From: a virus
Taxonomy: Duplodnaviria > Heunggongvirae > Uroviricota > Caudoviricetes
IMG/VR virus record: IMGVR_UViG_2713896773_000002
Coordinates: 1 to 13,367 of that record
Length of the DNA: 13,367 nt
Strand: one strand, 5' to 3'
The position numbers were made by a program, and so were the translations under genes. A model generated the notes under the pieces. The model had not been told where the DNA came from. It was given only the letters and a program-made list of their open reading frames with translations, and did no database searches. This document shows, in pieces, positions 1-13,367 of this stretch. Positions within the stretch are counted from its first letter, which is position 1; the number at the start of each line of letters is the position of its first letter.

Positions 1-755
1 ATCAGGAACGGCGACTGACCGCCAGCCAGCTGCGTGGCGATATCGGTGAATTGCGCCGGAAGCGTGCGCATTGCTGCGCTGTACTGACCAACGGAGATTC
101 CAGCGCGCCGGGCAGCAGCTTCCTGCCGGGATAGCGCCTCTGGTAGTACGTCAGCGACACCAGAGAGGCGCTCACGCGTCTGGTTAAGGATTGTGTTGAA
201 GTGCTCGAACTGAGCACCGTTAATGCGCCCAGCTTCGAAATGTTCCACCAGCTGTGCGTGCTGTTCATCCAACGAATTGAACGCGCGGATAGTCGGGTCG
301 ATGGATCCAAGAAGGTTCTTTAACGCTGCGGACTGCTTTTCTGCCGCCTGGGTAGCGGCTAATTCAGCCTGAGCGCGCGCCGCGGCTTCTCCGGTGTCGG
401 TCAGCTTGAGGCGGGTGTCATCCAGGATTTTGTTGTATGCCTGAAAGGTATCGGTATCCAGGAAACCTTTGGCCTGGAATTTCCGCAGCGATTCTTGCTG
501 CTCATCCAGGCGGTTTAAGGCCTTGGTAACCGGGTCGATATTCTCCAGCAGCCCTTTGAGCGCGTTCTGCTGCTCCTTGAGTCCTTCGCTGCCTTGCTTC
601 GCAGATTCAGCGCCAGCGCGAAACACGCTATTCAGATCATCTGCTTTATCTACAGCACCGGCCGCCGCCTGGCCGAGTTTATCCAGTTCGTTGCTGGCTG
701 TTTTCAGGTCAGAAACATCGGCCCGCAAAGTAATCGAGGCGATCTGGTCTGTCAT
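1..755 (-). CDS. tail tape measure protein, N-terminal part (partial; continues beyond left edge of window)
   Basis: ATG at 755..753 overlaps the TAA of the upstream chaperone ORF (TAATG). I translated the minus strand from 755 down to about 241 by hand with no stop (MTDQIASITLRADVSDLKTASNELDKLGQAAAG...), coiled-coil-like Ala/Gln/Leu-rich composition, and position immediately after G/GT chaperones. Not in the ORF track because it has no stop inside the window. Confidence 0.7.
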   Translation of the reverse strand, partial: MTDQIASITLRADVSDLKTASNELDKLGQAAAGAVDKADDLNSVFRAGAESAKQGSEGLKEQQNALKGLLENIDPVTKALNRLDEQQESLRKFQAKGFLDTDTFQAYNKILDDTRLKLTDTGEAAARAQAELAATQAAEKQSAALKNLLGSIDPTIRAFNSLDEQHAQLVEHFEAGRINGAQFEHFNTILNQTRERLSGVADVLPEALSRQEAAARRAGISVGQYSAAMRTLPAQFTDIATQLAGGQSPFL

Positions 756-1398
756 TATTTCGTCTCCTTATGCATTACCTTGAGAGCCTCGCTTTCCATA
801 ATTTGAAGGTCAGCCATGCAGGCCGCCGCATCCTCAACCCCGTGTAACTCGAACATCCAGGGGAGAACGTTGTAATCAAGGCCGGTCGCCCCGCTCGCGC
901 CGACGCGCCACTGGGTTGCCAGGGCAGAGAAGATGGTGAAAGACTTCCACACAGAGGGCAGGATACCCACCTCTTCCTCCACGTCCTCAGGCGTCAAACC
1001 AAAAGCGGCTAACTCCGCGAGAGTCGGTCCCGGCGTGTACAACGCTGCGGCGACCTGCCTTAGTTTTTTTCGCGGATACCCATCAGCTCTTTGGTGTAGG
1101 CCAGACCGATGCTGTCGAACGCGCGCGGGTAGTTCTGAAGAAGGACAATAACGTTGTCGCGGGTGAACTCGTCAGGTAGTGCCCACCCCTCGACAATTTC
1201 CATGAGGTAGTCGGCCTGCGGCTCGATAGCAGCCTTTTTACCTTCAGCCGACTTTTGCAGCTTTTCATCCATAGAGCGCAGCTCTTCCAGTGTCTTGTGG
1301 CGGAAGGTAAAGGTCAGCTTGCCGTCTTCAGCACCAGCGCGCGGGATGCTGGCGGTAACGGAGAAGGTCGGGTTCGGGATCAGGGAGAATTTGGTCAT
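755..1398 (-). CDS. tail assembly chaperone G-T fusion produced by programmed -1 ribosomal frameshift (predicted)
   Basis: The -1 frame relative to G is open from the slippery site at 1070..1063 down to the TAA at 757..755, which overlaps the tape measure ATG. The ORF-track entry 755..1042 starts at a TTG and has no independent start signal. Confidence 0.55.
1060..1398 (-). CDS. tail assembly chaperone (lambda gpG-like)
   Basis: 112-aa ORF with ATG at 1398..1396 and RBS AAGGAA 5 nt upstream; sits between the major tail gene region and the tape measure gene; ends ...REKN-TAA directly on a run of seven A (minus strand). Confidence 0.65.
   Translation of the reverse strand: MTKFSLIPNPTFSVTASIPRAGAEDGKLTFTFRHKTLEELRSMDEKLQKSAEGKKAAIEPQADYLMEIVEGWALPDEFTRDNVIVLLQNYPRAFDSIGLAYTKELMGIREKN
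1063..1070 (-). other. slippery sequence for -1 frameshift (minus strand G AAA AAA C; heptamer A_AAA_AAC in G frame)
   Basis: Seven consecutive T on the plus strand at 1064..1070, i.e. AAAAAAA on the coding strand, as the last sense codons of G (GAA AAA AAC TAA). Confidence 0.55.
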
Positions 1399-1410
1399 TT
1401 CGGTTCCTTA

Positions 1411-1436
1411 GAAAAACGAAACCCGCCGTAGCGGGT
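1411..1436 (-). terminator. intrinsic terminator after the KilA-N gene
   Basis: Minus strand reads ACCCGC-TACG-GCGGGT followed by TTCGTTTTTC (stem 1421..1426 / 1431..1436; T-tract is the complement of 1411..1420). Confidence 0.55.
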
Positions 1437-1437
1437 A

Positions 1438-1968
1438 TTAGTTAATGCCGGGCAGATACATCTGGACTTCGTCGGCGACGCGATCCCGGGCTGCATGTAA
1501 TAGCTGCTTGCGACCACCAACACCCCACTTGGCCATTTGGCTGGCACACTGGCTAATTGCCTTGGTTTCAGTGTTGATGATGTGGTCGATTTTGTTCAGG
1601 CGGGACATGGCACTGATACCAAGACGCACCACTGTTCTAAATACTTCGTACACTTCAATCTCAAACTCTGGCTTTATCCAGGCGGCATAGCGGATTGCCA
1701 GAAGTTCAATGCCCCATGCACCACTTTGATCACCGCCTTTTATAACCTTAAGTGGTTGATTTTGTTCCGAAGCACTTTTTAGTGCTTTGGATTTTAGCGC
1801 TTTAACGAAGCGTTTGATCTGCGCGCTACGCAGGAAGACGCTGGGCCTTTGTGACTCAGTAGCCTCTCCGTTAGCTACCGCTGCCGCATGAAGATCGTTA
1901 AGACTGTACCGGCCTTCGTCATCAACGCGGACGGAGACCCCATTCACTGAGACGGTTGGGTGATTCAT
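1438..1968 (-). CDS. KilA-N domain protein (moron inserted in tail gene cluster)
   Basis: 176-aa ORF, ATG at 1968..1966. N-terminal half (VNGVSVRVDDEGRYSLNDLHAAA ... GAWGIELLAIRYAAWIKPEFEIEVYEVF) fits the KilA-N/APSES-like pattern as I recall it. Flanked by hairpin terminators on both sides. Confidence 0.6.
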   Translation of the reverse strand: MNHPTVSVNGVSVRVDDEGRYSLNDLHAAAVANGEATESQRPSVFLRSAQIKRFVKALKSKALKSASEQNQPLKVIKGGDQSGAWGIELLAIRYAAWIKPEFEIEVYEVFRTVVRLGISAMSRLNKIDHIINTETKAISQCASQMAKWGVGGRKQLLHAARDRVADEVQMYLPGIN

Positions 1969-2151
1969 GGTGTGTACCTTTTAAAAAGCGAACCTGTTCA
2001 CACAGAAAAGCCGCCCCAAGAGGCCCACCGGCACTAACGGCAGTTCTCAGGAACGCTTTCTGAAAGGTTCTTGGTTAGAGAGCGCGTGTGAAGGCGCAGT
2101 TTGAAAAGATGGGTAATGCGAATACAGAAAATTCGCCAGCGGTACTCATTG

Positions 2152-2176
2152 CGAAATAAAGCCCGGCGAACCGGGC
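2152..2176 (-). terminator. intrinsic terminator after the major tail protein gene
   Basis: Minus strand reads GCCCGG-TTCG-CCGGGC followed by TTTATTTCGC (stem 2161..2166 / 2171..2176), starting 9 nt after the TAA of the 2185..3117 ORF. Confidence 0.7.
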
Positions 2177-2184
2177 CTGATTGG

Positions 2185-3117
2185 TTAGCTGACAGTAACG
2201 GTGCATGCCGCCGACGTTAGGGTCTTGCCTGCGGCGTCAGTGACTTCGCAGGTATAAACGCCAGCATCACCGGATGAGACAGACGAAATGTTGAACGTCG
2301 AGGCGGTTTTGCCCGGAATTGCGGAGCTTCCTTTCTTCCACACGTAGGTGTAAGGGGCTGAGCCGCCTTGCATAACGACGGCTAAATCGAGCGCATCTCC
2401 AACACTAACTGCTTTGGTTGATGGCAGATCAGTCAGGAACGCCAGCGGCGTAACGGATGAATCGGCGATCGGGTAAATCTGCATATCCGATTCGAAGTTC
2501 ATGCGCGCTTCGTTGCTTTCCACGGCGTTGATTTCGGTCTTAGGCACCTTCTGGAAAGACACTTTGGCAGAGTAATAACGGTCCGCTTTGCCGCGCGGGT
2601 TATGGAACCACACAGCAGTGGTGTCGCTGGATTCGTCAAGTTCACTCAGACGCTTGTAAATTGCCAGCAGCGGATCGTGCGCGAAGGTGTAGACCTGCAC
2701 CACGGCGTTTTTGAAGGTCGGGATGGTACGGGCCTTATCGTCTTCAAGGAACTGCACGCTGATGGTCTGCTGGTCACCACCCTCTGTGGAGAGGGTCATC
2801 ACCTGCGGCATCGTGATCCACGTGTCGATTTTACGCAGCGTGCCCGCGCCAGTGCCTGCCGGGAATTTGGTGGTGTCAGAGGTATCGAACGAATCCAGCA
2901 CGATTTTGGTACCGGCTACGGATTTAACGCGCAGCACCATATTATCGAGTTTTAGCCAGCCGGAGCTCACCTGCACTACGTCGCCCGCCAGGATGCCAGC
3001 GGCAGATGCAACAGTCAGTTCGCATTCAGTAGCGTTAGAGGCAGCGGTAAAGGTGATGGGAGCCTGATAGGCCTTGGCCACGTTAACACGCGAGCCGTTA
3101 GGGATTGCGAATGCCAT
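2185..3117 (-). CDS. major tail (tube) protein with C-terminal Ig-like domain
   Basis: 310-aa ORF, ATG at 3117..3115 with RBS AGGAG 6 nt upstream; located between tail terminator-like gene and chaperones G/GT; C-terminal ~80 aa (…YTYVWKKGSS…GVYTCEVTDAAGK…TVTVS) looks like an Ig-like fold. Confidence 0.6.
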   Translation of the reverse strand: MAFAIPNGSRVNVAKAYQAPITFTAASNATECELTVASAAGILAGDVVQVSSGWLKLDNMVLRVKSVAGTKIVLDSFDTSDTTKFPAGTGAGTLRKIDTWITMPQVMTLSTEGGDQQTISVQFLEDDKARTIPTFKNAVVQVYTFAHDPLLAIYKRLSELDESSDTTAVWFHNPRGKADRYYSAKVSFQKVPKTEINAVESNEARMNFESDMQIYPIADSSVTPLAFLTDLPSTKAVSVGDALDLAVVMQGGSAPYTYVWKKGSSAIPGKTASTFNISSVSSGDAGVYTCEVTDAAGKTLTSAACTVTVS

Positions 3118-3140
3118 AGCACTCTCCTGAATTTAGGTAA

Positions 3141-3163
3141 TAAAAAACCCGCCATCTGGCGGG
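3141..3163 (-). terminator. intrinsic terminator-like hairpin between tail terminator gene and major tail gene
   Basis: Minus strand reads CCCGCC-AGAT-GGCGGG followed by TTTTTTATTA (stem 3148..3153 / 3158..3163), immediately after the TGA at 3166..3164. Confidence 0.5.
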
Positions 3164-3613
3164 TCAGTAGTCAGCGCGGTACTGCATGCTGACGGGAATG
3201 GTGTAGGTTATGGAGCCACTGGACCCGTTGGACGCCGAGGTTGGCCGGTCCTGGATGGGTTGTCTCACCTGCGGCGGCCCATTGATATAAACAGTCAGGT
3301 CACCATCCACCAGCGCAAGCCCTTCAGGAAATGCATCAGCGACAGATTTAGCCAGCCCTCTGGCCTGCGTCACGCCGCTGCCTGCTGGCGCAATGATGTT
3401 GAGCTGCAGGATGCCCTGATAGGTTCGCAATTGACCTTCCAGGTCTTGCCCCACCGTCTGTGCCGGCAGAACATAAACACGCCCGTATGGTGAGCTATCC
3501 GGGGGAGTAAACGGTATGTTCGGCCAGGCTACGGGCAGCCCAAGCGATAAGCAGATAACCGCAATGCGGCTCTCCAGTAGTTCAGCAATTCGCATTGACT
3601 GGTCACTGGCCAT
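3164..3613 (-). CDS. putative tail terminator / tail completion protein (gpU-like position; possibly DUF4128-type)
   Basis: 149-aa ORF with ATG at 3613..3611, directly upstream of the major tail gene; contains a WPNIPFTPP motif that I recall from tail-terminator-like families. Family assignment is from memory. Confidence 0.4.
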   Translation of the reverse strand: MASDQSMRIAELLESRIAVICLSLGLPVAWPNIPFTPPDSSPYGRVYVLPAQTVGQDLEGQLRTYQGILQLNIIAPAGSGVTQARGLAKSVADAFPEGLALVDGDLTVYINGPPQVRQPIQDRPTSASNGSSGSITYTIPVSMQYRADY

Positions 3614-4202
3614 TGCGCACCTCGCTCATTGCCTCACGGAACAACTGCGCGGCATCCAGCGCAGTGATGCCCACCATGCCGCCGGGTGCCTGGCCGGAAT
3701 GCCCGTTCTCCAGTGCTGCCGCATATGGCAGATTATTGGTGAAGAAAATCGAGCTGACCTGCCCTACCCGGAACACCTCGAGCACTGCCAGACCGCGGGA
3801 GTTGGAACCCTGGCCGGAAGCGTCGGGGGTGTCGTTGGATTGGCTTGGCTGGCTGTCAAAGCCCACATACCAGTTGTTTTTAAACCGCCCGCCGACATAG
3901 CCCTCAGGCTTTTTGATGTCCATCGAGTCGTTGACGCGCAGGCCGCGCTTAAGTCGTCCTGATTTGGTCAGATTAGCCGGGTCATCACGCAGGGTCGCGT
4001 TATGCTCCCGCACCGCAGTGTTGTACGCCGTCGCGGTCTGGTTGACCTGCCAGATATCCGGTTGGCCCACCGGGGACATCTCAACCAGTTGAGCGAGGAT
4101 TTTAATACCCGTCCGGCGCACCACCTCGTCCATCTCCTGCTTCGAGCCATCCACGAACAGCTGAATGGCAGCCAGGAACGGCTGATTAACAGACCCCACC
4201 AT
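3603..4202 (-). CDS. putative neck / tail completion protein
   Basis: 199-aa ORF, ATG at 4202..4200, tightly packed between head-tail joining and tail terminator genes; call is by synteny only. Confidence 0.35.
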   Translation of the reverse strand: MVGSVNQPFLAAIQLFVDGSKQEMDEVVRRTGIKILAQLVEMSPVGQPDIWQVNQTATAYNTAVREHNATLRDDPANLTKSGRLKRGLRVNDSMDIKKPEGYVGGRFKNNWYVGFDSQPSQSNDTPDASGQGSNSRGLAVLEVFRVGQVSSIFFTNNLPYAAALENGHSGQAPGGMVGITALDAAQLFREAMSEVRNGQ

Positions 4203-4204
4203 AG

Positions 4205-4558
4205 TTACGCCCTCAGCTGGATGTTGTAGGAGATCAGCACATCGGCAGGCTTAACCGGATTCGGCTGTACCACGCGCCACTTTTTGCTGTCGATTTCGAT
4301 GCGGTCATCGATGCGCACTTCCGTCTCGAAAGTGGCCGCCAGCTTCTTGTCGCCGGTGGCGATCAGGGAACCGTCGATTTCGCGGGAGGAGTATTCGGTG
4401 ATAACACCGGTTACGGTCGCGGTAATGGCCGGGGTGGTGACCTCTTTGCCGAACTGGTCACGGATGGTGCCGCCGCCGCGGGTAAGCTGATATGCCTTCC
4501 CGTTCTCGGTCAGCAGTCGGGTCGCGGTCGCGCGCATGCGGCGATAGTCGATTGCCAT
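4205..4558 (-). CDS. putative head-tail joining protein
   Basis: 117-aa ORF, ATG at 4558..4556; size and position typical of head-tail adaptor/joining proteins. Confidence 0.4.
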   Translation of the reverse strand: MAIDYRRMRATATRLLTENGKAYQLTRGGGTIRDQFGKEVTTPAITATVTGVITEYSSREIDGSLIATGDKKLAATFETEVRIDDRIEIDSKKWRVVQPNPVKPADVLISYNIQLRA

Positions 4559-4559
4559 G

Positions 4560-5042
4560 CTACCCCCTTTCGACCCGGACCTGGTTGCCGCCCACTACAA
4601 GCCCGCGCAGTGCGGAATAGAACCATGGGAATGACGGAGAAGCTTTATTCGTTCCCGGCTCATACTGGACTGTTACCGCACCCTCGACGCGCTCCATCGT
4701 AACCGCCCCACCGCCAGCGACCGACGGGGTGAGGTCAATCTCCTGCGATTCGATGGCCAGGCGACATTGAGCATCAATCAGGCGCTGTGGAATCGCATCA
4801 TTCGACAGGTCAACACCATCGAAGCGCACGCCGGAACGCGGCCAGGATAGAGGCTGTGATGCGCTGGAACGCTGACCGCGCCAGGCCTTCCCTTCCAGAA
4901 AGTCCATTGCCTGCATCAGCATCTGGCTGCATTCGCCATCTTCAGCAGGGATGGTGTATCCGCGCCCCGCAGCGAACGCGCGCAGATCACCAACGCTGGC
5001 ATAGCTGTTGAAGTCAGACGAATGGGGATCGGCATTAATCAT
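4560..5042 (-). CDS. putative head-tail connector / head completion protein
   Basis: 160-aa ORF, ATG at 5042..5040 with RBS AGAGGAG 8 nt upstream; call is by position in the module. Confidence 0.35.
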   Translation of the reverse strand: MINADPHSSDFNSYASVGDLRAFAAGRGYTIPAEDGECSQMLMQAMDFLEGKAWRGQRSSASQPLSWPRSGVRFDGVDLSNDAIPQRLIDAQCRLAIESQEIDLTPSVAGGGAVTMERVEGAVTVQYEPGTNKASPSFPWFYSALRGLVVGGNQVRVERG

Positions 5043-5055
5043 CTCAGAGCTCCTC

Positions 5056-5367
5056 TCAGGCTTCGAAAAGCTTCTGCTTTAACGCATATCCCATCAACGC
5101 CCACAACTCGCTTTCGGCGTTCTCAATAGCAATTTTCTCGCCAATTTCAGCGTTGTCGTTAGCGGAGGAAACTGAGCACGACGGATTCCCTGTTACTGCG
5201 AATCCGTTTTGAGTGGTGATGACCGCCCAGCGAAGCACCTGCCCGGTGACGGATACGTGCTTCACGATCTCGGCATGCTTAATATTCGCCTTCAACTCGC
5301 CCAGCGTAACGCGCGGCGCGTTCAAGCCTTTGGCCTGAATTTCCTGCTCAATATCTTTATCGCTCAC
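5056..5367 (-). CDS. hypothetical phage protein (head/connector region), GTG start
   Basis: 103-aa ORF whose start codon is GTG at 5367..5365, with a strong RBS GGAGGA 6 nt upstream. Confidence 0.45.
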   Translation of the reverse strand: MSDKDIEQEIQAKGLNAPRVTLGELKANIKHAEIVKHVSVTGQVLRWAVITTQNGFAVTGNPSCSVSSANDNAEIGEKIAIENAESELWALMGYALKQKLFEA

Positions 5368-5369
5368 AG

Positions 5370-5570
5370 TTACTCCTCCAGTCGCCAGTCCAGCGCCAGC
5401 CAGTTATCGACTTCGTCAGGGTGAACCTCAGCGCTCAGCGGACCGCCGGGGAACTCCGGGGTATCTCGCATCATAGCCACCAGCTCAATACCTGTTTGTT
5501 CAGCGCCGTTCTGCGCGGCAAGCTTTTCAGCCTCACGCTGCGCGCTCTGCTCTTTGGTTAATCCGGCCAT
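5370..5570 (-). CDS. small acidic hypothetical protein (66 aa) downstream of capsid gene
   Basis: ORF track gives 5370..5660, but that start overlaps the capsid gene by 52 nt. An internal ATG at 5570..5568 has a perfect AGGAGG 4 nt upstream and lies just past the capsid terminator, so I take 5570 as the real start. Confidence 0.45.
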   Translation of the reverse strand: MAGLTKEQSAQREAEKLAAQNGAEQTGIELVAMMRDTPEFPGGPLSAEVHPDEVDNWLALDWRLEE

Positions 5571-5580
5571 TGGGCCTCCT

Positions 5581-5604
5581 GAAAACAAAGGGGCCGAAGC
5601 CCCC
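5581..5604 (-). terminator. intrinsic terminator after the major capsid gene
   Basis: Minus strand reads GGGGC-TTCG-GCCCC followed by TTTGTTTTC (stem 5590..5594 / 5599..5603), immediately after the capsid TAA at 5611..5609; the T-tract overlaps the RBS of the next gene. Confidence 0.65.
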
Positions 5605-5608
5605 TGGG

Positions 5609-6748
5609 TTAACCCATGATGATGGCGGAATGACGTGGCGCCACAGCAGCCACACCCCATGCCAGGCCCACTTCATAACGCACCTGACGGTACTGGCGGT
5701 ACAGCGCCACCTGGAAGGTGATGCCAGATACCGGGTCGGTCACATTCATGACGTCATCAGCAGTATCGCCACCTTCAGGCATCGCCGGGGTACGGCTGGC
5801 CAGCAGGAATGCCCCGCGGTCAAACGCCATGTTCGGTACAAATTCGCTCAACACAGTGACATCAGCCTGGTCTGCCAGATCCTGACGGAGGCCCGGCGCG
5901 CTAATAGTGATAGTGGAAGACGTAGCCGCAACGACCAGATACTGATTGTCATCACCGGCGAACTTCACCGCAGTACCTGCAGCAATACCGCCGGTGCCAG
6001 CAGAGATAGCGATGATGATATCGCCCTCTTTCTTCGCGCCATTGACCTTATAGCCAGCAGCAGCGCTTTTCGCGGTACGCTTGATGCTGAAGGATTCGTG
6101 GAGGTTGAAGCCCATGATGCGACCGATAACACCTTCACGCAGCAGTTGGTCGGTTCCCGCTTCGTTCGCTTTGAAGAGTACAGCCTGTTTACCACGGATG
6201 GATGCCATCGCTTCGCCACCCAGCACCATACGCAAATCAGTAGTCGGCGCACCGTTATCGGTCAGGATTTGACGCGCCAACGCAGCATCAGTCAGATCGT
6301 CTTTGATGCTGAACGGGGTATTCTTTGGCGCGCCAACAGCGCGGGAGGAGTTGAGGTACAGCGCAGCGAGATCCGCATCCACTTCGTTCGCCAGCGCACG
6401 GAAAGCCTGCTTGAACTGGTCAGCCAGGATGGTGTTGTAGGTACCAGCCGGGCCCAGAGCCAATTGCTCTTCACCATTCCATTTCACCGGGGCCATTTTG
6501 GATTTGGTGATTTTGACATCCACACCACCGATGGTCTGGTCGCCAGAATTAGGCGCTGAAGGTCCAGGGACAATATCTTCAGTGGTGGCTGCAGGTGCGA
6601 CTGGCGCACGTACGGTCTGGTCTTTTGCAGCAGCATCCGCTTTCGCGTCACGCGCCACCGCAGGAATAAAACCAGTTTGCTCGCGGGACACTACGTACAG
6701 CGCGGTATAGATGGTCGGGATCAGACCAGTAAGGGTATTGCCTGCCAT
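5609..6748 (-). CDS. major capsid protein (possibly P22 coat-like family)
   Basis: 379-aa ORF, ATG at 6748..6746 with RBS AAGGAG; directly downstream of a scaffold-like gene and followed by a strong terminator. Family call is from recalled similarity of the N-terminal region. Confidence 0.65.
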   Translation of the reverse strand: MAGNTLTGLIPTIYTALYVVSREQTGFIPAVARDAKADAAAKDQTVRAPVAPAATTEDIVPGPSAPNSGDQTIGGVDVKITKSKMAPVKWNGEEQLALGPAGTYNTILADQFKQAFRALANEVDADLAALYLNSSRAVGAPKNTPFSIKDDLTDAALARQILTDNGAPTTDLRMVLGGEAMASIRGKQAVLFKANEAGTDQLLREGVIGRIMGFNLHESFSIKRTAKSAAAGYKVNGAKKEGDIIIAISAGTGGIAAGTAVKFAGDDNQYLVVAATSSTITISAPGLRQDLADQADVTVLSEFVPNMAFDRGAFLLASRTPAMPEGGDTADDVMNVTDPVSGITFQVALYRQYRQVRYEVGLAWGVAAVAPRHSAIIMG

Positions 6749-6765
6749 TTATGGCTCCTTTCGAT

Positions 6766-7518
6766 TTAATCGACGATGCTGACGCCGTCTTTCAGCGCTG
6801 CTTGCTTGCCAGCGTTATCCAGGGAATCAAACGCATCGCGTTTCATGGTTTTTTGCCCGGCCTGGTGCTGCGACTGGTGAGAACCGCCGCCGCTGTTACC
6901 GGACGCTTTGAGGATGTAATCTTTCTGCGGATGCGACTCGACCAGAGACTCCAGGGCCTCATCAAAGCTGGCTAACTCGCCTGGCTTGGTGCGAGAGAAC
7001 ACCTTGTTGCCCTGCCCGTCGTACGCCACGACTTTGCCGTCTTCGATTTTGAAGTTCTGACCGAAGTGGGAACGCACGAACTCAGCCGGGATCGCCATCT
7101 TCTCTGAAATGAATTTGGAGCCACCGAAGCGCCCGCCGATCATCTCGTCGTAGAGCTGGCTTTCGAGCTGTTTGGTCTTGCCGTTCGCTTCATCCAGCTG
7201 CTGCTGGAATACCTTGGTAATCTCAGCCTTAACCTGGTCAACAGCGCCAGCGTCGATCAGTTTTTTCTGGTCGATTTTGGTCATCATCTCCAGGGCTTCG
7301 AGCGCCTTGGTCGGATCGGTGATGCCAGAGAATTTCGCGAGACTGGCTTCCGCCGCCTCCTTCGCTTCACGGTGAGTTTTAGCTTCACCATTCAGGGAGG
7401 TGATTTTGGTCATCGCTGCGGCTGCGTCGAACGGGATTTCTTTGCCATCATCATGGATGTACACAGGCATACCGTTTTCAACGACCACATTTCCGTTAGC
7501 ATCAAGTTTCAGTTTCAT
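6766..7518 (-). CDS. putative capsid scaffolding protein
   Basis: 250-aa ORF, ATG at 7518..7516 with RBS GGAG; charged, Lys/Glu/Ala-rich and coiled-coil-like; lies between the MuF-like gene and the capsid gene. Confidence 0.5.
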   Translation of the reverse strand: MKLKLDANGNVVVENGMPVYIHDDGKEIPFDAAAAMTKITSLNGEAKTHREAKEAAEASLAKFSGITDPTKALEALEMMTKIDQKKLIDAGAVDQVKAEITKVFQQQLDEANGKTKQLESQLYDEMIGGRFGGSKFISEKMAIPAEFVRSHFGQNFKIEDGKVVAYDGQGNKVFSRTKPGELASFDEALESLVESHPQKDYILKASGNSGGGSHQSQHQAGQKTMKRDAFDSLDNAGKQAALKDGVSIVD

Positions 7519-7599
7519 TGTTTTTGCTCCAGCCTTCCGGCCATTGGTAATAGGTCATCCGACCCGGTCACCGCGTCGCATCCGCTCAGCGGCAGGCAT

Positions 7600-7624
7600 A
7601 AAAAAGGCCACCCGAAGGCAGCCT
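7600..7624 (-). terminator. intrinsic terminator-like hairpin upstream of scaffold gene
   Basis: Minus strand reads GGCTGCC-TTCG-GGTGGCC followed by TTTTTTAT. The stem has two G-U wobble pairs that would be C-A mismatches on the plus strand, so it is only stable in the minus-strand transcript. Confidence 0.45.
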
Positions 7625-7625
7625 G

Positions 7626-7835
7626 TTAGATAAATTCGACGGTTATTACGCCGCGCAGTTTGCGGGTATAGACTTCATCGCGCTTTCGCTTATGGACCCG
7701 AATGGGGTATGGGTAGAAGCATGCTATTCCTCGCTTAACATCCGCCCATACGCAGCGCTTGACCTCGTTGCCGTTAACGAACACTCGGCGCTTACCGCGG
7801 CCATCGCCCACATGGTGAAAATCGTCATCTCGCAT
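7626..7835 (-). CDS. small basic hypothetical protein (69 aa)
   Basis: ORF track gives 7626..7853 starting at TTG; an in-frame ATG at 7835..7833 is preceded by GGGGGGTGG. It starts 24 nt after the DUF2829-like gene and is followed by a terminator. Lys/Arg-rich with two His and two Cys. Confidence 0.4.
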   Translation of the reverse strand: MRDDDFHHVGDGRGKRRVFVNGNEVKRCVWADVKRGIACFYPYPIRVHKRKRDEVYTRKLRGVITVEFI

Positions 7836-7858
7836 AGACCACCCCCCAAGCAACTGGT

Positions 7859-8323
7859 TTAGAGAATTTGCCAGTCATCAGCCAAGACGTCGGTTTGGCT
7901 TGGTGCCCAAGGCACGCGAGCGCCATTTGGGTATGGCATAGCACCATTGCCCGGCACAGGATAAATTAAACGAATGTACGGCAGGTCCACAGATGGCGAC
8001 TGCTGGACCAGCTCAAGCCACAGGCCCTTGCCGTTCCAGCCTGCGCGGGTGACACGCTTGCCTGATTTCAGGGCTTCGACAGCCAGTCCGAAGCTAAGCC
8101 CCGCCACTGGTCGGTAGGCTTTGTCGAACACATCTTTCGGACTCCAGCTCACATACCCGTTGAAGCGATCGGTGTTTGGCTTTCCGCCATCCAGATACTC
8201 GACGAGATAACCTTCATCACTTCCGTTTTCGTCACTTGGTAACTCCCAACCACGAAAGTCGTTATATGCCAGACGGGTCATCGGGTAAGCATTGATGAGC
8301 TTCACGCCAATATGTTGAGTCAT
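7859..8323 (-). CDS. DUF2829-like (Tad2-like, anti-Thoeris sponge family) domain protein with N-terminal extension
   Basis: 154-aa ORF, ATG at 8323..8321. C-terminal half (…EALKSGKRVTRAGWNGKGLWLEL…VPWAPSQTDVLADDWQIL) matches the motifs I recall for DUF2829. This is a recollection, not a search result. Confidence 0.5.
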   Translation of the reverse strand: MTQHIGVKLINAYPMTRLAYNDFRGWELPSDENGSDEGYLVEYLDGGKPNTDRFNGYVSWSPKDVFDKAYRPVAGLSFGLAVEALKSGKRVTRAGWNGKGLWLELVQQSPSVDLPYIRLIYPVPGNGAMPYPNGARVPWAPSQTDVLADDWQIL

Positions 8324-8343
8324 TGTTTTATTACCTTATTCAG

Positions 8344-9447
8344 TTATTCAAATGCCGACGCATCCACGCGGCGCAATTCGTCCAGGGTAAGGAACTCCCC
8401 GGCATCATTGAACATCTCCGGCACGGTGATTTTGCCGTCACGCAGCATCTGCGCGCGAGTAACGCCCAGCACCTGCTCCTGCCGCGCGTAAGGCTGCCTC
8501 GCAAGCCATTCGGCATAGCTGGTATGCGCTGGCACCTGTCCGTCCATTGAAGCGCGCGTGGCGTTGCTCAGCTCGCCTGAGGATATTTGCATTTCCTCCC
8601 ACGATTTAGTGATCAGGATTTCGCAGGAGCGGCAGCAAAAGTGGATTTTGCCGGGGCCGCGCAGATACGGAATTGCATGGCCCAGCGGCTTTCCATCGAG
8701 CGAGTAGAGTTTGCGGTCGCGGATGATGCACCACTGGCTGGTGTGGGTGTCCAGAGTCGAAGACCACTGTTTGGCCTTCACGATATCGCTATTGGCTTGT
8801 GCAAACTCCTGGCGCGCCGTTGCTGCCATATGGTTCACCGCGGTGCGGGCAACAACAGCAAGGTCACGACGTGAGGCATTGATAACCCCGTCTTGGCGGT
8901 TAAGTTGCGGCGTGCCGGCGACGCGCTTCACGATCTGCTCGACGGTTTCACCCTGAAGAAATCCGGTACGCACCGCACTGGTGATTTTATCCAGCCGATC
9001 GGATTCAAGCTTTTGGCCCCACTCTTTCAGCAATCTCCCCTGAAAAGGTTGCGCCACCGCAGAGGTGTAGACCTGCTCTGGGGCAATGCTTTGCAGCGGG
9101 ACGTGTTTCAGCACCTGCCGGGGTATAAGGCTGCTGAACAGGTCCATCTGATACCCGGTCTCATAATCCGTGTAACGTGCCAGCTCACGCGCCAGGGAAG
9201 AATTAACCGGTTCATAGGCCTGCTGATTCAGGTCGCGCACGCCAGCCAGCAGCGAAGCTAGGCGGCGGGCGCTGTAGGTGTCGGCACGCTTGCCGTCCAG
9301 CAGCACCAGCAGTTTTGCAGCAAGGTCAGCATCCAGCCTGTTCAGCAACGACACCATGCGCCGGGCGACGCCAGTACCGTAGCGGTTCACATAAAGCCCG
9401 TGCGCTATGGTTTCGTCCTGAAGCCTGTCATTGACGGAACGGGCCAT
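8344..9447 (-). CDS. phage head morphogenesis protein (SPP1 gp7 / Mu F-like minor head protein)
   Basis: 367-aa ORF, ATG at 9447..9445 with RBS GAGGTG. Contains …LDGKPLGHAIPYLRGPGKIHFCCRSCE…, which I recognise as typical of MuF-family proteins. Confidence 0.75.
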   Translation of the reverse strand: MARSVNDRLQDETIAHGLYVNRYGTGVARRMVSLLNRLDADLAAKLLVLLDGKRADTYSARRLASLLAGVRDLNQQAYEPVNSSLARELARYTDYETGYQMDLFSSLIPRQVLKHVPLQSIAPEQVYTSAVAQPFQGRLLKEWGQKLESDRLDKITSAVRTGFLQGETVEQIVKRVAGTPQLNRQDGVINASRRDLAVVARTAVNHMAATARQEFAQANSDIVKAKQWSSTLDTHTSQWCIIRDRKLYSLDGKPLGHAIPYLRGPGKIHFCCRSCEILITKSWEEMQISSGELSNATRASMDGQVPAHTSYAEWLARQPYARQEQVLGVTRAQMLRDGKITVPEMFNDAGEFLTLDELRRVDASAFE

Positions 9448-9459
9448 ATCACACCTCGC

Positions 9460-9975
9460 CTATCGTTCTGGTATTAGCATCGTCACAGCGCGATATGCGG
9501 CGCTTGCTGGCATTCTTGAATAGCCGACACCTTTGCATCTTCCGCATTCTTTCTCAACAACTCTCCCCCACAGCTCTGTTTTTGATATATCAACCGCACG
9601 GCCTGTACCGTGGCAATCTCTGCACCTTGCTCCCGGCGTCGCGGCACTACGGCAATAATCCGCATAAGCGAATGTTGCGAGCACTTGCAGTACCTTTGCC
9701 TTAGTATTTCCTTCAAGCTTTGCCACACCACGGTATTTCCCCGATACCTTGTGTGCAAATTGCATCAGATAGTTGATAGCCTTTTGTTTGTCGTTCTGGC
9801 TGAGTTCATGCTTACCGCAGAATGCAGCCATTCCGAATCCGGCTTGTGATTGCGCCATCCCCATAGCAGCCATCACATCAGTACCGGAAAGAGAGTCAGA
9901 AGCCGTAGCCCGTGGTGAGTCGCTCATCATCGGGCTTTTTGGCGAATGAAATTTAGCTACGCTTTCGAGTCTCAT
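9460..9975 (-). CDS. Q: antitermination protein Q (lambda Q-like), apparently truncated at the 3' end
   Basis: 171-aa ORF that reads like lambda Q over its first ~169 residues, including the zinc-finger region CRDCHGTGR…CGRCKG. It ends …TMLIPER-TAG where I recall lambda Q continuing for ~40 more residues. Start overlaps the ninH stop (ATGA). Confidence 0.7.
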   Translation of the reverse strand: MRLESVAKFHSPKSPMMSDSPRATASDSLSGTDVMAAMGMAQSQAGFGMAAFCGKHELSQNDKQKAINYLMQFAHKVSGKYRGVAKLEGNTKAKVLQVLATFAYADYCRSAATPGARCRDCHGTGRAVDISKTELWGRVVEKECGRCKGVGYSRMPASAAYRAVTMLIPER

Positions 9976-10160
9976 CGTCTTCCCCTCTTGCCCTGTTTGA
10001 CCATCAGGACGCCGTTAACTATTACATGACGCTCGCCTTTGCTGTCTCGGTTGTACTTGAGCACTGTTCCTCTTGCGCAGGAAAGCACCCTTGCCACTTC
10101 GGTCTGATTGCCTCGTGTCTGGATAAGAAGCTCTGGTATCGTTTGAATTGTGGCGTTCAT
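9972..10160 (-). CDS. ninH: NinH-like small DNA-binding protein
   Basis: 62-aa ORF with a …GNQTEVAR…SRGTV…KY…IVN.VLMV… pattern resembling lambda NinH; lies immediately upstream of Q, with start overlapping the rusA stop. Confidence 0.7.
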   Translation of the reverse strand: MNATIQTIPELLIQTRGNQTEVARVLSCARGTVLKYNRDSKGERHVIVNGVLMVKQGKRGRR

Positions 10161-10522
10161 ACGTTCTCCAGTTCGGTGATTTTTATTCCAAGCCTTCCGC
10201 CTGGTACTTTCACACCACGAATTACGCGAATGTCATCGAATTGCTCGTCGTCTTCCGCAAATCCGGCGTGGATAAGGGAGTCGAGTAAACCTTTCAGGAT
10301 GTTATCGAGGTCGCGGCGGCGGGAGTCTGGAACGTCTGCGATGACTTTGATGCGGAGTCGTGATTTGGTGAAAATATCTAACTTGAGTTGGTGGATGATT
10401 TGCTGAACGTCTTTTCGGTATTTCTGGCCTTTATCGCTGATGTAGTATTGGCTTCCCCGTCTTCGCCAGTAGGTATTCACCGACGGCGGGTATGGAAGCA
10501 CAAACTGATATTCGTTCACCAT
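10157..10522 (-). CDS. rusA: Holliday junction resolvase RusA
   Basis: 121-aa ORF; …[13 protein letters not shown]… and …[32 protein letters not shown]… match the RusA family pattern as I recall it. Confidence 0.8.
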
Positions 10523-10592
10523 CGATTCCAGTAAGGTTGATTTGGTCGGAAGCGGTTATCTTCTTTGCATTCACCGCACCGATAACATCGCA

Positions 10593-10928
10593 TCATACTT
10601 CCCGATCTCCCCATCTCGCTTTCCACTCCAGAGCCAGTCTCGCTTCGTCTGACCACTTAACGCCACGCTCTGTACCGAATGCCTGTATAAGCTCTAATAG
10701 CTCCGCAAATTCGCTTACACGCATCCTGCTGGTTGACTGTCCTATTACCACAAAGCCATTCCCGGCAAGGTTAGGAACAACGTCCTGCTGCTTTAATGCT
10801 GCGGTAAACACACACTTCCAGCTTTCTGCATCCAGCCAGCGACCATGCCATTCAACCTGACGAGAGACGTCACCTAAGCAGGCCCATATCGTCTGCCACG
10901 CGCAGCAGGTGCATTTGATGCTGTGCAA
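10593..10928 (-). pseudogene. ninB: ninB (orf) homolog lacking its 5' end; only TTG start available
   Basis: From [27 protein letters not shown]… onward it is near-identical to lambda NinB as I recall it, but the ~45-50 N-terminal residues are absent. An in-frame TGA lies at 10943..10941, the only start is TTG at 10928, and the 5' end overlaps the helicase 3' end by 55 nt. Confidence 0.55.
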
Positions 10929-12241
10929 ATCTGTCTGGCTTCATCCTGGTCACATGCAACAAAGTGTCCGTTACAGAACCGCTGGTAAACCGTACCAAGC
11001 GAGCCAAAACGGTTTTTCGTCACAATGATTTCAGCAAATGGCGCGGCGCTACTGTTCTCGTCATATACAGCTTCCCGATAGAGCATGATGATTGAGTCTG
11101 CGTCCTGTTCAATGCTTCCTGAATCACGCAAATCTGCGTTTGTCGGGCGTTTGTTTGGTCGCTTCTCAACATCGCGCGAAAGCTGACTCAGGGAGATAAC
11201 AGGCGTTTTCAGGTCTTTCGCCATCGCCTTCAGGCTTCCTGAGATATGAGCAATTGCGAGGTCGTTGCGGTCTGCTTTCGGCTTCTCAATCAGGCCAAGA
11301 TAATCCGCCATGATGAGTGACAGGTTTGGATTTTCCTGTTTGTGCCGTTCTGCGATTGAGCGTATTTCTTCGACCGATAACCGCGAGGCATCGACTACCC
11401 ATACATCCAAATCTGCAAGCTGACTCATGCCGTTAGCAACGCGCGCCCAGCCCTCGTCATCCATCGATGCAGGATTTCGCAGCACGCTAACCGACATCCT
11501 CCCGGCGTTGGCAATGCTTCGCTCTGCAATCTGCAATGCGCTCATTTCCATTGAGAAAATCAATACTCCGCGCCGGACGTCAGAACCAGGAATAACGCGG
11601 CTTGCAACGCCTTCGGCAATCTTCAGCGCCAGTTCGGTTTTCCCCATACCAGGACGAGCAGCGATTATCACCAGGTCTTCCGCGTTCATCCCTCCGGTGA
11701 TGGCATCAAGTTCTTCGATTCCGGTCTTCAGGGTATCTGACTCTTCTCCGTTCCTCAGACGCCTGTCAAGCGTGTCAGTGTAGTCAGTAATGATTTCCCC
11801 TAACCGTACAGGTTTAACCTCGTCACGGGGCTTTCTGATGGCTGAGAGACGCTTTACAAGCTCGTCCATCGCCTGACTCGATGTATCGATGGTTCCGCTC
11901 TGAATTGGTTCACGCATTTCATCCATGATTTCCAGCACCAGACGGCGGTGATAGTTATCCGCGACCATTCCGGCATATCCCTTCAGGTTTGCGGCACTCG
12001 GGCAGTTCTTACTGGTCATCAGGATTGACGTGAAATGCTCCTCTCCGCACGCCTCGGCAACCATCAGCGCGTCGATTAGGTTTCTGTTTCTCGCCTGCTT
12101 GCGGATAACCTCGAAGGCTTTCCGGTAGAGCGGAATTGAAAACGCTTCCGGCTCCAGCGTTGCCAGAACGTCACTGGCAGTTGGTGTTAATCCACCAATC
12201 AGCAGGCCACCGATAACGCTCGCTTCGATATCCTGTCTCAT
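10874..12241 (-). CDS. replicative DNA helicase (DnaB family; phage P-gene functional analogue)
   Basis: 455-aa ORF with Walker A (…[13 protein letters not shown]…) and typical DnaB-like C-terminal features; start overlaps the stop of the O-like gene (ATGA). Confidence 0.85.
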
Positions 12242-13185
12242 GCTATCCCCCTGTCTGCAAACTTCCCTTCCCGTACTCCCGTTAACGAATCTTCCCTCAG
12301 CAGGTAATCAAAATCTGCCGTCCAGCCAGTGTCGTTGTCTCCGAAGTAAAACGGCTTGGCCTGATGTACAAACGCCCTGACATACGCTCTGAAACCGTCC
12401 ACGTTTGGCGTTTTCAGTTGCGGGATGATTTTCTTCAGGCGGCGTTTGCGTTTCTCGTTGACCGCAACAGCGTGTGGCAGTCTGTCACCGACTTCGGTGT
12501 TGTAGGCGTTCAGGAAGGATTCGTAGTCGATTCGTTCTGCCTTGCGACGTTCATGTTTAACCTGCCCATCGCCTCCCCCATTGGGGGGTAGGGGGGTATT
12601 ATTTATATTCTTGTTAATACCTTCTTGTTCATGATGTGCGGTTGTTTGTGCGGCTTCATGTGCGCTTTCATGTGCGGAATGTACGCTGAAAGCCGCGCCA
12701 TTACTGACTTCATCATGTGCGGCATCATGTGCGGTTGTTTGTGCGGCTTCATGTGCGGGTGAATTGTCCATTTTTTGAGCATATTCATGGTAATTTGTGA
12801 TGGTGATCACACGACCTTTTTGCTTCTCTCCATCAATGGTGATCATCCCCTCTTTCACAAAAACCTGAAGCATCCGCTCAACCTGATCACGGCTTGCCGG
12901 CTTGCCATGCCTGTCGCATAACTGAAGACCTAAATCAGCTGCTGTCACAACCAGTTGACCGGGTTGCAGATGCCATTCATGACCTTTGAAATTCGCTTTG
13001 TATGGCTTTCTGGCGGCATTCAGGAGAAGGTTTTCCCACAGGGTGCGAAGATAAACATCTTTCGCCCATGACTGTTTCAGAATGCTCCGGTACAACGGAA
13101 TGTAACCAGTTTTCTGGTTCTCCATCCTGTTGCTCCTGCGCTCGTGTGCGGCGCTGAAATCGTAGATTTTTGCTGTATTGCTCAT
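12238..13185 (-). CDS. replication initiation protein (lambda O-like) containing an internal iteron array
   Basis: 315-aa ORF, ATG at 13185..13183; N-terminus [10 protein letters not shown]… resembles lambda O (MTNTAKILNF…). The central linker is encoded by the repeated DNA iterons and it sits immediately upstream of the helicase. Confidence 0.7.
12634..12758. repeat. putative replication origin iterons: two clusters of four 8-mers (cATGTGCGG / tTGTGCGG) on a 12-bp period
   Basis: Copies start at 12634, 12646, 12658, 12670 and at 12715, 12727, 12739, 12751. An exact 31-nt direct repeat occurs at 12634..12664 and 12727..12757. AT-rich DNA flanks both sides (12598..12629 and 12761..12800) and a G/C inverted repeat CCCCCA-T-TGGGGG sits at 12575..12587. 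Confidence 0.6.
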
Positions 13186-13367
13186 AACTACCTGCCTTGA
13201 CGAAAGACCTTAAGAACATCGTTAAACTGACTTACGGATATGTCTTCTTTGAGCAGCTTTTCCAGAAATGCGTTTGGAATGAACGTATATCCCTCCTCTT
13301 TTGGTATCCTACTGGCATGTTCGATTATTACTACAACCAGTGGCTGGAGTCAGATAACAAAACCCCA

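Follow-up and report, generated by a model that had tools for sequence, protein, structure and literature searches.

Accessory genes in the late operons of temperate phages are usually read as morons, each made up of a promoter, a gene and a terminator. The lambdoid morons HK97 gp15 and lambda lom and bor are extra genes that carry their own promoter and terminator and lie between conserved late genes, and we know of no description, for classic morons, of a structured SD-sequestering leader shared by unrelated cargo. RNA-level control of a comparable kind is found in plasmids, where translation of repZ (repA) of IncI-alpha and IncB plasmids is reportedly controlled by a long-range pseudoknot, according to Asano and Mizobuchi. 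In repZ, the target is exposed only upon translation of the leader peptide repY, with an antisense RNA as competitor for the loop. The KilA-N domain takes its name from the toxic KilA protein of phage P1. An N-terminal KilA-N or KilA-N-like DNA-binding domain is common to KilA and to BstA of prophage BTP1 (PMC8585504). T4-type phages carry promoter-early stem-loops (PeSLs), which are mobile regulatory cassettes (Arbiol et al. 2010, PMC2839356). Finally, rha of P22 (orf201) and of phi80 encodes the Rha proteins, which inhibit phage growth or DNA synthesis when the host is IHF-deficient; the gene has been described as a late-operon gene (PMC4936722), and no molecular explanation of the IHF phenotype was found in the literature searched.

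Here we describe a KilA-N gene in the tail module of a prophage related to HK639. It was analysed within a stretch of 13,367 nt, referred to as the window. Rather than following the usual plan of a moron, this gene falls into a large family defined by a shared leader. Among the members is rha of P22 and phi80, both model phages, with its long-standing IHF-dependent growth-inhibition phenotype.

Locus organisation

All genes of the locus, the KilA-N ORF and its tail neighbours alike, are on the minus strand, as are all features given below. The KilA-N gene (1438..1968) has an ATG start and encodes 176 aa. Its upstream flank is the gene for the major tail (tube) protein (2185..3117; Phage_tail_3, E=9.6e-45), whose C-terminal Ig-like domain matches Ig_3 and Ig_2, and its downstream flank consists of genes for G-like (1060..1398; Phage_TAC_4) and T-like (755..1042; DUF1799) tail assembly chaperones, followed in identical loci by the tape-measure gene. 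The matches to Phage_tail_3, Phage_TAC_4 and DUF1799 bear out the original prediction, made by inspection of the sequence, that the ORF breaks the order major tail, G, GT, tape measure. The GC3 of the ORF is 0.51, compared with 0.65-0.70 for the neighbouring genes.

A non-coding gap of 216 nt (1969..2184) separates the major tail gene from the KilA-N ORF. The intrinsic terminator of the major tail gene that had been predicted there was found at 2153..2178, where GGCCCGG-UUCG-CCGGGC precedes UUUAUUU; the hairpin folds at -14.1 kcal/mol, and the homologous site in HK639 carries a terminator annotation, while a consensus terminator scan did not flag it. The prediction had overlooked the remainder, since most of the gap appears to be a leader of conserved structure, in which the ribosome-binding site (RBS) is sequestered. 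Beside the terminator lies the left end of the insert (2111..2152), comprising a weak hairpin (UUCGC..GCGAA), a U-run and the box GUAUUCGCAUUACCC. When compared by eye with the empty slot of Escherichia coli ET729 and with the upstream regions of relatives, this segment resembles the sequence that other phages have just after the upstream terminator belonging to the cassette. A second intrinsic terminator, ACCCGC-UACG-GCGGGU followed by UUCGUUUUUC (1411..1436), adjoins the RBS of the G chaperone gene, in agreement with the proposal that the ORF has its own terminator at this point. The terminator scan flagged it (1436..1421 plus the T-run), its fold is predicted at -12.1 kcal/mol (z=-2.98), and the identical terminator stands 3' of other cargo genes in the same tail slot. 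Elsewhere in this contig, at ~9447-9465, a truncated Q gene lies flush against a head gene; the contig may lack the late promoter, or it may be misassembled.

Distribution among relatives

In E. coli ET729 the tail module is 95% identical and the slot is empty (65 nt), and in HK639, ABWA45 and VREC0761, E. coli prophages among them, other genes fill it. Salmonella phage 29485 and E. coli GN25, whose tail module is a different one, have the same cassette (79-83% nt identity). Unrelated phages carry the cassette at no fewer than three other late-operon positions; it follows Rz in P22-like phages and sits inside the lysis cassette in Plesiomonas phages, and the KilA-N gene is also found after the lysis genes in ST64B. 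In a second siphophage lineage (Phage_tail_2 / DUF6246 / TMP_3) the gene was present in all places retrieved, a biased sample because these loci were retrieved by searching with the KilA-N protein. Since the slot is empty or otherwise filled in relatives with the same tail module, the KilA-N gene is, on these genome comparisons, a horizontally acquired insert between the tail-tube and tail-chaperone genes and not a tail component. The independent acquisition supposed in the original prediction is thus upheld by the absence of the insert from ET729, its replacement by other cargo in HK639 and the occurrence of the cassette elsewhere in unrelated phages.

A leader hairpin at the ribosome-binding site

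Folds, a covariance model and covariation all point to a long hairpin of ~93 nt (1976..2068) directly upstream of the ORF. Its basal helix, P0, pairs ACCUUU (2068-2063) with AAAGGU (1981-1976), which includes the SD AAGG (1980-1977). The rest of the hairpin comprises P1 (AGAAAGCG / CGCUUUUU), P2 (CCUG / CAGG), a 3' bulge GUGUGAA (2003-1997), P3 (AGAA / UUCU), P4 (GCCGUU / GGCGGC) and the apical hairpin GCC-GGUG-GGC. In every member of the family the SD is paired with an upstream anti-SD at the base of the hairpin, 8-12 nt 5' of the ATG, and single-sequence folds gave the same SD-pairing hairpin for all leaders, at -35 to -50 kcal/mol. The window leader (153 nt) folds at -45.8 kcal/mol, with a z of only -2.2 relative to shuffles.

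The leader alignment was built with the covariance model (alignment A6), as the register of an alignment made with MAFFT and RNAalifold was too poor. Across 54 distinct leaders, 94.7% of cells were paired, compared with 73.6% in shuffles and 40-50% with slid partners, percentages that are inflated by the fitting of this alignment to the model. Changes on both sides were seen in 30 of 31 pairs (0/500 shuffles as high), there were 305 double-change cells where 79 were expected (again 0/500), and G.U pairs outnumbered A.C pairs by 186 to 22. With covariance model R1 the window leader scores 118.6 bits, the window sequence itself being in the seed, while leaders outside the seed (P22 rha, phi80 rha, HK639_13 and others) score 41-106 bits. 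Rfam 15, which includes the C4 antisense RNA, gave no match to the whole window at the gathering score, and relaxing the threshold to E<=10 over 1900-2230 returned nothing above chance level, the matches being to unrelated families of eukaryotes and viruses. The literature searched contained no account of this leader. The leader is apparently an undescribed, conserved RNA fold that hides the RBS. Two other readings of the same stretch were rejected. The CTGT-N4-ACAG close to the start codon is wrongly spaced for a LexA box and corresponds to P3, bulge and P2 of the hairpin, and a switch between two GAGCC copies as rival pairing partners is at odds with the folds, which place copy 1 as the anti-SD strand of the basal helix.

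Complementarity between the H0 loop and the leader bulge

A small hairpin upstream of the leader, H0 (2082..2097), has a GCGC stem and the loop CUUCACAC in both MFE and centroid folds. Within the loop, UUCACAC (2092..2086) is complementary at 7/7 nt to the leader bulge GUGUGAA. Detection of H0 also succeeded without use of this complementarity. All but one of the 54 leaders (53/54) have a complementarity to the bulge of at least 5 nt that is sited in the H0 loop, and these matches comprise at least 16 different sequence pairs. In a neutral alignment, double changes occurred in 6/7 of the loop-bulge pairs (32 cells against 7.6 expected; 0/500), and in an independent viral set the match was present in 46/46 leaders. 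We read this complementarity as a kissing or pseudoknot contact. As in repZ, the loop of an upstream hairpin would pair with a short distal sequence in an SD-sequestering structure; in contrast to repZ, the target in the KilA-N leader is a bulge that is exposed at all times, ~25 nt away from the SD, and a conserved leader ORF is lacking. Reading of the window leader showed no start codon or ORF for a leader peptide, and we know of no antisense RNA for the cassette leader.

Other genes behind the same leader

The same leader stands 5' of other cargo, including genes for Rha (those of P22 and phi80 among them), ANT, T5orf172, HNH and Phage_Tail_Tip proteins, and covariance-model matches lie upstream of HK639_13, Phage_Tail_Tip genes and PHI80_66. 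The matches just upstream of rha have 51.6 bits (E 1.8e-12) in P22 and 106 bits (E 3e-28) in phi80, and in both phages they are accompanied by an H0 with a bulge-matching loop and by an upstream terminator. Lysis genes precede the leader on the same strand in 62/75 independent viral contigs, and a reference match on the opposite strand occurs in 0/75; the cassettes run in late-gene orientation, mostly directly after lysis genes. The window has the features that define an rha-type cassette by its leader, namely the R1 hairpin, the loop-bulge match, co-orientation with late genes and the upstream terminator. In the loci examined, no recombinase gene was found beside the cassettes.

The KilA-N cassette has the leader, H0 and upstream terminator in common with rha of P22 and phi80, together with a similar protein size, late-operon co-orientation and a weak co-linear resemblance of the C-termini, which end in PG(I/L). 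It differs from them in the N-terminal domain (Phage_pRha in Rha, KilA-N in the window protein), in that the similarity to ORF11CD3 is non-significant, and in its location in the tail module instead of after the lysis genes. As with the PeSLs of T4-type phages, short conserved modules flank diverse non-essential genes and plausibly provide homology for cargo shuffling. However, a PeSL is a strong early promoter with a terminator stem-loop, whereas the KilA-N cassette has no predicted promoter and its element is a ~130-nt leader of a translated gene, in which an SD/anti-SD helix is combined with a loop-bulge contact. The phages that carry the leader are, moreover, temperate lambdoid and P22-like ones, and any recombination at the leader is putative.

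The KilA-N protein

The KilA-N domain that had been proposed from the sequence was recovered by Pfam (PF04383, E=3.8e-15, 56.1 bits against a cut-off of 23.8 bits) over residues 9-113 (nt 1630-1944), and the protein also matches PHROG 129 (E=4.6e-58). It has 506 homologues at E<=0.001, and 18/18 aligned homologues match the KilA-N profile. The C-terminal 63 aa (nt 1441-1629) are conserved in the homologue alignment and include the motif C-A-S-x-M-A-x-W-G-x-G-G-R-K. A domain search of the C-terminus had been proposed along with the original prediction; run with these 63 aa against 1.8 billion representative proteins, it yielded nothing beyond the same KilA-N subfamily. AlphaFold2, with 18 close homologues, gave a pLDDT of 61 and a C-terminus in the form of a single long, low-confidence helix. 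A sequence search of the PDB produced only a marginal match to the MarR family (E 0.0019), NCBIfam gave no useful match and PADLOC no family at E<=1.

KilA-N is the sole domain recognised in the protein. The Phage_pRha N-terminal domain is absent, as are the ANT (PF03374), KilAC and P22_AR domains. ORF11CD3, the C-terminal domain of Rha, gave a weak co-linear match (BLASTP E 0.075; hhalign E 0.026, probability 1.9%) and no Pfam match at E<=5. The window protein differs from BstA and P1 KilA at the C-terminus, in the position of its gene in the genome and in when it is presumed to be expressed. Tai tail-assembly-interference systems were also compared and are unrelated.

Transcription of the cassette

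Promoter prediction over 900-3300 identified no sigma-70-like site. Alignments show a degenerate -10-like box, TCTAAC, at 2074..2079, and in one phage lineage a perfect TATAAT occupies this position between H0 and the leader; it has no -35 and is not conserved across lineages. A shorter second transcript is possible in that lineage because of the perfect box, and TCTAAC in the window is probably not a promoter. H0 lies upstream of any such start and its loop covaries with the leader bulge, so both would be on one RNA. In HK639 H0 starts 1 nt past the tail-gene terminator, and the spacing between terminator and H0 in HK639 and Plesiomonas is only 1-12 nt; the HK639 arrangement argues that the RNA comes from upstream, by late-operon read-through. 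Taken with the lack of a predicted promoter, it makes read-through of the late transcript with leader-gated translation more likely than autonomous expression in the lysogen. Accordingly, the part of the original prediction that described a self-contained moron expressed from the prophage finds no support in the promoter scan, the unconserved -10-like box or the covariation of H0 with the leader. By sequence-level tests the locus shows variable presence between conserved genes, a downstream terminator and deviant composition, as expected of a moron, but no promoter of its own. Thus it resembles the lambdoid morons in lying between tail genes, in its absence from close relatives, in its foreign composition and in the terminator right after it, and departs from them in lacking a detectable promoter, in having upstream RNA elements that argue for read-through and in the SD-sequestering leader common to unrelated cargo. 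The transcriptome paper on ST64B does not mention the homologous gene among lysogenically expressed loci, which is an absence of mention only (PMC7067206).

A model for the cassette and alternative explanations

We consider that the KilA-N gene is probably the cargo of a mobile accessory cassette in an HK639-like prophage, transcribed by late read-through and with RNA-gated translation. The cassette would extend from ~2150 to 1411 on the minus strand and follow a plan common to rha of P22 and phi80 and many late-operon accessory genes: an upstream terminator, the small GC hairpin H0, the ~93-nt SD/anti-SD hairpin, the cargo ORF and a downstream terminator. As H0 and the leader would share one RNA, with no conserved promoter or room for one, antiterminated late transcription probably passes the upstream terminator and transcribes the cassette, which is probably not autonomous in the lysogen. 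Sequestration of the SD would keep translation low until the hairpin is opened or processed, with RNase III as the leading guess, and the diversified loop-bulge pairs would prevent cross-pairing of tandem cassettes on one polycistronic RNA. The protein, with its KilA-N DNA-binding domain and conserved helical C-terminus, may be a dose-sensitive, Rha-like DNA-binding factor that acts late in infection. More tentatively, H0 and the leader together could form an undescribed class of cis-regulatory RNA on mobile cassettes, in which the kissing contact gates late translation and the chassis serves as a recombination handle.

It is unlikely that the gene is instead an autonomous moron, a conversion, exclusion or regulatory gene insulated by terminators and expressed from the repressed prophage by a sigma-70 promoter of its own within the 216-nt gap. 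The terminators on both flanks, the foreign base composition, the presence and absence among relatives and the TATAAT of one lineage all suit such a gene, and tail-cluster morons such as HK97 gp15 are known (cited in PMC8585504 and PMC11364771); however, the promoter scan was empty, the window has TCTAAC in place of TATAAT, with no -35, H0 covaries with the leader bulge yet lies upstream of the box, the 1-12 nt in HK639 and Plesiomonas are all that separate terminator and H0, and the ST64B homologue is not listed among lysogenic transcripts, again an absence of mention only. An antirepressor (Ant-like) activity, by which the protein would inactivate the repressor of its own or a co-resident prophage, is quite unlikely. 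Proteins of the KilA-N/Bro-N/Rha type are often so annotated: Providencia phage PSTCR8lys has a homologue labelled 'antirepressor', and P22 rha bears the label 'anti-repressor'. The leader also precedes genes for ANT/KilAC-domain proteins as alternative cargo, and trans-acting antirepressors occur in Salmonella prophages (PMC3121763), but these annotations are non-experimental, the KilA-N protein has none of the domains ANT/KilAC or P22_AR, and late transcription would come too late for inducing its own phage. This alternative concerns the activity of the protein only and is compatible with the cassette model. BstA is itself the product of an accessory gene and has a KilA-N-like N-terminal domain (PMC8585504), the only domain type recognised in the window protein, and one could imagine a KilA-N protein made in the lysogen that responds to the DNA replication of an incoming phage by aborting the infection. 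That is very unlikely here, given the lack of a match to PADLOC models at E<=1 and of BstA among the homologues found at E<=0.001, the position of the gene in the late operon and not beside the repressor, the lack of a predicted promoter and a protein of 176 aa with a different, short C-terminus, whereas in BstA residues 32-147 are taken up by the KilA-N-like region alone.

The remaining alternatives concern the DNA and the tail. A conserved structure whose sequence varies, an extrahelical bulge, a variable apex and a position at the boundary of swappable cargo might suggest that the long hairpin acts as a DNA-level recombination site (integron-attC-like or other) that moves cargo, and not as RNA; the conceptually similar PeSLs drive shuffling in T4-type phages (PMC2839356). 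This is highly improbable, for the hairpin base coincides precisely with SD and anti-SD in all members, 8-12 nt before the ATG, G.U pairs are far in excess of A.C pairs, the loop-bulge contact suits RNA tertiary structure, the cassettes have no accompanying recombinase gene and plain homologous recombination in the conserved flanks would explain the shuffling. Hardly credible, finally, is a role of the ORF as a conserved part of the structure or assembly of such tails, as its co-oriented position within the tail module and the biased sample of the second siphophage lineage might have it: the ET729 slot is empty with tail genes otherwise near-identical, other genes occupy the slot of HK639 and others, P22-like podoviruses, ST64B and Plesiomonas phages have the same gene behind their lysis genes, and the protein carries a DNA-binding domain.

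Implications of the proposed leader-gated cassette

If the joint reading of H0 and leader as a regulatory RNA is true, the class would be carried by cassettes of temperate enterobacterial phages including P22, phi80, HK639 and ST64B, and orthogonal 'address' loop-bulge pairs would gate the translation of dose-sensitive DNA-binding proteins, and do so specifically on late transcripts made under antitermination. The leader could then account, as a missing layer of regulation, for the old Rha/IHF phenotype, and the conserved chassis would also be a handle for cargo exchange between phages by recombination. A leader that works as proposed would offer a testable explanation of how toxic late accessory proteins are kept at trace levels, and a natural case of RNA-RNA 'address codes' that are mutually orthogonal within a single polycistronic RNA. 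In that case the covariance model would also provide a handle for finding cassettes and for correcting start codons: the annotated upstream in-frame starts of P22 and phi80 rha have no SD and appear to lie inside the hairpin. As for the KilA-N gene, a role in lysogenic conversion should not be assumed.

An accessory gene in the tail module

All genes in the 13,367-nt window lie on the minus strand, among them a 176-aa ORF (1438..1968, -) whose residues 9-113 match Pfam KilA-N (E=3.8e-15) and whose whole product matches PHROG 129 (E=4.6e-58). Upstream lies the major tail protein gene (2185..3117, -; Phage_tail_3 plus Ig domains), and downstream lie genes for a G-like chaperone (1060..1398, -; Phage_TAC_4) and a T-like protein (755..1042, -; DUF1799), which are followed by a tape-measure gene in loci encoding an identical KilA-N protein. 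The 216-nt upstream non-coding gap (1969..2184, -) starts with a GC hairpin and U-run (-14.1 kcal/mol), homologous in position to a terminator annotated in the record of phage HK639, and a terminator scan and folding located a second terminator after the ORF (1436..1421 plus T-run, -). The original prediction of a KilA-N gene in the tail slot, with a 216-nt gap and terminators on both sides, is therefore correct, as ORF, domain, neighbours, gap and terminators are all in place (Pfam and PHROG matches, folds and the HK639 annotation). The Ig-like C-terminal end of the major tail protein (2185-2466, -; residues ~217-310) matches Ig_3, Ig_2 and I-set; such domains are often displayed on tail tubes.

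The gene had also been proposed to be independently acquired, and comparison with related genomes indicates that it is indeed an insert and not a tail component. Thirteen complete E. coli genomes matched the query. One of these, ET729, has an empty slot of 65 nt with 95% flank identity, in most others the slot lies between matching flanks and is occupied by 'tail tip fiber/DUF1983' genes, by themselves or with a second gene, and in one further genome, GN25, the match is limited to the KilA-N gene, which there belongs to another type of tail module. Phage HK639 (87% flank identity) holds a different 226-aa gene between annotated terminators, and the GC3 of the KilA-N ORF is 0.51, compared with 0.65-0.70 for its neighbours. 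When occupied and empty slots were aligned, the insert was found to span ~2150..1411. An alternative cargo of this slot is a 226-290-aa family (retrieved loci L001 3765-4445, L003 2264-3136, L004 2264-3055 and L033 ~4955-5770), all with a Phage_Tail_Tip (lambda J-like) segment and the C-terminus ...ALKPGGLL, and with variable N-termini. In a prophage with an identical KilA-N cassette (L010), an Arc/Arc/Bro-N-P22_AR_C cluster (P22 immI-like antirepressor; 11029-12387) lies beyond the tape-measure gene, on its downstream side, so these phages have several accessory slots in the tail region.

The distribution of the KilA-N cassette indicates that it is mobile. The gene, with ~130 nt upstream and the downstream terminator, has 79-83% nucleotide identity to counterparts in Salmonella phage 29485 and the E. 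coli GN25 prophage, whose siphophage tail module is unrelated to that of the window. At E<=0.001 the family comprises 506 proteins across Enterobacterales, and homologues with 75-94% protein identity occupy several late-operon positions: between DUF6246 and the tape-measure region in a second siphophage lineage (29485/GN25 type), between Rz and the small terminase in the P22-like phages ST104, SE1 and MG40, after Rz in ST64B, and between endolysin and Rz in Plesiomonas prophages. At all of these positions the gene has late-gene orientation and 180-216 nt of non-coding DNA in front.

A conserved structured leader

The upstream regions of 56 distinct loci follow a common plan, and their comparison indicates that the 216-nt non-coding region contains a conserved structured leader (1976..2068, -). 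Single-sequence folds gave one long hairpin of -35 to -50 kcal/mol in 21 of 21 diverse members. At its base, a helix is formed between an anti-SD and the Shine-Dalgarno sequence (SD; in the window, ACCUUU at 2068-2063 with AAAGGU at 1981-1976), above which lie helices P1-P4, a 3' bulge of 6-7 nt and a variable apex. The 153-nt region of the window adopts the same fold (-45.8 kcal/mol, z=-2.2). A covariance model of the leader (R1) was built from 13 sequences and then used to align 54 distinct leaders. In this alignment, whose fitting to R1 itself is a caveat on its pairing and covariation figures, 94.7% of cells were in standard pairs (73.6% in shuffles, 40-50% with slid partners), 305 cells were changed on both sides (79 and 19-48, respectively) and the covariation score was 0.566 (0.206 and 0.06-0.09); changes on both sides affected 30 of 31 leader pairs, and the observed values were attained in 0 of 500 shuffles. 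G.U pairs outnumbered A.C combinations (186 vs 22), as expected for a coding-strand RNA. No family in Rfam 15 matched the leader region.

A covarying contact between hairpin loop and leader bulge

A small GC hairpin, H0 (2097..2082, -), precedes the leader, at a distance of 8-21 nt across loci. In the window, its loop UUCACAC is complementary to the leader bulge GUGUGAA at 7 of 7 nt, and at least five complementary nucleotides, placed in the H0 loop, were found for 53 of the 54 leaders. The matched loop/bulge pairs come in at least 16 different versions, such as UCGCAC/GUGCGA, UCUCAC/GUGAGA, UUCGUAC/GUACGAA, UUAGCAC/GUGCUAA, CCACAU/AUGUGG, UUCUCGU/ACGAGAA, UUCUCC/GGAGAA, UGCCC/GGGCA and CCGAAA/UUUCGG. 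In a further test, H0 was identified independently of the bulge sequence and MAFFT was used to align neutral constructs; double-sided changes then appeared in six of the seven kissing pairs and in 32 cells, compared with 7.6 cells in shuffles (0/500). From viral contigs, 46 further distinct leaders, independent of the first set, were retrieved with a pattern that left the fourth bulge base free, and the complementary base was present in the H0 loop in all 46.

Many different pairs occur among near-identical KilA-N proteins and, conversely, a single pair type is shared by different cargo, a pattern that an RNA-RNA contact accounts for and a protein operator does not. Tandem cassettes within one phage also have different pairs, for example UCGCAC/GUGCGA beside UCACAC/GUGUGA (leaders at L033 4862-4954 and 5898-6003, L052 4911-5021 and 5894-6003, and L063 3529-3639 and 4834-4943). 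At another locus, L056, a leader copy (5579-5685, +; 55.6 bits) for which no matching H0 loop was found is followed by just an 11-codon ORF, with an intact KilA-N cassette directly downstream; this copy looks like a decayed cassette.

One leader, many cargo genes

Matches to R1 indicate that the leader serves as a chassis whose cargo can be swapped. It was detected upstream of the genes that occupy this tail slot in HK639 (HK639_13) and in E. coli (Phage_Tail_Tip genes), at 41-48 bits, upstream of rha in phages P22 (L112, NC_002371, 3039-3147; 51.6 bits) and phi80 (L234, JX871397, 43670-43777; 106 bits), and, in several genomes, in front of extra genes adjoining KilA-N. A second phi80 copy (L234 45264-45354, +; 47 bits) lies directly in front of PHI80_66, so the stretch of phi80 from the lysis genes to cos contains two cassettes of this kind; PHI80_66 is a hypothetical protein resembling N15 gp59. 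Among 80 viral contigs retrieved with the leader pattern, the cargo was Rha (51), KilA-N (17), a second Phage_pRha group (3), a small family of 97-111 aa with no known identity (3), ANT/KilAC (2), single ORFs without a recognised family (2) or T5orf172/MUG113 (1), and an HNH+HTH gene was found as cargo outside this census. In 75 contigs that extend far enough upstream, same-strand lysis genes precede the cassette in 62 and tail genes in two, making the tail-module location in the window a minority one; no opposite-strand reference match was found in these 75. Three viral contigs (L125, L132 and L188) carry, behind the same leader, a second divergent KilA-N-type lineage that starts MKIVPLNYKGE... 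and has a C-terminal ...AREMARWRWDKP... segment recalling a WGxGGRK motif of the KilA-N protein.

As an accessory gene that occupies a slot among tail genes, the KilA-N insert is of an ordinary kind, and the terminators around HK639's own slot occupant were already annotated in its record. The apparent novelty lies in the common leader and its covarying kissing contact, and in the recognition of KilA-N, Rha and other cargo as one cassette family. No description of the leader was found in Rfam or in papers, within an incomplete coverage of the literature. T4-type phages offer the nearest published concept, the PeSL mobile regulatory cassette (PMC2839356).

The annotated rha starts fall inside the hairpin in both P22 (GTG at locus position 3076) and phi80 (43739). 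Since SD-associated in-frame ATGs lie downstream, at 3145 (69 nt on) and 43775 (36 nt on), respectively, the annotated Rha proteins are probably too long by 23 aa (P22) and 12 aa (phi80).

Expression and possible function

We regard the leader structure, the loop-bulge contact, cargo swapping and the late-operon context as established, and on this basis H0 and the leader would be parts of one RNA. H0 starts 1 nt past the T-run of the tail-gene terminator in HK639 and 12 nt past the terminator in Plesiomonas, promoter prediction on the window returned none, and no -10 box is conserved across the compared upstream regions; the RNA must therefore begin upstream. Late transcription would pass the upstream terminator and read the cassette, in agreement with published work that places rha in the late operon, under regulation by IHF (PMC4936722), and with the phi80 annotation. 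With the SD enclosed in a helix of high stability, translation is expected to be low until the hairpin opens or is cleaved; by analogy with other phage leaders, the foremost guess for this step is RNase III. The kissing contact may lock the closed state or may activate translation, as a comparable contact does in IncI-alpha repZ. Diversification of the pairs plausibly stops cross-pairing of tandem cassettes on one polycistronic transcript.

The C-terminal 63 aa of the KilA-N protein are strongly conserved among homologues, with the motif CAS-x-MA-x-WG-x-GGRK, and have sequence matches limited to the KilA-N subfamily itself. This region bears a weak likeness to ORF11CD3 of P22 Rha (BLASTP E 0.075; hhalign E 0.026, probability 1.9%), Pfam gave no ORF11CD3 match to the protein, and its AlphaFold model is poor. 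Our best guess, a tentative one, is that the protein acts late in infection as a DNA-binding factor that is Rha-like and dose-sensitive; an antirepressor role and a defence role are also possible. PADLOC returned no match for the protein, so membership of BstA is not supported.

Other features of the contig

The window is the whole of draft contig LDYI01000171.1 of GCA_001309485.1. Its gene for the Q antiterminator (9460-9975; Pfam Antiterm) encodes a protein truncated to 171 aa, and a spacer of 12 nt separates it from a gene for Mu-F-like head morphogenesis (8344-9447). The resemblance to E. coli Q regions does not continue past ~9465, the truncated Q protein was found in this one contig only, and lysis, terminase and portal genes and a late promoter are missing from the window. 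The junction (9447-9475) reflects either a deletion, which would have removed the late promoter, or a misassembly or assembly chimera, and either way is without effect on the cassette analysis. Between the Mu-F-like gene and a scaffold-like DUF6651 gene lies a gene (7859-8323, -) whose 154-aa product has a domain similar to Tad2 (Thoeris anti-defence 2; E=4.6e-20).

Follow-up and report, generated by a model that had tools for sequence, protein, structure and literature searches.

The closest described system is Tad2 of phage SPO1 (gp34.65; PF11195/DUF2829; Yirmiya et al. 2023/2024), an 89-aa protein that contacts gcADPR through W25, N26, I63, T65, D67, H71, W73, S76, T78 and D79 (10.1101/2023.05.01.538930). 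Four out of five tested Tad2 homologues inhibited Thoeris (Yirmiya et al.), and Tad2 homologues were furthermore found to bind His-ADPR, N7-cADPR, cUMP/cCMP and cGAMP, some of them via a second pocket (10.1101/2025.08.24.671296). Thoeris cyclases, in turn, respond to the major capsid protein, which activates them (PMC12578639).

Further sponge families comprise Acb4 (PF13876; 10.1101/2024.12.30.630793) and Sequestin (PF21825; 10.1101/2025.07.12.664507). RyR Tad (gp68 of Pectobacterium phage CB1; Fedorova et al. 2026) carries an N-terminal domain in front of a C-terminal sponge domain with an all-helical, ryanodine-receptor Repeat12-like fold. In the crystal, this N-terminal domain forms a domain-swapped dimer with a five-stranded sheet, and the domain alone is inactive against type I Thoeris (10.64898/2026.06.04.730250). 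In phage N4, gp48 (Acb4) and gp49 abut in an N4-like 'anti-signalling hotspot' where the rightward cluster of replication genes (SSB, Sak4) ends, beside the virion RNA polymerase gene. The lambdoid phages HK97 and HK022 are known for morons, i.e., extra genes located between conserved late genes.

The window analysed here, by which we mean the whole stretch of 13,367 nucleotides, is a segment of a lambdoid prophage with all genes on the minus strand. We consider it probable that two independent accessory genes meet in a variable slot of its head operon, where a 154-aa protein represents a sponge of the Tad2 family and a 69-aa protein is encoded by a resident gene that is not its partner. The features of the locus are as follows.

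8344..9447, minus strand: MuF-like head morphogenesis gene, 367 aa, left border of the slot (PF04233, E 3.8e-8; phrog_241, E 3e-156).
8324..8343, minus strand: 20-nt spacer from the MuF stop to the start of the DUF2829 gene (ctgaataaggtaataaaaca; from the sequence).
7859..8323, minus strand: two-domain gene of the sponge family, 154 aa (phrog_872 over the full length, E 2.1e-60; AlphaFold2 model).
8105..8323, minus strand: codons 1-73 of this gene, N-terminal domain of the RyR-Tad type (hhalign to CB1 gp68).
7862..8095, minus strand: codons 77-154 of this gene, Tad2-like (DUF2829) domain (PF11195; alignment with SPO1 Tad2).
7626..7835, minus strand: gene of the 69-aa basic, predicted all-beta protein, the usual resident of the slot (phrog_3540, E 1.6e-33).
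7597..7624, minus strand: terminator-like hairpin (7624..7605) with T-run, right border of the slot (scan, relatives, HK639 annotation).
7519..7604, minus strand: 86-nt leader from the terminator to the scaffold ATG, nearly invariant (alignment of relatives).
6766..7518, minus strand: scaffold gene, right flank of the slot (DUF6651; phrog_206, head scaffolding protein).
5056..5367, minus strand: Acb4-like gene after the capsid region, second gene of a sponge family (PF13876, E 6.2e-15).

In the order of transcription, a first block of replication/nin genes (O-like, DnaB-like, NinB, RusA, NinH) is followed by the gene of antiterminator Q and then by the head-tail module with its MuF-like, scaffold (DUF6651), P22-type coat, DnaT_2-type adaptor, tail terminator and tail tube genes. 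This module matches phage HK639 and many prophages of Enterobacteriaceae with 84-97% DNA identity. Q is truncated (171 aa vs 207 in E. coli relatives) and abuts MuF; the lysis, terminase and portal genes, located between Q and MuF in relatives, are missing. The Q-MuF junction had no match among GTDB representative genomes or E. coli genomes. Given this fusion of the late operon to an incomplete Q and the absence of the lysis, terminase and portal genes, the element may be a deletion derivative or a defective prophage, in which case normal late expression of this copy of the sponge gene is doubtful.

The 154-aa ORF lies between the MuF-like and the scaffold gene (8323..7859, minus strand), as stated in the initial annotation. 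Comparison with relatives reveals four states of this slot. HK639 carries a 38-aa hydrophobic ORF. In E. coli ET729, Salmonella and Leclercia, the slot contains only the 69-aa gene, which starts 3-4 nt downstream of MuF. Three loci (L017, L105, L116) and Pseudomonas phiAH14a carry the DUF2829 gene alone, and the two genes occur together in the window as well as in a few viral contigs and 11 E. coli genomes. The slot is a variable site of the HK639-like lambdoid head operon and extends from the MuF stop to the conserved terminator hairpin and leader. HK639 and many related prophages have no DUF2829 gene, which supports an accessory insertion in the head operon and not a structural component. 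From the slot states and the co-occurrence counts given below, it is a single-gene insertion of roughly 510 nt beside the resident 69-aa gene. A foreign base composition of the insert was considered as well and rejected, as the shift in GC is not sharp (0.47-0.59 across the insert vs 0.52-0.62 in the surroundings). For HK639-like prophages, the MuF-scaffold slot provides a defined exchange site and a place to seek new accessory genes.

The minus-strand hairpin terminator noticed after the 69-aa ORF is present at 7624..7605 and reads AGGCTGCC-TTCG-GGTGGCCT, followed by the T-run TTTTTTAT, with a folding energy of -12.3 kcal/mol. The terminator scan on its own was not above chance (2 found vs 1.4 expected in shuffles). 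The hairpin is kept in five out of five aligned relatives despite sequence changes, with the stem preserved and energies of -11 to -14 kcal/mol, and the annotation of phage HK639 calls it a terminator. It is present whatever the slot holds, HK639 included, and the idea that the two genes are closed by a terminator of their own had to be given up. In lambdoid phages, the Q-modified polymerase reads through terminators of such kind. No sigma-70-like promoter site was detected within 7300-8700, and the MuF spacer of only 20 nt leaves no room for a promoter of the DUF2829 gene itself. The gene resembles a moron in its presence or absence between conserved flanking late genes and in the terminator at the downstream border; it is unlike a moron in that no own promoter was detected and in that the terminator belongs to the slot and is common to all slot states. 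Downstream of the hairpin, the leader is nearly invariant even where coding DNA is only about 85% identical. A search for an RNA element in these 86 nt yielded no Rfam family and a fold no better than shuffles (z -0.26). In Leclercia, two tandem hairpins occur at the terminator position.

In case of the 69-aa ORF (7835..7626), the description as Lys/Arg-rich holds, with 17 Lys+Arg and a pI of 10.1. A mechanical ORF list gives a 75-aa version starting from a TTG at 7853; homologues all begin at ATG. Comparison with the E. coli and Salmonella copies yields a dN/dS of 0.06-0.08 at synonymous sites near saturation. Based on this ratio, the ORF is a real gene under strong purifying selection; in the RefSeq annotation it is uncalled in most genomes. 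The protein is predicted to be all-beta with moderate confidence (pLDDT 74.7). Invariant in the family are H7, D11, G14, R16, V20, N21, G22, G36 and P44, and the cysteines vary. A zinc or HNH site was ruled out, because the cysteines are not among the invariant residues and the prediction is all-beta; the degenerate HNH-like motif suspected earlier lacks the beta-beta-alpha metal fold with its His-Asn-His signature. The protein matches no Pfam or NCBIfam family and no PDB sequence, profile search included, and a fold search in BFVD returned only uncharacterised small phage proteins. With PADLOC, no defence-system match was obtained for any of the four small proteins. Our best guess, held with low confidence, is a small late-expressed binder of nucleic acids or nucleotides.

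For this gene, a role as head-assembly or DNA-associated accessory of the head module, with the DUF2829 gene having merely landed beside it, is conceivable, and we regard it as a possible but not a likely explanation. It is favoured by the fixed position of the gene, which begins 3-4 nt beyond MuF in 71 of 80 close relatives, by its distant homologues, which always reside in late regions, either amid the genes for head-tail joining or in the interval separating lysis from terminase genes, and by the strongly basic, strongly conserved product. On the other hand, HK639 has the hydrophobic ORF in its place, and the gene must be dispensable for the HK639-like head type because L017, L105 and L116 do without it. 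Its position varies among distant phages, and no structural or family match hints at a function.

The assignment of the C-terminal half of the 154-aa protein to DUF2829/Tad2 proved correct. PF11195 'Tad2-like' (DUF2829) is matched with E 4.6e-20 and 72.4 bits, compared with a Pfam gathering cut-off of 25 bits, over profile positions 2-73 of 73. A sequence search against the PDB returned SPO1 Tad2 (8sme, E 5.4e-11) and ModTad2 (E 6.5e-10), and HgmTad2/AcrIIA7 was also matched. The predicted structure agrees: the AlphaFold2 model (mean pLDDT 83.7) has the Tad2 fold, an N-terminal helix followed by an antiparallel sheet. In the HMMER alignment, W25, N26, W73, S76, T78 and D79 of SPO1 Tad2 correspond to W96, N97, W139, S142, T144 and D145 here, such that all six residues responsible for the main van der Waals and phosphate contacts to gcADPR are kept. 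Compared with SPO1 Tad2, the window protein thus shares domain family, predicted fold and these contacts, and differs in its length of 154 aa with the added N-terminal domain and in four contact positions. These four (I63, T65, D67 and H71 of the ten) are not conserved and fall in a loop region that could be aligned only with uncertainty. The beta-4 strand with its canonical 'KTADN' is replaced by 'MPYPNG' in the alignment with canonical members. Because four of ten contact positions are lost and the KTADN strand is replaced, the ligand may differ from 3'cADPR.

The core found in the window is shared by many relatives. Among the best 120 homologues, 69 have the window-type core and 28 a canonical-type KTADN-like motif. 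The central segment of the Tad2 domain is hypervariable, with a mosaic pattern, even between proteins that are otherwise nearly identical; one homologue (P0020) is identical to the 154-aa protein over the first 100 or so residues and then continues with a canonical core. A prophage of E. coli AIEC_UM149 encodes a 159-aa homologue (IMG gene 2729517083), which has the same two domains and is 60% identical overall and about 85% over the first 100 residues. It possesses the canonical 'GYGFGEY ... KNSQN' core like SPO1 Tad2, unlike the window protein with its shorter PYPNG core. In the Tad2 homologue table of Yirmiya et al., it is listed with 'Yes' in the column where the Myroides homologue reads 'Tested, not active', which presumably denotes an active protein.

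Could the divergent core retarget the pocket to another signal, such as His-ADPR, N7-cADPR, CBASS cyclic dinucleotides or Pycsar cUMP/cCMP? The binding of His-ADPR, N7-cADPR, cUMP/cCMP and cGAMP by known Tad2 homologues, the differing residues on the adenine side, the hypervariable, mosaic central segment and the spread of the PYPNG-type core over 69 of the best 120 homologues all point in this direction. We nevertheless judge a sponge for another signal to be unlikely in view of the six retained gcADPR contacts.

The extra N-terminal region of about 70 aa is a distinct domain. Its 73 residues match neither Pfam nor NCBIfam nor a PDB sequence, the PDB having also been searched by profile. Homology was found to residues 1-70 of CB1 gp68 (hhalign 95.9%, E 5.9e-9, 62 columns; BLASTP E 6e-6), where the domain likewise precedes the sponge domain, Tad2 in the window protein and the Repeat12-like fold in RyR Tad. 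The predicted monomer contains five strands in residues 3-73 (AlphaFold2). Some 25 positions hardly vary or do not vary at all, and aromatic or charged residues are frequent among them. The CB1 domain is without the YN..RGW and DGG..N motifs, which are nearly invariant in the subfamily of the window protein. In an exhaustive HMMER search, the domain was recovered in 1483 representative clusters, either standalone in proteins of 80-94 aa or at the N-terminus or C-terminus of larger ones. Its fusion partners among the best 150 representatives are Tad2-like domains (50), PF21825 (37), PF13876 (20) and the Acb2/Tad1 hairpin (1). Given the homology to RyR Tad and the fusions to sponge families, the domain is a module already known, though without a name, and at least five families of sponges have it as their front part. 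This one stretch of 70 aa is a common front end of Tad2, Sequestin, Acb4, Acb2/Tad1 and RyR-Tad sponges; it merits a family definition and could help in the search for more families of this kind. The order of motifs had looked similar to that of Tad2, and a diverged duplicate of the Tad2 domain was therefore considered; it was rejected, as the profile-profile comparison of 151 N-terminal domains with 132 Tad2 domains gave a probability of <=0.1%.

The initial annotation had called both the extra N-terminal region and the late-operon position unusual, which does not hold for either. The 154-aa protein has 4928 homologues, and the best 120 of these are all about 150-230 aa long and align over nearly the whole query, gp49 of phage N4 (full length, 43% identical) belonging to the two-domain homologues as well. 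Moreover, about 100 proteins in the original table of Tad2 homologues (Yirmiya et al.) already carry the N-terminal domain. In the supplement of the 2025 sponge-diversity preprint, neither a motif of the domain nor a tested homologue of the two-domain architecture was traceable. The identifiable upstream neighbours in 149 non-redundant two-domain loci are often late genes, with Rz in 18, Acb4 in 11, MuF in eight, and the P22 portal and Acb2/Tad1 in three each, in addition to terminase, coat and some replication genes. Placement in a late operon is common for the two-domain DUF2829 subfamily. The window protein adds one member, with a sub-type core, to the already known Tad2 family, and neither the Tad2-type insertion nor the survey of the N-terminal domain overturns the current understanding.

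As the domain exists on its own as well as in fusions with five or more unrelated sponge families, and retains about 25 near-invariant positions, a further role is conceivable. It is a speculative and rather improbable scenario that the N-terminal domain binds a further signal or shields sponges from sponge-sensing defences (Panoptes), that the PYPNG core in place of KTADN marks a new ligand specificity, and that the 69-aa protein is an undescribed anti-defence protein.

The two genes had been described as a two-gene cargo with a partner ORF, and the co-occurrence analysis proposed for this pair gave a clear answer. In 80 viral contigs with the closest 69-aa homologues, MuF is directly followed by the 69-aa gene without DUF2829 in 71, and DUF2829 is inserted between the two in the other nine. 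Conversely, only three of 160 loci with a two-domain DUF2829 homologue contain a detectable 69-aa homologue. Each gene is also found alone in the MuF-scaffold slot, and distant 69-aa homologues occupy other late-region slots, again without DUF2829. The 69-aa gene and the DUF2829 gene are independent accessory genes and not partners. It is true that they are neighbours on one strand, with a gap of 23 nt and MuF beside them, and that the combination is found again in nine viral contigs and 11 E. coli genomes. A two-component cargo, consisting of a sponge with a chaperone or regulator or packaged into the capsid via MuF, is largely refuted by the counts and remains a very remote option. The MuF protein of the window has only its MuF domain and no extra C-terminal one, and in distant phages both downstream genes also occur away from MuF; the suggested MuF-linked toxin or packaged cargo is not supported either.

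Enterobacter, Citrobacter and E. coli normally carry type I and not type II CRISPR-Cas systems, which counts against the 154-aa protein being an AcrIIA7-type anti-CRISPR that inhibits Cas9. We consider this last reading highly improbable: although some of the matched PDB chains bear the name AcrIIA7 or 'Inhibitor of Type II CRISPR-Cas system' (8kbi, E 8.3e-8; 9kzr, E 1.3e-6) and some phage records label homologues 'anti-CRISPR protein', the 8kbi sequence is also that of the HgmTad2 sponge, the AcrIIA7-type matches cover residues 76-111 only, and the Tad2 authors regard DUF2829 proteins as anti-Thoeris rather than anti-CRISPR, Cas9 binding never having been shown.

Returning to the Tad2-family sponge beside an independent resident gene, the following mode of action is suggested. 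The DUF2829 domain would oligomerise, the hallmark of the Tad2 family being a homotetramer with inter-protomer pockets, and bury cyclic ADP-ribose signals made by TIR proteins (3'cADPR/gcADPR or a related nucleotide) between its subunits, which would keep a Thoeris-type effector from being activated. The N-terminal domain may act as an oligomerisation handle, by analogy with the domain-swapped dimer of RyR Tad. Because the sponge gene is without a promoter of its own, it would be produced within the late head transcript, alongside the head proteins. Such a late timing would make sense, since the capsid protein, the known trigger of Thoeris, accumulates at this stage.

The Acb4-like gene, a homologue of N4 gp48, has been inserted precisely behind the small post-capsid gene and thus occupies a slot separate from that of the DUF2829 gene. 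HK639 and two further relatives (L003, L012) are without it, and their homology to the window skips 5035-5368. In N4, the corresponding genes gp48 and gp49 abut, whereas about 2.5 kb separate the Acb4-like gene of the window from its Tad2-type gene, each of them occupying its own slot of a lambdoid head operon. Sponge genes hence occur here as single-gene cassettes inside such an operon, and both cassettes would be co-transcribed with the capsid gene. Regarding the 80 viral contigs, the Acb4-like gene is present in seven of the nine with DUF2829 and in none of the 71 without, these being raw counts without correction for shared descent. An Acb4-like gene is furthermore present in 51 of the 160 loci with a two-domain homologue, usually with a 4-nt overlap, within about 300 nt, or fused. 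Acb4 is the strongest neighbour association of the two-domain DUF2829 homologues, and its arrangement beside a Tad2 protein with the N-terminal domain, as in N4 gp48/gp49, is the commonest pairing among the loci examined.

The centre of the Tad2 domain in the 154-aa DUF2829 protein is hypervariable, spanning columns 117-190 (approximately) of alignment A1, which includes this protein, or about residues 104-138 of the protein itself. Large indels occur in this central part among aligned proteins with near-identical RyR-Tad-type N-terminal domains and termini, and the homologue P0020 equals the window protein over the first ~100 residues and thereafter continues with a canonical core. Taken together, the hypervariable centre and the core switch in P0020 suggest that the central segment is swapped by recombination. 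This segment probably sets specificity.

The DUF2829 gene is accompanied by a second insertion further along the late operon, where the following features are located:

5056-5367, minus strand: Acb4-like sponge-family gene (PF13876, E 6.2e-15)
about 5370-5570, minus strand: small post-capsid gene, upstream of the Acb4-like gene
1438-1968, minus strand: KilA-N domain gene, flanked by the tail tube and tail assembly chaperone genes

The Acb4-like gene represents a precise 334-nt insertion flanked by the small post-capsid gene and a DnaT_2-type adaptor gene; in comparison with the window, HK639 and the related loci L003 and L012 all lack it. Among the viral contigs with the closest homologues of the 69-aa protein, it is found in 7 out of 9 that carry the DUF2829 insertion vs. 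none of the 71 that do not. The KilA-N gene is probably another accessory insertion in the late operon.

The variable slot between the MuF-like gene and the scaffold gene, its borders and the upstream flank of the MuF-like gene show these features in the window and its relatives:

L001 (HK639), 4785-4901: unannotated 38-aa hydrophobic ORF (MPQIMVGLVSIALGLAAIVISSRSIYEMWRFMREQKNK) in the slot
L013 (Leclercia), about 4215-4300: tandem pair of terminator hairpins after the 69-aa gene
7519-7604, minus strand: 86-nt leader from the terminator to the scaffold ATG, near-invariant among relatives
9447-9475: junction of a truncated antiterminator Q gene abutting the MuF gene, based on homology to relatives

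The HK639 ORF lies immediately before the annotated terminator, in the same slot as the DUF2829 and 69-aa genes of the window. Tandem hairpins as in Leclercia would be the expected outcome of cassette exchange through recombination at the hairpin. Copies from HK639, E. coli, Salmonella and Leclercia have almost the same leader, although identity in the adjacent coding DNA is only about 85%. The leader has no match in Rfam and folds no better than shuffled sequences; it may mark a border for recombination or serve as a site of translational control over the scaffold gene.

Upstream of the MuF gene, Q comprises 171 aa vs. 207 aa in E. coli relatives. Homology to Q stops near 9465, and from near 9474 the window is homologous to the stretch where portal and MuF genes join in relatives; the genes for lysis, terminase and portal are therefore absent. 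The exact Q-MuF junction has no match in GTDB representative genomes or E. coli genomes.

Two provirus contigs of one genome, L178 and L179 (IMG/VR UViG 2713896773_000004 and _000023), show 100% identity to window positions 4629-8352 and 4629-8323. Their ends coincide with the DUF2829 gene start or lie slightly upstream of it, and thus the automated provirus borders cut at the DUF2829 insertion.

Follow-up and report, generated by a model that had tools for sequence, protein, structure and literature searches.

The window, that is the whole stretch of DNA analysed, is the complete 13,367-bp contig LDYI01000171.1 (reverse-complemented) of the Escherichia coli AW1.3 draft genome (assembly GCA_001309485.1). 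AW1.3 (accession LDYI00000000) is a highly heat-resistant beef isolate, sequenced as HiSeq 100-bp paired-end reads from 300-bp inserts at 579x and assembled with ABySS 1.3.4 (2015) into 184 contigs (PMC4563881; BioProject PRJNA277539). The contig has no ambiguous bases, each of its ends lies inside a phage gene, and all of its genes are on the minus strand. In order of transcription they are the replication protein O gene (12238-13185), a DnaB-type helicase gene (10874-12241), a fragment of NinB (10593-10928), a fragment of NinD, RusA (10157-10522), NinH (9972-10160) and a truncated lambda-type Q antiterminator gene of 171 amino acids (9460-9975). Then follow a recombination junction (9472-9475, placed by three-way alignments) and a remnant of a DUF4055 portal gene (9449-9472), comprising its last seven codons and stop and carrying the Shine-Dalgarno sequence of the next gene, which is intact and encodes a 367-residue minor head protein of the MuF/SPP1 gp7 family (8344-9447). 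Beyond MuF lie genes for a Tad2-like protein (7859-8323), a DUF6651 protein (6766-7518) and a P22-type coat protein (5609-6748), the head-tail connector genes, the genes for a tail tube protein with Ig-like domains (2185-3117) and a KilA-N protein (1438-1968), the tail assembly chaperone genes and the start of a tape-measure gene (1-755). Pfam matches in the head module are MuF (PF04233), DUF6651 and P22 coat. The head and tail structural genes are present and uninterrupted; from MuF as far as the tape-measure gene they agree in order and length with those of the HK639-like prophage L012 and of L006. Rfam and tRNA scans of the window returned no matches, including none to the tRNAs or late-region RNA elements that some relatives carry after Q.

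The Q reading frame ends in AVTMLIPER followed by TAG (9460-9462), and MuF begins 12 nt past this stop behind a ribosome-binding site, as the earlier note on this DNA had described. The protein is identical to residues 1-169 of lambda Q (PDB 7UBM chain Q, 207 amino acids) but for the single substitution A131S, and then diverges; the loss of some 40 C-terminal residues that the note had supposed is thus a loss of 38 (residues 170-207). The two residues after 169, glutamate and arginine, and the stop come from portal codons read out of frame. The likeness to lambda Q (PDB 7UBM, 4MO1; also HK97 gp69) covers the torus-forming N-terminus, the Antiterm domain (PF03589, E = 3.5e-44, profile positions 1-87 of 87) and the Cys4 zinc ribbon, whose cysteines C118, C121, C144 and C147 are all retained in the alignment to 7UBM. 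The context of RusA and NinH upstream of Q is the same as in HK97.

The zinc ribbon forms the arm of lambda Q (residues 114-152), whereas the body is built from residues 61-113 and 153-207 and contains the helix-turn-helix, formed by H4 and H5 (PMC9388147). Residues 182-197 contact NusA, residues 195-207 refold upon loading, and L202 and T206 contact the flap-tip helix of the polymerase (PMC9388147). The protein requires a complete four-helix body, the H4-H5 helix-turn-helix and the C-terminal contacts with RNA polymerase and NusA, and none of these is complete in the AW1.3 stub: in comparison with lambda Q, it retains the zinc ribbon and the torus segment at the N-terminus, lacks H5 and the contacts with NusA and the flap-tip helix, and ends in Glu-Arg. 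We would predict that its four-helix body does not fold properly and that, with the second helix of the helix-turn-helix missing, it cannot bind the Q-binding element. Its target is gone as well. Lambda has pR′, the Q-binding element, tR′ and a lysis cassette 3′ of Q, whereas in AW1.3 no cognate late promoter with Q-binding element and terminator lies just 3′ of the gene, and the region downstream of Q in HK97 has no similarity anywhere in the contig by blastn or tblastn. The AW1.3 Q gene is a pseudogene fragment.

Three-way alignments place the crossover between Q and portal sequence at 9472/9473, with the AT at 9473-9474 common to both parents, a microhomology of 2 nt. The homology to lambda and HK97 Q stops at 9473, and that to the 3′ end of the portal gene starts at 9472-9474. 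On the minus strand the junction reads GATGCTAAT before the crossover and ACCAGAACG after it; the Q parent reads GATGCTAAT and then CCCAAACC, the portal parent GCTGGAT and then ACCAGAACGATAGGCGAGGTGTGATATG, and the window across the crossover GATGCTAATACCAGAACGATAGGCGAGGTGTGATATG. The shared AT sits within a patchy ATnCCAnA similarity of the two parents. The alignments bear out the recombination junction proposed in the earlier note, although it lies about 10 nt to the right of the position given there (9460-9465). To the right of about 9465-9473, the sequence matches the stretch with Q, NinH and RusA at 96-99% identity in 1,647 E. coli genomes and 128 phage records, HK97, mEp235, HK542 and ECP1 among them; to the left lies an HK639-like head-tail module.

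The portal remnant at 9472-9449 (ACC AGA ACG ATA GGC GAG GTG TGA) encodes TRTIGEV and a stop (9449-9451), as in the intact DUF4055 portal. The note had asked whether the ER-stop is the end of a portal gene; it is not, since the portal is read in a different frame and ends in TRTIGEV, and ER-TAG appears in the Q frame because the last portal codons are read out of frame. The MuF start codon (9447-9445) stands behind GGCGAGGTG, in which GAGGTG occupies 9457-9452, and in intact relatives MuF starts one base past the portal stop. On its sequence, the good ribosome-binding site is the coupling sequence native to portal and MuF, preserved by chance.

We found the same gene order wherever the portal-MuF junction is intact and the region upstream of it is visible, that is in HK639, VREC0761, ET729 and seven draft contigs, all seven encoding a MuF protein identical to that of AW1.3 (20 public contigs in addition to the window carry this protein): Q, holin, lysozyme, Rz, two small open reading frames (or Rha), metallopeptidase, terS, terL, portal and MuF. 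Lysis, terminase and portal genes thus lie between Q and the head genes in every intact relative examined, in agreement with what the note had taken to be normal. The three genes terL, portal and MuF are contiguous in all 12 complete E. coli genomes that carry the module, and a full-length portal gene stands directly upstream of the MuF relative in 80 of 80 IMG/VR loci. The module itself is collinear with that of HK639 from MuF to the tape-measure gene at 85% identity, and is collinear with HK639-like prophages (for example VREC0761, ET729 and L007-L014; the gene lengths of L012 are those of AW1.3). Twelve prophages from complete E. coli genomes cover at least 80% of it, 11 of them at 90-94% identity. 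What sets the HK639-like elements apart is that they have terS, terL and a 467-residue DUF4055 portal before MuF and a different type of Q, whereas AW1.3 keeps 24 nt of the portal.

None of the missing genes is elsewhere in the contig. Searches by blastn and tblastn with the Q C-terminus and post-Q region of HK97 and with holin, lysozyme, Rz, metallopeptidase, terS, terL and portal of relatives gave no matches, and no lysis, terminase or portal family of Pfam occurs among the called genes, which bears out the absence reported in the note. The holin, endolysin and spanin genes that an intact lambdoid late operon requires are lacking, and so are the terminase subunits and, its last 24 nt apart, the portal that should precede MuF. 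The note had also considered that intact phages might share an arrangement in which the missing genes come immediately outside the window. Such a placement is impossible here, because Q and MuF are only 12 nt apart and in intact relatives all of these genes lie between the two. The contig, moreover, runs unbroken through the junction, which argues against a second, intact portal-MuF copy of the module in the AW1.3 genome. What remains is a phage-derived element without genes essential for the lytic cycle, a defective prophage, and the note's proposal that it is packaging- and lysis-defective is supported by the gene content. If the parent resembled one HK639-like element, L007, the loss would amount to about 6.5 kb of late-region DNA and 117 nt of Q (about 6.6 kb).

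Two further deletions lie just upstream, in the nin region. At 10517/10518, codon ~32 of NinD is joined to the start of RusA with TG microhomology, and 1,414 bp are missing relative to L005, a close relative of the early half; RusA has acquired a new ATG-GTG start (MVNEY...) and counts 121 rather than 120 amino acids. The junction at 10885/10886, again with TG microhomology, leads from the 3′ end of the DnaB-type helicase gene into the interior of NinB, and L005 has 781 bp here that AW1.3 lacks; the helicase counts 455 instead of 458 amino acids, and about 46 N-terminal profile positions of NinB are gone. Both junctions are unique to AW1.3 and have no match in IMG/VR. The three deletions share one polarity and lie in a stretch of 1.4 kb, downstream of the O gene's iteron-like repeats; they may be the product of one complex template-switching event or of successive decay events, and the two in the nin region fit the picture of deletional decay. 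Deletions of the nin5 type are known in lambda from the interval between P and Q, and like them the AW1.3 deletions shorten the non-essential nin region that lies between the helicase gene and Q; the endpoints, however, differ, in that they cut into the helicase 3′ end, NinB and NinD. We obtained no evidence that terminators were the target of the nin-region deletions.

The junction between Q and portal is absent from 5,426 complete E. coli genomes and 50,697 phage records, in neither of which does any record span it; its 30-mer and 20-mer have no match in GTDB representative genomes, nor its 30-mer in IMG/VR. The 20-mer has one match in JGI metagenomes, a chance hit: the contig is AT-rich and unrelated, and the sequence on either side does not align. 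The proteins derived from the three junctions are singletons among about 15 billion proteins: the 171-residue Q, the 121-residue RusA and the 455-residue helicase are each recorded on the AW1.3 contig only. Their clusters have 2,481-5,599 members, and nearly all of the members listed are of the full length of 207, 120 or 458 amino acids, apart from a few that are shorter, the majority of these being marked as partial by at least one source. In the 90%-identity cluster of Q (3,759 members), 11 of the 14 other members listed (40 read) have 207 residues, and members of 183 and 175 residues are labelled partial by at least one source. Full-length Q homologues that end naturally at this position, which would have spoken against the note's reading, were not seen among the listed cluster members, and we reject a naturally short Q family, as the 171-residue sequence is on one contig and the listed homologues mostly have 207 residues. 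Among the collections searched, the scar is found in AW1.3 only.

We consider it likely that the junction is a real, strain-specific scar of illegitimate recombination, left by a deletion within a lambdoid prophage of E. coli AW1.3. Such a deletion, using the 2-nt AT microhomology, would have brought codon 169 of a lambda-type Q up against the final 24 nt of an HK639-like portal gene. It would have removed residues 170-207 of Q, the late promoter pR′ with its Q-binding element, the terminator tR′, the lysis cassette (holin, endolysin, Rz), several small open reading frames, terS, terL, and the portal gene except eight codons. Three observations speak against this explanation: a single short-read draft contig carries the junction, three unique junctions within 1.4 kb are unusual and suggestive of an artefact, and the approximately 12 late-module relatives whose Q gene is visible have a Q of 254 or 269 amino acids and none the lambda-type Q of 207, such that the two halves may stem from two prophages.

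The last of these observations is an argument for a hybrid remnant, in which illegitimate recombination between two lambdoid prophages in the same cell took O, the helicase, nin and Q from a lambda/HK97-type element, and portal, MuF, head and tail from an HK639-type one. The late-module relatives with a visible Q also have nin regions of the YbcO/YlcG type rather than lambda Q and NinH, close relatives of the early half are joined to other late modules (for example a P22-type portal and terminase in L005), and the ends of the contig, both inside phage genes, suggest that other AW1.3 prophages share sequence with it. Of course, lambdoid phages are freely mosaic and a phage with lambda Q and an HK639-like late region may be unsampled, while two prophages at separate chromosomal sites could not recombine without deletion or inversion of the chromosome between them. 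The features of the contig favour neither two parents nor a deletion in one, and overall we think the hybrid unlikely. It is less probable still, and in our opinion very doubtful, that all three junctions are assembly or library artefacts of the ABySS 1.3.4 short-read draft and that the real genome is intact. Such a view draws on the restriction of all three junctions to one draft contig, on deletion variants of the module being seen only in draft and Logan assemblies (0 of 12 complete genomes), and on there being no independent AW1.3 assembly on record and no copy of the three junction proteins in Logan. However, de Bruijn assemblers join sequences only through k-mers shared in reads, and the parents share 2 nt at each junction; joining by read pairs would need fragments of about 300 bp to span sites 0.8-6.6 kb apart; and at 579x a competing intact path would have split the contig, yet it is continuous through three junctions. 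Microhomology of 2-3 nt is, in addition, typical of genuine illegitimate recombination. ABySS can also join blunt contigs by small overlaps, by default of at least five shared bases; we judge this an unlikely source of the junctions, with 2 nt shared, the sides kilobases apart and read pairs needed.

A natural functional design, in which the short Q drives the head genes and packaging and lysis are provided elsewhere or by a helper, as for a satellite or a domesticated particle, is scarcely credible. It could appeal to the ribosome-binding site of MuF, to the head and tail reading frames downstream, intact and collinear with functional relatives, and to RusA, which retains a start codon after its own deletion. 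Against it stand the occurrence of the arrangement in one strain only, the out-of-frame portal codons in which the Q stub ends, the loss from this stub of a helix of the helix-turn-helix and of the residues that contact polymerase and NusA, the disappearance of the late promoter, and the absence of portal and terminase from the contig; no signal of conservation or selection was found. A satellite or helper-dependent element as such was rejected, as no feature supports it and the arrangement is unique to one strain.

Two other assemblies with an identical MuF protein have different, independent deletions that also removed the portal, each with an unrelated left partner. In L006 (Logan ERR11812300), terL at nt ~853 is fused to portal nt ~1103 with TA microhomology, and in L009 (GCA_052844075.1) the 5′ end of a pL-operon gene is fused, with TAC microhomology, to the portal position used in L006. 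All three portal-side endpoints, that of AW1.3 included, thus coincide with TACCAG motifs, of which the coding strand of the 1,404-nt portal gene has only two (GGCTACCAGCC and CTGGATACCAG). Each motif is in the loop of a 4-bp mini-hairpin, a context shared by 0.9% of positions in the region. At the first site, the TACCAG allele is found in some relatives only (GCTACCAGCC, versus GCAACCAGCC or GCGACAAGCC). No common motif was found at the left partners or at the two nin junctions, which confines TACCAG to the portal side. Three events underlie the pattern, which was noticed post hoc, and the coincidence is unexplained. It could point to a break or stalling hotspot in the portal gene, at which a site-directed process recurrently makes portal-less prophages, with the three AW1.3 deletions as one multi-jump template-switch event; we find this quite unlikely. 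A nuclease might cut there, a Chi-like sequence might protect against RecBCD (site A has the complement GCTGGTAG), or the polymerase might stall and then switch template, and the multi-jump event might have occurred during abortive in-situ replication, with the deletions co-directional and just downstream of the phage origin.

If the junction is, as we think, a deletion scar in one prophage, the element should be capable of no antitermination, lysis or packaging, to judge by its gene content. A Q stub unable to bind DNA, and with no target site remaining, would leave the late genes without their switch, and neither cell lysis by the element nor DNA packaging nor a portal vertex would be possible. 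The retained head and tail genes would have no promoter of their own, and their only source of transcripts would be read-through from the early rightward operon (O, helicase, nin and the Q remnant). In a consensus scan of the minus strand we found no strong terminator between the right end of the contig and 7624, and good terminator hairpins at 7624-7605, 5605-5588, 3165-3146 and 1436-1421, the first three near the positions of annotated HK639 terminators. The hairpin at 7605-7624 is the first strong one 3′ of the junction and follows MuF and the Tad2-like gene, and without Q-modified RNA polymerase upstream read-through should largely stop there. Expression of the head and tail genes by read-through would then depend on N-type antitermination from outside the contig.

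The feature exemplifies the ordinary decay of prophages, a very familiar process. The cryptic prophages DLP12, Rac and Qin of E. coli K-12, which decay by deletion, offer the natural comparison: they too are lambdoid prophages inactivated by the loss of essential late functions, with junctions of a few nucleotides of homology. The AW1.3 element differs from them in having lost the packaging and lysis block and kept the whole head-tail block, and in that its remaining genes are 98-100% identical to those of intact relatives and free of frameshifts. Because of this identity and the lack of frameshifts the deletion event looks recent. A seemingly neat gene fusion with a good ribosome-binding site may, as here, be the chance product of where a deletion ended. 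Were a larger survey to confirm the clustering of endpoints at TACCAG, it would suggest a sequence-directed mechanism of prophage inactivation. As matters stand, the main use of the finding is the correct annotation of AW1.3, in which Q should be recorded as a pseudogene fragment, and the element is predicted not to be inducible to infectious phage.

The three portal-removing deletions are independent events with different left partners (Q, terL and a gene of the pL operon), and each terminates at one or other of the only two TACCAG motifs in the portal gene. The sites lie at 9465-9474 in the window, at 9696-9700 for L006 (Logan ERR11812300) and at 9699-9701 for L009 (GCA_052844075.1), L006 and L009 being two of the other assemblies with an identical MuF protein. 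Both motifs form the loops of 4-bp mini-hairpins. The TACCAG sites may be a deletion hotspot, but we spotted the pattern post hoc in three events. The 20-mer spanning the Q/portal junction has an exact match at 5625-5644 of the metagenome contig Ga0256828_1000902, which is AT-rich and unrelated. We rejected this as a true copy of the junction, as the flanks fail to align; the match is due to chance, and 20-mers are therefore not specific in a collection of such size.

Two further deletion junctions, each with TG microhomology, are found in the window. At 10885-10886, the DnaB-type helicase gene runs at its 3' end into the interior of NinB, with the loss of 781 bp (L005, a relative of the early half, as reference). 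This junction occurs in none of the complete E. coli genomes and is confined to AW1.3; the protein collection contains its 455-aa helicase product only once. The other, at 10517-10518, is unique and connects NinD to the start of RusA, having removed 1,414 bp that encode NinE, NinF, an antirepressor and DUF1364. It gives RusA a new start (MVNEY...) and a length of 121 rather than 120 residues. Within the O replication gene, four direct repeats with 12-nt spacing (12628-12770, units like TCATGTGCGG) encode the His/Ala-rich repeats of the O protein; presumably these are the iterons of the origin.

On the minus strand, the head-tail module also carries a Tad2-like gene and a KilA-N domain gene. 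The Tad2-like gene (7859-8323; PF11195, Thoeris anti-defence 2-like domain, E = 4.6e-20) directly adjoins MuF on its downstream side within the head module, a position kept in all the close relatives listed. The KilA-N domain gene (1438-1968), inserted after the tail tube gene and ahead of those for the tail chaperones, behaves as a moron, because some relatives (L008 and ET729) lack it and others (L007 and VREC0761) have a different gene in its slot. It has its own terminator-like hairpin at 1436-1421, one of four strong intrinsic-terminator-like hairpins on the minus strand of the late operon (7605-7624, 5588-5605, 3146-3165 and 1421-1436). The intact phage HK639 has annotated terminators near the equivalents of the first three. 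Intact phages need antiterminated polymerase at these late-operon hairpins, and the AW1.3 element can no longer supply it via Q.

Follow-up and report, generated by a model that had tools for sequence, protein, structure and literature searches.

A putative replication origin of short direct repeats within the initiator gene of a lambdoid prophage

The locus considered here raises the question of why a phage replication gene carries, inside its own coding sequence, eight copies of one short motif at a regular spacing. The window, by which we mean the whole analysed stretch of 13,367 nucleotides, contains on its minus strand an O-like replication initiator gene of 315 aa (12238-13185, defined by its ORF, translation and Pfam match), and the repeats fall within its linker-coding part. 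A first-pass annotation had read them as a lambda-style origin. Every part of this reading that can be tested on sequence holds, and with a probability of about 0.85 we consider the array to be the vegetative replication origin of a lambdoid prophage with a P22/HK97-type module. An origin placed within the initiator gene is almost certainly what we see; the arrangement is well known, and the form found here, in which the repeats are short and all point one way, has been little described.

The repeat array and its initiator gene

The pattern WTGTGCGS has exactly eight matches in the window, all on the plus strand (starts at 12634, 12646, 12658, 12670 and 12715, 12727, 12739, 12751), and the coding strand reads CCGCACAW; six copies are ATGTGCGG/C and two are TTGTGCGG. 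No inverted copy of the pattern occurs in the 13.4-kb window. The starts follow each other at 12, 12 and 12 bp in either block with 45 bp between the blocks, all eight 8-mers lying where the first-pass annotation had placed them, and the exact 31-nt direct repeat which it had reported is also there (12634-12664 identical to 12727-12757). Read along the coding strand, block I (12715-12758, minus strand) consists of four CCGCACAW cores with a 12-bp period at 12758-12751, 12746-12739, 12734-12727 and 12722-12715, and block II (12634-12677, minus strand) of four SCGCACAW cores with the same period at 12677-12670, 12665-12658, 12653-12646 and 12641-12634; both blocks are defined by the motif matches and by relatives. 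The central spacer (12678-12714, minus strand), recognised by a free gap search in relatives, sets the 45-bp start-to-start gap and holds in its centre the element AGTAATGGCGCGGCT (12691-12705, coding strand), which is conserved in relatives and in phage L.

In a motif-agnostic test, the window has eight same-strand copies (at most one mismatch) inside 130 nt, and none of 200 dinucleotide shuffles reaches this number (mean 3.5, sd 0.7, maximum 7). On a 12-nt lattice the window has four copies versus a mean of 2.1 and a maximum of 3 in 200 dinucleotide shuffles. Iterons of about 18-20 bp with an internal dyad, as in lambda and P22, are absent, and the cores are 8 bp long, on one strand and repeated every 12 bp. 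Two candidate refinements were dropped: 12-mer pairs acting as 24-bp dimer sites, because the blocks of most relatives contain three copies each, and a ninth degenerate copy, GCGTACAT, located 9 bp upstream of block II, because it is not kept in relatives. The DnaA box TTWTNCACA has no match in the window, the sole window match to the IHF consensus (1749-1761) is far from the array, and Rfam gave no match near the array; an explanation by host-factor sites or by RNA was dropped since these three scans were empty nearby.

The initiator matches the Pfam family Phage_rep_O (PF04492) over aa 20-132 (E 3.6e-15, 56.7 bits versus a cut-off of 28.7), and its gene shares 97.9-98.8% identity with the O genes of CUS-3, JEP4, Gally, HF4s and 48 Stx2a-converting phage records. 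The array occupies codons 143-186 of the 315-aa ORF, after the end of the Pfam domain (aa 132) and before the onset of the C-terminal homology (about aa 190). From Pfam, AlphaFold2 and Foldseek, the N-terminal part (aa 20-132; 12790-13128, minus strand) is predicted to be a winged-helix DNA-binding domain. The AlphaFold2 model, which is of moderate confidence (mean pLDDT 70; 70-89 over aa 30-135), has an H-beta-H-H-beta hairpin topology comprising helix 44-58, three short strands, helices 82-88 and 99-111 and a beta hairpin at 115-129. The best Foldseek matches in the PDB are all winged-helix DNA binders (CRP, CodY, the MarR family and RbkR), with weak E values of about 0.01-0.07, and a search of solved structures by sequence with the initiator found no relative. 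In the model, the predicted helix-turn-helix (HTH) helices correspond to aa 82-88 (12922-12942, minus strand) and aa 99-111 (12853-12891, minus strand), so that residues 82 and 100 would open the two HTH helices of the predicted winged helix.

Flanking elements and comparison with known origins

The AT-rich flanks named in the first-pass annotation are evident from base composition. Directly downstream of the iterons, 12597-12632 has 19% GC, which is the lowest value among all 36-nt stretches of the window (54.6% GC as a whole), and on the strength of its composition, repeats and alignment with P22 the region 12597-12633 is a candidate DNA-unwinding element; it holds two TTCTTGTTMAT repeats 14 bp apart. 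The stretch upstream of the array (12760-12795) is the third most AT-rich 36-mer with 28% GC, and it also codes for the conserved end of the N-terminal domain.

Beyond the AT-rich region lies a C/G-tract element (12575-12596, coding for TPLPPNGGG) composed of the inverted repeat CCCCCA-T-TGGGGG, present at 12575-12587 as had been claimed, and of a tandem of two GGGGGGTA units at 12583-12598. This element is conserved in HK97, P22 and the contig L005, and on sequence grounds we count the short G/C inverted repeat among the conserved elements of the putative origin, although its conservation inside the HK97/P22 class could be due to coding. As a hairpin in single-stranded DNA it is no more stable than shuffles (z of about -1 in the window, and likewise in HK97), and we therefore claim a conserved dyad and not a stable hairpin.

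The other C-terminal classes have inverted repeats of different sequences about 45-56 nt past the end of the array, for example TCCCC-TGAA-GGGGA, GTCATCT-GA-AGATGAC and ATCTCTTAC-TG-AAGTAAGAGAT. Most C-terminal classes have arms of at least 5 nt at this offset, a length for which the background frequency per 55 nt is 0.18 (0.057 for arms of at least 6 nt), and compensatory changes are seen on both arms: GAATTC-TGAC-GAATTC, GACATTC-TGAC-GAATGTC and TGATTC-TCAC-GAATCA form one such set, CCCAC-GAA-GTGGG and CCCGC-GAG-GCGGG another. Position-equivalent inverted repeats were noted in loci L119, L121, L106, L111, L100, L095, L117 and L118, and in the Xenorhabdus class no such inverted repeat was found after the array.

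Each lambda iteron has an internal dyad symmetry. The window resembles the lambda origin in that the array lies inside the initiator gene, between an N-terminal DNA-binding and a C-terminal recruiting domain, and in the order of iterons, AT-rich region and inverted repeat along transcription; moreover, its initiator belongs to Phage_rep_O, and relatives of its N-terminus carry lambda-type C-termini and P-type loaders. It differs from lambda in having eight 8-bp cores in one orientation, arranged in two blocks with a 45-bp gap, instead of four sites of about 19-20 bp, and the 12-bp period bears out the earlier remark that these iterons are shorter and tighter than those of lambda. Lambda further uses a P loader and the host DnaB, whereas the window encodes an HK97/P22-type C-terminus and a phage DnaB-type helicase. 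According to the literature, gene O of lambda contains four repeats of about 20 bp, as does gene 18 of P22, whose repeats are different ones, and in both phages the origin function maps to a position equivalent to that of the window array (PMC8022706).

The comparison with lambdoid origins served by DnaB-type helicases, which the first-pass annotation had proposed, leads to P22 and HK97. Both share with the window a homologous C-terminal domain, a CCCCC-N-GGGGG element and a downstream DnaB-type helicase gene, and the AT-rich stretch and the C-tract/G-tract element of the window align with both. This aligned half falls inside the annotated rep_origin of P22 (OQ031658; L002 1403-1547), which is described there as a "bi-directional replication origin similar to phage lambda". 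In contrast, the N-terminal domains of P22 and HK97 have no similarity to that of the window detectable in tblastn, and their repeats are other ones (L002, L006), the P22 sites being of the GGTAAA...TTTACC type and about 20 bp long; no copies of CCGCACAW were found in the origin genes of P22 and HK97. The gp54/gp55 module of HK97 is known as "Eru2" of Stx phages (PMC8044961).

The closest plan is found in phage L, whose gene 18 has six imprecise 11-bp repeats, TGTCCAACGGA, considered "likely the origin" (PMC8022706). In the annotated putative origin (MW013503 rep_origin; L124 3651-3745) we find 3+3 copies with an 11-bp period and a 44-bp gap. Phage L thus shares with the window and its relatives two blocks of three to four short direct repeats, a spacer carrying AGTAATGRCGCGGCT with the central element CC AGT AAT GRC GCG GCT (GAC in L itself), an AT-rich stretch followed by an inverted repeat (9-bp arms in L), a DnaB-like helicase downstream and a distantly homologous initiator (gp18, 22% identity, E 2e-9). 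It differs in the repeat (GTCCAACG at 11 bp versus CCGCACAW at 12 bp), in the gap (44 versus 45 bp) and in the number of copies (3+3 versus 4+4). Since the published putative origin of phage L has the same plan, the idea is not new, and the putative origin of the window would be a further member of a described kind. The phage L paper notes the six repeats and not the two-block plan or the spacer (PMC8022706).

The papers searched yielded no mention of the two-block rule, the constant gap, the central spacer element or the covariation presented below. The searchable literature yielded no experiment on this type of origin, papers on CUS-3, HK620, Sf6 and HK97 contained nothing specific on it, and a full-text search for the 8-mer returned just unrelated primer and sequence matches. 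In plasmids, iterons measure about 17-22 bp, are found outside the rep gene and are usually accompanied by DnaA boxes and IHF sites. Plasmid origins of this kind (pSC101, R6K, P1 and F, bound by Rep monomers) resemble the window in their tandem direct repeats, AT-rich neighbour and winged-helix initiator, which for the window is a prediction, and they differ in that its cores are of 8 bp, in-gene and without a DnaA-box or IHF consensus nearby.

The position of the array bears on whether the cores bind the O-like protein for regulation only, through autoregulation, titration or handcuffing in copy control, or exclusion of related phages, with initiation taking place elsewhere. We consider this improbable, as the 13.4-kb window has no further core copy outside the array, for example near promoters, the most AT-rich stretch of the window and the sequence aligned with the P22 origin come right after the array, and the equivalent position in lambda and P22 has origin function (PMC8022706). 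A regulatory role would have precedents in plasmid iterons and in plasmid-borne lambda ITN sequences, which inhibit or titrate (PMC3349717), and binding of the O-like protein is itself supported here indirectly, by codon constraint and covariation.

Constraint on the array and modular structure of the gene

To follow the array in diverged relatives, 36 further loci were taken from one-genome-per-species bacterial assemblies (48-86% N-terminal identity), and each gene was searched freely for 2-5 copies per block and a gap of 24-69 nt. In about 40 diverged relatives (44-86% N-terminal identity), nearly every gene has n+n copies, either 3+3 or 4+4, and the 12-bp period is nearly always combined with a gap of 45 bp from the last copy of block I to the first copy of block II. 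The block-to-block distance changes among relatives (69 or 81 bp) while the 45-bp gap stays constant.

The cores of these relatives fall into six types: A (CCGCACAT, the window and 20 others), B (CCGCGCAT/CCGAGCAT, 9 loci), C (YSCGATRA, 3 loci), D (GAGGTAAC, 2 loci), E (GWCGAR, 1 locus) and F (CCGATACA, 1 locus). The peptides encoded by the array are unrelated between the core groups (AH-rich, PDEPCDKPSD, EVTKQVSNEV and VEGSDEPPVE). The central spacer element is kept in all six types and in phage L, even in comparisons where the N-terminal domains share just 22-50% identity, and its Ala codon is nearly always GCG. The element, AGTAATGGCGCGGCT, was matched to no known consensus; it could be bound by another factor or act in phasing.

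Codon choice was counted in 29 genes of types A and B. Ahead of the Ala-His pair stands a codon for Pro, Ala, Ser, Gly, Thr or Cys, which ends in C in all 184 cases. In the core, Ala is encoded by GCA in 127 and by GCG in 41 cases and never by GCC or GCT, which together make up 61% of the Ala codons elsewhere in the same genes, and the His codon is CAT rather than CAC at a ratio of 155 : 3, compared with 101 : 59 elsewhere in these genes; the site-finding pattern pre-filters some core positions, but L103 is the only locus in which the lattice of the array has a gap, so the codon result is not produced by the pre-filter. These fixed choices bear out the earlier suggestion that the array forces a His/Ala/Glu/Thr linker upon the protein.

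Polymorphism points the same way as codon choice. Matches of the N-terminal alignment to viral contigs are only 99-100% identical copies and were used for polymorphism, not for divergence. Among 65 distinct close alleles, core positions 2-7 are variable at 6 of 48 sites, all with rare alleles, and inter-core and spacer positions at 34 of 65 sites (Fisher P = 1e-5 versus the cores). Change is thus tolerated in the linker peptide but not in the cores, which supports, as far as sequence comparison can tell, selection on the array at the level of nucleotides and not of residues.

That the repeats are only a low-complexity His/Ala-rich protein linker made by slippage, perhaps metal-binding, and without any function in DNA, is very improbable in the light of these data. 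The array does lie in the inter-domain linker and codes for an AH-rich repeat, and among close alleles it is the most polymorphic part of the gene. However, the residue before the core varies (six amino acids) under constant nucleotides, the synonymous choices (GCA/GCG, CAT) are fixed, and relatives with other core types have quite different peptides free of His (PDEPCDKPSD, EVTKQVSNEV and VEGSDEPPVE), yet keep the 12-bp period and the 45-bp gap. In phage L, the 11-bp period means that the repeat does not even stay in a constant reading frame.

The six core types track the N-terminal sequence of the protein. Types A and B differ in core base 5, which is A in the former and G in the latter, all B copies having G except for one CCGCACTT unit (L107). 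When all N-terminal domains are aligned, type A (21 sequences) and type B (9 sequences) are kept apart without overlap by two columns alone, A82S and D100H. Two type B proteins (L095 and L101) are nearly identical to type A over their first 80 residues and have a B-type HTH segment; these mixed proteins show that the A/B association follows the HTH segment, although this segment is only 100-300 bp from the iterons and co-inheritance could partly reflect linkage. Type B may also be largely one clade.

The initiator is of mosaic build. In tblastn against phage genomes it splits at about aa 190-195: residues 190-315 are 96.8% identical to HK97 gp54 and 59.7% to P22 gp18, and in these two phages this C-terminus is fused to unrelated N-termini with other repeats, followed by DnaB-type helicases. 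The N-terminal part together with the array has 74-76% identity in Klebsiella phage ST16-OXA48phi5.2 and Yersinia phage vB_YenM_29.18, where aa 1-195 and the iterons are joined to a lambda-type C-terminus and then to a P-type gene. The position of the array in the inter-domain linker thus coincides exactly with the mosaic joint, where the N-terminal/iteron module meets the C-terminal, helicase-specific one. This is the classical two-module lambdoid initiator, with the specificity for the origin in the N-terminal and that for the helicase system in the C-terminal part.

A still less probable reading takes the region mainly as a recombination joint (aa 190-195, with different N- and C-terminal halves in relatives, many partial database proteins ending here and units shuffled between blocks among alleles) and the repeats as by-products of repeated illegitimate or homologous exchange, which leaves the 12-bp period, the 45-bp gap, the nucleotide constraint and the covariation of six core types with the HTH unexplained; a joint and an origin are moreover compatible, and their combination is expected for lambdoid O genes.

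Most database proteins related to the N-terminal domain (P0001-P0073) are labelled "partial" (146-240 aa). Many contigs thus stop within the array or shortly past it, probably at points where an assembly broke off because one gene half is common to several prophages. One further entry, L005 (OR850084, "Staphylococcus phage SA 1298 Kay", UNVERIFIED_ORG), is a 2.7-kb wastewater contig with an enterobacterial-type O protein, the HK97-type C-terminus of which is nearly identical to that of the window; its Staphylococcus label is almost certainly wrong.

Possible mechanism and prophage context

Taking the array as the origin, we suggest that the predicted N-terminal winged-helix domain of the O-like protein would bind the CCGCACAW cores. 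The cores repeat in one direction and lack dyad symmetry, so that binding would probably be head-to-tail with one domain per core; the latter is an assumption, since a domain of about 110 aa has little room at a spacing of 12 bp. Four proteins on each block would then form two arrays held 45 bp apart, and the resulting complex may destabilise the adjacent stretch of 19% GC (12597-12633). The C-terminal domain (about aa 196-315, HK97/P22 type in tblastn; 12241-12600, minus strand) would then recruit the phage's own DnaB-type helicase, which is encoded immediately downstream.

This putative partner is a gene of 455 aa (10874-12241, minus strand) identified by Pfam (DnaB_C, E 8.8e-78; DnaB N-terminal domain, E 4.4e-13), and its start codon overlaps the stop codon of the O-like gene (ATGA). 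The genes for RusA and the antiterminator Q come after the helicase, which identifies the region as the early-right operon of a lambdoid prophage.

A wider proposal is that the family represents O-type initiators with a non-lambda origin geometry and a readable recognition code. It would comprise winged helices bound head-to-tail to 8-bp cores every 12 bp (11 in phage L), two filaments of three to four subunits each at a fixed distance of 45 bp (44 bp), a central element which sets this distance and may also be bound by another factor or determine the phase, and residue 100 (Asp/His) reading core base 5 (A/G). Taken jointly, these statements are tentative, and we doubt that all of them will hold together. 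If the code were true, origin specificity and the compatibility of co-resident prophages, such as Stx phages, would be predictable from sequence.

The underlying principle is textbook knowledge, and the interest of the locus lies in a testable origin map for a replication module found widely among enterobacterial prophages, including CUS-3 and the 48 Stx2a-converting phage records. In E. coli O157, the type of replication protein of the Stx2a phage correlates with the Shiga toxin output of the host (PMC4645166), and knowing the cis-acting origin of each type would help to study that link. The relatives also offer a natural series for the co-evolution of initiator and origin specificity, with six core types, a switch of two residues and one base, a spacing rule and a compensated inverted repeat.

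Further along the window, the Q gene (9460-9975, minus strand) directly abuts a gene for a Mu-F-like minor head protein (8344-9447), and no lysis, terminase or portal genes lie in between. In complete E. coli genomes, the matching head block ends at about position 9474 of the window and is preceded by a DUF4055 gene; the joint at 9447-9475 was spanned by no genome among the complete E. coli genomes compared. A deletion may have made the prophage defective, or the joint may be a mosaic one of an unusual kind; in a defective prophage, this copy of the putative origin may never fire.

Among the head genes there is a 154-aa ORF (7859-8323, minus strand) with a Tad2-like (Thoeris anti-defence 2) domain (PF11195, E 4.6e-20), which carries a DUF2829 annotation in E. 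coli genomes. The head-tail gene block also contains a DnaT_2-like ORF (PF20557; 4560-5042) and an ORF with a KilA-N domain (1438-1968), both on the minus strand.
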